DNA of 64,000 nucleotides, taken from Alphaproteobacteria bacterium. Lineage in GTDB: Bacteria > Pseudomonadota > Alphaproteobacteria > Rs-D84. Numbering within the stretch: position 1 is the first letter of the stretch; each line of letters starts with the position of its first letter. This document shows, piece after piece, positions 1-64,000 of the stretch. Where the stretch lies: assembly GCA_017451625.1 (NCBI GenBank), contig JAFTNY010000033.1:13800-77799 (forward strand). Direction: 5' to 3'. The notes beneath the pieces are model-generated. The model was not told the origin of the DNA. It was given only the letters and a program-made list of their open reading frames with translations, and searched no databases. The translations under genes were made by a program, and so were the position numbers.

Positions 1-82
1 ATCAGTTGGATTTGGCATTGTTAAATACAAAATACAAAATTTTAATGTCTGCGGAATCTGTCAAGAAGTTAGGTGAATAAAA

Positions 83-682
83 ATGGAAAAAATACAAAAA
101 ACGATGAAGACAAAACGTTTCAAGCACATTGTGTTCTGTGCGCTGGTGCTGTTGTTAATTGGGTGGGCGGTATTCCGCTTTGCGGCGGTTGCATCTGAAA
201 ATGCGCGCTATGTTTTTAATGCAGCGCGTGTTGCGGCCGATACTGGCGCCCCAATCGAAGTTATCGAAATGTCGCGCAAATCTGGTGTGTTGTATGAACC
301 GCTGTCGGTCCAGAATAATCGCGCATACGTATCTGGGGCGCGTGCGGCCAACCTGCGTGCCGGTCAACGTGTTGGCAATGGAAAAATTGTGTCTGTGTCC
401 AGTGATCTGGATTTAGATACCGGTATGTACGTTGTTCGCACATCTGGTGTTGCAGATGGGTTGCAGTATGCCGAATACAGTGCCAACGGCTATTTTGTTC
501 CACTGTATGCCATTGCTGATAATTCTGTATTGGTTGTGTCCGACGGCGTTGCAACACCGCGCGCCATAAAAATCGCACGCCAAGATGCCGAAAATGCATA
601 CATTGCATCTGGATTGGATGATGGCGACATCGTTATTCTGTCGACTGTAAATGCCGGCGACAAAGTACAAATCAAACAATAG
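83..682 (+). CDS. Short membrane-anchored RND-adaptor-like protein (beta-barrel/MP-domain only, no coiled-coil hairpin)
   Basis: 199 aa with an N-terminal TM anchor, followed by a Gly/Val-rich beta region. It sits immediately upstream of an AcrB-like gene; a GGGGG RBS precedes the downstream gene. At about half normal length, the assignment to the adaptor family is tentative. Confidence 0.45.
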   Translation: MEKIQKTMKTKRFKHIVFCALVLLLIGWAVFRFAAVASENARYVFNAARVAADTGAPIEVIEMSRKSGVLYEPLSVQNNRAYVSGARAANLRAGQRVGNGKIVSVSSDLDLDTGMYVVRTSGVADGLQYAEYSANGYFVPLYAIADNSVLVVSDGVATPRAIKIARQDAENAYIASGLDDGDIVILSTVNAGDKVQIKQ

Positions 683-701
683 TTCAGGGGGGGATTAACA
701 A

Positions 702-3700
702 ATGCTGAAATTTTTTGTTCGCAGACCAATTACCACATTGATGTTTGTTTTAGTATGGGTTGTTTTGGGGCTGGTTTCATTTCCAAATATGAACATTGAA
801 CGCACACCGTCGGTTGACTTTCCAATGGTGACGGCGACGTTTGTGTACCCTGGGGCCACACCCGAAGAAATTGAATCACAGATTATCAAGCGTGCCGAAG
901 ATGCGATTTCTGAAGTATCTGAATTAAAAAATATTATTTCACAGGCCTATGAAAACAGTGGCTTCGTCATGGCCGAATTTAATCTGGGGGTCGACGTTAA
1001 TGACAAGGCCACAGAAATCAAAACAAAACTGGATTCATTGATTTCTGAATTCCCAGACGATATGAATCAACCTGTTGTTGAAAAATTAAACCCACTGCAA
1101 GAATCGGTGGTCGACATCGTTTTGCGCGGGGCAGATGCACGTGATTTAGAAGAATATGTTGATGACTTTCTGTCGAACAAAATCACTGCGATAAATGGTG
1201 TTGCATCTGTATCTGTTTTCGGTGGTCGTGAACGTGCAATTAGAATTGCGTTAAATCCGGATCAAATGGCGGCCCGCGGAATTACAATTATGGATGTTGT
1301 GTCTGCGTTGGGATCGCACAACTTGAACGTCCCTGGGGGCAAGATTGAAACATCTGCCAATTCATCCAATGTTCGTTTTATTGGTGAATTTGCATCAATC
1401 AGTGAAATTGAAAATTTGCACCTGACCACTGTCGAAGGTAATAATTTCACCCTGTCCGATGTTGCCCAAATCACAGATGCGGCCCGCGACATTGAAAACG
1501 GTGCGCGGTATAACGGTGAACCTGTGGTGGTTGCATCTGTTGTAAAATCATCAGACGGTAATGCGATTAATATTTCAAATGCCCTGCGCGCGAAAATGCC
1601 AGAATTACAGGCCGATTTACAGTCGCGTTTCGCCGGTGCAGAAATGATGATTGCATCTGATTCATCAACATCTGTGTCCGATGAAACCGACAGTACAATA
1701 AACGCTATCATCTTGGGGGTTGTATTAACCGTTTTGGTATTATTGGTGTTTACGCGCAACTGGCGTTCTACTGTTATTGCAGGTGTCGTTATTCCTGCGT
1801 CATTGATTGCTGGGTTCTTCTTTATGGATGGGTCTGGCTTTACAGTAAATGCAATGACACTGCTGGCATATTCGTCTGCGCTGGGGACACTGGTGTCAAA
1901 CGCAATTATTTTGATTGAATCTGCATTACAGGAATTGCGTGCCGGTAAAAATCCCGAAGATGCCGCGATTGACGGCACGAAAAAGGTTGCTGTGTCTGTT
2001 TTGGCAGGTGTCGGCACAAACGTCGTGGTGTTCTTGCCGTTGGCGTTTATGGACGGTATTGTTGGTCAATTCATGGTCCAGTTTGGTTTAACTGTTGTGT
2101 ATCTGACGTTGTTGTCATTGATGTTCTCGTTCACGTTGACACCAATGATGATTGCAAAGTTCTTGCGCTTGACCGATAATAAAAAGAAGACACGTACAAA
2201 AACAGTTCGCGCAACGGTTGTGTCGGACAATTCTGGTGCAACTGACAGTGCATCACGTGGCTGGATGCGTCGTTGGTTTGATTTTCAGATTGCGCATCCA
2301 TGGCGTGTTGTCGGGTTGGTATTTGTAATCTTTATTGCATCTGTTCAGTTGATGAAGTTCGTCGGAAACGAATTTTCACCATCAACCGACGCAAATGAAA
2401 TAACAATTACTGCGCGTGCACCAATGGGCGCGACATTCGAAAAGTCTGAATCAATCGCCATGCAAATTGAACGTGGCTTGGAACAATTTGACGAAGTAAA
2501 ATCTACGACCGTAAAAATTGGTGAACGTGGTCTGCAAAATATCACGATTACAGTCGAATTGGTCGATGCGTCAGAACGCAATATTTCTGACAAACTGTTG
2601 GCCCAGAAAATGTTGCCTGCCATTGCGAACGTTGCGGATGCAGAAATTCAAATTCGCGCCGGCGAAGCAATGTCGTCTGGTATTTCATCCGACTTGGTTT
2701 TAAATGTTTTCGGTGAAGATGATGCCATCCGCGAAGCATACGCAGACCAAATCATTAAAATTGTAAATCAAATCCCCGAAGTACAATCTGCGGTCCGCGC
2801 CCAACAGTTGCCGGCCATGGAAACCCAGTTTGTTCCAGATCAGCAAAAAATGAATTTCTGGGGTGTCCAAAATGCATATGCTGGCACGACACTGCGTACT
2901 GCGTTGTTTGGAAACGATGATTACAAATACAAAGAAAACGGCGAAGAATACCCAATTATTTTGGAATTTGCAAAACCGTTCAAAACGGTGGCATTATTTG
3001 ACAATGTCTATGTAAATTCGCAAAAGGGTATGGTGCCATTGTCCGCACTGGGTACGGTTCGTTCTGAACGTGCCACCCCCGATATTCGCCGCGAAGATAA
3101 AAACAGATATACCGAAATCGATATAAATATCGGTAAATCAACAATGGGTCCTGTTCAGGCCAAAATTCAATCCGAACTGGACAAGATTGATTGGGCTGCG
3201 GGCTACTACACCCAGTTTGGTGGTATGTCTGACACGCAGGCCGAATCCGCCAGTGAAATTGGCAAGGCCTTTATGCTGGCAACGATATTGACATTTATGT
3301 TATTGGCTGCGATTTTAAATTCTTTGGCGCATCCATTTACAATCGCAACGTCTATCTTGACCAGTTTTGCGGGTGTGTTTGTGATGATGTTCTTGTCTGG
3401 CGCAACAATGAACGTTGGGGCAATGTTGGCGTTTGTTATGTTGGTTGGATTGGTGGTGAATAACAATATTCTGGTACTGGAACCAACCATTAATCGCGTT
3501 GGTCGCGGCGAAGATCCTGCCACTGCGATGTGGGCCGAATTGACAGACAAACAAAACATGGTTTTGATGACGTCCATCGCCGTTGTCGCAGGTATGGTTC
3601 CCCAGTTGTGGTCCGTCGACGGTATGAAGGTCGCCATGGGTGCCGTTATGATTGGTGGTATGTTGGCCAGTTTGCTGTTCACATTCACGCTGACACCTGC

Positions 3701-3758
3701 GTTATTTATCTTGGTGGAACGCGGTCGTACATTCTTTGCGCGCCGTCGCCATAAATAA
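702..3758 (+). CDS. RND family efflux transporter permease (AcrB/HAE1-like)
   Basis: 1018 aa with 12-TM architecture and two large periplasmic loops. The N-terminus 'MLKFFVRRPI...' is typical of AcrB-type pumps. Confidence 0.9.
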   Translation: MLKFFVRRPITTLMFVLVWVVLGLVSFPNMNIERTPSVDFPMVTATFVYPGATPEEIESQIIKRAEDAISEVSELKNIISQAYENSGFVMAEFNLGVDVNDKATEIKTKLDSLISEFPDDMNQPVVEKLNPLQESVVDIVLRGADARDLEEYVDDFLSNKITAINGVASVSVFGGRERAIRIALNPDQMAARGITIMDVVSALGSHNLNVPGGKIETSANSSNVRFIGEFASISEIENLHLTTVEGNNFTLSDVAQITDAARDIENGARYNGEPVVVASVVKSSDGNAINISNALRAKMPELQADLQSRFAGAEMMIASDSSTSVSDETDSTINAIILGVVLTVLVLLVFTRNWRSTVIAGVVIPASLIAGFFFMDGSGFTVNAMTLLAYSSALGTLVSNAIILIESALQELRAGKNPEDAAIDGTKKVAVSVLAGVGTNVVVFLPLAFMDGIVGQFMVQFGLTVVYLTLLSLMFSFTLTPMMIAKFLRLTDNKKKTRTKTVRATVVSDNSGATDSASRGWMRRWFDFQIAHPWRVVGLVFVIFIASVQLMKFVGNEFSPSTDANEITITARAPMGATFEKSESIAMQIERGLEQFDEVKSTTVKIGERGLQNITITVELVDASERNISDKLLAQKMLPAIANVADAEIQIRAGEAMSSGISSDLVLNVFGEDDAIREAYADQIIKIVNQIPEVQSAVRAQQLPAMETQFVPDQQKMNFWGVQNAYAGTTLRTALFGNDDYKYKENGEEYPIILEFAKPFKTVALFDNVYVNSQKGMVPLSALGTVRSERATPDIRREDKNRYTEIDINIGKSTMGPVQAKIQSELDKIDWAAGYYTQFGGMSDTQAESASEIGKAFMLATILTFMLLAAILNSLAHPFTIATSILTSFAGVFVMMFLSGATMNVGAMLAFVMLVGLVVNNNILVLEPTINRVGRGEDPATAMWAELTDKQNMVLMTSIAVVAGMVPQLWSVDGMKVAMGAVMIGGMLASLLFTFTLTPALFILVERGRTFFARRRHK

Positions 3759-3788
3759 AATCCCCGCCATCTGGCGGGATTTTTTATA
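3757..3788 (+). terminator. Rho-independent terminator (TCCCCGCC-loop-GGCGGGA + T-run)
   Basis: Perfect hairpin 'atccccgccatctggcgggat' followed by TTTTTT directly after the RND gene stop. Confidence 0.8.
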
Positions 3789-3827
3789 TGTTGACCACGT
3801 GGCGGATTTTTTACTAACATTGATTGT

Positions 3828-5039
3828 ATGAGAAGAATGTCCATCCTTTTGTTGTCTGTGCTGCTGTGTGCCAATGCCAATGCGGCCCAATATCGTGCGG
3901 CCTTGGTGGCAGACATGGACACAGGTCGTGTTTTATACCAAGAAAACGCAAATGAATTAAACTATCCGGCCAGTTTGACCAAAATTATGACGTTGTATTT
4001 GACGTTTGATGCGCTGGAACATGGACGTTTGGCATTGGATGATTATTTGATTGTGTCGCAATCTGCGGCAAATGCCGAACCTGTAAAACTGGGGTTGGCG
4101 GCCGGCGCAAAAATACGCGTCGAAGATGCAATCAAGGCGGTCGCAGTATACAGTGCAAACGATGTCGCACGTGTCTTGGCCGAAAATTTAAAGGGCGGCC
4201 AAGAAGAATCCTTTGCCGATCTGATGACGCGTGTTGCGCGTGAAATTGGTCTTACAAAAACTAATTTTGAAAATTCATCTGGACTGCCGAACGACGATCA
4301 TATGTCGACCGCACGTGATATTGCATTGCTGTCCATGGCGGTGTATAAGCATTTTCCCCAGTATTGGCATTTCTTTGGAATAAAATCGTGGACATATAAC
4401 GGCAAAACCTACACCAACGGCAACCGCCTGTTGACATCGTTCAATGGTTGCGATGGTATGAAGACAGGTTATACCAAAAAATCCAAGTATTCATTGGTTG
4501 CGACCGCGCATCGTGGTAATGCGCGTCTGATGTCGGTTGTGTTGGGCGCAGAAAACAAAGATGTTCGTGCAAACGTCGCGGCCCAGATGCTAAATCGTGG
4601 TTTTTCAATGCTGAACAATGGCACACAACCCATCGTGAATAATACATATGTGCCACCGGTACAGACCGCGCCAACCCCCGTTGCGCCGTCGCAACCCACG
4701 TCTTATCAGGCCACGCAACCTGTGGCAACAACTGCGCCAACAACATTTTCTGCGGCATATAATGCGGCAACAACGGCCGCCGCCCCAAAATACAACGCCC
4801 CCGCAGCACCGGCCGCCACAGGTGGTGGCACAGGTGTCCAGTTCGGTGCATTTTCATCCCAGTCTGCGGCGGCAAATCAGGTTGCAAATGTTAAAAATAA
4901 ACTGGGGGTAAATGCGATTGTTGAACCGACGGGAACAGGTTTGTATCGTGTGCGTGCCTATGGTTTGTCTGAAACGACGGCCGCCCAGATAAAATCATCA
5001 GCAACTGCAAACGGCATTGACAGTTATGTTTTTCACTAG
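3828..5039 (+). CDS. D-alanyl-D-alanine carboxypeptidase (PBP5/6 class) with C-terminal SPOR domain
   Basis: Signal peptide; SxxK 'SLTK', SxN 'SAND' and KTG 'KTGYT' motifs. A Pro/Ala/Thr linker is followed by a C-terminal SPOR-like ~70 aa ('VQFGAFSS...YRVRAYGL'). Confidence 0.85.
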   Translation: MRRMSILLLSVLLCANANAAQYRAALVADMDTGRVLYQENANELNYPASLTKIMTLYLTFDALEHGRLALDDYLIVSQSAANAEPVKLGLAAGAKIRVEDAIKAVAVYSANDVARVLAENLKGGQEESFADLMTRVAREIGLTKTNFENSSGLPNDDHMSTARDIALLSMAVYKHFPQYWHFFGIKSWTYNGKTYTNGNRLLTSFNGCDGMKTGYTKKSKYSLVATAHRGNARLMSVVLGAENKDVRANVAAQMLNRGFSMLNNGTQPIVNNTYVPPVQTAPTPVAPSQPTSYQATQPVATTAPTTFSAAYNAATTAAAPKYNAPAAPAATGGGTGVQFGAFSSQSAAANQVANVKNKLGVNAIVEPTGTGLYRVRAYGLSETTAAQIKSSATANGIDSYVFH

Positions 5040-5054
5040 TATTTTATACACATC

Positions 5055-5654
5055 ATGAATCCGAAAATTGAAAAGTTGATTAAGTTATTTGCAAAACTGC
5101 CACGCGTTGGTTCACGTGGTGGCCAGCGTATTGCCCTGTGCCTGTTGCAGGATAAAACTGGTCGTGCCGCCGCGCTGGCATCTGCGATAATGGATGCGTC
5201 TGAAAATATTGCGCCATGTCCAACCTGTGGTGTTTTAACAGATCGTGGGGCGGGGGGCTGTGAATTTTGTCGCGACGCATCGCGTGCAAATGGACAACTG
5301 TGCATTGTGCGCGATTTATCAGACGTTTGGACATTGGAAAAATCGTCTGTATTTCATGGTCGTTATCATATTATTGGTGGATTGTTGTCTGGTGCGTCCG
5401 GCATTCTGCCCCAAGATTTAAATATCGCGACATTGCCGGCCAGAATTGCCGACGAAAAGATTACTGAAATTATTTTTGCATTGCCCAATACTGTCGAAGG
5501 CAAGACGACCCAGCATTATATCATGTCGTCTGTCGGCGCGGTTGACGGTTTGTCATTTTCTGAATTGGCATCTGGTGTGCCACTGGGTGGTGATCTTGAT
5601 TATTTGGATGATGGCACGCTAACATTGGCGTTTGGGGGGCGTAAATCCTTATGA
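5055..5654 (+). CDS. recR: Recombination protein RecR
   Basis: 199 aa; N-terminus 'KLIKLFAKLPRVGSRGGQRIA' (HhH), C4 zinc finger 'CPTCG...CEFC', and a Toprim region. Confidence 0.9.
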   Translation: MNPKIEKLIKLFAKLPRVGSRGGQRIALCLLQDKTGRAAALASAIMDASENIAPCPTCGVLTDRGAGGCEFCRDASRANGQLCIVRDLSDVWTLEKSSVFHGRYHIIGGLLSGASGILPQDLNIATLPARIADEKITEIIFALPNTVEGKTTQHYIMSSVGAVDGLSFSELASGVPLGGDLDYLDDGTLTLAFGGRKSL

Positions 5655-6475
5655 CGGATATGATTGCAACTTTGCCGCCTGTATCTGCGATGATGCGCGA
5701 ATGTGGTCTGGAACCCAAGAAACAGTTCGGTCAAAATTTTCTGTTTGATTTAAATCTGACCGGTCGCATTGCATCCAGTGTACCCGATATAAAAACCACC
5801 CCAGTGGTCGAAGTTGGGGCCGGCCCCGCAGGCCTGACGCGGGCGTTATTGTTGGCGGGCGCACCACGCGTAATTGCGATTGAAAAAGACAAAACGACCG
5901 CGCCCATCTTGTCCCAGATTATAGATGCATCAAATGGTCGCCTGACGGTTATTTATGATGACGCGCTGCGTGTAAATTTTTCTGAACTGGGGTTGAACGA
6001 ATATGCGATATGCGCCAACCTGCCATATAACGTTGGTACAGAATTGTTAATCGGTTGGTTGCAGAAAATTGCCACCGGTGAAAAAATTAAATCTTTGACA
6101 TTGATGTTTCAACGCGAAGTGGCCATGCGCATCACCGCGCACGTTGGCGACGAACACTATGGTCGTCTGGCGGTTTTGTCATCACTGATTGCAGATTGCA
6201 AAATCCTGTTTGATGTACCCAACACTGCGTTCTTTCCACGTCCCAAGGTTCAGTCTGCGGTTGTTCAAATCGTTCCAAATCCGACCAAGATTTCACGCAT
6301 TGTTGATATAAAAAAGATTGAACAGATAACATCAAAACTGTTTGGGCAACGTCGCAAAATGATACGCGGAATAATTCCAAATGTGGATTGGTCGCGTTTT
6401 GGTCTGACGGGGACAGAACGTGCCGAAAATTTATCGCCAGAAATGTTTGCAACCTTGGCGCAGAATTTGTTATAA
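5651..6475 (+). CDS. rsmA: 16S rRNA (adenine1518/1519-N6)-dimethyltransferase RsmA/KsgA
   Basis: 'GQNFLFDLNLTGRIAS' and an 'EVGAGPAGLT' SAM-binding motif. The 4-nt overlap with recR suggests an operon. Confidence 0.9.
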   Translation: MTDMIATLPPVSAMMRECGLEPKKQFGQNFLFDLNLTGRIASSVPDIKTTPVVEVGAGPAGLTRALLLAGAPRVIAIEKDKTTAPILSQIIDASNGRLTVIYDDALRVNFSELGLNEYAICANLPYNVGTELLIGWLQKIATGEKIKSLTLMFQREVAMRITAHVGDEHYGRLAVLSSLIADCKILFDVPNTAFFPRPKVQSAVVQIVPNPTKISRIVDIKKIEQITSKLFGQRRKMIRGIIPNVDWSRFGLTGTERAENLSPEMFATLAQNLL

Positions 6476-6518
6476 TCACATCATAGATTTTATTGTATAG
6501 CAAGAGAGAGAATACCAA

Positions 6519-8228
6519 ATGTCATTATCACTGCTGGCGTTTTTTGCAGTTCTGTTTGTTCTGGTCTATTTATTACGTGTGGCCAAGATTGGTGCCTTGG
6601 TTGCGTTTTTGCTGGCGGGTGTTTTATCTGGTCCGTATGTTTTCAACCTGTTTGAATTGTCATCCACATGGGAATTTCTGGGTGAAATGGGAATTATGTT
6701 TTTGTGGTTTAACATTGGGTTGGAAATAAATATGCGCCGTCTGTGGCGTATGAAGCGCACGATTTTTGGACTGGGCGCGGCACAGGTTATGATGGTTGCT
6801 GTAATGTTGTTCCCTGTGCTGTTTGGCCTGACCCAGTGGGCGACAATGGTGTGTGTTATGGTATCGCTGATGTTGGCGATGTCCAGTACGTCCGCCGACA
6901 TGCAACTGTTGACCGATCGCAATCAGTTAAATACCACGATGGGCCGTCAAACATTTTCAATTCTGTTGTTCCAAGATTTATTGTCGATACCACTGTTGGC
7001 GATGTTGCCTGTGTTCGCCGGCAAAACATTTAATCTGGGGGCCAGTGCGATTGACGTTCTGGTTATATCCGTCGCGTTAATTTTATCTGTAATTGTTATT
7101 GGGCGTTTTGTTATGACGCCACTGTTGCGCCACGTTGCAAAATTAAAATCCAAAGAGGCCTTTTTACTGGCCGTCATGTTAAATATCGTGATTTGGGCTG
7201 TGTTGCTGGATTTGATGGGTCTGCCGGCGGGTTTGGGGGCGTTTTTGGCGGGTATGCTGATGTCTGAAACGATTTACCGTCATCAAATAACGGCCGAAAT
7301 ATCGCCATATTCAACATTGTTCTTGGCTTTCTTCTTTATTTCGCTGGGGGTGGGGTTAAATCTGCCGCTGTTGGGGCATAATTGGTATATTGTTCTGTTT
7401 GGTGTTGTTGCGTTAATTACGATTAAGTTCTTTGCACTTTTTATCGTTGCGCGTGTTCGTGGCATAAATGTCCCTGATGCCTTTATGATTGCGTTGTTGT
7501 TGGCACAGGGCGGTGAATTTGCACTGTTAATGCTGCAAACGATGAAGGCCAGTGGTATCACCGCCATCCCATCTGGGCACGAAGAAATTTTAACCGCTAT
7601 AATTATTTTATCGATTATGACAACGCCACTGCTGCTGTGTTTGCATGATTATCTTCAGCGTCGTGGCAAGTTGTTTCCACAACGCCACGCACGCACATTG
7701 GATGATGCAGACAATGCGATTACACCTGCGGTTATTGTTTGTGGTTTCGGTCGTGTTGGCCAGATTATTTGCCAGATGCTGGACGCCCAGCGTATTCCAT
7801 ATGTCGCGATTGATTTGGATGTCAGCGCGGTCATGATGGGACGTGAAATGGGGTTCAATGTTGTTTATGGTAATACGACCAGTCGCGATGTCTTGTGTGA
7901 ATTTGGGTTAAAGCCACGTCGTATAAAATCTGTGGTGGTCGCACTGGACAATGCGACAACTGCGCGTCAAACTGTTTTGACGATTAAGTCGATTGCCCCA
8001 CGTGTCAAGATTTTTGCCCGCGCCCGCAACTTGGCCGATTCCCAGATGTTAATACGCGAAGGGGTTGCAACCGCAATGCCAGAAACAATCGAATCTTCGT
8101 TCTTCTTGGGCTACAGTGTTCTAAATCACATGGGAATATCGGATGCGCGAATTGAACGATTGCTGTGCGATATGCGCGCCGATGATTATGCCGCACTATC
8201 TACGGTAATTTCTGACAAGCGTGATTAG
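6519..8228 (+). CDS. Kef-type monovalent cation:proton antiporter (CPA2) with C-terminal RCK/TrkA-N domain
   Basis: ~12 TM segments, then a Rossmann motif 'VIVCGFGRVGQ' characteristic of KefB/KefC-like proteins. Confidence 0.8.
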   Translation: MSLSLLAFFAVLFVLVYLLRVAKIGALVAFLLAGVLSGPYVFNLFELSSTWEFLGEMGIMFLWFNIGLEINMRRLWRMKRTIFGLGAAQVMMVAVMLFPVLFGLTQWATMVCVMVSLMLAMSSTSADMQLLTDRNQLNTTMGRQTFSILLFQDLLSIPLLAMLPVFAGKTFNLGASAIDVLVISVALILSVIVIGRFVMTPLLRHVAKLKSKEAFLLAVMLNIVIWAVLLDLMGLPAGLGAFLAGMLMSETIYRHQITAEISPYSTLFLAFFFISLGVGLNLPLLGHNWYIVLFGVVALITIKFFALFIVARVRGINVPDAFMIALLLAQGGEFALLMLQTMKASGITAIPSGHEEILTAIIILSIMTTPLLLCLHDYLQRRGKLFPQRHARTLDDADNAITPAVIVCGFGRVGQIICQMLDAQRIPYVAIDLDVSAVMMGREMGFNVVYGNTTSRDVLCEFGLKPRRIKSVVVALDNATTARQTVLTIKSIAPRVKIFARARNLADSQMLIREGVATAMPETIESSFFLGYSVLNHMGISDARIERLLCDMRADDYAALSTVISDKRD

Positions 8229-8237
8229 TTTCAAATC

Positions 8238-8267
8238 CTGTCCCCCACATGGGGGACATTTTATTTG
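8238..8267 (+). terminator. Rho-independent terminator
   Basis: Hairpin 'gtcccccacatgggggac' plus a T-rich tail after the kef-like gene. Confidence 0.7.
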
Positions 8268-8320
8268 CATTTATGTCTGTGTATTGTTATATTTACAACC
8301 TGTACACAGGGGAAATATAA

Positions 8321-8857
8321 ATGAAAAAAATATCGGTTATATTGTCGGTAATATTTGGGGCTGTCTTGCTGGATATCTTGTCCAAGGGCGTATTGCTTTA
8401 CCTTATCACAGGCGGCGTTCCATTGTATGGTGCGGCGTGGGACATTGTTCCGGTTCCATATTTGATGGCGCATGTATTTGATTTCTTTAACATTGTGTTT
8501 ACATGGAATCATGGCGCGTCGTTTTCATTGTTCCGCGCGCTGGGTGAATCTGCACCGCTGATTTTGATTATATTTACCAGTTGTATAATTGGTTTTATTG
8601 CGCATTATTTGTTCACGCGCGCCGCGTCATACGAACGTATTCCGTTGGCATTGATTGTTGGTGGTGCGCTGGGGAATTTGATTGATCGCATTCGCTTTGG
8701 CGCAGTGGTCGATTTCTTGGATTTTCATATTGGCGGCTGGCATTGGCCTGCGTTTAACGTTGCAGATGTTTGCATTGTTGTCGGGGTTGGACTGTATTTG
8801 TTAAATGTCTTTGTCGCACGTCGTAAATGTTTACAGCAAATCAAGGATGGTAAATAG
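8321..8857 (+). CDS. lspA: Lipoprotein signal peptidase II
   Basis: 178 aa, 4 TM; conserved 'NHGASFSL' and 'FNVADVCIVVG' blocks. Confidence 0.85.
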   Translation: MKKISVILSVIFGAVLLDILSKGVLLYLITGGVPLYGAAWDIVPVPYLMAHVFDFFNIVFTWNHGASFSLFRALGESAPLILIIFTSCIIGFIAHYLFTRAASYERIPLALIVGGALGNLIDRIRFGAVVDFLDFHIGGWHWPAFNVADVCIVVGVGLYLLNVFVARRKCLQQIKDGK

Positions 8858-8859
8858 TC

Positions 8860-10419
8860 ATGGTACAATATATGGATAAAAATTCTGGGTTTAACATGTG
8901 GAACGCGAACAAGAACGCCACCACGCCGCGTTCGCCGCTGTCTGGTTTTCTGTGGTGGACATTGTTGTTCATCGCGGCATGGTGGACAATCGGCGCAATT
9001 ATGTCGCCGAAACAAAGTGCAACAACAACTGAAACGCAAACAGTGGCGGTGGATTTGTCGTCGGTCCCGATGACCAACGTTGCATCTGATAAAATTGATG
9101 CATCTGTCCAAGGACTGCGTATTTCTGACGTACGTCTGTCTGATTATGCGGTGTCGGCCGATTCTGATGAACGTGTTTCCCTGTTGGGTTCAGATGGTAA
9201 TTTTATCGAGGTTGGCTTACTCTCTACCGGTGCGGCTGCGCCGACCCCTGCAACGGTCTGGAATGTGAAAGACAACACCTATACTTGGCGCAGCCCAGAC
9301 GATATTGAATTTGTACGCACATTGACCACAGATGGTTATACAATCACAATCACAGACACGATTAAAAATAATTCTGGGCGCGATACCGCATTTGCGCCAT
9401 ATGCACGTATTGTTCGTGATAATGATATGAAGTCCGCTGCCGGTGTGTCAAATGGCGCGATTGCATACATCAATTCAGATGTCGAAGATGTTGCGTGGTC
9501 AAAACTGGATAAAAAATCATACGCATATTCCACAACGTCCGGTTTTGCCGGTTTCGCAGATCAATACTGGGAAACAGTTGTGTCCATAGATTCCCCAGAC
9601 CAGACAATTCGGGTCAAGAAATCTGGCGACAAATATACCACAGACACTGCCGCGGCGGCTGTTGCGGTTGCGAACGGTGCCACCGCCACAATCACGACAA
9701 ATGTATTCGTTGGCCCACGCGATCAAAACGTCTTGGATGCGGCCGCTGATCGGATTGCCGGTTTGGGTGAAACGATTGACTATGGTTGGTTTTGGTTCTT
9801 GGCGCGTCCAATGTTGTGGGTGTTAAATGGGATTCATCATGTTGTAATGAATTATGGCGTTGCGATTATTATCATGACAATTTTGTTGCGCCTGTTGATG
9901 TGGCCATTAACGCGCAAGTCATATGTTTCCATGGCGGCAATGCAAAAGATGCAGCCCGAAATGCAGCGCATCCAGAAACTGTATGCCAATGATAAAATGC
10001 GCCTGCAGATGGAAATGATGAAACTGTACCAGACGCACAAGACATCACCCATGTCGGGATGTTTGCCAATGTTGATTCAGATTCCAATATTCTTTGCGTT
10101 GTACAAGGCGTTATTGGTATCTGTTGCGATGCGCAATGCAGGTTTTTTATGGATACACGATTTATCTGCGATGGATCCATATTTTATATTGCCAATATTG
10201 ATGGGTGCAACAATGTACCTGCAACAACGCCTGCAGTCGCCAAAGACAAATAATTCTGGCAACGACGCAGTTGCCCAGACCCAGCGTATGATGCGCTGGA
10301 TGCCGGTACTGTTTACAGTAATGTTTGCATGGATGCCGGCCGGTTTGGTTTTGTATTGGACGGTGTCAAACATCTTTGGCATTATCCAGATGCAAATAAT
10401 CAAACGTCAATCCAAATAA
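8860..10419 (+). CDS. yidC: Membrane protein insertase YidC
   Basis: 519 aa with N-terminal TM, a large periplasmic domain and a C-terminal 5-TM core ('GWFWFLARPMLWVL...'). Confidence 0.9.
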   Translation: MVQYMDKNSGFNMWNANKNATTPRSPLSGFLWWTLLFIAAWWTIGAIMSPKQSATTTETQTVAVDLSSVPMTNVASDKIDASVQGLRISDVRLSDYAVSADSDERVSLLGSDGNFIEVGLLSTGAAAPTPATVWNVKDNTYTWRSPDDIEFVRTLTTDGYTITITDTIKNNSGRDTAFAPYARIVRDNDMKSAAGVSNGAIAYINSDVEDVAWSKLDKKSYAYSTTSGFAGFADQYWETVVSIDSPDQTIRVKKSGDKYTTDTAAAAVAVANGATATITTNVFVGPRDQNVLDAAADRIAGLGETIDYGWFWFLARPMLWVLNGIHHVVMNYGVAIIIMTILLRLLMWPLTRKSYVSMAAMQKMQPEMQRIQKLYANDKMRLQMEMMKLYQTHKTSPMSGCLPMLIQIPIFFALYKALLVSVAMRNAGFLWIHDLSAMDPYFILPILMGATMYLQQRLQSPKTNNSGNDAVAQTQRMMRWMPVLFTVMFAWMPAGLVLYWTVSNIFGIIQMQIIKRQSK

Positions 10420-10452
10420 AAAAATCCCCCAAACGGGGGATTTTATTTTTTC
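10420..10452 (+). terminator. Rho-independent terminator
   Basis: 'aaaaaatcccccaaacgggggattttatttttt'. Confidence 0.8.
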
Positions 10453-10505
10453 TGCTTGCGTGCGATTCGTGATTTGTTCTATGATGTTATTGGAAGGAAA
10501 GGAAA

Positions 10506-11807
10506 ATGCGTCATCTAACAATCAGTGTATTGTCGGTGTTTGTTGTATTGCCATCGGTCGCCATCGCGCGTTTGCCGGTGGTGAACCTGTCATCGGGCAG
10601 TGTGTCCGCCCGCGCCGCATTCGGGGAAGAGATTGCCACACCAACACAAAAAATTGCCGCCACACCGGCCAAGGCCACGCGTAAAAAAACGGTCGTCGCA
10701 CGCAGTGCAACCAAACCTGCATCTGTTGCGGTTGATTCTGGTGCGCAAATTGTTGCGTCAAATGATGTCTTGGTGCCACGTCGCCCCAGCAATGATTTAT
10801 GGGCAAAAAATGACAGCGTACTGCGCATGCCATTGCCAAACGAATTTTCTGTTTTGCGCAATGATGGCTTGTTGCCCGAAGAAAGTGTAGATCGCGCCAC
10901 ATCCGCGCCTGTTGCGATGGCATCGGCCAAGATTGCGCCGGCGGTCAAACCAGTGGCGACAGACACGTCGTCTGCATCTGATATTGATGCGCAAATTGCA
11001 CGTTTGGTTGAATTGCAAAAACGTGCATCAGACAGTGTTCGCACCGTATCGCCGCGTGTAATTGCCGCGCCGATTGCAGAAACAAAAAATACAGAACCTG
11101 TATCTGTTGCGTCTGTGGCAACTGCGCCTGTGGCTGAACCTGCGGCTGAAACGGTATCACTGCGCCGTATGGTTGTCCCTATGACCAGTCCAGATGTTGT
11201 TGTTCGTGCGGTTGAAAAAAATACATCGCCGCGGATTGTTTCTGTTCGTGATGATATGACAAAGATGAGCCCCAGCGAACTTCGTCGCGCATTCCGTAAA
11301 ACCTTTTTGTCTGAAAACAAGCATCTGTCGACATTTGCCATCGATGATCGTTTCGATGTTGCCAGTGATATGTCATCGTCAATCGAGGGCTTTACCGCCC
11401 AACAGGACCTGTCCGAAGGGACTGGTATCCGTCCACTGGAAATCAAGATTAAATTCCGCAACGAAGATTCGGCCCTGTCGCGTGAAAACTATACCTTGTT
11501 GACGGAATATGCGGGCATTGTTGTGAACAAACCAACACGTGCAATCCAAATCGCAATTCCGCAATACATGACCAAGAACAAAGACGAACGCAAACTGGCG
11601 GCGCGTCGTTTGGCCATCGTAGAACAGGTTTTGACCGACAACGGCGTATCTCAGCAGCGTATTGTACCGGTCCTGTCGTCGCGTGAAGAATCTGGGTTTG
11701 TCTTGCGCATTATTTCCAGCGACCAATACGAAACCCTGACCCAGCAACAGCGCGATATTTTCGGTGATACGGTCAATAAAAAGTCTTATAAAAGTATGAC
11801 GTGGTAA
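10506..11807 (+). CDS. Secreted low-complexity (Ala/Pro/Val/Ser-rich) protein with degenerate C-terminal OmpA-like peptidoglycan-binding domain
   Basis: Signal peptide 'MRHLTISVLSVFVVLPSVAIA', followed by a long low-complexity region. The C-terminal ~100 aa resemble an OmpA_C-like fold ('...ARRLAIVEQVLTDNGVSQQRIV...'). Confidence 0.5.
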   Translation: MRHLTISVLSVFVVLPSVAIARLPVVNLSSGSVSARAAFGEEIATPTQKIAATPAKATRKKTVVARSATKPASVAVDSGAQIVASNDVLVPRRPSNDLWAKNDSVLRMPLPNEFSVLRNDGLLPEESVDRATSAPVAMASAKIAPAVKPVATDTSSASDIDAQIARLVELQKRASDSVRTVSPRVIAAPIAETKNTEPVSVASVATAPVAEPAAETVSLRRMVVPMTSPDVVVRAVEKNTSPRIVSVRDDMTKMSPSELRRAFRKTFLSENKHLSTFAIDDRFDVASDMSSSIEGFTAQQDLSEGTGIRPLEIKIKFRNEDSALSRENYTLLTEYAGIVVNKPTRAIQIAIPQYMTKNKDERKLAARRLAIVEQVLTDNGVSQQRIVPVLSSREESGFVLRIISSDQYETLTQQQRDIFGDTVNKKSYKSMTW

Positions 11808-12523
11808 AATTCTATAACATGATTTTAGATTTCTTGTTTCCGCCGGCGTGTCCATTATGTGATACGCCGGTTTCAACACATGGTGAATTGTGTGCAGATT
11901 GCTGGGCATCAATGAACTGGATTGATAATCCTAAATGTGCAAAGTGCGGTTATCCATTTGCCGCAGACTTGGATTTGGGTGGTACGCCCCTGTGTCCCGT
12001 CTGTGCGTCTGGTAAATGTGAACTGGATTGGATACGTGCGGCCTGTGTGTACGATGATGCATCGCGTGGCGCAATGTTACCGTTCAAGCATGGTGGCCAG
12101 ATAAAATACGCGCGTTTTATGTCGCGTGCCATGATTTGGGCGTTGCGTGATGTGGTGCTGGACGCAGATATTGTTATGCCGGTCCCACTGGCGAATCGCA
12201 GGTTGTTTCATCGCGGTTATAATCAGGCCGCATTACTGGCACGTCCCATCGCACGTGCGTTGGGTGTAAAAATAGAATTGGATGCGGTTCGTCGTGCATA
12301 TCGTCCCGATATGGGACACAAGAACGCCCGCGAACGCGCCCAAAATATTCATGGCGTATTCAGTGTTGCGCGCCCAGACGCGGTTCGTGGTCGTAAAATA
12401 TTATTGGTTGATGATGTTATGACGACCGGTGCGACGTTTTCAGAATTGCGGCGTGTCTTGATTGATGCTGGGGCGGTGGCTGTATATGGTGTGGTCTTTT
12501 GTCGTGTTGCGCGGGCGATTTAA
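11801..12523 (+). CDS. comF: ComF family protein (phosphoribosyltransferase domain)
   Basis: N-terminal zinc-ribbon 'LDFLFPPACPLCD...CADCW' and PRTase motif 'ILLVDDVMTTGATF'. The start may be the internal Met at ~11819. Confidence 0.75.
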   Translation: MVKFYNMILDFLFPPACPLCDTPVSTHGELCADCWASMNWIDNPKCAKCGYPFAADLDLGGTPLCPVCASGKCELDWIRAACVYDDASRGAMLPFKHGGQIKYARFMSRAMIWALRDVVLDADIVMPVPLANRRLFHRGYNQAALLARPIARALGVKIELDAVRRAYRPDMGHKNARERAQNIHGVFSVARPDAVRGRKILLVDDVMTTGATFSELRRVLIDAGAVAVYGVVFCRVARAI

Positions 12524-13032
12524 CATGTGTATTGCTTTGCGCCCAATCCACCCAGTGTATTTTTCAATTTATTTTGCATTTCCTGCCATATAACCTTGCT
12601 GGAACACATATCAAAGAACGACAGTACGATTTCTTCTGACGGCGAATAGATTTTTCGTTCCTGTGGTACAACGACATTTGCAATTTCTGTATCGTCTAAC
12701 CATATGCTGTATTCAAAGTAATGGTTTTTACCATTGCCAAATGTTGGGCTGGCCTCTAAACTCAACATTATACCATCTGTGGTTATGATGTTGTATTCTT
12801 TTAACGTACCACTGGGGTCATAGAACACAGATACCCAATTCGTTTCGATTATCGATCGAACGATTGTCTGTAATTGTTTATCTGTTGCAAGTGCGTTCAT
12901 GTTTTGCATAATACTCTGTTGTTTTTTTAATATAACACGAAATAAATGTTTGTCAACACAGTTGTGAACTTTATTGCAATATCTGCGATATTGTATTATG
13001 TTTTGCATGTCCAAATATATGTTTTCTTTCAT
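12520..13032 (-). CDS. Hypothetical protein (orphan ORF in locally AT-rich tract)
   Basis: ORF with no recognisable motifs. An internal ATG at 12909 ('MQNMNALATDK...') is a more likely start. It is convergent with comF. Confidence 0.35.
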   Translation of the reverse strand: MKENIYLDMQNIIQYRRYCNKVHNCVDKHLFRVILKKQQSIMQNMNALATDKQLQTIVRSIIETNWVSVFYDPSGTLKEYNIITTDGIMLSLEASPTFGNGKNHYFEYSIWLDDTEIANVVVPQERKIYSPSEEIVLSFFDMCSSKVIWQEMQNKLKNTLGGLGAKQYTC

Positions 13033-13054
13033 CAGGGGGAATATATGAAATTTT

Positions 13055-13563
13055 TTACATTTTTATCAGTTTTATTGGCACCAACGGTTTCTGTTGCGGC
13101 CCTGCCGTATGTCGGTTTGTATCAGACGATTGATGACGAAACCAACGCGCCAAAGTCGATTGTGGCACTGTACGAATATGTCGATGGTGACGATACAAAT
13201 ATCGGTGGTCGAATTGTTGCGCTGTATAACGCAGACGGCACAATTTCTGAAACATTGGCCAATCCCACACGTATCGCAGACAAGGTGTCGGGCCATCCAC
13301 ATATGGTTGGTCTGGATATTATCTGGAATATGGAATGGGATGCCGATGATAACAAATACGAAGACGGCAAAATAATGGATCCAAAATCAGGCAAGGTTTA
13401 TTCGTCTGTTATGTGGCAAGATGCGCCCTCTGTCCTGCATGTTCGTGGCAAGATTGGGCCATTTGGTCGCACCCAGAATTGGAACACGCTGGATGCCGGC
13501 ACATTGCCGCCGGAATTACAGAATCTGGATACCGCCGCGTGGAAACCTGTTGTGCATAAATAA
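13055..13563 (+). CDS. DUF2147-family periplasmic protein
   Basis: Signal peptide then 'GLYQTIDDETNAPKSIVALYEY...GRIVAL...KIMDPKSGKVYSS...LHVRG...GRTQNW', matching the DUF2147 signature as I recall it. Confidence 0.7.
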
Positions 13564-13565
13564 AA

Positions 13566-13590
13566 AGAACGCCCGCATGGGCGTTTTTCT
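13566..13590 (+). terminator. Rho-independent terminator
   Basis: 'aacgcccgcatgggcgttttt'. Confidence 0.75.
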
Positions 13591-13604
13591 TGAAATTTGA
13601 ATTT

Positions 13605-13637
13605 AATCTGCTACGATTTGAAGCAGATTCTTTTTTA
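13605..13637 (+). promoter_or_regulatory. Second hairpin + U-run in valS 5' region (tandem terminator or leader attenuator)
   Basis: 'aatctgctacgatttgaagcagattctttttt', 17 nt upstream of the valS ATG. Confidence 0.4.
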
Positions 13638-13653
13638 TTACAGGACGCATAAC

Positions 13654-16059
13654 ATGAACATAGAACTTGGTAAAAACATAAACCCACGTGAAATTGAAAC
13701 TAAAATTCAAGAATTTTGGGATTCAAATAACTTTTGGAACAACGATGTAAAATCTGACAAGATGCCATTTTGCGTCATGATGCCGCCCCCCAACGTTACG
13801 GGCAGTTTGCACATGGGACACGCAATGAATCAGGTGTTGACCGATATCATGTGCCGTTACAAGCGCATGTGTGGCTTTGATGTTTTGTGGCAACCTGGGA
13901 CGGATCACGCATCCATTGCAACCCAGTTGTTGGTTGAACGCGACCTGTCAAAGCGCGGCATAAATCCGCACTCGCTATCATTGCAGGAAAAATTGGATGC
14001 CGCGTGGGCGTGGAAGGCAGACAAGGGCGGTCAAATTATGAACCAGTTGCATATTCTGGGCGTAACCCCTGTGTGGCAGCGTGAACGCTTTACAATGGAC
14101 CAAGGTCTGTCAGACGCGGTTACAAAACTGTTTGTTAAAATGTATAACGAAGGTCTGATTTACCGCGAAAAGCGTCTGGTAAACTGGTGTCCAAAACAAC
14201 AGACATCTGTTTCGGATCTAGAGGTAGATACCCGCGAAGAACATGGCAAGTTTTATTATTTCAACTATCCATTGGTTGGCGGTGGTGTGATTGAAATTGC
14301 AACCACACGCCCTGAAACATTATTTGGCGATCAGGCGATTGCGGTTCACCCAGAAAACGAACGTTTAAAACATTTGATTGGCACACGTGCGATAATTCCA
14401 TTAACTGATATCGAAATTCCAATTATTGGCGACGAACATGCCGACCCAGACAAGGGAACAGGTGCTGTAAAGATTACACCTGCGCACGATTTTGACGACT
14501 GGGAGGTTGGCCTGCGTCATAACCTGACACCGGTTTGTATTTTGACACCAGATGCCAAGTTAAACGACAATCCTGTTGTACCGGAAAAATATCGTGGCAT
14601 GGATCGCTATGCGGCGCGCGCGGCGGTTGTCGAAGATATTACTGCGGCGGGTCTGTTGGTAAAAATCGAAGACAAGGTTATTCCAACCCCATATTCTGAA
14701 CGTGGTGGTGTGCCGGTTGAACCATATTTAACGGACCAGTGGTTTGTTGATGCTGAAAAATTGGCAATCCCTGCAATTCAGGCCGTAGAGCAGGGCAAGA
14801 TTAAATTTTTGCCTGAACATCGCTATAACTTGTTTATGTCATGGATGAAGAACATCCGTCCATGGACAATTTCACGCCAGTTATGGTGGGGGCATCATAT
14901 TCCAGCATGGTACGACGCAGACGGCAATGTATACGTTGCCGAAACAGAACAACAGGCCATTGAAATGGCTGGGGGCAAGGCGTTGACCCGCGACCCAGAC
15001 GTATTGGATACATGGTTTTCATCTGGTCTGTGGCCGTTCTCGACATTGGGCTGGCCGGAACAGACATTGGAACTGAAAAAATATTATCCAACTGATTTGC
15101 TGTATACTGCGGCCGATATTATTTTCTTTTGGGTTGCGCGTATGGTCATGATGGGGATTTATGTTATGGGCGATGTCCCATTCCACACTGTGAATTTCCA
15201 TGGCTTGATTCGCGATGCCAAGGGACAAAAGATGTCCAAGACCAAGGGCAACGGTACCGACCCGTTGACCGCGGTTGATAAGTTCGGTGTTGATGCGCTG
15301 CGCTATTGGATTTCAACTGCGCCAATCGGCACAGATATTCGTTATTCTGATGACGAGGTCAAGCGTGGATCCAAACTGTTGACCAAGTTGTGGAATGCGT
15401 CCAAATACACATTGATGAATCTGTCTGATTTTGAACCAGAATCCGCCCAGATGATTCCTGTCAGTGAACGCTTTATCGAAGATCGTTGGGTGTTATCAGA
15501 ATTGAATAAAACAATCGCTGAAACCCGCCGTCATTTGGATAAATACGACAATTACAATGCACGTGCCGCGATTGATGCGTTCTTTTGGGACATTTTCTGC
15601 GACCAGTATTTGGAATTTATCAAAGACCGTTTCTGGGCACCTGAAAAATACAGTGCAGAATCTAAATTATCTGCCCAGTGGACATTGTTCACCGTATTGC
15701 GTGCGTTGATTGGTTTGTATGCACCATTTATTCCGTTCCTGACCGAAGAATTATGGCAGAAAATTTATAAATCCACCGAAGGTGGCGAAACACTGCACCT
15801 GACGGCGTTCCCAGATGTTAAATCCGAATATGACACAGATGTGTCAACCATGGATGTTGCGCTGGAATTGTTAAAGAATATTCGTGGCCTGCGCACCGAA
15901 CGCAAGATTGGCAATGGTGCAAAATTGGAAATGTTGACCATCCCATCCGACTTTCCAGAAATCTTGCATGGGTTGATAAAATCTGCCGCGCGCGCGAATA
16001 ATATTCAGGTTGGTGATGCACTGGATTTTGTTGTCGCCGAACAACATGTTATGGGGTAA
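13654..16059 (+). CDS. valS: Valine--tRNA ligase
   Basis: HIGH motif 'PPNVTGSLHMGHA' and KMSKS motif 'KMSKTKGN', with typical ValRS editing and anticodon-binding regions. The start at the internal ATG 13654 ('MNIELGKN') has a better context than the ORF-track start. Confidence 0.95.
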   Translation: MNIELGKNINPREIETKIQEFWDSNNFWNNDVKSDKMPFCVMMPPPNVTGSLHMGHAMNQVLTDIMCRYKRMCGFDVLWQPGTDHASIATQLLVERDLSKRGINPHSLSLQEKLDAAWAWKADKGGQIMNQLHILGVTPVWQRERFTMDQGLSDAVTKLFVKMYNEGLIYREKRLVNWCPKQQTSVSDLEVDTREEHGKFYYFNYPLVGGGVIEIATTRPETLFGDQAIAVHPENERLKHLIGTRAIIPLTDIEIPIIGDEHADPDKGTGAVKITPAHDFDDWEVGLRHNLTPVCILTPDAKLNDNPVVPEKYRGMDRYAARAAVVEDITAAGLLVKIEDKVIPTPYSERGGVPVEPYLTDQWFVDAEKLAIPAIQAVEQGKIKFLPEHRYNLFMSWMKNIRPWTISRQLWWGHHIPAWYDADGNVYVAETEQQAIEMAGGKALTRDPDVLDTWFSSGLWPFSTLGWPEQTLELKKYYPTDLLYTAADIIFFWVARMVMMGIYVMGDVPFHTVNFHGLIRDAKGQKMSKTKGNGTDPLTAVDKFGVDALRYWISTAPIGTDIRYSDDEVKRGSKLLTKLWNASKYTLMNLSDFEPESAQMIPVSERFIEDRWVLSELNKTIAETRRHLDKYDNYNARAAIDAFFWDIFCDQYLEFIKDRFWAPEKYSAESKLSAQWTLFTVLRALIGLYAPFIPFLTEELWQKIYKSTEGGETLHLTAFPDVKSEYDTDVSTMDVALELLKNIRGLRTERKIGNGAKLEMLTIPSDFPEILHGLIKSAARANNIQVGDALDFVVAEQHVMG

Positions 16060-16063
16060 TTCG

Positions 16064-16792
16064 ATGGCCGATAAACTGACAGAAAAACGTACGCTTCAGG
16101 CATATCAGTGCGATCGCTATGGCAACGTTCGTCCGTTGATTTTAATGAACGAATTGCAATCGATTGCCGACCGCCACGCGGAATTTTTGGGTTGTGGTCG
16201 TACATACTGCTTGGAAAATAATGTTGGCTGGGTTGTGATGTACTATCTGGTCGACATTGTTGAATTGCCACGCGAAGGTGAAGAATTAACCTTTACCACA
16301 TGGCCATCATGTCAAGATGCCTTGCGTGCAACGCGTGATTTTGAAATTCATGGTGCCGACGGTCGCTTGATGGTTCGTGCGACATCACAGTGGATTTTAA
16401 TCGATATGGCGCGTCGTCGTCCATTGCCGCTGGCAAATCATCTGTCGCCCGATGTTGTGGTGCCACACCGCGCATACGGCTGTGCGTTTGAAAAATTCCC
16501 AGACTTTGAAACAAACAAAACACATGTTATGAAGTGCCGTTTTGATGACATTGACGTGAATCAGCATATCAATAATGCAGTTTACGCCGTATGGGCAACG
16601 GAAAGTGTTGGCTATGTCTATCGCAGTGCGCATAAACTGCGTAAAATCGACATTTGTTTCAAGAAAGAAATCAGTCCTGATACCCCAGAAATCTGTGTTG
16701 ATGTTGCAATTGATGGATTGGTATCCCGCCACAAGGTTCGCGTTGGCGACACCGAACACGCAACGGTAATATGCCATTGGGAAGAAATATAA
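16064..16792 (+). CDS. Acyl-ACP thioesterase family protein
   Basis: ~243 aa double hot-dog protein: 'YQCDRYGNVRPLILMNELQ...VMYYLVD' and a second half with 'INQHINNAVYAVWA'. Confidence 0.65.
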   Translation: MADKLTEKRTLQAYQCDRYGNVRPLILMNELQSIADRHAEFLGCGRTYCLENNVGWVVMYYLVDIVELPREGEELTFTTWPSCQDALRATRDFEIHGADGRLMVRATSQWILIDMARRRPLPLANHLSPDVVVPHRAYGCAFEKFPDFETNKTHVMKCRFDDIDVNQHINNAVYAVWATESVGYVYRSAHKLRKIDICFKKEISPDTPEICVDVAIDGLVSRHKVRVGDTEHATVICHWEEI

Positions 16793-16825
16793 AAAAACGC
16801 CCCACAGGGGCGTTTATCTTTTTAA
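16793..16825. terminator. Bidirectional rho-independent terminator
   Basis: 'aaaaaaacgccccacaggggcgtttatcttttt' between convergent genes. Confidence 0.75.
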
Positions 16826-17925
16826 TCATTATTGGTTAATTTTTCGTACAGTTCCAACGTCTGTTTACACATTTTCTTGGCGGTATAGCATTTCAAATAT
16901 CGCGCATACGCCAACACTGATAATTTGTTGCGCAAACGTTTATCTTCGATAATGCGACACATATGTTCAGCATATTCATTTGCGTCAATGGCATAGTCTG
17001 GTGCCATTTTTGCATACAGGGCCGCATTATCAAACATTTCTGCCAGTCCCTGACAGTTTGTTGATATTATCGGCAAATTGCGTGCCATGGCTTCGATTCC
17101 TGCGATGGAACATGCCTCGGACGCAGACGCAAACAACGCACAATCAGACATGTCATAGTATTTGGCAACCTCCATTTCATCATCGATTAAGCCCAACAGT
17201 CTTACCGGCAGCCCTTTGGTCAATTCTTCGGGATTTATGCCAGATTCTTTGCCACCCAGTATCAAGACTTCTATCTTGTGCTTTTCTGCGACTTTTTTAA
17301 ACGCAGGTAATATTTTTACCAGTCCTTTGCGCGGACTCCATCCATTTGGGAATATGAATCTGAATACATCATCATGTGGTCGTTGTCCGATTTTTGGTGG
17401 CTCAATTCCGTTCAGAATGACCGTATGTGGTCGCTGGCAATTCATTTCGCGCAGGAATTCCACCCCACGCCCAAACACAGAAATAACATGGTCCATATTA
17501 AAGAAAGGATTGTCCTTGCGATGTGGATTGCCGTCCATAATCCATTGTGGTGAAAAATGCAGTACACCAATCAGTTTGCAATAAAATTGTGTGCGAATTG
17601 TATACGCCAACGATTCCATGCCGGTGCAATTTACTTTTAGTATCAGATTTTCCATCTGTGCAATTTTTTGTCTCCACATATGAACAATCACCCCATTCAG
17701 TATTGGTGCTGGCATGTTTTTTGGATAAAATACAGACAGTTCTGTTTCTGTCTGTGTTATTTTTACTTCCGTTGCATCTGTGCGATATAAAATAATGCGG
17801 TATGTATGCACGTATTCTGGCATATTGCGCGACACAATATCAATGTATCGGCCGATGCCGGTTTGGTAGTTCGCATCACGCGTATCAATTTCAATAACGT
17901 TAATTTGTTGCTGCGTTTTTTTCAT
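16822..17925 (-). CDS. Glycosyltransferase family 4 (GT-B fold)
   Basis: C-terminal 'GIEAMARNLPIISTNCQGLAEMF' EX7E-type motif. It lies 12 nt downstream of the Cys-rich secreted-protein gene, on the same strand. Confidence 0.8.
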   Translation of the reverse strand: MKKTQQQINVIEIDTRDANYQTGIGRYIDIVSRNMPEYVHTYRIILYRTDATEVKITQTETELSVFYPKNMPAPILNGVIVHMWRQKIAQMENLILKVNCTGMESLAYTIRTQFYCKLIGVLHFSPQWIMDGNPHRKDNPFFNMDHVISVFGRGVEFLREMNCQRPHTVILNGIEPPKIGQRPHDDVFRFIFPNGWSPRKGLVKILPAFKKVAEKHKIEVLILGGKESGINPEELTKGLPVRLLGLIDDEMEVAKYYDMSDCALFASASEACSIAGIEAMARNLPIISTNCQGLAEMFDNAALYAKMAPDYAIDANEYAEHMCRIIEDKRLRNKLSVLAYARYLKCYTAKKMCKQTLELYEKLTNND

Positions 17926-17936
17926 GATGTCTTCTT

Positions 17937-19001
17937 TTATTCTTTATATTGGCAGTCTGATGTGAATTTGACTTCAACAGTGCCTTTGTCGTCGGTATAT
18001 GTTGCTGGATTTTGTGTTGGTTTTGCCCAACAACTGGTAATGCCGGACCCCGATGATGAAACATAAGCTGACAACAACCCTGATTCGTATGCAAAGTCCA
18101 GATTGTTGTTTGCGACATCTGGGCAGGTTGCGCAAAAAGCACTAGCGCCTTGGGTGTAAAAAGATAACGGATAATTTACTGCGGACGTACGATAATACCC
18201 AGAACTAGAATCGCACGATTCAACAATAACACCACATTCAAATGCCAGATTGCTGCCCAAAATGCTTGTGGTGCCAAAACATTCGTGCGCAATCAACAGT
18301 GCCCCAGTTCCCTCTACAAAAATATTGCCTCCCATTTCGCACCAGCCTGTCGTAGACATTGAATTACTAAAATAAGTATAAAAAGCGTAAGAGCACTGAT
18401 CTGTACTACCCGAACTCATACCACTAACTGTTATATTGGTAATGATAGTACCTGAACTACAGCTCCCACTATACCAATAATCATAGCAGCTTGTGGCGTT
18501 GCTTAAACAGCATGATGTTATAGTTGTTCCCGATGATAAACAGCATGCTTGTGAATACGTGACCCCATATCCTGTCCCTGCACTACTGTTATTTGAATAT
18601 CGTAAATTACCGCTTACAGCGCTGTCATAATTAAAATTTCCATAATTTGTCGAAATGGATGTTCCCGCAAAACTTCCAGTGGCAGACGGACCTGACGATC
18701 CATAACAATTCAAACTTGTGTTGACCAAATATCCTAGTCCCACCTTGCCATCTGTACACATGCCCCACGCCCGCAGTTTGGCAAGACAGGATGCGTTTGT
18801 GATAATCGGCGAAGAGCTGGTGTTATCGCGAACACATATGGCATTATGACCTATTACACCATTTGCTGAATATGTGGTCAATTTTTCGCAAATCGCACCT
18901 GCGTACCCCGAACAATTTGGGCATGCGGTGCTGTATGTTGCTGCATCTGCACGTGTGGTTGAAAACAATGCAACCAAAAATCCCATTGTGCGCAACGTCA
19001 T
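17937..19001 (-). CDS. Secreted Cys/Ser/Thr/Gly-rich protein (member of a cysteine-rich secreted family; many N-x-S/T sequons)
   Basis: Signal peptide 'MTLRTMGFLVALFSTTRADA' (ATG 19001); ~30 Cys; 'ACPNCSGYAGAIC' motif. The ORF-track extension up to 19157 falls inside the shared 5' element and is probably not translated. Confidence 0.6.
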   Translation of the reverse strand: MTLRTMGFLVALFSTTRADAATYSTACPNCSGYAGAICEKLTTYSANGVIGHNAICVRDNTSSSPIITNASCLAKLRAWGMCTDGKVGLGYLVNTSLNCYGSSGPSATGSFAGTSISTNYGNFNYDSAVSGNLRYSNNSSAGTGYGVTYSQACCLSSGTTITSCCLSNATSCYDYWYSGSCSSGTIITNITVSGMSSGSTDQCSYAFYTYFSNSMSTTGWCEMGGNIFVEGTGALLIAHECFGTTSILGSNLAFECGVIVESCDSSSGYYRTSAVNYPLSFYTQGASAFCATCPDVANNNLDFAYESGLLSAYVSSSGSGITSCWAKPTQNPATYTDDKGTVEVKFTSDCQYKE

Positions 19002-19051
19002 GCGCCGCGCGGTGTTGCGCACATTTTGCCATCTAAAATCCAACTGACCGT

Positions 19052-19201
19052 TTGGATTCGGCAGAAAAAATGGGGGAAAAAATGCAGAATTTTGGGATAA
19101 AAATATGGGAAAAAATGCCGAATATAAACGGTGGTTTAGATTCGGCATTTTATTCAAAATTCTATGCGCAAATTATATAAACAATGTGCTTTTTTCGCAA
19201 G
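19052..19201 (-). repeat. Diverged copy (A) of a conserved ~150-bp 5' module found upstream of Cys-rich secreted-protein genes
   Basis: Shares 'acttgc(g/a)aaaaa', two 'gccgaatc(t/c)aa' boxes and 'atccca(g/a)a(a)ttctgcatttttt' with the copies at 30380 and 51289. Confidence 0.5.
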
Positions 19202-19227
19202 TAGATTCTGTCGCCATATCCACTGAT

Positions 19228-19266
19228 AAAAATAAAAAAAATGGCTGTCGCCACCATTTTTATTTT
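19228..19266 (-). terminator. Rho-independent terminator downstream of tRNA-Pro
   Basis: Minus-strand hairpin 'aatggtggcgacagccatt' followed by a T-run. Confidence 0.6.
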
Positions 19267-19268
19267 TA

Positions 19269-19345
<77 letters not shown>

Positions 19346-19491
19346 CAATCCACAGGCGATTATGCAATGATTTAAACAAAATTGCAATGCTTTAATTTGC
19401 ATGGCCGATTGGAAATTTTTTTCACATTTTTACTTGTATTTTTGTCTATCTGGCCCCATATTTATAACTGCTTTATGCATAAAACAAAGGA

Positions 19492-21186
19492 ATGAAAATG
19501 TTTGCACTACGGTTCCTGAAACAGGAAAAATTTGATAATTATGATGATTACAGACAAAATGCCGTACCGTCCGTTCCTGATAACTTTAACTTTGCATATG
19601 ATGTTGTTGATGTGATTGCATCTGAAACACCGGACAAGGTTGCGTTGTTGTGGACAAATGATAGTGGGGAAAAGAAAAAAATAACATTCAAGATGTTGTC
19701 CGCAATGTCCAACGCGGTGGCAAATTTCTTGGCGTCGCGCGGTTTAAAACGTGGCGACACAGTATTGTTGTTCTTGCGTCGTCGCTGGGAATATTGGGTA
19801 TTGATGATGGCGATGCATAAACTGGGGGTGATTCCAATTCCATCAACAAATCAACTAAAGGCCGAAGATATAAAATATCGTCTGGATACTGCAAATGTTG
19901 CGGCGGTGATTGCATATGATGATGGTGCGATTGTAAATGAAATACGTGCCGCGATTGGTGATTCGGACATTCCGCTGATTGACTGTGCCGAAGTTGCAAA
20001 CGCATGTGATACGTTCCCGACAACAATGGCGCGCATCCCCAACGAAAATACAGATACAATGGTTGTCTATTTTACCAGTGGTACCACCGACATGCCCAAG
20101 ATGGTCGCGCACAATTTTGCATATCCATTGGGGCATATCAACACCGCCGTTTTTTGGCAGCGTTTACGCGACAACGATATTCATTTTACGTTATCTGAAT
20201 CTGGCTGGGCCAAGTGTTCATGGGGCAAAATGTATGGTCAATGGTTGGCCGGTGCCACAGTATTTGTTTTTGATTTCAGTCGTGTCTTTACCGCGCATGA
20301 TTTGCTGACTGCGATTTCTGAAAATCATATTACATCATTCTGTGCGCCACCGACCGCGTACAAGATGATAATTCACGCAGATATGTCGCGATATGACCTG
20401 TCGTCTTTGACCAAGGCCGATGTTGCCGGCGAAGCCCTGAATCCCGAGGTTTACGAACGTTTCCTTGATAAAACAGGCATAAAAATGCGCGAAGGTTTTG
20501 GCCAAACAGAAACGTGCGTTATGCTGTTCAACAATGAATGGATTGAACCCAAGGTTGGATCCATGGGAATGCCGGCCGCCGGTTGGGATGTTGTATTGCT
20601 GGACGACCGCGGTCGCATAATAACGGATGCAGACACCGTCGGCGAAATTTGCATATCGTTAAAGAACGGTTGGCCACTGGGATTGTTTCAGGGCTATCAC
20701 AAGAACGAAAAACTGACCGCGACTGTATCGCGTGATGGCTATTATCATACCGGCGACGTGGCATATCGCGATTCGGACGGTTATTATTGGTTTGTTGGAC
20801 GTAATGACGATTTGATTAAATCCAGTGGTTATCGTGTCAGCCCATTCGAGGTTGAATCAGTTCTGTTGGAACACCCGTCTGTTCGCGAAGTTGCCGTCAC
20901 AGGCATCCCTGATTCTGCCCGCGGTCAGGCGGTCAAGGCCACTGTCGTTTTAAACAAATACTTTCAACCATCAGACATTTTGGTGCGCCAGTTGCAAAAT
21001 CATGTCAAATCACGCACTGCGCATTACAAATGTCCGCGCGTAATTGAATTTGTCGACAGTCTGCCCATGACCATCAGTGGCAAGATTCGTCGCGCCTTGA
21101 TTCGCACACTGGACAGTGCCAAAGAAACAATCGTTGATCCAATTAAAAACACGATTGGTCTGGGCAAAGACGAAGATGACAAGTAA
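19492..21186 (+). CDS. AMP-dependent acyl-CoA synthetase/ligase (medium-chain-like)
   Basis: Motif I 'YFTSGTTDMPKMV', 'GYGQTE'-like 'GFGQTET', and 'YHTGD...GYYWFVGRNDD' blocks. Confidence 0.85.
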   Translation: MKMFALRFLKQEKFDNYDDYRQNAVPSVPDNFNFAYDVVDVIASETPDKVALLWTNDSGEKKKITFKMLSAMSNAVANFLASRGLKRGDTVLLFLRRRWEYWVLMMAMHKLGVIPIPSTNQLKAEDIKYRLDTANVAAVIAYDDGAIVNEIRAAIGDSDIPLIDCAEVANACDTFPTTMARIPNENTDTMVVYFTSGTTDMPKMVAHNFAYPLGHINTAVFWQRLRDNDIHFTLSESGWAKCSWGKMYGQWLAGATVFVFDFSRVFTAHDLLTAISENHITSFCAPPTAYKMIIHADMSRYDLSSLTKADVAGEALNPEVYERFLDKTGIKMREGFGQTETCVMLFNNEWIEPKVGSMGMPAAGWDVVLLDDRGRIITDADTVGEICISLKNGWPLGLFQGYHKNEKLTATVSRDGYYHTGDVAYRDSDGYYWFVGRNDDLIKSSGYRVSPFEVESVLLEHPSVREVAVTGIPDSARGQAVKATVVLNKYFQPSDILVRQLQNHVKSRTAHYKCPRVIEFVDSLPMTISGKIRRALIRTLDSAKETIVDPIKNTIGLGKDEDDK

Positions 21187-21222
21187 AAAAACAAATCCCC
21201 AAAAATGGGGATTTTTTATTTC
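21187..21222. terminator. Bidirectional rho-independent terminator
   Basis: 'aaaaaaacaaatccccaaaaatggggatttttta' between convergent genes. Confidence 0.8.
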
Positions 21223-21893
21223 AGAATTTTTGCCATGAACGCTTGGTGGTTTTCCAAGTCTTCGGCAGGTGGCGTATACTTTCGATACGGAAAATCGCCA
21301 CCAACTTTCGGATGTGCCAACATTGCCGCATGCTGCTTTGCAATAATTTCACTGACATCTGGGGCAGGGGCCTCGTTTTCCAGTTCCAAAAACACCTTGG
21401 CCAAAATTTCTGCGTCAATCAACGCGCCATGTGCGTCCGCACGCGCTGTCAGTGAAATTCCATACCACTTGGCCAACGCATCCAGCGAATAACTTTTCGG
21501 TCCAAACACGCGGTTTCGTGCAATCACAATCGAATCTAACTGCTGTTCACGTGGAATCTTTGGCAGATTTAATTTCTCTAATTCATAATTTACAAATGGA
21601 AAGTCAAAGTCTACTCCATTGTGTGCGACAATCGGACTGTCCCCGACAAATTCCAGAAACTTTGGTGCCACAACCGACATCTTGGGTTTGTCTTCCAAGA
21701 ACGCATTTGAAATCTTGTGAACCATATACGTGTCTGGCGGAATAATTTTTCCCTCTGGATTAATATATTCATGAAAAGAATTATCTGTGATTTTTCCATC
21801 AATAATTTCGACCGCACCAATTTCAATACACCGGTCGCCACGTTGATAATCAAACCCAGTCGTTTCAATGTCAAAGCAAATTACACGTTTCAT
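21216..21893 (-). CDS. dnaQ: DNA polymerase III epsilon subunit-like 3'-5' exonuclease
   Basis: Exo I 'CFDIETTG', Exo II 'VAHNGVDFDFPFV', Exo III 'HGALIDAEILA'. Confidence 0.85.
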   Translation of the reverse strand: MKRVICFDIETTGFDYQRGDRCIEIGAVEIIDGKITDNSFHEYINPEGKIIPPDTYMVHKISNAFLEDKPKMSVVAPKFLEFVGDSPIVAHNGVDFDFPFVNYELEKLNLPKIPREQQLDSIVIARNRVFGPKSYSLDALAKWYGISLTARADAHGALIDAEILAKVFLELENEAPAPDVSEIIAKQHAAMLAHPKVGGDFPYRKYTPPAEDLENHQAFMAKILK

Positions 21894-21943
21894 TTACCTT
21901 TCCTGTCCTTGATAATAATCGTTTTCGGTATTATAATGGACGC

Positions 21944-24022
21944 GTGAATTTAATGCTACAAAATCTTAATAATGAACAACGTCTGGCGGTCGAAACAACC
22001 GACGGTCCATTGTTGGTCTTGTCTGGGGCCGGCACTGGCAAGACGCGTGTTCTGACAACGCGCATCGCCCATATATTAAATAATCACTTGGCAATGTCTT
22101 GGCAGGTTTTGGCCCTGACCTTTACGAACAAGGCGGCCAATGAAATGAAAACCCGTTTAGAATCATTTTCAGACGGCGTGTGGTATGCCGGTGATGTTTG
22201 GTGTGGGACGTTTCATTCAATCTGCCTGCGCATATTGCGCGCAAATGCAGAACGCGCCGGCCTGCGTCGTGATTTCATCATCTATGGCGAAGACGACCAG
22301 AAAAACGTTATTAAATCAATCCTGACCACATCTACCACAAAAACACCGACCGAATACGTCGAAGAATTTTCTGCGGTCAAGGACAAGGGACTGATTGCCC
22401 TAAAAAATACAGATCGGTTGTTCAATGCCTATAACGCCGAATTGTTGCGCCTGAACGCGGTTGATTTTGGTGATATTATTTTGCGTGTACTGGAATTATT
22501 CGATAAAAATCCGGACATCTTGGCGCGCTATCAGAATCAGTTTAAATACATTTTGGTCGATGAATTCCAAGATACCAACAACGCCCAGATGGAATTTTTA
22601 GGATTACTGACACGCGATATTGAAAATCCAAACATATGCTGTGTTGGCGATGATGATCAGTCGATTTATTCATGGCGCGGTGCCGAAATAAAACATATTT
22701 TAAATTTTGACAAGACCTTTCCCAACGCCCAGATTATTCGTCTGGAAACAAATTATCGCAGTACATCAAACATACTAAACGCGGCAAATTCATTGATACG
22801 TCATAATCGTGGCCGTCTGGGCAAAGATTTGCGTTCCGCCGATGCCAGTGGTTGTGGCGAACCTGTGTATGTGTTGACCTTGCCCACCGACAGGGATGAA
22901 TCCCGCATAATCGCCGATGCCATTTTGCGTGAATCAGAAAATGATTTTTCACGCTATGCATTGTTAATACGCGCGGGCAGTTTGTCGCGCATCTTCGAAG
23001 AAGAATTTGCATCACGCGGCATACCATATAAATTGATTGGCGCGACCAAGTTCTATGATCGTATGGAAATTCGCGATGTGATTGCCTATTTGCGTTTGTT
23101 GGTGTATTCATTTGACGATATGTCTTTCTTGCGTGTGATTGCCAAACCACGTCGTGGTTTTGGGGACAAGGCGATTGCCACCCTGCGTGCGTCTGGTGGT
23201 TGCTTGATGGATGCGCTGCGTACGACCAAATTGGCACCAAAGTTGCGCGCCGCGGCTGACGAATTTTTATCTGCATTTGATTTTGAATGGCCGTCAATGT
23301 CGCCACGCGATGCGGCGCAAACATTATTGGAACGCACCGGCTATATGAAAATGTGGTCTGAATCCAAGGATGCAGATGCGCCCGAACGCCTGTCTAATAT
23401 TCGTGAATTGATTACATCTGTGATTTCAAAGTACGCCACACTGTCCGAATTTTTAGAACAGGCCGCCCTTATGATGACCGACGACAACGATTCGAACGAC
23501 AATCCACAAAATAATAACAGTGTACGCATCATGACAATTCACGCGGCCAAGGGATTGGAATTTGATACGGTGTTCTTGCCTGCGTGGGAAGACGGCATAT
23601 TCCCCAATGACAAGGCAATAAACGAAGGCGCAATCGAAGAAGAACGTCGCCTTGCATACGTTGCCATAACGCGCGCCCGTCGCCGCTGTGTAATTTCAAA
23701 TGCGATGATGCGTGTTGTTTTTGGTTCACGCGCATATAATTCGCCCAGTCGTTTTATCACCGAAATGGATGGCAAATATCTGGACTTTCAGGGTGGGGTG
23801 CCACGTCCGTCATATACTGCGTACGGCAATGTTTCGCGTTCCTATGACGCGCCTGCAAAGCCCAGAATACAAAAAACTGCATCCCTGTCCGGTAAATTGG
23901 TGTCGCACAATGAATTGGGCAGTGGTGTTGTTATCGAAGATGCCGGTGCAATTCTAACTGTTGCATTTAAATCGCGTGGCATTAAAAAGGTTGCCCGCGA
24001 ATACATAAAAATAATTGGTTAA
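21944..24022 (+). CDS. uvrD: ATP-dependent DNA helicase UvrD/Rep family
   Basis: Walker A 'GAGTGKTRVL', 'DEFQDTN' and the SF1 helicase motif set. Confidence 0.9.
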   Translation: MNLMLQNLNNEQRLAVETTDGPLLVLSGAGTGKTRVLTTRIAHILNNHLAMSWQVLALTFTNKAANEMKTRLESFSDGVWYAGDVWCGTFHSICLRILRANAERAGLRRDFIIYGEDDQKNVIKSILTTSTTKTPTEYVEEFSAVKDKGLIALKNTDRLFNAYNAELLRLNAVDFGDIILRVLELFDKNPDILARYQNQFKYILVDEFQDTNNAQMEFLGLLTRDIENPNICCVGDDDQSIYSWRGAEIKHILNFDKTFPNAQIIRLETNYRSTSNILNAANSLIRHNRGRLGKDLRSADASGCGEPVYVLTLPTDRDESRIIADAILRESENDFSRYALLIRAGSLSRIFEEEFASRGIPYKLIGATKFYDRMEIRDVIAYLRLLVYSFDDMSFLRVIAKPRRGFGDKAIATLRASGGCLMDALRTTKLAPKLRAAADEFLSAFDFEWPSMSPRDAAQTLLERTGYMKMWSESKDADAPERLSNIRELITSVISKYATLSEFLEQAALMMTDDNDSNDNPQNNNSVRIMTIHAAKGLEFDTVFLPAWEDGIFPNDKAINEGAIEEERRLAYVAITRARRRCVISNAMMRVVFGSRAYNSPSRFITEMDGKYLDFQGGVPRPSYTAYGNVSRSYDAPAKPRIQKTASLSGKLVSHNELGSGVVIEDAGAILTVAFKSRGIKKVAREYIKIIG

Positions 24023-24050
24023 AAAATGGGGGGCAATGCCCCCTGTTTTT
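24022..24050. terminator. Bidirectional rho-independent terminator
   Basis: 'aaaaaatggggggcaatgccccctgttttttt'. Confidence 0.75.
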
Positions 24051-24491
24051 TTATTGTTCAGCGTTTGCACTGGCGATTAGTTTTTGTGCGATTTCCAGTT
24101 TTGCCGCATTAACTTTTTCTGTAATCTGGGCTTTTACAGATTCTGCCTTTTGTTCTGCCGCGTCGGATGCATCCGCTGCCTTGTCCGCGGCCACGTGCTT
24201 AATCTGATCGGTCAGTTCTGTAATTTCAGAACTGTTTTCTGCGACGGCCTTTTTTACATAGTCTACACACTTCTGCGACACCGTTTTTACATTATCGGTC
24301 AAACATTCAACCAGTGTTTTCTGTCCCAGTATAATTTCTGGACATACGGCGGAAATCTCGTCAATGTTGCATGCCTCGCCCAGTGTTTGTGGTTCTGCCG
24401 GCTTTGGGCTGAACAAATCACTGAACCAGCCCGCGTTTGCACCGGACACAGACATTAAGCCAATCAAACCTACAAATAAAATTTTTTTCAT
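24051..24491 (-). CDS. Small secreted protein with a Cys-rich repeat and coiled-coil tail
   Basis: Signal peptide 'MKKILFVGLIGLMSVSGANA'. 'C-N-I-D-E-I-S-A-V-C-P-E...E-C-L-T-D...S-Q-K-C' resembles the 'cysteine-rich repeat' pattern C-x2-D-I-x3-C...C-L...S-x2-C. The C-terminus is Ala/Lys/Glu-rich and helical. Confidence 0.5.
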   Translation of the reverse strand: MKKILFVGLIGLMSVSGANAGWFSDLFSPKPAEPQTLGEACNIDEISAVCPEIILGQKTLVECLTDNVKTVSQKCVDYVKKAVAENSSEITELTDQIKHVAADKAADASDAAEQKAESVKAQITEKVNAAKLEIAQKLIASANAEQ

Positions 24492-24552
24492 AATTGCCCC
24501 TTTGTTTTATATGGGACATATTAGGAATTCAATCCCCACACGTCAAGGATAT

Positions 24553-24580
24553 AAAAAATCCCCACGTGGGGGATCTTTGT
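24553..24580 (-). terminator. Rho-independent terminator for fabZ
   Basis: 'aaaaaatccccacgtgggggat' read on the minus strand and followed by a T-run. Confidence 0.75.
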
Positions 24581-24581
24581 G

Positions 24582-25022
24582 TTATTCATCAGCCTTTTGC
24601 AGAACTGCGGTAAACGTAGATTCTGCAACTTTCTTGCCGCCAACAAAGGCGATGCCATGAAACTTGTGCAGTTTCATTTTTGTCATCAACAATTCGACGT
24701 GTAATTCCAGTTTATCCCCAGGGCGCACCATATGTGAAAATTTAATCTTTTCCATTGTTGTAAAGTACCCCAACATCCCTTGGCGTTCTTCTTCGTTCAA
24801 TCGCTTAAACGCAACAAAGCATGCGGTTTGCGCCAACGCTTCGACCTGTAAAACCCCTGGCATAATTGGATTGTTTGGAAAATGTCCTGCGCACCAAAAT
24901 TCGTCATCACGCACATACTTAACCCCAACGGCACTGGTGTCGGTGTATTCGCGAATTTCATCAACCAGTCGCATATTACCACGATGTGGAATAATCTGCT
25001 CAATTTCTTTTGCGTCAATCAT
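24582..25022 (-). CDS. fabZ: 3-hydroxyacyl-ACP dehydratase FabZ
   Basis: 146 aa hot-dog fold; 'IPHRGNMRLVDEI' and 'HFPNNPIMPGVL' active-site region. Confidence 0.9.
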   Translation of the reverse strand: MIDAKEIEQIIPHRGNMRLVDEIREYTDTSAVGVKYVRDDEFWCAGHFPNNPIMPGVLQVEALAQTACFVAFKRLNEEERQGMLGYFTTMEKIKFSHMVRPGDKLELHVELLMTKMKLHKFHGIAFVGGKKVAESTFTAVLQKADE

Positions 25023-25043
25023 ACCTTTCTTCCTTTTTTTGTG

Positions 25044-26126
25044 TTAGTTTTTCATTTGCTTTTTCAACCATGCATAATGACGCATAAATTCGGTCCCAGG
25101 GCCCGCAGGATACCCCATATGCGATTCCCCGTCTGGAATGTTGCGGAACACCCCACTGTTTGCGCCAACGGACGCATCGTTCCCGATGTGTACGCCGTTC
25201 GCAACGCCAACATGTCCGCCCAGCAACGCGCGGTCGCCAACGACAACCCCACCTGCCAAACCGACACCACTGGCCAGAAAGCATTCCGAACCAATAACGA
25301 CCCCATGTGCAATCTGACACAGGTTATCGATTTTTGTCCCATCGCCGATGCGCGTATCTGTCATCGCGCCGCGGTCAATGCATGTGTTAGAACCCACCGA
25401 CACGCGTTCGCCAATAACAACGCGTCCTACGTGCGGAATAAAGATATTGTGCCCGTTCTGACGGGTGTACCCGAATCCATCCTTGCCAATCACTGCGCCT
25501 GCGTTAATAACACAGTCTGCGCCAATTGTTGCATTTTCGATATGTGCACCACTGCGCACAATGGCGTTTCGTCCAATCACCACGTTGCGCCCAATAAATG
25601 CATATGGGTAAATCTTTGCGCCTTGCTCAATCACTGCGCCGCGTTCAATGGTTGCGAACTGGCCGACATAGGTTGTACGTTTTTTGCGAAAGAACACCCC
25701 GCGTTCAATATGTGCATTTTTACTGATGCCAAAGCGTGGTTTTTCACGATAAATTTCGCCCAAGATTTTTACAATATTTCCACGTGGACTGTCTGTAATC
25801 AACAGCGTTGCCCCCACTGGCGCGTGTCCTGCCATTTCTGGCTGAACCAGAATAACGGTTGCGCGTGTTTTTTCCAGTACCTCGATTGGTAAAATTTTAA
25901 ACGCATTGCTGTTTTGTTCTGTGGAATAGAACGCCAACTGACCCGCGCGCGCATCTGCGATTGGTGCGACACCACGCACAGGTGCGTTTGCATCTCCACG
26001 TAATTCCAGACCAAACTTGGCCGCCAATGCACCGGCTGTTGTTTTGTTTGCCGCCGGCATGAACAAAGATCTAATTGTTTTCATCATAGTGCGCCAATTA
26101 TAGATGAAAAAAAATCCACATTCCAC
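25044..26126 (-). CDS. lpxD: UDP-3-O-acylglucosamine N-acyltransferase LpxD
   Basis: Left-handed beta-helix hexapeptide repeats with the catalytic His region; gene order lpxD-fabZ. The true start is probably Met at ~26087. Confidence 0.9.
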
Positions 26127-26204
26127 AATTTTATCTAAACTACAAAAAACACTTGCGTTTTCACGATTCGTCCTTATAATTAAATTTGTTCTTAAATAGT
26201 TTTT

Positions 26205-26240
26205 TTAAGGGCGGGGTGCAAAAGCCCCGCTCTTTCAATA
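26205..26240 (+). promoter_or_regulatory. GC-rich hairpin in nusA 5' leader (possible attenuator)
   Basis: 'gggcggggtgcaaaagccccgctc' ~35 nt upstream of the nusA ATG, in the divergent lpxD/nusA intergenic region. Confidence 0.3.
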
Positions 26241-26271
26241 AGACATGTAAAAAACGCAAAGGAGTGTATAA

Positions 26272-27840
26272 ATGTCTTTTGTATCAATGCCTCGTCAAGA
26301 CCTGTTGCTGTCCATTGAATCACTGGCACAGGACAAACAGATTGATCGTGAAATCGTCTATGAATCATTAGAGGCGGCAATCGCAAAAATCGCCAAACAC
26401 AAATATGGCGAAGAATTTAATATTGTTGCAAATATTGACCGCAAAAATGGGGCAATACATGTTAAACGTGTATTCACAGTAATTGAATCGCCAGAATCCA
26501 TGGGCGAAGAATACGATCCAAACACAATGCTGACCGTTGCACAGGCAAAAAAATATGCTAAAAATCCTGTTGTTGGCGATGTTGTCGAAGATTCTTTGCC
26601 AGAACCAGAATTTGGTCGTATGGCATTCCAAACGGCCAAGCAGATTATGACCGGTCGCGTTCGTGATGCGGAAAAAACACGCCAGTACGAAGAATTCAAA
26701 GACAGAATTGGCGAAATCATTACTGTCAAGGTTACGCGTATTGAATTTGGCAACGTTTATGTTGGTATCGCCGATGGTATGGAAAACCTGAAAAAGAATG
26801 TATTCCGCGCCGAAGGTTTCTTGAAAAGCAGCGAAGTCATCCCAACCGAACGTTTGCAGGTAAACGACATTGTTCGTGCATTGATTTTGGATGTTGTTCG
26901 TTCAAATACTGGGCCACAAATCTTCTTGACCCGTACACACCCATTGTTTATGGAAAAACTGTTTGTCCAAGAAGTTCCAGAAATCTACGAAGGTATCATC
27001 AGAATCCGTTCTGTTGCACGTGCCCCTGGGTCGCATGCGAAAATTGCGGTTGAAACATCTGACCCATCAATCGATGCGGTTGGTATGACGGTTGGTATCA
27101 AGGGTACACGTATTCAGCCCGTTATCAACGAATGTCATGGCGAAAAAATCGACGTTATCATGTACAACGAAGACCCTGCGGCATTTATCATCAACGCAAT
27201 GCAGCCGGCCAAGGTTGCCAAGGTTATCGTTGACGAAGATACACGCAGCGCGGCCGTCGTTGTGAACGAAGATCAACAGTCTTTGGCAATCGGTCTTCGT
27301 GGCCAGAACGTACGTCTGGCATCCCAGTTAACTGGTTGGAGTATTGATGTCATGAACGAAGCCGAAGAACAAGAACGTCGCGCCAAAGAATTCAAGGAAA
27401 AGACCGAATTGTTCATCACTGGTTTGGATGTCGACGAAATGATTGCCCAGTTGCTGATTACCGAAGGTTTCCGTTCAATCGAAGAAATTGCATTTGTTGA
27501 CATTTCTGAACTGGAAAGCATCGAAGGGTTCAATCCAGAACTGGTTGCAGAATTGCAGAAACGCGCAAAAGATTATTTGGCGAAAATCGAACAAGACTAT
27601 ATGGACCAAGGCCACAACTTGGGTATGAGTGATGACCTGTTGAATTTTGATTTTATCAAACGTCCAACTATTATGAAGTTGGGTGCCGCCGGTATCAAAT
27701 CTTTGGAAGACTTGGCGGACTTGGCCACAGATGAATTGGTTGAAATCTTGGGCGAAGATACCATGTCCAATCGTTTGGCTGGGCGCGTAATTATGAAGGC
27801 ACGCGAATTGGCGTACGACATAAAACAGGAAAACGAATAA
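26272..27840 (+). CDS. nusA: Transcription termination/antitermination factor NusA
   Basis: 522 aa with an N-terminal domain, S1 and KH1/KH2 domains, and C-terminal acidic repeats. Confidence 0.95.
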   Translation: MSFVSMPRQDLLLSIESLAQDKQIDREIVYESLEAAIAKIAKHKYGEEFNIVANIDRKNGAIHVKRVFTVIESPESMGEEYDPNTMLTVAQAKKYAKNPVVGDVVEDSLPEPEFGRMAFQTAKQIMTGRVRDAEKTRQYEEFKDRIGEIITVKVTRIEFGNVYVGIADGMENLKKNVFRAEGFLKSSEVIPTERLQVNDIVRALILDVVRSNTGPQIFLTRTHPLFMEKLFVQEVPEIYEGIIRIRSVARAPGSHAKIAVETSDPSIDAVGMTVGIKGTRIQPVINECHGEKIDVIMYNEDPAAFIINAMQPAKVAKVIVDEDTRSAAVVVNEDQQSLAIGLRGQNVRLASQLTGWSIDVMNEAEEQERRAKEFKEKTELFITGLDVDEMIAQLLITEGFRSIEEIAFVDISELESIEGFNPELVAELQKRAKDYLAKIEQDYMDQGHNLGMSDDLLNFDFIKRPTIMKLGAAGIKSLEDLADLATDELVEILGEDTMSNRLAGRVIMKARELAYDIKQENE

Positions 27841-27902
27841 ACCAAGGGGATGTGGGCAATAACTAAATTGCCCACCACACCTTGAAAAACGGAGTAGTTT
27901 AT

Positions 27903-30317
27903 ATGGCAACATTGACACTGGGAAAATCTGTAACGACTGACGCTGTGCGCAGCAAAAAGGGCGACGAAGTATTTGTTGAACGTCGTCGTCGCGTCATTGC
28001 ACCAAACAGCAAGGAATTGCGCGAAGAACCTGTTGCGCCTGTGGTTCAACACAATGCGACAGATGAAAAATTGCGTGCTGTTTTGGCGGCTGCCAAGGCG
28101 CGCGAAGAAGAACGCAAACAACGCGCCGCCGAAGAGGCCGCCGCCCGCGCCGCACGTGATGCCGAAATTGAACGCGAAACACGTGAATATGAACAGGTCA
28201 AAGAACGTTTGGCGGCCCGCGATTCTGTCCCAGAACCTGTCGCCGAAGAAGTGGTTGTCGAAACACCTGCACCCAAGTCGCCTAAACCCGCACCAGCCCC
28301 CAAGGTGTTTACAAATAACGCCGTTGCCGGCGCGTCGCGCAAAAATCGCAATGCCGACGACGAAGATACACGTCCATCTTCTAAATTTGCAAATTCTAAA
28401 AAGGACTTCAAAAAGTCTGGCAAAATCCATCTGCATGACATTGTTATGGGTGATGGCGAAGACGATGATGAAATCGGTCTGCGCGGTGCCAATCGTCGCC
28501 GTTCCGAAGCGTCCTTGAAACGTTTTCGTGAAAAGGCACGTGCGATATTCTCGGCCCCGCAAAAGGTTGAACACGTCGTATCGCTGGGCGATACAATCAC
28601 TGTCAAAGACTTGGCCGCCGCCATGGCAGAAAAGGTTGGCAATGTTATCAAAAAATTAATGGAAATGGGCATGATGGTGTCTGTGAATCAGTCTATTGAT
28701 GCAGATACTGCTGAACTGATTGCCACAGAATTTGGTGCCACTGTCAAACGCGTTGACGTAAAACCATACGCAGACATTTTGGAACGTGAACCAAATCCAG
28801 AAAATATGAAACCACGCGCACCGGTTGTAACCGTTGTGGGGCACGTTGACCATGGTAAAACATCGCTGTTGGACGCGTTCCGCAATGCAAACGTTGCCGC
28901 CGGCGAAGCAGGTGGCATTACCCAGCACGTATCTTCATACGAAGTCAAAACAAAATCCGGTGCAATGATTACATTTTTGGATACCCCAGGGCACGAAACA
29001 TTTACTGCGATGCGTGCGCGTGGTGCTCAGATGGCGGATATTGTTGTATTGGTTGTTGCGGCAAACGATTCCATCATGCCACAAACGATCGAGGCGATAA
29101 ATCACATACGTGCCGCCAACGTGCCGTTTATTGTTGCAATTAACAAAATTGACCTGCCCGAAGCGAATCCGACCCGCGTAAAAACAGACCTGTTGCAGCA
29201 AGAGGTTCAAGTCGAAGAAATGGGCGGTGATGTTCAGTGCGTTGAAATTTCTGCGACCAAGAAAATCGGTCTGGACAAACTGGAAGAGGCCATTTTATTA
29301 CAGGCCGAAATAATGGAATTGACCGCAGATCCAGATATGTCGGCCGTTGCCTATGTTGTCGAAGCAAAACAAGAAAAAGGTCTGGGCGCGGTTGCAACAA
29401 TCCTGATGCGCCAAGGTACATTGAAAATCGGCGATGTATTTGTCGTTGGTGAAACATTTGGTCGTGTTCGTGGTTTGATTAATTCGGCCGGTGAACGTGT
29501 AAAGTCTGTTAAACCTGGGCAACCTGCGGTTGTGTTAGGGTTGAACACTGTCCCTGGGGCGGGCGACGAATTACGCGTTATGGATACCGAGGCCCAAACC
29601 CGCGAAGTCGCCGCATATCGTGCGCAAAAGGCCAAAGACAAGGCCAACGCTGTCAAACGTTCATCACTGGAAGAATTGTTTGCCAAACGCGACGAAAACA
29701 AGAAATTGATTTTGCCAATTATCTTGCGCGCCGACGTTCAGGGTTCCGTCGAAGCGATTAACGACATGGTCAAAGAAATTAACACAGACAAAGTTGGTGT
29801 TGATGTTCTGTCGTCTGGCGTTGGCCAGATTACCGAAGGCGACATCCGCCTTGCCACAGCATCTGGCGCGGTAATTATTGCGTTTAATGTTCGTGCAGAT
29901 TCGACTGTTCGCGACATGGCACGCAACAACGGTGTTGATATTCGTTATCACAGTGTTGTGTACCGCATTACCGACGAAATCAAAGAAATCTTGTCTGGTA
30001 AATTGGCACCTGAAAAGCGCGAAACATTTATTGGTTATGCGGATGTTATCGCATTGTTCACAGTGGGCAAGGGCGTTCGTGTCGCCGGTTGTCGTATGAC
30101 CGAAGGCACGATTAAAAAAGACGCTTTTGTACGTCTGTTGCGCAACAACGTTGTTGTCTATGATGGCAAGATTGGGCAACTGCGTCGCGAAAAGAACGAA
30201 GTCAAAGAAGTGTCCGGTGGCGTTGAATTCGGTATGTCGTTTGATAAATACAACGACTTAAAAGAAGGCGACCGCGTCGAATGCTACGAAGTCGAAGAAG
30301 TTCGCGCACAATTATAA
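27903..30317 (+). CDS. infB: Translation initiation factor IF-2
   Basis: G-domain '[12 protein letters not shown]', 'DTPGHE' and 'NKID'. The start at ATG 27903 has a GGAG RBS; the ORF-track start at 27882 is less likely. Confidence 0.95.
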
Positions 30318-30350
30318 AAAACATCCCGCCCACCGGCGGGATTTTTATTC
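30318..30350 (+). terminator. Rho-independent terminator
   Basis: 'aaaaaacatcccgcccaccggcgggattttta'. Confidence 0.8.
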
Positions 30351-30379
30351 TGTTTGTTGGCGTTTTGTGTGATATTATC

Positions 30380-30535
30380 ACTTGCAAAAAATCGCTGTAC
30401 GCGGTAAAATATATGGCGTACAGAATAAAAATAACTGCCGAATCCAATGGGACGATTGTTATCGGCATAATATTTAAAAATTTAATCCCAGATTTCTGCA
30501 TTTTTTATCTCCCACTTTGTGCCGAATCTAATCGT
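30380..30535 (+). repeat. Copy (B) of conserved ~150-bp 5' module upstream of Cys-rich secreted-protein gene
   Basis: ~95% identical to the reverse complement of 51289..51440. It contains the inverted repeat 'ctgtacgc-N14-gcgtacag' and two 'gccgaatc(c/t)aa' boxes. Confidence 0.6.
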
Positions 30536-31112
30536 CGGTTTGGGGTTGGCAATGGTTGTCAACGCAGCATCCGCTGCAACGTTAGTTTTTGCAAATACAA
30601 CCGGTGGAAGTATGTCAGGTTCCGGAACTTATATCAATCCAAGTTCAAACCAATACTATAAATGTTCGAATAGTTTTACCGCAGGTTGCAGTGGGTATGC
30701 CGCCGCCAGAATTTCTTATTCATCGCGCACCAGCGGCAGTGGTACTTCCACCAACCCCTACATACTAACCAATTGTTCTATATCTGCGTGTTTATGTGAT
30801 TACACTGTTGTGTATACATCCAGTGGATGCGGTTCCACCTGCAGTTATGGACTGCGCGCCACGCCGGCCAGTGCAACAGGTGATGCCCAATATCATCAAA
30901 ACACAGCATGTAATTACTGTGGTTATAATAATTATGTATACAGTTTTAGTCCCGCCCCAGGGGTGACGGTAAAACAATGCAACACATGCCCCAATGGTGG
31001 CACCAGTGATGGAACAGGCGACATTACATCATGTTGTCTTGCCGCAAATTGGACAGGTACAGACGAAAAGGGAACGTTCAAGTGTGGCAGTTCCGCATGT
31101 TATCAAAATTAA
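30519..31112 (+). CDS. Secreted Cys/Ser/Thr/Gly-rich protein (cysteine-rich secreted family)
   Basis: GTG start inside the conserved module ('MPNLIVGLGLAMVVNAASAATLVFA' signal-like). 19 Cys; 'CNTCPNGGTSDGTGDITSCC' motif. Confidence 0.6.
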   Translation: MPNLIVGLGLAMVVNAASAATLVFANTTGGSMSGSGTYINPSSNQYYKCSNSFTAGCSGYAAARISYSSRTSGSGTSTNPYILTNCSISACLCDYTVVYTSSGCGSTCSYGLRATPASATGDAQYHQNTACNYCGYNNYVYSFSPAPGVTVKQCNTCPNGGTSDGTGDITSCCLAANWTGTDEKGTFKCGSSACYQN

Positions 31113-31140
31113 AAATCCCCCGAACGGGGGATTTTTTTTA
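31110..31140. terminator. Bidirectional rho-independent terminator
   Basis: 'aaaaatcccccgaacgggggatttttttt'. Confidence 0.8.
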
Positions 31141-31845
31141 TTACAATTCAACCTTGCCGTTGGTGGCAACCAAATCTGCCATCATTTCGATATGACCGCC
31201 TGCCTCGCGTACAATTAAATCGCCGGCGGCAATTTCTGCAAAGTCCAATGGATCAGATACAAACGCATCCAGTTTGCCCGCCGCAACCCATGCCAAGTCC
31301 AACGCCGGACATCCTGTACGACGTACATCCCCAATCATTGGACGACAATCAGACGTATTATAACCAATGGTCAATTCAGATGGTTCTGAAATGTTTGAAA
31401 CCTTGATACGGGCAGAATGATATGTTGAATAAATGTATGCGCCACGTCCCGCTTCGGCATAATACAGGCGTTCATCAATCGGCGAATACACCAATGCGAT
31501 TTTCGTTTCGTCATTTGAACGCAATGCCAATGAAATTGCAAAATGCGAATTTCCGCGCACAAAATTAGATGCCCCCGACAGCGACAGTATAAATTCATCG
31601 CGTCCATCGCCTGAACGCGACACGTTCGGTGTCAACAGGCCGGCCGACGGACGAACCAGCAACAGGTCATTTAAAATACTGTCTTCGATACGGTTGGCCG
31701 CCTTTTGCACAAAATCGCGTGCGCTGCGCAAGGATTGTTGCAGATTTTCAACCTCGCCAAAATCGCGACGCAATGAAGCGGCGGTCCGTTGCAACGCCAT
31801 AAACATTTTATTTAATTCAGTTGAACCCTTGATTAACAGTTCCAT
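31141..31845 (-). CDS. Inositol monophosphatase (IMPase/SuhB) family protein, catalytic motif degenerate
   Basis: C-terminal 'LDLAWVAAGKLDAF...EAGGHI' matches the IMPase signature. The expected 'D-P-[IL]-D-G-T' metal-binding motif is replaced by 'LSLSGAS'. Confidence 0.55.
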   Translation of the reverse strand: MELLIKGSTELNKMFMALQRTAASLRRDFGEVENLQQSLRSARDFVQKAANRIEDSILNDLLLVRPSAGLLTPNVSRSGDGRDEFILSLSGASNFVRGNSHFAISLALRSNDETKIALVYSPIDERLYYAEAGRGAYIYSTYHSARIKVSNISEPSELTIGYNTSDCRPMIGDVRRTGCPALDLAWVAAGKLDAFVSDPLDFAEIAAGDLIVREAGGHIEMMADLVATNGKVEL

Positions 31846-31903
31846 GTCGTTGCCCCCATATTGTCAGACAGTATTATACAGATTTATATTTTTGCCGAAT
31901 TAA

Positions 31904-32116
31904 TTAGAAATTAAAGCCAGCAAACTTGTTTTTGAACTGGGTTGCGCGCTGGCCCTTTTCACCGGCGTTTGAACGCTGGCCTGTCCATGCGGAATGGTTC
32001 AAGTTATCTGTCGACAAAACCAAGTCTTTTTTGACCGAAGAATACATTTTTACCGTCTTGCCATCTGTTCTGGTGACGTTGATTTCGTGGTATTCTGGAT
32101 GAATTCCTTTTTTCAT
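31904..32116 (-). CDS. rpmE: 50S ribosomal protein L31 (no zinc-ribbon cysteines)
   Basis: 'MKKGIHPEYHEINV...' is a canonical L31 N-terminus. No CxxC pairs are present. Confidence 0.9.
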   Translation of the reverse strand: MKKGIHPEYHEINVTRTDGKTVKMYSSVKKDLVLSTDNLNHSAWTGQRSNAGEKGQRATQFKNKFAGFNF

Positions 32117-32193
32117 AGTGTTTACCTCTGTTTAAAATTTTAGCCCGCAAATTATACAAGGATTTTTACAGAAATCAAGTAATAATAGCAATA

Positions 32194-32703
32194 TTAATAT
32201 CGTCCAATACACCCCAGATATGAATTGCCGGTCGATTCCAGTACATTTATAAACTGGCTTTGGTTTCTGCCTGAAAACAGTGCCAATATTGTCCCTGCAT
32301 CTGTGGCCAGCATATCAGCCACCGTTGCAATACCTGAATTCATCTTTTTGAAAAATCCACTGGTTGGGTATATTTCTGCCGCCAACAGTTGTGTCTGTCC
32401 CCGCGGTTTTGCGTTTTTCTGGGATTCAATAACCATCAGTTGGCATTCTGGCGAAATAATCACTTTGTCAGACACGATTCCATCACCCCCCAACAGTTCG
32501 CCCCACCAACCGGTTGATTCGCAGAACACAGGGTAATAAATCACCGCATTCGGATTGTCGGCCAAGATGGTCGCAATGTCGACATCGTCTGAACATACAT
32601 CAGGCATAACGCCCGTTGCATTATTGATAACTTTGCGTGCCAACTGGTATTCACAATCCCCAGTTGTCTTGCGTGGCCAGTAAAGAATCGGAAACTTTGT
32701 CAT
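32194..32703 (-). CDS. Hypothetical protein
   Basis: 169 aa with no motif I can assign. Confidence 0.35.
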   Translation of the reverse strand: MTKFPILYWPRKTTGDCEYQLARKVINNATGVMPDVCSDDVDIATILADNPNAVIYYPVFCESTGWWGELLGGDGIVSDKVIISPECQLMVIESQKNAKPRGQTQLLAAEIYPTSGFFKKMNSGIATVADMLATDAGTILALFSGRNQSQFINVLESTGNSYLGCIGRY

Positions 32704-32771
32704 TGCTATGAATTATATCAGATTCGGTGCATGCAAAAAAGGGGGGCAGGTTAAATAAAGCACTTGATTTT

Positions 32772-34061
32772 TTATTTTTTTATCGCGGCGTACCATTTTT
32801 TCAGGTTTTCCCACACAATATTGGCGTTCTTTTTTGCTGTGTCATAGAAGTCTGTTGATACCTGAACCTTAAACAAAGTCTTGGACAGGGCCGGAATCAT
32901 TGTCATAAACATTGCAAAGAATATCCCCATCAAAACAATTGTTATCAAACTGTCATTGCGCATCATCAGTGCATCCATCAAAAATTTCGAATCGTTTTGA
33001 CTTAACGCGGTCGCCAATGCTGGCGCGCCCGCCCAGTCGCCAAACACCGCGTCCAAGAACATAATTGCAAACGAAACAAATATACCTGTGATTGCCAATG
33101 CAAATGTTGCACTGATAACATAATCAACAATTCCACGAATCGTTTTTCCGGCCCCTGCCAGTGAAATTTTCCACCCTTTGAACAGCCACGCCAACAGCAT
33201 CAACGGCAACATAACCAGATCCATTGACAGTGTTATAAATATCTCTAAAAAGTACATCGGAATCGGCAACAGTGCCATAAAGAACAGCACCAATATCGCC
33301 AGTCCTGCAAAAAACAGAATAACGTTTGGGAAAATTGGAATGTCCCACAAAATTTTATGCATATAGTCTGCATCAAACGCCATATTCAGCATTGTCCACC
33401 CGACCGTCATCCCCAGACCCGTCATCTGATGCACGCCGGCCAATTCACACGCCAGATTGTGGCGCAGTCGTGGTGAAAACGCCCCCGCGTTTGCCGCATT
33501 TGTATCAACCGACACTGGATCTGCGATTGCCGTCGCGACGACACATGCATCAAAGGTATCGTCATGCACAACCGCGCGATTCAGCGACAGCCCGACATTG
33601 AAAATTGGTTCAATCGCGATTTCAGAAATCATTCGTGGCAATGGCGCGACCAAAAACGCGCACACAATCCCCAATCGTACCAGATGGTTTGTAAACGTGC
33701 TGGCCAGCGACCATGGCTGTTCTGTCTTGGCGTTCAAGAATCCGTCCATCAATCGCCATGCAAACCATATCGCAGACAGCATTATTGCAAACGGGATTAT
33801 TGTATGCCCCAGTGCATCGTAAATTCGCGGCAAGATGCCCGACATGGTTGCCATAACGTCTGAAAACATTTGGCATGACCAGCAACTGGAAAAGAATTGA
33901 TATGCGTCCGCCATGCTGACCGGCACTGCAGATCGATATATTGAAAAACCGGCAATAACGCCGACACCGGCGATGCCTGCGATAACAAATGGTGCCACCG
34001 CCCCCGCCGTCCATGGCAAGAACGATAAAAACACAATCCAAAATTTTTTTAACCGGCTCAT
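32772..34061 (-). CDS. Polytopic membrane protein, paralog 1 of a 5-member tandem family (tentatively VirB6/TrbL-like)
   Basis: ATG at 34061 ('MSRLKKFWIV...'); 'SSCWSCQMFSDV' C-x-x-C...F motif, then multiple TM helices. The Lys-rich amphipathic C-terminus ('...WENLKKWYAAIKK') is shared with the paralogs. Confidence 0.55.
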   Translation of the reverse strand: MSRLKKFWIVFLSFLPWTAGAVAPFVIAGIAGVGVIAGFSIYRSAVPVSMADAYQFFSSCWSCQMFSDVMATMSGILPRIYDALGHTIIPFAIMLSAIWFAWRLMDGFLNAKTEQPWSLASTFTNHLVRLGIVCAFLVAPLPRMISEIAIEPIFNVGLSLNRAVVHDDTFDACVVATAIADPVSVDTNAANAGAFSPRLRHNLACELAGVHQMTGLGMTVGWTMLNMAFDADYMHKILWDIPIFPNVILFFAGLAILVLFFMALLPIPMYFLEIFITLSMDLVMLPLMLLAWLFKGWKISLAGAGKTIRGIVDYVISATFALAITGIFVSFAIMFLDAVFGDWAGAPALATALSQNDSKFLMDALMMRNDSLITIVLMGIFFAMFMTMIPALSKTLFKVQVSTDFYDTAKKNANIVWENLKKWYAAIKK

Positions 34062-34071
34062 TGTTTTTAAG

Positions 34072-34101
34072 TATATCACATTTTGTCCCAAATGTGATAT
34101 A
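34072..34101. promoter_or_regulatory. Perfect 12-bp inverted repeat in divergent promoter region between paralog 1 and paralog 2
   Basis: 'tatatcacattt-gtccc-aaatgtgatata' centred in the 68-bp intergenic region. Confidence 0.5.
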
Positions 34102-34129
34102 ATTGAAATGATAAATATAAAAGCCGAGA

Positions 34130-35404
34130 ATGTATTTGTTGAAAAAAATATTATGTACGCTGATATTTGCTGCGGTGTTTTGCACGCCGGTATCTGCGTA
34201 CGCAGACAACAGTATTATTGATGCTTTGAATTTGGCACCGTTTGTTCCACTGGTGTTGGATGCGTTGATGACGGTTGCCACAGGTGGCTATGAATACTTT
34301 GTTGGCCATGACGGCCATGGAATTATCTATGTATTTATTTGGATTTTCTTGGGTACAACAATTTTATTGTCATTGGTAAAAATGTACTGGCCGCAACAGT
34401 GGCTGGGGTTTGTCGGTCTGTCCGGTGGTGGCGAAATTGCCGCTGGTAAAACAAACGGATATAAAGTCATCGAAAACACAGCCAAGCCCGCATTTCGCGC
34501 ATTGATTGCTGCAATCTTTTTATTACAGGTACAACCAACGTTTTTGACCCAGTGGCTGGTTAATCCGTTTTTACAGTTGGGTGCAGTCTATACGCATCAC
34601 ATCACAGACCAGATAAACGAATCGGGCGTGTCTGCGCCTGCGGTGGCATGTCCCTATGACGTTGTCGATAATGCATGGTTGACCCCAGAATCGTGCGAAT
34701 TTCTGGTTCAGCCGGTGGCAGATTTATCGCATGCAAACAACCAGATTGTAAAACGTGGCTTTGAATTTATCACGCGTGGTCTGCGCGGGCTGATAACATT
34801 GGTGCCGCATGGTGGCGCGGACTTTATGAATCTGATAACGGGGATTTTATTGGTCTTTACCTTTGTGTCCAGTAATTTGTTTATGGCACTGCTGATTATC
34901 CAAGGAATATTTAATTTTGGAATGCAGTTAATTTTGTATCCGTTTTATGTTCTGACCTATGTTATGAAGTCCAGCGATAAATGGTTCGACATATGGCCGG
35001 TATTCAGTGGTATAACCAAGGCCCTGCAACAACTGATTATAACAATGATTGCGTGTGGTTTTATTTTGTGTGTTAACTTGGCGATAATCAAGGCCCTGTT
35101 CCAGTGGGACACGTCCATATTTGTTGTTGCCGCCGGTGGCACCGCCACCAGTAATGTTCCAACCACTGCAAATTCTGCAATGGGATTTGGCGAACATTCA
35201 CTGACGTGGATGTCGGCAATATTGACGTTCTATTTGATGTTCAAGATATTTGATATGACGCAAAAGCAACTGCAAAAATACATCGGCGGTGGAATGGATG
35301 GGCTGTATAAACAGGTAAAATCTGATGCAGGCACAATGACATCTAATCTTAAAAATTGGGGCCAGAAAATCGGCACAGCAATCGGTTGGTTAAAGAAAAA
35401 ATAA
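34130..35404 (+). CDS. Polytopic membrane protein, paralog 2 (signal peptide + multi-TM)
   Basis: Signal peptide 'MYLLKKILCTLIFAAVFCTPVSAYA'. Conserved 'NPFLQLGAVYTHH' segment; C-terminal '...NWGQKIGTAIGWLKKK'. Confidence 0.55.
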   Translation: MYLLKKILCTLIFAAVFCTPVSAYADNSIIDALNLAPFVPLVLDALMTVATGGYEYFVGHDGHGIIYVFIWIFLGTTILLSLVKMYWPQQWLGFVGLSGGGEIAAGKTNGYKVIENTAKPAFRALIAAIFLLQVQPTFLTQWLVNPFLQLGAVYTHHITDQINESGVSAPAVACPYDVVDNAWLTPESCEFLVQPVADLSHANNQIVKRGFEFITRGLRGLITLVPHGGADFMNLITGILLVFTFVSSNLFMALLIIQGIFNFGMQLILYPFYVLTYVMKSSDKWFDIWPVFSGITKALQQLIITMIACGFILCVNLAIIKALFQWDTSIFVVAAGGTATSNVPTTANSAMGFGEHSLTWMSAILTFYLMFKIFDMTQKQLQKYIGGGMDGLYKQVKSDAGTMTSNLKNWGQKIGTAIGWLKKK

Positions 35405-35405
35405 A

Positions 35406-36599
35406 ATGAACGACGTGTTAACATCTTTGGTGGATAAAACGGTGCAGTGTTGGGGCTGTGGGTTGTTTGACCGTCTGTTCCAAGTTGTATCGGATGCCGC
35501 CGCCGCCGCGTATCAGCAAATGTCAACCGTCTGCATAATTTTGTTTTGTACGCTGTTTTCCTTCTTTGTACTGCATGCGGTATGGCAGACGATTAAGGGT
35601 GGCACATCTGACCCATGGTACGAGAAGTCTGTACAAAAGGTTTTTATTAACGCGATTGTGTGCATCGGGCTGTTAAGTATGGGGGTGGTTTTGCCGCGCT
35701 TTATCACAACAATCACTGTTGAACCGGCGGCGCAAATCGCCACCGCGTACACGCAGGCAATGGTTCAGCAAGATACCATCAGCGTCGAAGACAAGGTTGA
35801 CTATCAACCAATGGAAATGAGTGATTCCGGATTCTATCGTCCCCAGTTGCGCGACAAAATTATTCTGTTGATGAAGACAACGATTACACAGTTCCAATCA
35901 TATATGAAACTGGGAATCGCGGTTATGGATCGTGCGTTTTCATGGGATGCGTTGCTGGGGATTGGCAGTTTCTTGAAACACGTGATTTTGTTTGCAATCG
36001 GTCTGTATTTGACATGGGGATTTTTTAAACTGTTTTTCAGATACTGCTGCTATTTTGCAGACATCATAATTGCGATGACCTTTTTTGCATTTTTCTTTCC
36101 GTTGTCCTTGATGCTGTTCGCGTTCAAGGGTGCCAGCAACGTCCCCGGTTGGATTGGCAAGATGGGGCAAAATCTGGGGACCAGCCAATTAAAGAATCTG
36201 ATAAACGCAATAATTACATTGTCATCTGCGGTCATAACCTATACCGTCATCATGGTTATTATTGCCAAGTTCTTTTCCCTATCTGGTGCAGACACCACAA
36301 CCTTGATGCAGGCGATTACATCTGGTCAGGTTTTTGCCGATGATTTAAACACTGAAAATTTGCAGGCCATGACACTGGCCAGTTGCATAATCTTGGTATA
36401 CGTACTGAATTACATCTATGGTCAAATCCCCCAGATTTCCAAGATGATTCTGTCTGCATTTGGTGTCAGTGAAGAAAAATCAGAAAGTGAACAGTTGGCA
36501 AATGATATGTTGCACCTGACCAGTACGATATGGGAAAATGCCAAGAAAATAGGCACAACGATTATCAAAGGCGGCGAAACAGGGGACGGTAAGAAATAA
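35406..36599 (+). CDS. Polytopic membrane protein, paralog 3
   Basis: 'VQCWGCGLFDRLFQVV' motif; C-terminal '...WENAKKIG...GDGKK'. The start lies 2 nt after the stop of paralog 2. Confidence 0.55.
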   Translation: MNDVLTSLVDKTVQCWGCGLFDRLFQVVSDAAAAAYQQMSTVCIILFCTLFSFFVLHAVWQTIKGGTSDPWYEKSVQKVFINAIVCIGLLSMGVVLPRFITTITVEPAAQIATAYTQAMVQQDTISVEDKVDYQPMEMSDSGFYRPQLRDKIILLMKTTITQFQSYMKLGIAVMDRAFSWDALLGIGSFLKHVILFAIGLYLTWGFFKLFFRYCCYFADIIIAMTFFAFFFPLSLMLFAFKGASNVPGWIGKMGQNLGTSQLKNLINAIITLSSAVITYTVIMVIIAKFFSLSGADTTTLMQAITSGQVFADDLNTENLQAMTLASCIILVYVLNYIYGQIPQISKMILSAFGVSEEKSESEQLANDMLHLTSTIWENAKKIGTTIIKGGETGDGKK

Positions 36600-38086
36600 T
36601 GCTAAAAGCACAGTTGATTTTAATTGCTGTTCGATTGATTATGGGTGCGATTGCGCTGGGGCTGGGCGTGTGGTATGTGTCGTCGTCGATTGGTGGTGCG
36701 TCATTGACATATACCAGTATGAATAACTTTCTGACCGCGGTTGGGGTTGAAAATGGCGATATTGCCAGTGCCAATGGTTGCTTTCTGTGCGGGTATATTT
36801 CAGACCTGTTTTCTGTGATTGGCGGTGCCACAGAACGATTCTGGAATTTGATGGTTGATAACATATGGGTATTGATGGTTATCGGTTTTGGAATATATAT
36901 CTTTATTCATACTGTCCAATATATTTTTGACCATGCGAAAAAGACCGCCACACTGGACCCCAAGGAACACAAAATCGAAGTGCAGGCATGGTTCGACAAA
37001 ATTTGGAAACAGGGCGTTCGCATACTGATTGTCGGTGTGCTGATGGGTGCGTTGGGAATGGGCGGAACGGCGGCACTGAAAACAATTTCCCAGATAACAA
37101 TTACACCGGTTTTGTATGTTGGCTCTGAATTATCTATGTTGGCCACTGGTGTGTCTGATGCGGCCCAGTGTGGTGCGTTGGGGGCGATTGGACAATCCGC
37201 CGCCACAGATATTTTAAACCCAATTATGCAGCCGTTTATGTGCGTAATGGGCAATATCAACAGTGTAATGTTGGCGGGGGCGGCCGGTGGCTTCGCCATG
37301 ATGAATTATGCATGGTTGGGGTTGGGCGGTGGCGCATTGACATGGATGGCCGGATTGGTTTTAGTACTAATGTTCTTGGTTATCGGTTTTGATTTATTTT
37401 TTCAGATTCTGTCTGTTGTCTTTAAATTGATATTCTTGATAATATTTTTACCGCTGCTGTTGGCGGCAACTGCGTTTGAAAACATCTGGGCCAAGGCCAG
37501 TGGACTAATGAGCAAGGCCGTCGGAATGCTGGTGTCGTCGGCGGTTCGGATTGTGGCAATAACGCTGAAAGTTATGGTTATCTATGCAACTGTGTCATAT
37601 GCGGCCGATTCCTATTTCCCTGCGCCAAACGATGGATACAGTTCTGTTTTGCCACCAATGATGGGGGCGCGTGCAGAAAATCCAGACGCACAAACATTGT
37701 CGGTGATGAATGTGTTTGCCACATGCGAACAGGTTGCATTGGTCGACGGCGAAATGGATGCAGATAAATTTAAAAATTGCTTTACCGCACGCCGCGCCGA
37801 AGTGGAACGCACGTATCCCAATGCATTTGACTTTATGGACAATGGGCTTGAATTTTTATTGATGATGCTGTTCTTGTTCTTTTTGTATTATTATGCAATC
37901 AGTCCGCAAATCGACAAACTGTTGCCCAGTGGCGGTATCAAATTGCCTATCCCGTCTGACAGTTCCAGTGTTGCCTCTGGCGAACAATTTGATTATGGCG
38001 CATGGATTCACGATTTGGGACAAAAGGTTTGGGCGGTGCCTGTTCAAATAACGGAAAAAATCACCAAGGCGATGGGTAAAAAGTAA
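36599..38086 (+). CDS. Polytopic membrane protein, paralog 4
   Basis: 'NGCFLCGYISDLFSVI' motif; the start overlaps the stop of paralog 3 (taATG). Confidence 0.55.
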   Translation: MLKAQLILIAVRLIMGAIALGLGVWYVSSSIGGASLTYTSMNNFLTAVGVENGDIASANGCFLCGYISDLFSVIGGATERFWNLMVDNIWVLMVIGFGIYIFIHTVQYIFDHAKKTATLDPKEHKIEVQAWFDKIWKQGVRILIVGVLMGALGMGGTAALKTISQITITPVLYVGSELSMLATGVSDAAQCGALGAIGQSAATDILNPIMQPFMCVMGNINSVMLAGAAGGFAMMNYAWLGLGGGALTWMAGLVLVLMFLVIGFDLFFQILSVVFKLIFLIIFLPLLLAATAFENIWAKASGLMSKAVGMLVSSAVRIVAITLKVMVIYATVSYAADSYFPAPNDGYSSVLPPMMGARAENPDAQTLSVMNVFATCEQVALVDGEMDADKFKNCFTARRAEVERTYPNAFDFMDNGLEFLLMMLFLFFLYYYAISPQIDKLLPSGGIKLPIPSDSSSVASGEQFDYGAWIHDLGQKVWAVPVQITEKITKAMGKK

Positions 38087-38129
38087 TGAAATTATACGCA
38101 ATCTTTTATCAAAATTAATTGTCGTCGTT

Positions 38130-39386
38130 ATGGTGATTGGCGTGGCAACAACTGCGTTTGGTGCGGCATCAAATGTCCCAATGCCGGACGTAGGCGATTA
38201 CGGCACGTGGGCGACCGAAAACAATCGGCAACTGTTTGTGTCTGAATTAACCAGTGATGTCGACAGTTTCAGTGGCAACTTTCAATCCCAACTGGTCCAA
38301 GACTATGTCCCAATCGAGGCAAAGATTGGTCTAATGTTCATGAATGCAATGTCGTTTGTGGCCGACGTTCTGGATTCATCATTGGTGCGATTTGTTATTA
38401 TATTTATGTTTGTTGTGTTTGCGTTTTGGATTGCGTTTGAAACATACAATATGATGATTTCCGGCAAAGGTAAAACCCAAGAATTGTTTACCAGCATTGC
38501 AAAAAAAGGTCTGTTAATTGTCGTATGGGTTATCGTATTGCGATTTGGACCGGCCCAGATATTTATGTGGATTATGGGCCCGATTATCAGTGTTGCCACA
38601 TACGTATCAGATATTATTTTGAACAGTGTTGCGCACAGTGCCGGTGTATCCTTGCCAGATACCTGTGCGGCAATTCGTGAATACGCCGCCGCGCACACAT
38701 CGACAAACAGTATCATTGATGCCACCGCCGCCGCAGATATGATGTGCGTGCCAACGCGTCTGTCTGGTTTTTGCTATACGGCGGTGGCCACTGGGTTGCA
38801 GTGGATGAAACTGGGCATTGGGCACAGTGCGTTTACATTTGTTGTTGGGCTGGTTTTCGTGGTGATGTTTATTGTCATCGCGTGGAAGTTTGCGTTTATC
38901 GCGCTGGGGGTAATTGCAGATTTATTCTTGGGCGTGATGATGTTGCCGTTTACAGCAATAAACGAAACTGTCGGCAAGACATCGTACAAAGGAATGGTCG
39001 GCGATATATTTAACCAGTTTTTATCAATATTCAGCGTCAGTTCTATTGAAAGTTTGGTAAATAAATTCATCAATGCGGCGGTGTATTTTGTTTCTCTGTC
39101 TATCGTTGTGGCATTTTGTGCTGCGCTGATGTCCAGTATTATACCAGATTTGTCTGGCAATATACCTGCACTGGAAAATCAGGGATTTTGGATAACGCTG
39201 TTGGTGGCGGGATTAACGTTGCATTTTGCAAATCGCGCCCAGTCAATTGCCAAAGATATATCAGGTGGCATGTCGGTGAATACTGGTTTTGGTGATCGTG
39301 TGCGCGGCGATATAACCACCTTGTGGAACAAGACATATGGCACCGCCAAAAATTGGTGGAAGATTATTCGCGATGGCAAGAAATAA
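38130..39386 (+). CDS. Polytopic membrane protein, paralog 5
   Basis: Same architecture and C-terminal '...NWWKIIRDGKK'; it lacks the CxxC. Confidence 0.5.
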   Translation: MVIGVATTAFGAASNVPMPDVGDYGTWATENNRQLFVSELTSDVDSFSGNFQSQLVQDYVPIEAKIGLMFMNAMSFVADVLDSSLVRFVIIFMFVVFAFWIAFETYNMMISGKGKTQELFTSIAKKGLLIVVWVIVLRFGPAQIFMWIMGPIISVATYVSDIILNSVAHSAGVSLPDTCAAIREYAAAHTSTNSIIDATAAADMMCVPTRLSGFCYTAVATGLQWMKLGIGHSAFTFVVGLVFVVMFIVIAWKFAFIALGVIADLFLGVMMLPFTAINETVGKTSYKGMVGDIFNQFLSIFSVSSIESLVNKFINAAVYFVSLSIVVAFCAALMSSIIPDLSGNIPALENQGFWITLLVAGLTLHFANRAQSIAKDISGGMSVNTGFGDRVRGDITTLWNKTYGTAKNWWKIIRDGKK

Positions 39387-39444
39387 TATACAAAAACACT
39401 AATGACTAATCTGTTTTTTTATGATATAATCGATTGAAAAAGAA

Positions 39445-56432: not shown

Positions 56433-57143
56433 TTATAATTGTTCTGTCGACAAAAATCCAGTATTTAATGGGTCGCCGTCGCCATCGACAATCAAATATT
56501 CTGCCACACGCAGTCCTAACGGATTATCGATACGATCTGCCCACTTTATTTGCGAATTGTCCTCTTCTTGTAATTTCAATTTGATTGTATAATCTTTTTG
56601 GCGCGTCCGTCCAGTATTATCTGCACAGAAATAGCGAATTTTTACCTGATATGCGTCTTCTGCCGCCAGATACATTATTCCGTCAAATACCACCGGACAT
56701 GTAAATTCAAAGTCTGGCATTTCACTCATCATTGCGGTAAACATTGTTGTGTTCATAAAATCCGCATAGACCGCATCTGTTGACATAATGCGAACTGTAC
56801 CGTCTTCGCCGTTCCACTTTTTATGCATTGCCTTGGCGTTGGTAAAGACTTCGTTTCTGTGGCGGATGTATTCGCGAACAAATGCGCGTTTATATCGGTC
56901 CAGATTTTCGCCCTGTGGCTGCATCTGGGTCAGTTTGATATCTTGGTCATCACGCACAGTTGTTGTTAAAAAGAATATTTGTGGTCGGTTCAATGGGAAC
57001 ATCTTGCCCAGTGTCAACGCCAAAACCCCCAGCACGACCAGCGCGCCAGCCAACACCAACGTCATAATTCTGGATATTAAAATTGGCGGTTTTACGCGGT
57101 TTTGCACGAATTTCTCCCCCTTGATTAAAACGATTGTAGACAA
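56433..57143 (-). CDS. virB8: Type IV secretion system protein VirB8-like
   Basis: Bitopic: short cytoplasmic N-terminus, one TM, NTF2-like periplasmic domain ending in the VirB8 signature 'NPLGLRVAEY'. The likely start is GTG at 57107 (SD 'aagggggag'); the TTG at 57143 is from the ORF track. Confidence 0.7.
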   Translation of the reverse strand: MSTIVLIKGEKFVQNRVKPPILISRIMTLVLAGALVVLGVLALTLGKMFPLNRPQIFFLTTTVRDDQDIKLTQMQPQGENLDRYKRAFVREYIRHRNEVFTNAKAMHKKWNGEDGTVRIMSTDAVYADFMNTTMFTAMMSEMPDFEFTCPVVFDGIMYLAAEDAYQVKIRYFCADNTGRTRQKDYTIKLKLQEEDNSQIKWADRIDNPLGLRVAEYLIVDGDGDPLNTGFLSTEQL

Positions 57144-57223
57144 AAGTGTCCGACTTATGCAAGAAAAAACTAAACATAATCACTAATGTTGTGTGACGGG
57201 CGGTATGGTGTTTAAATTTTGGC

Positions 57224-57252
57224 TTGCGCGAATAGTGGAAAAATATTATAAT
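57224..57252 (+). promoter_or_regulatory. Sigma70-like promoter candidate for tRNA-Trp/secE/nusG operon
   Basis: TTGCGC-N17-TATAAT, ~80 nt upstream of tRNA-Trp. Confidence 0.4.
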
Positions 57253-57331
57253 ATTTCCGCTTGATTTTTTGTATTCGTGTGCTATTCTGTCGCAGACTAT
57301 ATGTTGGCATGTGGTACGTCAAGCGGCACAC

Positions 57332-57405
57332 AGGGGCATAGTTCAACGGTAGAATATCGGTCTCCAAAACCGCGGATGAGGGTTCGATTCCTTCTGCCCC
57401 TGCCA
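57332..57405 (+). tRNA. tRNA-Trp (anticodon CCA)
   Basis: 'AGGGGCATAGTTCAACGGTAGAATATCGGTCTCCAAAACCGCGGATGAGGGTTCGATTCCTTCTGCCCCTGCCA': anticodon loop 'CTCCAAA', TPsiC 'GGTTCGATTCC'. Confidence 0.9.
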
Positions 57406-57555
57406 AATTCAAAAATGCGATGCGTTCGTGTTTTTGAATGTGGCAGTGCAGGGTAAAGGGGCGAACCCGAAGAAGATAAATGGTGTTGGGTTCGCATACG
57501 AGTAAGATTTTGCAAGCGGTTGCGTCGCAAAATCGGTACGAGTGGTGAGCGACAG

Positions 57556-57580
57556 CGAACTTTCCTTCTGCCCCTGCCAA
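57556..57580 (+). repeat. Direct repeat of the 3' ~20 nt of tRNA-Trp ('ttccttctgcccctgccaa')
   Basis: Identical 19-mer at 57387..57405 and 57562..57580; the ~150 bp between them has hairpins but no ORF. Confidence 0.55.
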
Positions 57581-57619
57581 TAGATAGTTGAAAAAATTAC
57601 GTAATTTAGGCAGTTTTTT

Positions 57620-57799
57620 ATGAAGAAAATACTTGATTTTTTTAAGTCTGTTCGCAGTGAATGGTTTAAAATTGTGTGGCCTTCGCGCGACAGTGTTGTG
57701 CGTGCAACTATCAGGAGTTTGGTGTTTTCTGGGTTGGCGGCGCTGTTCTTTTTTGTTGTGGACAGTGTGTTGAACGCGATTGTTGGATGGATTTTCTAA
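57620..57799 (+). CDS. secE: Preprotein translocase subunit SecE (short single-TM form)
   Basis: 59 aa 'MKKILDFFKSVRSEWFKIVWPSRDSVVRATIRSLVFSGLAALFFFVVDSVLNAIVGWIF'. It is below the ORF-track size cutoff. Confidence 0.8.
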   Translation: MKKILDFFKSVRSEWFKIVWPSRDSVVRATIRSLVFSGLAALFFFVVDSVLNAIVGWIF

Positions 57800-57820
57800 A
57801 TGCAGGCAAAGGAAGCGTAA

Positions 57821-58354
57821 ATGGAAGAAAAAATGCAGTGGTTTGTCGTTAATGTTCATACAAGTTGCGAAGACAAGGTCGCGCGTGGTCTGCGTGAACA
57901 AATTGATAAACGTCGTCTGAATGCGTTGTTTGGTGAAATTTTGGTTCCAACACGTGAGGTTACCGAGGTTAAGGGTGGTAAACGTGTTAAAACTGAAAAA
58001 AAGTTTTTTCCAGGGTACATTGTTGTCCAAATGGTTATGAATAACGAAACGTTTACTCTGGTAAAGCAAATTCCACAGGTTGTTATGTTCTTGGGCGCGC
58101 GTAATAAGCCAATCGCGGTTAGCGAAGCCGAAGCTCACCGTCTGATTAAACAGGTCGAAGAAGGTGCGGTTGCGTCTGACGATATTGTTTACGAAGTTGG
58201 TCAAGAGGTGCATGTTATCGATGGTCCGTTTGCGGGCTTTAACGGTGTTGCGTCTGATGTGGACAATGTAAAACAAAAAATGACTGTGACAGTTCTGGTG
58301 TTTGGTCGTGAAACCAGCATGGAATTGGAATTTAGTCAGGTTGAACGGGTATAA
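57821..58354 (+). CDS. nusG: Transcription termination/antitermination factor NusG
   Basis: NGN domain 'WFVVNVHTSCEDKV' and KOW 'EVGQEVHVIDGPFAGFNGV'. Confidence 0.95.
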   Translation: MEEKMQWFVVNVHTSCEDKVARGLREQIDKRRLNALFGEILVPTREVTEVKGGKRVKTEKKFFPGYIVVQMVMNNETFTLVKQIPQVVMFLGARNKPIAVSEAEAHRLIKQVEEGAVASDDIVYEVGQEVHVIDGPFAGFNGVASDVDNVKQKMTVTVLVFGRETSMELEFSQVERV

Positions 58355-58456
58355 AGTTTTTTGTGGTTTTCTGAAAAATATCATGTAAAATCACAGCAAA
58401 ACGTGGTAGATACGCCATATCGTACCACGACACAAACGAAAAAAACGGAGTGAAAA

Positions 58457-58888
58457 ATGGCAAAGAAAGAAGTTAAGGGATTGGTCAAATTGGTCGTCCC
58501 TGCAAAACAGGCGAATCCTGCGCCACCGATTGGGCCGGCGTTGGGTGCTGCTGGTGTAAACATCGCAGAATTCTGCAAACAGTTTAACGACAAAACATCT
58601 GATAAAGAACCTGGGATGCCAATTCCATGTATTATCACTGTTTATACAGATCGCAGTTTCGAATTTATTATGAAATTGCCACCTGTGTCATATTATATTA
58701 AAAAGGCGTTAAAACTGAAAATCGGTTCACACAAGCCAGGACGTGATTTCGTTGGCACAATTTCCAAGGTACAGATTCAGGAAATTGCCACCGCAAAAAT
58801 GCCAGACTTGAATTGCTCTTCCATTGAATCTGCAATGAATATCGTTGCGGGTCAGTGTCGTTCTATGGGCGTAAAGGTAGAGGAGTAA
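58457..58888 (+). CDS. rplK: 50S ribosomal protein L11
   Basis: '[30 protein letters not shown]'. Confidence 0.95.
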
Positions 58889-58892
58889 TATC

Positions 58893-59567
58893 ATGAAACT
58901 GACAAAGAAACAGCAAACTTGGCAGAACTTGGACGCAGACAAAGTGTATTCTTTGGCTGACGCGATTGAAGTTTTGCGTGAATATGCATCTAAAAAGTTT
59001 GACGAAACATTGGAAATCGCTATCCGTTTGGGTATCGATGTGACCAAGGCCGATCAGAACATTCGTGGTATGTTGTCTTTGCCAAACGGCACAGGCAAAA
59101 CAGTCCGCGTTGCTGTATTTACTGCCAATGCACAGGACGAAGCCAAGCAGGCGGGTGCCGACGTTGTTGGTGGCGAAGAATTGATTGATTCTGTGGCGGC
59201 TGGCAATATCAATTTTGATCGCGTAATTGCGACACCTGATATGATGCCAAAAATGTCAAAAATTGCACGTGTTTTGGGCCCCAAGGGTCTGTTGCCGAAT
59301 CCAAAACTGGGTACGGTTACAAACAACGTTGCCGATGCTGTTAAAACAGCCAAGGCCGGTCAGATTGAATACCGCGCAGAAAAGAAGGGTATCATCCATG
59401 CGGGTATCGGCAAAATGTCATTTACAACCGATAAATTGGTTGAAAATGCTAATGCCTTGATTGACCAGTTGAAAAAGGTAAAACCAGCATCTGCCAAAGG
59501 GCAATATATCTTGGGTATCTCTGTTGCAACAACACAGGGCCCTGGCTTAAAGGTTGATGCAAAATAA
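58893..59567 (+). CDS. rplA: 50S ribosomal protein L1
   Basis: Typical L1 sequence and position after rplK. Confidence 0.95.
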   Translation: MKLTKKQQTWQNLDADKVYSLADAIEVLREYASKKFDETLEIAIRLGIDVTKADQNIRGMLSLPNGTGKTVRVAVFTANAQDEAKQAGADVVGGEELIDSVAAGNINFDRVIATPDMMPKMSKIARVLGPKGLLPNPKLGTVTNNVADAVKTAKAGQIEYRAEKKGIIHAGIGKMSFTTDKLVENANALIDQLKKVKPASAKGQYILGISVATTQGPGLKVDAK

Positions 59568-59749
59568 TTCGTTGCGACCGGTGATGAACTGGTCGCACAA
59601 ACAGATTTCTGTCCAAGACTGATGGTGCGGCGACGCTTAATTCCCATCATAGACAAAGAAAAAAGATTCTTTGGGGCAGGAACCTCGGCCCCACCCAGAT
59701 GAAATCTGGATGGAAAGTTAACAAAAACAGAAGCTTGAAGGAAAAATAG
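59568..59749 (+). promoter_or_regulatory. rplJ 5' leader (candidate L10/L12 autoregulatory leader)
   Basis: 180-nt structured intergenic region upstream of rplJ. Confidence 0.35.
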
Positions 59750-60229
59750 ATGAGACGCGAAGAAAAATCAGATTTGATTTCAGCGTTGCAGTCGTCCCTG
59801 AAAGACGCAAACGGTGTTTTCGTTATTGAAAACCATGGTTTGACAGTACAAGAATTCGAAGCCCTGCGTAATGAATTGCGCCCATTGGTTTCTGTATTCA
59901 AGGTTGTTAAAAACCGTTTGATGAAGTTGGCGTTAAAAGACACTGACTTTGAACCTGTATCTGATATGCTGAAACGCCCAACAGCGGTTGCAGTTGCGAC
60001 TGACGGTTTGGCGGTTACCAAGGTATTGGCAAAATTTGCGGACGAACACCCAAATTTGACAATCGTTGGTGGTAAAATGGATGCAGACGTTCTGGACGTT
60101 GACGGCGTTATGCAGTTATCCAAGCTTCCTTCCCTGTTGGAAATCCGTTCTACAATCGCGCGTATTTTGGTCGAACCTGCATCGCGCTTGGCACGTGTTT
60201 CAGCAGAGTATGGAAAAAAAGAACAATAA
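59750..60229 (+). CDS. rplJ: 50S ribosomal protein L10
   Basis: 159 aa; typical L10. Confidence 0.95.
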   Translation: MRREEKSDLISALQSSLKDANGVFVIENHGLTVQEFEALRNELRPLVSVFKVVKNRLMKLALKDTDFEPVSDMLKRPTAVAVATDGLAVTKVLAKFADEHPNLTIVGGKMDADVLDVDGVMQLSKLPSLLEIRSTIARILVEPASRLARVSAEYGKKEQ

Positions 60230-60278
60230 AATCAGAATACAAATATTCTGACCTAAAACAAAACTTAGGAGTAATAAA

Positions 60279-60644
60279 ATGGCAGACATTCAGAAATTAG
60301 TTGAAGAATTGTCAAAATTGACCGTTTTGGAAGCAGTTGAACTGTCCAAAGCATTGGAAGAAACATGGGGCGTTAGCGCGGCTGCTGCTGTTGCAGTTGC
60401 TGCTGGTCCTGTTGCGGCGGCTGCCGAAGAAAAGTCTGAATTTGACGTTATCTTGGCAGAAATCGGCGCAAACAAATTGGCTGTTATCAAGGCCGTTAAA
60501 GAAGCCACAGGTCTGGGCTTGGGCGAAGCCAAAGCATTGGTAGAATCTGCGCCAAAGGCCGTTAAAGAAGGTTTGGCCAAAGACGAAGCCGAAAAATTAA
60601 AGGCCTCTTTGGAAGCCGCCGGTGCCAAAGTTGAAATGAAATAA
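60279..60644 (+). CDS. rplL: 50S ribosomal protein L7/L12
   Basis: Ala-rich hinge, then '[39 protein letters not shown]'. Confidence 0.95.
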
Positions 60645-60711
60645 TTCATTTCGGCATGGACCGTATGGTTCTAAAATGAATCCGTCATATGAAAATATGA
60701 CAAAAACGCCG

Positions 60712-60739
60712 CCCGCGTGGGATGAAAATCCCATGCGGG
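60712..60739 (+). promoter_or_regulatory. rplL-rpoB intergenic hairpin (candidate attenuator)
   Basis: 'cccgcgtggga-tgaaaa-tcccatgcggg'. Confidence 0.4.
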
Positions 60740-61010
60740 CACAAAGGCGTAAAAGACAAAAGTCAAAAAACATACGCGAAAAAAGCGGGGCAAAAAGGAG
60801 ATTGTTAAATAAATTGTGGCAGATAATTAAGGAAGAAACAAAAATTTTTATGCAGGATGTATGACATACATTCAAATAAAAATTTGCAGTTAATTATTTA
60901 ATTATCTGGAATCTTTAAAAAAATTATTCACAATTTGTTTAAGAATTTTCTTTTTGCCCTGCTTGATATCGTTTCGTTTGCAAAACGCACAGAAAAAAGG
61001 ATTAAAACCG

Positions 61011-64000
<2,990 letters not shown>

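Follow-up and report, generated by a model that had tools for sequence, protein, structure and literature searches.

Phase variation by site-specific inversion is already known from several bacteria. In Bacteroides fragilis, the serine recombinase Mpi globally controls invertible promoters, which are carried on segments of about 170–230 bp, and invertons of this type can be found with PhaseFinder. The vsa genes of Mycoplasma pulmonis form a variable surface protein system of the same kind as vpma/Xer1 of M. agalactiae and mba/UU172 of Ureaplasma. In the latter two, one expression site is moved among silent promoterless cassettes by large inversions within the cluster (PMC2268961; PMC3047005). 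In the cwpV switch of Clostridioides difficile (RecV), the invertible region holds, by the authors' definition, no part of an ORF (Emerson et al. 2009, PMC2784873). 'Partial intergenic' invertons are mostly long and shufflon-like and swap homologous domains (Chanin et al., bioRxiv 10.1101/2023.03.11.532203, citing Milman et al. 2023).

In the stretch of DNA analysed here, 64,000 nucleotides of an alphaproteobacterium of the Rs-D84 lineage (hereafter the window), three copies of a module, A, B and C, each stand 5′ of an ORF for a Cys-rich secreted protein with a signal-peptide-like start, as the first-pass annotation had noted. We read these modules as a phase-variation inverton present at multiple loci of gut Alphaproteobacteria akin to Candidatus Enterousia, in which the translation start flips and the promoter does not, and we put the probability of this reading at roughly 0.83. 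A fixed sigma-70-type promoter would transcribe into two inverted sites flanking an 84-bp segment, which a recombinase encoded elsewhere would invert. In the OFF orientation, found at all three window loci, a cassette of a Shine-Dalgarno sequence (SD) and an ATG would face the promoter and the cargo ORF would be left with neither; at copy A, the OFF transcript would additionally end at site L with a hairpin and a U-run. In the ON orientation, SD-ATG-MQKSGI... would form one reading frame with the remaining signal peptide and the Cys-rich cargo. Because the same sites occur at every locus, one enzyme could switch many genes independently, and such independent switching would produce combinatorial surface or secretome variation. 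OFF and ON denote expression states that we infer for the two orientations, as we do the action of a recombinase on the modules and the continued flipping of the window's own three copies.

Like cwpV, the modules have their promoter upstream of and outside a short invertible leader region of a surface-protein gene, with a recombinase presumably encoded elsewhere, and the intrinsic terminator proposed to form in the OFF orientation of cwpV may have a counterpart in a similar hairpin and U-run at copy A. Unlike the cwpV region, the 84-bp module segment carries an SD, an ATG and approximately 15 codons, so that the main control would fall on the translation start and the reading frame, and the module serves a whole gene family. 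With the B. fragilis invertons the modules share dispersed loci of one inverted-repeat consensus, presumably one trans-acting invertase, and a gut organism as host, the B. fragilis targets being surface structures; the module promoter, however, is fixed while the translation-initiation region would flip, and the site sequences are unrelated. The Mycoplasma and Ureaplasma systems are alike in occurring in genome-reduced, host-associated bacteria, in involving variable secreted or surface families with a conserved 5′ end, and in having sites at or inside the 5′ coding region, such that inversion decides which body is joined to the start and the signal peptide. In contrast to them, each dispersed module gene has a promoter-like site and an 84-bp ON/OFF element of its own. 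Partial intergenic invertons likewise overlap a gene boundary, so that inversion changes an end of the protein, whereas the module would be a minimal on/off cassette for a gene's first codons. In open-access text we found no description of an element that flips only an SD, an ATG and the first codons within approximately 84 bp and is repeated before a gene family, and the flipping of a translation start together with the N-terminus of a signal peptide would be, as far as we found described, a new design.

Module copies, promoter and genomic setting

A repeat search of the window returned modules B and C as inverted arms of 176 nt that are 91% complementary (Table 1). Within 30380–30535, copy B differs from the reverse complement of C by 10 mismatches in 156 positions (~94%), close to the ~95% given in the first-pass annotation. 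The diverged third copy listed there is also present: 19049–19150 is a diverged direct match to 51286–51387 (72%), which places copy A on the minus strand like C. The three-way alignment of A, B and C contains long invariant blocks, and the most conserved 21-mer, AAAAATGCAGAAATCTGGGAT, has 3 matches in the window with up to three mismatches, compared with 0.02 expected. Boxes resembling GCCGAATCYAA occur 12 times in the window (2.6 expected), and 7 of the 12 lie within the three modules. A Pfam search with the four cargo ORFs of the window returned no family, and the cargoes of A, B and C can barely be aligned to one another, indicating that conservation of the module does not depend on the cargo, as had been proposed.

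The window is ordinary chromosome with nusA-infB, lpxD-fabZ, mraY-ftsW-murG and virB8 (Pfam, ORFs), the VirB8-like protein being encoded at 56433–57143. When one genome per species was scanned for the pattern, modules were found in OZ007020.1, in a 'Proteobacteria' MAG and in Candidatus Enterousia intestinigallinarum. OZ007020.1 is the circular chromosome of an uncultured alphaproteobacterium (958,618 bp) and holds at least eight module loci. Enterousia belongs to the order Rs-D84, in which all members have reduced genomes; Rs-D84/Enterousia-like bacteria are uncultured, with genomes of approximately 0.75–1 Mb and a presumed dependence on other organisms (PMC12306168). A pattern scan of metagenomes with the conserved 20-mer gave 20 stretches, three of them relevant (L045, L047 and L062); the others were chance matches, in aminotransferase-like genes and elsewhere. 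Altogether, 21 distinct module copies were examined, and all 21 stand 5′ of genes for Cys-rich signal-peptide proteins. Look-alike bidirectional terminators of the form AAAAATCCCGCC-loop-GGCGGGATTTTTT also recur in the window (3755–3787, 10417–10449, 30317–30349, 31109–31141, 50546–50578 and others); these are ordinary intrinsic terminators that lie outside the module.

Sigma-70-like hexamers occupy homologous aligned positions in A, B and C and are also found in the relatives L001, L002, L003, L042 and L064, from which we infer an active fixed promoter. The inverted repeat previously noted in this region is present, with a spacer of N13 and not N14: CTGTACGC-N13-GCGTACAG, at 30395–30402 and 30416–30423 in copy B. 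In both the B and the C promoter, the whole palindrome (30395–30423 and 51395–51423, respectively) spans the −10 hexamer as well as the predicted site of transcription initiation; it is partly retained in L001, L002 and L042, and is missing from copy A. It may be a repressor operator that acts on top of the switch.

The two near-identical arms raise the question of whether the module is a MITE-like element or a plain paralogous duplication, the only consequence of which would be homologous recombination, for example a 20.7-kb inversion between B and C. B and C are indeed 91% identical inverted repeats 20.7 kb apart, and one contig has the junction expected from inversion of the interval between them. 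This contig, L003 (2.9 kb, 1–2906), joins the upstream flank of C (53064–51276) to the module, cargo and downstream gene of B (30380–31659) at ~97% identity, and the changeover from C-like to B-like sequence falls in 44 nt of the promoter stretch that are identical in B and C. It may represent a 20.7-kb inversion between B and C in another strain or, possibly, a chimeric assembly; it is the single contig in which exchange between module loci is seen, and its arrangement was not found in the larger contigs L063, L064 and L075, which match the window. A MITE or duplication is also at odds with the position of every copy before a Cys-rich gene, in many different neighbourhoods, and with repeats that are internal to the module. 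No terminal repeats were found at the module ends, searches of plasmids and phages gave no match, and copies were absent from unrelated loci; this likewise speaks against the former suggestion that the module is the end of a mobile element. We regard this explanation as extremely improbable.

Table 1. Coordinates of module features in the window
Feature	Position	Strand	Details
Module A	~19200-19033	-	Three-way alignment; same orientation as C
Module B	30380-30555	+	Repeat search
Module C	51440-51265	-	Repeat search
Copy A promoter-like site	19172..19200	-	TTGCGA-17-TATAAT
Copy B promoter-like site	30382..30410	+	-35 TTGCAA 30382-30387, 17-nt spacer, -10 TAAAAT 30405-30410
Copy C promoter-like site	51410..51438	-	TTGCAA-17-TAAAAT
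Copy A site L	19117..19146	-	GCCGAATCTAAA CCACCG TTTATATTCGGC; 24/30 palindromic positions; UUUUUU next in the OFF transcript
Copy A site R	19033..19062	-	Site matching
Copy B site L (promoter-proximal)	30437..30466	+	GCCGAATCCAAT GGGACG ATTGTTATCGGC; imperfect 12-6-12 palindrome
Copy B site R (cargo-proximal)	30521..30550	+	GCCGAATCTAAT CGTCGG TTTGGGGTTGGC; outer half codes for ..VGLGLA of the signal peptide
Copy C site L	51354..51383	-	Site matching
Copy C site R	51270..51299	-	~15/24 central positions match the partner site, less than in copy B; central GA kept
Copy A invertible segment	19048..19131	.	84 bp, OFF; SD GGGGGA 19072-19077 and ATG 19082-19084 on the + strand, antisense to the gene
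Copy B invertible segment	30452..30535	.	84 bp between site centres, OFF orientation
Copy B initiation cassette	30499..30513	-	SD GGGAGA 30513-30508, 6 nt, ATG 30501-30499; antisense to the gene
Copy C invertible segment	51285..51368	.	84 bp, OFF; SD GAGGGGA ~51306-51312 and ATG 51319-51321 on the + strand, antisense to the gene
Copy A cargo	17937..19047	-	Cys-rich secreted, 22 Cys; signal peptide ...MTLRTMGFLVALFSTTRADA/A
Copy B cargo	30519..31112	+	Cys-rich secreted; ORF as it stands 197 aa, no SD; after the flip 208 aa, 15 Cys; terminator 31111-31136
Copy C cargo C1	50945-51301	-	118-aa ORF in the present orientation
Copy C cargo C2	50578-50919	-	Cys-rich secreted; own SD AAGGAA and ATG; MKTFILIFVSLTITSQIAYA/A...; coordinates derived from the translation

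The antisense start-codon cassette and the orientation of the segment

Across species, conservation within the module is highest in a stretch that runs antisense to the gene and reads SD-N5-6-ATG-CAG-AAA-TCT-GGG-AT, where the SD is GGGAGA or GGGGGA; in gene orientation, this SD and ATG appear as TTCTGCATTTTTT..TCYCCC. Between the two sites, the segment accordingly holds an SD, an ATG and approximately 15 codons (MQKSGI...) on the strand opposite to the gene. The cargo genes had been given a GTG start in B, a TTG in C and an ATG in A, none of which has an SD; at the equivalent position, copy A has a CTG and L047 a TTG with a stop directly after it. The ATG of copy A does not serve as a counterpart of the other two, as it lies in site L and the B and C codons in site R, and they are not homologous. 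The GTG (30519) and the TTG fall in the inner half-site of site R, and we regard them as by-products of a recombination half-site that lies in frame. The MPNL.VGLG leader, which was suggested as one possibility to have been moved between genes, has the same origin in an in-frame half-site.

When the segment was inverted in silico in the 18 OFF copies, 17 gave an ORF of 129–386 aa that begins at the conserved ATG and continues in frame into the cargo, and the sole exception, L040, has a 1-nt indel. The in-frame ORFs obtained for the window measure 208 aa for copy B (MQKSGIKFLNIMPITIVGLGLAMVVNAASA/AT...), 129 aa for copy C (MQKSGIKFLNIMPITIVGLGVVLGTCQTAQA/IL..) and 386 aa for copy A. The flipped products have a K-rich basic n-region, a hydrophobic core and an AxA-like end. 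The same operation on three ON copies shrank the ORFs to 20–41 aa.

These three copies, L017, L023 and L042, have the ON orientation naturally, and the 18 others are reversed relative to them. Within the single chromosome OZ007020.1, the segment in L017 and L023 is opposite to that in L008, L015, L028, L029, L034 and L040. Both ON copies of this chromosome have the order promoter, site, SD-ATG-MQKSGIFTKIKTAII, site, and remaining signal peptide with the Cys-rich protein, all in a single frame; the ORF of L023 has 352 aa, and that of L017 has 68 aa before a frameshift into a 205-aa ORF (long-read assembly). The third, L042, which has the promoter type of window copies B and C, encodes P0005, a protein of 220 aa with the start MRKSGKLFWDFMPNLIVGL... 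behind AAGGAGA. The paralogous loci L034 and L017 of OZ007020.1 are set apart by just such an inversion: their cargo 5′ ends are 98.9% identical over 529 bp; their 84-bp segments are identical at 46 of 84 positions as found and at 81 of 84 after one is reverse-complemented. Unflipped segments match at 79/84 positions in an OFF/OFF pair and at 83/84 in an ON/ON pair.

We found no flipped version of the window loci B, C and A among the sequences searched: the assemblies L003, L063, L064 and L075 are OFF at the B locus, the 15 listed members of the 17 in the B-protein cluster all have OFF-type N-termini, and the copy A homologue P0156 is in the OFF orientation. A 233-aa member of the B-protein cluster was considered as a candidate ON form and rejected, its extra length being upstream read-through. 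In the present orientation, the cassette ATG opens decoy ORFs of 32–99 aa that run back through the promoter, and public gene calls include such OFF-state decoys. A protein query built from aligned ON-state leaders likewise returned only short decoys of this kind.

Could the module instead be a static promoter and 5′-UTR, with translation from the GTG or TTG at site R, the boxes acting as operators, and the antisense SD-ATG a coincidence or a relic? The conserved promoter-like hexamers would fit, operators are typically palindromic boxes, PGAP-style annotations of homologues (P0003 and P0006) begin at the site R codon, and a single orientation is found in all B-locus assemblies. Such a cassette leaves unexplained, however, the natural copies with a reversed segment, the in-frame reversal in 17 of the 18 OFF copies, and the conservation of the antisense SD, ATG and codons above all else in the module. 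It would also require initiation without an SD in any copy and at a codon that is replaced or followed by a stop as described above for copy A and L047. We consider it very unlikely. What stands of the earlier proposal of a shared promoter/5′-UTR cassette is that the module is regulatory and shared: it begins with a conserved sigma-70-like promoter and is found only before Cys-rich secreted-protein genes. It does not appear to be static.

Folding of the predicted leader of copy A gave, in the OFF orientation, a long hairpin at the end of site L followed by UUUUUU, and the ON leader had no U-run. The OZ007020.1 copies have an OFF hairpin and U-run resembling those of copy A; the leaders of B and C have a hairpin and no clear U-run. 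The OFF-only hairpin and U-run suggest that, in some copies, termination as in cwpV may act in addition to the translational OFF state. A different explanation of the same folds is an RNA attenuator, in which alternative hairpins of box 1, the middle and box 3 would act as terminator and antiterminator, perhaps with a leader peptide MPNLNHRL, and control read-through with no rearrangement of DNA. In its favour, copy A and the copies of OZ007020.1 have a terminator-like hairpin formed by site L with the U-run, and box 1 can pair, with co-variation, with a region past box 3. Paired recombination sites would be expected to co-vary just as much, though, and the reversed natural copies require inversion of the DNA. 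The modules match no Rfam family, a scan of the window giving only two tRNAs above the gathering score, and the frame and stop of the leader peptide are not conserved (copy A lacks the stop, and in L042 the peptide is out of frame). Attenuation is hardly probable as the explanation of the module, and any termination may be an additional level of the inversion switch itself rather than a rival to it.

Paired sites and the search for a recombinase

Each module contains two inverted 30-bp imperfect palindromes with a 12-6-12 layout and the half-site consensus GCCGAATCYAAW, the full site pattern being GCCGAATCYAAW-N6-WTTRGATTCGGC and the centres lying 84 bp apart. The site centres were assigned by matching the two sites, followed by a fixed axis. 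The two 'gccgaatc' boxes reported earlier as direct repeats ~80 bp apart do exist, but they are spaced by 84 bp and are half-sites of the two inverted recombination sites. The spacing of the sites is 82–84 bp in all copies (84 in those tabulated together, 83 in L042 and 82 in L073), and its conservation suggests a helical-phase constraint.

The central dinucleotide is the same in both sites of a pair in all 19 of 19 copies and co-varies by lineage: the B/C type has GA, copy A and most copies of OZ007020.1 have AC, and L008 and L019 have TC. The first two spacer positions may differ between paired sites; these positions are part of the cargo-side outer half, which doubles as coding sequence. 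In B and especially C, the paired sites match at 15–17 of 24 central positions, and these two copies might therefore be sluggish or locked. Serine invertases need a matching, non-palindromic central dinucleotide, and for tyrosine recombinases the identical core required is usually longer; the central-dinucleotide rule gives a hint of a serine enzyme. With respect to the features of Hin/Gin-type systems, the central dinucleotide matches (GA, AC or TC), no invertase gene lies beside or inside the segment, and 84 bp is too short for a Fis-dependent enhancer. A segment of 84 bp is also a very tight loop for synapsis, which counts against the inverton reading.

No recombinase gene was found in the window by Pfam on 30 ORFs, by a pattern search or by tblastn with approximate Hin and XerD queries. 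Across all loci, the pattern and tblastn searches gave a single positive, L047, a contig from a human gut sample in which the module lies approximately 6 kb from a gene for a 198-aa Resolvase+HTH protein. This contig also encodes a 542-aa large serine recombinase adjoining a HaeIII-type restriction-modification (R-M) system. The ~198-aa protein belongs to a family of Pin-like serine recombinases that are 68–96% identical among the 120 clusters listed, several of which are labelled Alphaproteobacteria MAGs, and one member comes from an Enterousia MAG (GCA_046881865.1). In its other contexts examined, 16 loci in three distinct gene neighbourhoods, this recombinase is found in R-M/GmrSD islands with no module within 6–10 kb, and for this reason we do not claim it as the invertase. 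At L047 4519–9347, L065–L072 and L076–L083, the ~198-aa recombinase always stands beside changing R-M/GmrSD genes (HaeIII R-M, EcoRI-type methylase, D12 methylases), an association that looks like a defence-island hotspot.

Cargo proteins, possible variant modules and implications

Of 17 tabulated cargoes, 16 have a Cys content of 5.7–11.3%. Cargo B has few homologues, and those with names are labelled Alphaproteobacteria MAGs; exact look-ups of the window's proteins gave no match on record, and an AlphaFold2 model of cargo B from 7 sequences was unusable (mean pLDDT 31.6). At copy C, the second gene, C2, begins 26 nt past the stop of C1 and ahead of a terminator at 50546–50577, and the two probably form a two-gene unit behind switch C (50578..51301). 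The contigs L045 and L062 are near-identical to L047 in promoter and segment, with 1 mismatch in approximately 200 nt, and their cargo genes differ exactly from site R onward; these are either very recent paralogues or the result of cargo exchange at the site.

A possible variant of the module is found in L073 (2864–2975) and L074 (493–604), which are syntenic with window copy A and have the same two sites 82 bp apart. Here a fixed SD and ATG belonging to the gene lie downstream, and in place of the SD-ATG the segment holds a promoter-like TTGACT-17-CAAAAT facing away from the gene. Speculatively, these loci would represent the same system in a form that flips a promoter.

A more extensive reading, to which we would give somewhat less than an even chance, is that of a start-codon cassette inverton of 84 bp (eight helical turns) acting genome-wide, with at least eight loci in a 0.96-Mb chromosome and three in the window. 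One trans-acting recombinase would set combinatorial ON/OFF states of a large, fast-evolving Cys-rich family in uncultured, genome-reduced gut Alphaproteobacteria (Rs-D84/Enterousia relatives). Use of the same sites would extend to the promoter-carrying version (L073) and to inter-locus inversions that re-pair promoters with cargoes (L003), and antigenic variation like that of Mycoplasma would have evolved independently.

If the modules switch as proposed, such a density of independent switches on secreted Cys-rich proteins would make variation of the surface and secretome central to the lifestyle of these bacteria, under pressure from immunity, phages or partner cells, and the switches would mark which proteins face outside. 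For annotation, genes in the OFF state are mis-started or truncated by gene callers, and decoy ORFs of 20–99 aa are called on the other strand. An 84-bp element with only an SD, an ATG and the first codons would be near the lower size limit for inversion and would control translation and frame rather than transcription. As a small self-contained module, it would be of interest as a synthetic-biology part once its recombinase is known.

Two further observations concern genes of this type. In L064 (2886–3458, minus strand), and also in L063 and L075, an insert of approximately 850 bp lies between infB and module B and codes on the opposite strand for a 190-aa Cys-rich secreted protein with its own SD and ATG. 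The insert is missing from the window at 30318–30379, indicating strain-level gain or loss of such genes beside the switch. The tails of the cargoes (30519–31112, 17937–19047 and 50578–50919 in the window, and L015, L025, L034, L047 and others) are alike, approximately ..TG(S/T)D..G(T/S)(F/W).C.S..(C/Y)Y(Q/K/Y)(N/S), and finish in aromatic residues though the cargoes are otherwise unrelated; this common tail could be a C-terminal sorting or anchoring signal.

Follow-up and report, generated by a model that had tools for sequence, protein, structure and literature searches.

Five adjoining genes for membrane proteins (P1-P5) lie in the chromosome of Candidatus Enterousia. Within the window, by which we mean the whole 64 kb stretch of DNA that was analysed, five open reading frames were found at the coordinates given for them in a first-pass annotation. 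They are set out here with the gene on either side.

32194-32703, minus strand: u169, a conserved protein of 169 aa, immediately downstream of P1
32772-34061, minus strand: P1, VirB6-like paralogue 1, 429 aa from the ATG at 34061 (ORF call)
34130-35404, plus strand: P2, VirB6-like paralogue 2, 424 aa (ORF call)
35406-36599, plus strand: P3, VirB6-like paralogue 3, 397 aa (ORF call)
36599-38086, plus strand: P4, VirB6-like paralogue 4, 495 aa (ORF call)
38130-39386, plus strand: P5, VirB6-like paralogue 5, 418 aa (ORF call)
39445-41709, plus strand: a 754-aa Cys-rich secreted protein, following P5 in this genome

P1 is transcribed divergently from P2-P5. The longest P1 ORF (32772-34091, minus strand) reaches a TTG at 34091, the start originally proposed. 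Whilst the ORF itself is real, the ATG at 34061 is the most likely start, since most orthologues are 429 aa in length and a promoter-like element falls inside the longer ORF. The four co-directional genes are as tightly spaced as first described: a single nucleotide separates P2 from P3, the P3 stop and P4 start overlap by 1 nt (TAATG), and P4 and P5 are 43 nt apart, with a further gap of 58 nt before the Cys-rich gene. The GC content of P1-P5 (0.44-0.46) is the same as that of their surroundings. The 68-bp divergent intergenic region between P1 and P2 contains the following features.

34072-34101, no strand: perfect palindrome TATATCACATTT-N6-AAATGTGATATA
34075-34103, plus strand: promoter-like site in the P2 direction, matching the -35/-10 consensus
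34098-34070, minus strand: promoter-like site in the P1 direction, matching the -35/-10 consensus

The palindrome overlaps the promoter-like -35/-10 elements of both strands and could act as an operator or as a symmetric divergent promoter. Of 73 related loci, 11 have 12-bp arms that match perfectly around a loop that varies.

The five proteins are paralogues, and their relatedness exceeds shared hydrophobicity. Pairwise identity is low (~16-24 %), with P1 and P3 matching at E 1e-16 across ~390 aa and P4 and P5 at E 1e-7. Comparison of subfamily profiles with hhalign gave 97.4 % for P1-P3, 95.2 % for P2-P5 (E 2.8e-8, 289 columns), 89.4 % for P1-P5, 80.3 % for P3-P4 (345 columns), 77.5 % for P1-P4 and 76 % for P4-P5, the best of these matches (P1-P3, P2-P5, P1-P5 and P3-P4) all being collinear. 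A family HMM built without any window sequence identified P1 (E 1e-90), P2 (3.2e-56), P4 (1.1e-71) and P5 (1.8e-127) and found no sixth copy within the 64-kb window. All five can be aligned collinearly, and this alignment, their hydropathy and the helices of a P3 model describe a common plan in which an N-terminal helix and two hydrophobic helices near the N-terminus are followed by a large central loop and, at the C-terminus, a bundle of hydrophobic helices. A proline in the core helix is invariant in P1-P5 and aligns with P181, which is likewise invariant in the VirB6 set; a tryptophan follows it by 11-17 residues in P1-P4 and is absent from P5 (the VirB6 tryptophan is essential).

The N-termini differ. 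P1 has a hydrophobic segment followed by a CxxC, P3 has a CxxC at residues 15-18 and no N-terminal signal, and P4 has a hydrophobic segment, a CxxC at residues 61-64 and, ahead of its last helix, a longer Cys-containing loop. P2 lacks the CxxC and begins with a signal-peptide-like sequence, for which cleavage at MYLLKKILCTLIFAAVFCTPVSAYA/DN is plausible; P5 also lacks the CxxC. That the motif stands ahead of the first helix in P1, P3 and P4 had been noticed in the first-pass annotation, and the pattern recurs in the orthologues from 80 related loci, one per species, gathered using the P3 family as query: CxxC is present in P3 (80/80), P4 (80/80) and P1 (69/79), and rare in P2 (12/80) and P5 (3/80). 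The terminal KK seen in all five window proteins is frequent in orthologues rather than invariant (P1 72/79, P2 70/80, P5 53/80, P3 33/80, P4 31/80), with the C-terminal tail remaining Lys-rich.

VirB6/TrbL crosses the inner membrane several times; at the centre of type IV secretion systems (T4SSs) it builds a pentamer that serves as stalk, platform or proto-channel. As the first-pass annotation had recognised, no TrbL signature is directly visible in P1-P5: none matches PF04610 in Pfam, even at E<=1, and none matches NCBIfam. This is a lack of detectability and not positive evidence against VirB6 membership. A PHROGs scan of P1-P5, u169 and the Cys-rich protein returned nothing useful, PDB sequence searches with 40- and 66-sequence profiles gave chance matches only, and all relatives of P1-P5 that were found are annotated as hypothetical. 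Unrelated transporter families (ABC permeases, MFS and others) were looked for in Pfam, NCBIfam, PHROGs and PDB sequences, again with no match to P1-P5.

The connection to VirB6 emerges at greater depth. Among 46 distant members of the family, 17 match PF04610 within the homologous region, four of them above the gathering score. With hhalign, the broad family alignment matches canonical VirB6 at 95.6 % (E 1.2e-8, 266 columns), controls for this comparison reaching at most 2.3 %. Both the canonical VirB6 alignment and the broader family alignment were needed: genus-level subfamily profiles taken singly gave no significant match to canonical VirB6 (<=9 %) or to RvhB6b, and the narrow profile A2 gave nothing against the single TrwI sequence. 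The predicted structure of P3, the one paralogue modelled, has the VirB6 fold seen in solved TrwI (7o3v) and DotA (9ngy). Since single subfamily profiles miss canonical VirB6, it is the broad profile and the P3 model that carry the link. Sequence profile and fold thus place the array in the VirB6 family, as very divergent copies unannotated until now, and we consider it likely that P1-P5 are five ancient, highly diverged VirB6/TrbL paralogues of a scattered chromosomal T4SS of Candidatus Enterousia. Of the readings first offered for these genes, a VirB6/TrbL-like expansion resembling that of the rickettsial rvh system is the one supported by the transitive Pfam matches and by the profile-profile and fold comparisons.

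The host lineage belongs to the GTDB order Rs-D84 (PMC12306168) and is classed by NCBI as Alphaproteobacteria incertae sedis, not Rickettsiales. Some MAG records of the lineage are labelled 'uncultured Rickettsiales bacterium'. The 80 related species have genomes of less than 1 Mb, and in every one (80/80) all five genes are retained in the same number, order and orientation between the same housekeeping genes, with P2 intact throughout. Median orthologue identity ranges from about 56 to 69 % according to the paralogue, P5 evolving fastest (55.6 %), and orthologue divergence follows that of the species. Five copies are not universal, since the distant lineage L091 has four in tandem and Anaplasmataceae also have four. 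Adjacent to P1, u169 is found at 76 of the 80 loci (median identity 79 %) and is absent from the L091 array; it matches nothing in Pfam, NCBIfam, PHROGs or the PDB sequences, and could be either an accessory gene or merely a conserved neighbour.

Other T4SS genes are present in the lineage. The window contains virB8, virB9 and virB10, as had been pointed out, identified by Pfam matches, with NCBIfam scores far under the curated cut-offs.

52438-57143, minus strand: virB8-virB9-virB10 islet (Pfam)
56433-57143, minus strand: virB8 (Pfam VirB8, 1.2e-7)
54870-56402, minus strand: virB9 (Pfam CagX/VirB9, 2.5e-21; C-terminal SPOR-like region, 9e-4)
52438-54894, minus strand: virB10, 818 aa (Pfam TrbI/VirB10, 7.9e-19)

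The islet lies 13 kb from the array, with cell-wall housekeeping genes between, and VirD4 is encoded by a lone gene elsewhere, so that array, virB8-10 and virD4 occupy three separate housekeeping contexts; the T4SS genes of Candidatus Enterousia are scattered in islets among housekeeping genes. Using R388 T4SS probes, VirB4, VirB11, VirB2, VirB3 and VirB5 were not found in the window or at the 80 loci, bearing in mind that a small VirB3 could escape phmmer and VirB4 should not. That VirB4, VirB11, VirB2 and VirB3 are missing from the DNA covered counts against a complete machine, and the lack of the tryptophan in P5 likewise weighs against the VirB6 reading. The statement that no virB3 or virB4 precedes the array therefore holds within ~10 kb, in the window and at all 80 loci. 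Weak 'VirB11' matches proved to be MgsA AAA+ ATPases, and neither a family match nor a pilin-like hydrophobic pattern was seen in a pair of small ORFs (114 and 122 aa) that follow virB10.

How might five VirB6 proteins be used? We envisage that P2-P5 would share a transcript that starts from a promoter in the divergent region, with translational coupling, co-expression being favoured by their 1-nt, overlapping and 43-nt junctions, and that P1 would be read from the opposite promoter. Export would place the N-proximal amphipathic helix of all five in the periplasm, P1, P2 and P4 using an N-terminal signal or anchor and P3 its acidic tail, and the five would together build the stalk of a single machine, not act as redundant spares. 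Tentatively, each pentamer could contain one copy of each paralogue, giving an asymmetric stalk with periplasmic CxxC motifs on P1, P3 and P4 only. More speculative still is the idea that the five are dedicated to non-interchangeable positions of a heteropentamer that evolved independently of Rickettsia RvhB6. A search of the available literature for a proposal of a VirB6 heteropentamer found none. The four tandem copies of L091 and of Anaplasmataceae count against such an arrangement. If it were true, the change from a homopentamer to an asymmetric five-gene ring would be an adaptation made repeatedly by effector- or contact-type T4SSs of Alphaproteobacteria with reduced genomes, and the compact Enterousia proteins, as bare VirB6 domains, would be the simplest model for assembly of VirB6 paralogues. 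The probable role of the machine itself is contact-dependent exchange with a partner cell, and the metabolically dependent Enterousia are thought to rely on such a partner.

The paralogues could instead be used alternatively, each forming its own homopentameric stalk or serving as a variant for a particular substrate, partner or condition on one VirB8-10 scaffold. This has been raised explicitly for the rickettsial paralogues (PMC8035066) and would fit with the divergent promoter-like element that P1 has to itself, with the differing rates of the paralogues and with the related lineages that have four copies, not five. The close packing of P2-P5 speaks for co-expression, however, retention of all five in 80/80 species with such small genomes sits poorly with alternative use, and four Ehrlichia paralogues interact, to judge by the title of a paper cited in PMC12857230. 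Alternative use is, on balance, a possibility that we regard as doubtful.

Much less likely is a new envelope or export apparatus with no relation to type IV secretion, a reading already largely refuted. The first-pass annotation had suggested an undescribed family of this kind, possibly forming an export or surface-assembly module with the Cys-rich secreted protein, and the failure of any curated profile to recognise P1-P5, the empty PDB sequence searches and the lack of an adjoining virB3 or virB4 are all compatible with it. The profile-profile and fold evidence for VirB6, with its clean controls, and the transitive Pfam TrbL matches place the proteins instead in a known family, as a branch that is very divergent and unannotated. 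Nor is the proposed module supported. The Cys-rich gene does follow P5 here, and its product is a distant paralogue (E 1e-6) of a 730-aa protein encoded at 48356-50548, near virB8-10, but the adjacency is not conserved: among the 80 loci the position and orientation of the Cys-rich homologue vary, and in most of the species P5 is followed by helicase and exonuclease genes, with the homologue further off and usually on the opposite strand. The gene also has its own promoter-like site (39402-39430), and Pfam and NCBIfam scans of the protein gave nothing useful. Its place beside P5 is peculiar to this genome and it stands outside the conserved array; a link to the array was rejected on synteny.

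A mobile origin, in which the array would be left over from a conjugative plasmid or an integrative element, is highly improbable and was rejected on synteny. In its favour, conjugative elements typically encode VirB6/TrbL, and plasmids supplied the canonical homologues for our comparison, but the same housekeeping flanks are found in 80 species, GC content equals that of the surroundings, orthologues diverge along with the species, and a relaxase, integrase and VirB4 were looked for nearby and none was found.

A T4SS with a five-fold VirB6 expansion is a concrete candidate organelle for partner contact in an abundant gut lineage. Multicopy VirB6, regarded as a hallmark of rvh, occurs outside Rickettsiales and probably arose more than once. 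Whether VirB6 complexes are heterogeneous or homogeneous is a question posed for rickettsial T4SSs since 2009, and since VirB6 and DotA are pentameric, exactly five conserved short paralogues offer a tractable test.

Multicopy VirB6 is known mainly from Rickettsia and its relatives. The rvh T4SS has five tandem VirB6 genes in Rickettsia and four in Anaplasmataceae/Wolbachia, and the Enterousia array resembles it in copy number and tandem arrangement, in extreme divergence (identity ~16-24 % in Enterousia, divergence ~80 % in Rickettsia) and in the distribution of T4SS islets among housekeeping genes in an alphaproteobacterium that has a reduced genome and depends on a host or partner. Unlike rvh, which belongs to Rickettsiales, the array occurs in an order of uncertain placement, its first gene is divergent, virB3-virB4 do not precede it, and virD4 stands alone rather than clustered with virB8-11. 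In rvh, VirB4, VirB8 and VirB9 are duplicated and VirB5 is absent; the 64-kb window holds a single virB8 and a single virB9. RvhB6 proteins are 674-1154 aa in length (PMC2653234), so the 397-495 aa of P1-P5 are, as first remarked, smaller; they lack the large N- or C-terminal extensions of RvhB6 and are close in size to its ~413-aa VirB6/TrbL domain. At the level of sequence, the Enterousia family appears to have no specific affinity to RvhB6, of which RvhB6a and RvhB6b, not RvhB6c-e, were compared: the family profile gave 38 % over 63 columns with RvhB6b and nothing with RvhB6a, whereas canonical VirB6 gave 93 % and 83 %, respectively.

Canonical VirB6/TrwI (R388, pKM101, Agrobacterium) and DotA (Legionella Dot/Icm) are single-copy and homopentameric, in contrast to the five Enterousia paralogues, which are also 50-150 aa longer and undetectable with PF04610. 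The Enterousia proteins differ further in the CWxC with which three of them cap their N-terminal helix, in extra cysteines in a predicted periplasmic loop and in a Lys-rich amphipathic C-terminal tail. Extended-VirB6 proteins and VirB6 fusions are also found in other uncultured gut Alphaproteobacteria. These are 450-1500 aa in length, and some carry N-terminal Peptidase_M23 and VgrG3-like peptidoglycan-hydrolase domains that the Enterousia proteins lack, but HMMER assigns them to the same family (E<=1e-18), they share the N-terminal motif CWxC..F..F (A3 consensus), and their genes too can stand in tandem, L091 having four.

The first-pass annotation had described an array of five genes for polytopic membrane proteins (P1–P5) at 32772-39386, and the ORFs found in the window agree exactly with the positions claimed for them:

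32772-34091, minus strand: P1, TTG-initiated ORF
34130-35404, plus strand: P2
35406-36599, plus strand: P3
36599-38086, plus strand: P4
38130-39386, plus strand: P5

P2 and P3 are separated by a 1-nt spacer, P3 and P4 overlap by 1 nt (TAATG) and P4 and P5 lie 43 nt apart. For P1 the ATG at 34061 is the probable start, giving 429 aa, because this is the length of most orthologues and a promoter-like element falls within the longer TTG-initiated ORF. All five proteins align collinearly on a shared plan. An N-proximal amphipathic helix precedes a pair of hydrophobic helices and a ~90-aa soluble loop with Cys residues; then come three more hydrophobic helices, in which a Pro is invariant, a variable loop and a last hydrophobic helix. 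The Lys-rich amphipathic tail with terminal KK, reported earlier, is seen in all five window proteins. At the other end, P1, P2 and P4 carry hydrophobic leaders and P3 an acidic, leaderless tail. P1, P3 and P4 have a CWxC motif, which is kept in 69/79, 80/80 and 80/80 of their orthologues, respectively.

The centre of the P1/P2 divergent intergenic region is occupied by a palindrome, TATATCACATTT-N6-AAATGTGATATA (34072-34101), with perfect 12-bp arms, that overlaps promoter-like hexamers on both strands. In 11 of 73 related loci the arms stay invariant whilst the loop varies; others have shorter versions.

Judged by their sequences, the likeness among P1–P5 is true homology and goes beyond common hydrophobicity, so that the description of the five as paralogues is borne out. 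Direct pairwise comparison links P1 with P3 (E 1e-16) and P4 with P5 (E 1e-7), whilst subfamily profiles built from 79-80 orthologues per paralogue together connect all five, most strongly P1–P3 (97.4 %), P2–P5 (95.2 %) and P1–P5 (89.4 %), then P3–P4 (80.3 %), P1–P4 (77.5 %) and P4–P5 (76 %). A family HMM built without the window sequences matches these five ORFs, and no others, in the 64 kb.

To which family do they belong? Searches of P1–P5 against Pfam (even at E<=1), NCBIfam and PHROGs gave no match, in keeping with the earlier remark that no definite TrbL signature could be seen directly. Their relatives in a large protein database are all unnamed or 'hypothetical protein [Alphaproteobacteria bacterium]', and none carries a precomputed Pfam domain. 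A 40-sequence profile, used in an exhaustive HMMER search, recovered 1143 clusters at 50 % identity, including distant matches (E 1e-18 to 1e-34) to proteins of 450-1500 aa. Seventeen of 46 distant members scanned match PF04610 (TrbL/VirB6), four of them above the Pfam gathering score, and the match falls within the segment covered by the family profile. We also aligned a 66-sequence family alignment, using hhalign, with nine canonical VirB6 proteins from annotated plasmids, among them R388 TrwI, IncN TraD-type, Agrobacterium, Bartonella and Xylella. This gave 95.6 % (E 1.2e-8, 266 columns, spanning TrwI residues 7-278), against 2.3 % for a reversed VirB6 profile and <=0.4 % for six other polytopic window proteins; single genus-level subfamily profiles reached <=9 % each, short of a link. 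The essential VirB6 Trp lies 11-17 residues past the invariant Pro in P1–P4 and is absent from P5. The structural model covers P3 only. Membership of the TrbL/VirB6 family is thus supported by three independent lines of evidence, the fold of the P3 model being the third, although the proteins have no match in any curated library, and of the two readings first offered it is the VirB6 expansion, and not the novel envelope system, that the transitive PF04610 matches and the hhalign result with its low controls uphold.

The 80 species-level loci compared here come from GTDB genomes, one of them a closed 958,618-bp chromosome, and are nearly all from Candidatus Enterousia or uncultured (gut) Alphaproteobacteria. 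Enterousia is placed in Alphaproteobacteria incertae sedis by NCBI and in order Rs-D84 by GTDB. According to published analyses, the lineage has genomes of <1 Mb, lacks respiration, retains few biosynthetic pathways and is inferred to live as an obligate symbiont or parasite; these analyses make no mention of a secretion system (PMC12306168). The gene order P1(-)/P2 P3 P4 P5(+) is kept in 80/80 loci, with intact copies of each paralogue in 78-80 of them; 3' of P1 in most loci come the gene for u169, a conserved 169-aa protein, and an IMPase gene. The paralogues have a median identity of 56-69 % to their window counterparts, versus ~83 % for the adjacent IMPase and PBP1A. Beyond the conserved block the flanks are variable and made up of housekeeping genes, and the GC content of the array is that of its surroundings; these features, with conservation of the block in 80 loci, mark an old chromosomal locus rather than a mobile element.

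The u169 gene (32194-32703, minus strand) lies directly 3' of P1 in 76/80 species, with 79 % median identity. The protein ends ...LGCIGRY and lacks a signal peptide, and searches of Pfam, NCBIfam, PHROGs and PDB sequences found no homologue.

A second earlier proposal joined the array to a 754-aa Cys-rich secreted protein (39445-41709, plus strand) in an export or surface-assembly module. The gene does adjoin the array here, 58 nt after P5, but it has its own promoter-like element, and most related species have helicase and exonuclease genes after P5, with the Cys-rich homologue farther away and usually on the opposite strand. We therefore do not count it in the module.

The 754-aa protein and a 730-aa Cys-rich secreted protein (48356-50548, plus strand) are distant paralogues (E 1e-6). 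The former's gene adjoins the VirB6 array, and ~2 kb separate the latter's from the virB8-10 islet. Many related species have the two homologues next to each other, a few kb 3' of P5. Both may be surface proteins or substrates of the T4SS. Two further genes share a 166-bp inverted repeat (94.6 % identity; 30380-30544, plus, and 51276-51440, minus) that takes in their upstream regions and first codons (signal peptide MPNL.VGLG...), each having its 5' end within the repeat:

30519-31112, plus strand: small Cys-rich secreted-protein gene
50945-51301, minus strand: small Cys-rich secreted-protein ORF

This common 5' cassette suggests a gene family with a shared expression or leader element.

As first reported, virB8, virB9 and virB10 share the window with the array; they lie 13 kb away, beyond PBP1A, mraY, ftsW and murG. 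A region at the C-terminus of VirB9 (510 aa, 54870-56402, minus strand) resembles the peptidoglycan-binding SPOR domain (Pfam E 9e-4, just short of the cut-off), whilst VirB10 (52438-54894, minus strand) is unusually long at 818 aa, with its TrbI domain only at residues 410-616. Directly downstream of virB10, two ORFs of 114 and 122 aa (51464-52189, minus strand) have no family match and no obvious membrane segments. Elsewhere in the lineage virD4 is well conserved (746-755 aa), a lone gene amid housekeeping genes. The Enterousia gene (L092:10001-12241 and L072:3-1328; 746 aa; 80-89 % identity between species) is flanked on one side by the rRNA-modification genes PseudoU_synth_2 and Methyltrans_RNA and on the other by a glycerol-3-phosphate dehydrogenase gene, with gidB and parAB farther out; one species has it ~6 kb away from the VirB6 array, at ~8.7 kb upstream of P3. 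VirB4, B11, B3, B2 and B5 went undetected both in the window and in the 80 loci, which extends to those loci the earlier statement that no virB3/virB4 precedes the array.

By homology with known systems, P1–P5 would make up the stalk, platform or proto-channel at the centre of a T4SS. The stalk is a pentamer in R388 and Dot/Icm (PMC12857230), and hhalign aligns the N-proximal helix of the family to the TrwI N-terminal helix. The N-proximal segment would be periplasmic in every paralogue, with which the leaders of P1, P2 and P4 and the acidic tail of P3 are consistent, and this would put the CWxC of P1, P3 and P4 in an oxidising compartment. That there are exactly five genes, tightly packed and retained in all 80 minimal genomes, and that the parent structure is pentameric, point to the paralogues being non-redundant components of a single assembly. 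The main rival is that they are used alternatively, in homogeneous complexes, a possibility also named for Rickettsia (PMC8035066). Within the single-assembly reading, the specific model we prefer, and hold tentatively, is a heteropentamer with one of each paralogue; four-copy arrays elsewhere weaken it.

One such array, in a distant uncultured lineage (L091:1832-12305, Logan ERR10855804 contig), holds four family members in tandem (924, 448, 783 and 1331 aa), and the 1331-aa protein is a fusion with Peptidase_M23 and VgrG3-like domains; tandem VirB6 arrays are thus widespread in this part of the tree. Several distant relatives (among P0355, P0364, P0370, P0380 and P0381) have peptidoglycan-hydrolase domains fused to the VirB6 domain, namely an N-terminal Peptidase_M23 and sometimes also a VgrG3-like C-terminal one. 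Such fusions may provide a built-in VirB1 substitute or a bacteria-killing function.

The closest architectural parallel is the rvh T4SS. Rickettsia has five tandem VirB6 genes with ~80 % divergence between paralogues, T4SS genes dispersed in an 'archipelago' and VirB6/TrbL domains averaging 413 aa (PMC2653234; PMC8035066). The likeness in architecture, a tandem VirB6 array with scattered T4SS genes, is strong; however, the Enterousia array has no adjoining virB3-virB4, its proteins lack large extensions and the lineage lies outside Rickettsiales. Against RvhB6a and RvhB6b, taken from the supplementary alignment of the rvh paper, the Enterousia-family profile gave nothing and a weak match (38 %, 63 columns), respectively, whereas the canonical VirB6 profile gave 83 % and 93 %. 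From this comparison, which covers RvhB6a and RvhB6b, the Enterousia expansion looks independent of, or at least not specifically co-ancestral with, that of rvh. A five-fold VirB6 array is found here in a lineage for which no T4SS had been described. Both the family and the type of array are known; P1–P5 add new, very divergent and hitherto unannotated members to that family.

Follow-up and report, generated by a model that had tools for sequence, protein, structure and literature searches.

The long perfect palindrome that separates two divergently transcribed units of membrane-protein paralogs in the small genome (about 0.9 Mb) of a Candidatus Enterousia, a gut alphaproteobacterium of the order Rs-D84, is probably formed by two extended -10 promoters that abut and are deeply conserved, and for which the transcription start sites are predicted. 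By every sequence criterion that we tested, each half of the palindrome belongs to the extended -10 promoter class, its activity being predicted. The element is most likely a compact promoter pair, the docking site of a dedicated regulator being a less likely alternative, and on the comparative evidence it is real and functional, and of an ordinary kind. Positions are given throughout in the coordinates of the window, by which we mean the whole 64,000-nucleotide (64-kb) stretch of DNA that was analysed, and the features are collected in Table 1.

Positions 34072-34101 of the window sequence read TATATCACATTT-TGTCCC-AAATGTGATATA, with 12-nt arms at 34072-34083 and 34090-34101 that are complementary at 12 of 12 positions, as a preliminary description of this DNA had claimed for a perfect 12-bp inverted repeat. 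The coordinates of the 30-nt site were given correctly in that description, but its 5-nt spacer, gtccc, had lost one T, and the real spacer is the 6-nt TGTCCC. The site does lie where it had been placed, in the 68 bp (34062-34129) that separate the start codons of paralog 1 (ATG at 34061, minus strand) and paralog 2 (ATG at 34130, plus strand), forming the core of the divergent promoter region. When two mismatches are admitted, the repeat extends to 19-nt arms (34065-34083 and 34090-34108) with 89% complementarity.

Table 1. Features of the divergent promoter region and its flanking genes, in window coordinates.
Feature	Position	Strand	Remarks
Left arm, TATATCACATTT	34072..34083		minus-strand reading AAATGTGATATA
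Spacer, TGTCCC (6 nt)	34084..34089		T34084 invariant, G34085 88% conserved, 34086-34089 variable between species (72 unique orthologous sequences)
Right arm, AAATGTGATATA	34090..34101		from window sequence and ortholog columns
Extended imperfect inverted repeat	34065..34108		two opposed copies of a ~20-nt module, AAATGTGATATAMTTRAAAA
Leftward extended -10 module, AAAATGTGATATACT	34070..34084	minus	predicted; promoter scan 9/12
Parts of leftward module		minus	TATACT 34075-34070; TG 34078-34077; TRTG 34080-34077; AAT at -19 to -17, 34082-34080
Rightward extended -10 module, AAATGTGATATAAT	34090..34103	plus	predicted; promoter scan 10/12; instance of AATnTGnTATAAT
Parts of rightward module		plus	TRTG 34093-34096; TG 34095-34096; TATAAT 34098-34103
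Conserved stretch after right -10, TTGAAATGATAAA here, consensus TTGAAAAGATAAA	34104..34116	plus	TTGA invariant, then conserved AAAGATAAA
ATG of paralog 1	34059..34061	minus	8 nt downstream of left -10 hexamer
Paralog 1, membrane protein, 429 aa	32772..34061	minus	leftward transcription unit
Paralogs 2-5, 424, 397, 495 and 418 aa	34130..39386	plus	tightly packed; rightward transcription unit
Cys-rich secreted-type protein, 754 aa	39445..41709	plus	
ORF169 promoter, AATCTGATATAAT	32712..32724	minus	comparator outside the palindrome; 8 nt before ATG of ORF169 (ORF169, 32194-32703)

An extended -10 element consists of -15TGn-13, or in its longer form -17TRTG-14, upstream of the hexamer, and the consensus TGnTATAAT does not need a -35 element (PMC2613000). 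Read on its own strand, each arm of the palindrome carries T-G-T-G-A-TATA(A/C)T and faces its own gene. A promoter scan, which scored matches to the sigma-70 consensus out of 12, made two predictions that fall exactly on the two arms: on the plus strand ATCACA-17-TATAAT at 34075-34103 (10/12), and on the minus strand ATCACA-17-TATACT at 34098-34070 (9/12), each with a TG upstream of its -10 hexamer. Both arms have the TG at -15/-14 and a hexamer with T-12, A-11 and T-7; both also have the orientation to, and distance from, a downstream gene that are expected of such promoters, and the motif recurs at other genes in the genome. In the window, TGnTATAAT was observed 14 times compared to 2.7 expected, and AATnTGnTATAAT five times compared to 0.02 expected. 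The intergenic instances lie mostly 7-42 nt upstream of start codons, including those of ORFs 6519, 32703, 48220 and 48356.

To follow the element across species we used one genome per species, giving 80 orthologous loci that are mostly labelled Candidatus Enterousia or uncultured Alphaproteobacteria, and across which paralog 2 shows 60-74% identity. The intergenic element was found in 78 of the 80 loci. In a gap-free alignment of 72 unique sequences, positions 34065-34084 and 34090-34106 were almost invariant while the centre (34086-34089) and the leader (34116-34129) had diverged, indicating that the element is functional and has been under strong purifying selection. In the left arm the TG, T-12, A-11, T-10, A-9, T-7 and the A/T run from -21 to -17 were fixed (TG, T-12, A-11 and T-7 in 72 of 72 sequences), and variation was confined to -16 (G in 26, A in 47), -13 (A in 51, G in 22) and -8 (C in 54, A in 12, G in 7). 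These variable positions are the R and the n of TRTGn, which occurs as TATGA, TGTGA, TATGG and TGTGG, together with the -8 base, the only one at which the left hexamer differs across species (TATACT in 54, TATAAT in 12, TATAGT in 7) and a weakly recognised base of the sigma-70 -10 hexamer. The right arm kept a perfect TGnTATAAT in every species, with 34095-34106 invariant in all 72 sequences, and was nearly invariant at -16 and -13, where the left arm is free to vary. No relaxation of the right arm was seen in those species whose left hexamer is a perfect TATAAT, although variants among the orthologous sites were too few for a firm comparison. Among 61 unique orthologous sites, the two arms differed by no mismatch in 13, by one in 35 and by two in 13, and T34084 was invariant, yet its dyad partner at 34089 was C or T and not A. 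Judged from these alignments, what is conserved is the fit of each arm to the promoter consensus, rather than the symmetry between them.

Some of the conservation goes beyond what a textbook promoter would hold, namely the A at -20 in both arms, T34084, G34085 and the near-fixed spacing of 6 nt between the arms. The conserved stretch that follows the right hexamer, at 34104-34116, presumably represents the discriminator, the start site (about 34110-34112) and the first transcribed bases, and its conservation exceeds the normal needs of a discriminator and start site. Position 34109 is a T in the present genome, which gives rise to an upstream, in-frame ATG (34109), and only four of the 72 sequences share this base. 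The one relative in which the pair is separated (L084) carries a 324-aa gene between paralogs 1 and 2; there, paralog 2 retains TATGATATAAT followed by 7 nt and the ATG, and a partner half-site was not found at the corresponding distance from the paralog 2 motif. By this comparison of sequences, the palindrome is present only where the two promoters abut.

The promoter of ORF169, the gene that always adjoins paralog 1, provides a comparator outside the palindrome. It is non-palindromic, and AAT-n-TG-A-TATAAT-T is common to it and the arms. Its motif, CCGAATCTGATATAATTCATAnCAATG, is kept in 77 of 79 species, as deeply as the arms are, and in 74 of 75 unique sequences the ATG of ORF169 stands 8 nt after the hexamer, which is a leaderless arrangement. 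Because this non-palindromic promoter is equally conserved, the conservation over the full length of the arms, including the AAT at -19 to -17, needs no operator. ORF169 itself has no family assignment, and its promoter motif (32704-32724, minus strand) includes GAATC, a GANTC (CcrM-type) methylation site.

Related motifs were seen elsewhere in the window. A second divergent pair at 48228-48266 combines TGGTATAAT on the minus strand, which stands 7 nt upstream of the ATG at 48220, with TGATATAAT on the plus strand; the motifs are separated by 21 nt, and the pair has the same back-to-back design with a looser spacing and without a long palindrome. Start codons stand 6-9 nt after a TGnTATAAT-type hexamer at several genes (48228-48236, 32712-32720 and 34070-34078, all on the minus strand). 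Perfect copies of AATCTGrTATAAT also lie antisense inside paralog 5 (39138-39150, minus strand) and inside the Cys-rich gene (41224-41236, minus strand), and TGnTATAAT is antisense in these two regions in only five and two, respectively, of the 78 other species; by this distribution the copies are lineage-specific, and they are possibly spurious antisense promoters.

We propose that the palindrome consists of two extended -10 modules (consensus AATnTGnTATAAT-T) in a back-to-back arrangement, the 12-nt arms being 6 nt apart. Of these modules, the right one, TGTGATATAAT (-10 at 34098-34103), would drive paralogs 2-5 and probably the Cys-rich gene, with a leader of about 20 nt, and the left copy, TGTGATATACT on the minus strand (-10 at 34075-34070), would drive paralog 1 from a start at its ATG or 1-2 nt before it, producing a leaderless mRNA. 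The starts are predicted at 34061-34063 for the leftward promoter (minus strand) and at about 34110-34112 for the rightward one (plus strand), a distance of 47-51 bp. Of 73 unique orthologous sequences, 47 have 8 nt and 17 have 7 nt between the left hexamer and the ATG of paralog 1, so the paralog 1 mRNA would be leaderless or nearly leaderless, and the distance from the right hexamer to the ATG of paralog 2 is 26 nt here and 24-28 nt in most species. Public records disagree on the start of paralog 1, giving a protein of 435 aa from a GTG at 34079 in four records and one of 429 aa from the ATG at 34061 in two (L001-L006). Since the ATG is conserved and fits the promoter geometry, we favour the start at 34061 over the GTG inside the palindrome, and the public gene calls that begin at this GTG would thereby be corrected.

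The two modules would be offset by 18 bp, such that the TGTGAT of each arm sits at the weak -35-like ATCACA of the opposite promoter, with a spacer of 17 bp. Since open complexes protect DNA from about -55 to +20 (PMC2613000), two polymerases should be unable to occupy this 50-bp cassette at once. The two units would then compete when both promoters are highly active, and in E. coli bidirectional promoters competition was found only under strong transcription (PMC12825309). A consensus TGnTATAAT needs no -35 element (PMC2613000), which may be why the -35-like positions of the right promoter, located in the left arm, have drifted. The left promoter, being the weaker of the two (TATACT), may depend on its own -35-like ATCACA, which is the TGTGAT of the right arm, and we propose that this overlap explains why the right arm is fixed at -16 and -13, positions at which the polymerase should tolerate change. 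It is conceivable that the 50-bp cassette does more than house two independent promoters, in that admitting one polymerase at a time sets how much paralog 1 is made relative to paralogs 2-5 or acts as a stochastic switch between them, and that a factor reading the AAAT/ATTTT shoulders could bias the choice, although we hold this extension to be distinctly unlikely. If true, it would mean a regulator-poor control of surface-protein composition, kept genus-wide, in a bacterium that has a reduced genome and depends on a host or partner.

The palindrome had been interpreted in the preliminary description as the footprint of a dimeric repressor or activator, and our analysis does not support that interpretation, given arms that match promoter motifs, an absence of significant covariation between them and a perfect repeat in only 13 of 61 sites. 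In its most specific form, this alternative holds that a dimeric (or two-dimer) factor binds the dyad TCAYATTT-N6-AAATRTGA, covers both -10 elements, and represses paralog 1 and paralogs 2-5 together. We consider it rather improbable, even though the dyad is perfect in this genome (12 of 12 positions), the spacing between the arms is fixed in 59 of 61 unique sites, the AAAT/ATTTT positions beside the variable centre are invariant, and conservation runs a few bases past the canonical promoter elements (A at -20, T34084, G34085 and TTGAAAAGATAAA). Moreover, all five species with A at the R position of the right arm have the matching T in the left arm. However, covariation between the arms was not significant over the whole set (Fisher p = 0.16), 79% of the orthologous sites are imperfect palindromes, and the constraint is not symmetric, the variable positions being those at which polymerase recognition is degenerate and differing between the arms. 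All conserved arm positions except -20 are also common to the non-palindromic ORF169 promoter, and L084 retains a promoter without the dyad. The TGTGA/TCACA cores lie 17 bp apart from centre to centre, or about 1.6 helical turns, a spacing that is awkward for a single dimer. No second dyad occurs in the 64-kb window (about 7% of the genome), nor in sequence totalling 1.36 Mb that comes mostly from related syntenic loci, and the eight proteins scanned around the site gave no match to a DNA-binding family. The 9-mer half-site was found in the window only at the two arms, and in 16 scattered copies in 1.19 Mb of related sequence. A metagenome scan for TCACATTT-N6-AAATGTGA returned at least 120 stretches and was swamped by chance matches; among the matches listed, only one (L119) was the Enterousia site, the other 119 being palindromes without relation to it, from marine, soil and other samples. 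Known regulator sites were also compared. Each arm holds an exact 8-nt half-site, AAATGTGA, of the CRP consensus, AAATGTGA-N6-TCACATTT, and the gap is likewise 6 nt. A CRP/FNR-type site was rejected, as the half-sites here are everted (TCACATTT-N6-AAATGTGA, reading TCACA...TGTGA with 12 nt between the pentamers), and the positions where the proper partner half-sites would stand (34062-34069 and 34104-34111) do not match. Nor does the site fit a DnaA box, the CtrA site (TTAA-N7-TTAA), the alphaproteobacterial LexA site, a Fur box, the RirA site or a TyrR box, as judged from their consensus sequences.

The repeat could instead have been selected for its structure, either as a cruciform that extrudes under negative supercoiling or as a hairpin in read-through RNA. 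Divergent transcription generates negative supercoils between promoters, and as single-stranded DNA the region 34062-34112 folds at -10.2 kcal/mol, with z = -5.8 relative to shuffled sequences. Against such a role, which we regard as very improbable, the mismatches between the arms are uncompensated in most species, 48 of the 61 sites carrying one or two of them. A C-to-T change would pair as G-U in the plus-strand RNA alone, and a T-to-C change in the minus-strand RNA alone, which leaves neither strand with an intact stem. In addition, the repeat would be untranscribed if the predicted promoters are right, and no known structured RNA family in Rfam matched it at E <= 1. An intrinsic terminator was rejected, as the repeat is without a G+C-rich stem or T-run, was not flagged by a terminator scan, and is located between start codons that diverge; the GC skew does not turn near 34 kb, which makes a replication origin unlikely. 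That the palindrome arose by chance in A+T-rich intergenic DNA and has no function of its own is barely credible. The region is indeed A+T-rich, and the -10 consensus itself is nearly self-complementary. However, none of 100 shuffles of the window matched the 30-nt pattern, even with up to three mismatches allowed, and for perfect 12-nt inverted repeats whose spacer is at most 12 nt, the expectation per 64 kb from a first-order Markov model is 0.13, compared to four such loci in the window, two of which are terminator-type G+C-rich stems flanked by A/T runs. The near-invariance of the block in 78 of 80 species, set against the divergence of the adjacent leader and centre, also speaks against chance. 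Another perfect 12-nt inverted repeat in the window, at 44289-44333, consists of TGTCAGCATAAA and TTTATGCTGACA around an 11-nt loop and directly follows TGTGATAGAAT, which resembles an extended -10. Its RNA form has a folding energy of -16.8 kcal/mol (z = -5.4), with the SD-like GGAAAGGA in its loop and the ATG of an MraY-like gene (44325) within its 3' arm, and it may represent a hairpin for translational control.

The reading as a pair of abutting promoters can be compared with several known systems. Overlapping back-to-back divergent promoters in bacteria were reportedly reviewed by Beck and Warren in 1988. In Tn10 tetA/tetR and E. coli bioA/bioBFCD, the overlapping divergent promoters contain operators for TetR and BirA, which are encoded at or near the locus. 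As in that class, the opposed sigma-70 promoters predicted here share tens of base pairs in a very short intergenic region, and polymerase at one promoter would cover the other. Unlike in those systems, no regulator is evident here, and the two -10 modules suffice to explain the symmetry. The bidirectional promoters described by Warman et al. (2021; 2026, PMC12825309) share with our predicted promoter pair their pseudo-symmetry, the divergent transcription and the exclusion of one binding event by the other. In that class, however, a single -10 element is shared, the starts being located inside it or on either side of it at a typical distance of 18, 10 or 23 bp from each other (PMC12825309), whereas the Enterousia site has two separate hexamers (34070-34075 and 34098-34103) with 22 bp between them and predicted starts 47-51 bp apart, and therefore does not belong to the class in the sense of those authors. 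In sequence, the site resembles extended -10 promoters such as galP1 and the Gram-positive '-16 region' promoters, TRTGnTATAAT (PMC2613000), in which a single base likewise separates the TG from a hexamer that is at or near consensus, and which have a poor or dispensable -35 element. Both arms fit T-R-T-G-n-TATAAT. The Enterousia modules differ from these in occurring in an alphaproteobacterium with a reduced genome, in the extra conserved AA at -19/-18 and T at -6, and in their frequent position only 7-8 nt from the ATG, a leaderless arrangement.

The five flanking membrane proteins had been called paralogs from the sequence, and this was borne out, the relationship being remote (20-24% identity). 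Comparisons of paralogs 1 and 3, 4 and 5, and 2 and 5 gave E values of 2e-16, 5e-7 and 1e-3, respectively, and none of the five matched a Pfam or NCBIfam family. The order of the five polytopic membrane paralogs, followed by the Cys-rich protein, is kept across the genus. The gene for the Cys-rich protein is probably the last of the rightward unit; it has its own TATGATATAAT at 39420-39430, and a counterpart was found in only two of 78 other species. Homologues of paralog 2 number in the hundreds in gut metagenomes, with identical copies on contigs that have the same gene order. One contig with an Enterousia-type locus and the same palindrome (L083, CAVGNU010000001.1) is titled 'Bacteroides fragilis isolate H07647-L1_cleanbin_000047', and is likely mis-binned or mislabelled. 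An AlphaFold model of paralog 2 (pLDDT 63) had its best PDB fold matches, which are weak (E 0.035, TM 0.31-0.50), to TrwI/VirB6 of R388. An hhalign comparison of the paralog with A. fabrum VirB6 gave a probability of 0.3%, no signal of Pfam TrbL was found in the paralogs, and no other T4SS genes were found near the paralog array. The paralogs are possibly VirB6-like, which we offer as a lead only, from a non-significant match of a modelled fold.

The palindrome provides a worked example of how a long, perfect repeat in a divergent region may arise purely from two abutting near-consensus promoters, and it warns that symmetry by itself is no sufficient ground for calling an operator. The order Rs-D84, to which Enterousia belongs, is uncultured; Enterousia genomes measure about 0.75-1.0 Mb and lack the TCA cycle and respiratory chain (PMC12306168). 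These genomes are rich in hypothetical membrane proteins, and such 'hypothetical membrane-bound proteins' have been suggested as possible mediators of transport or cell-cell interaction (PMC12306168). The paralog array described here is one of them, and is now marked as a locus under unusually tight transcriptional constraint. Our results also offer a first, purely computational view of promoter architecture in this uncultured gut lineage with its reduced genome, in which the predicted promoters would be built on TGnTATAAT with an AAT at -19 to -17, would have little or no -35 element, and would often start transcription without a leader. The sequences suggest that leaderless mRNAs are common in Candidatus Enterousia.
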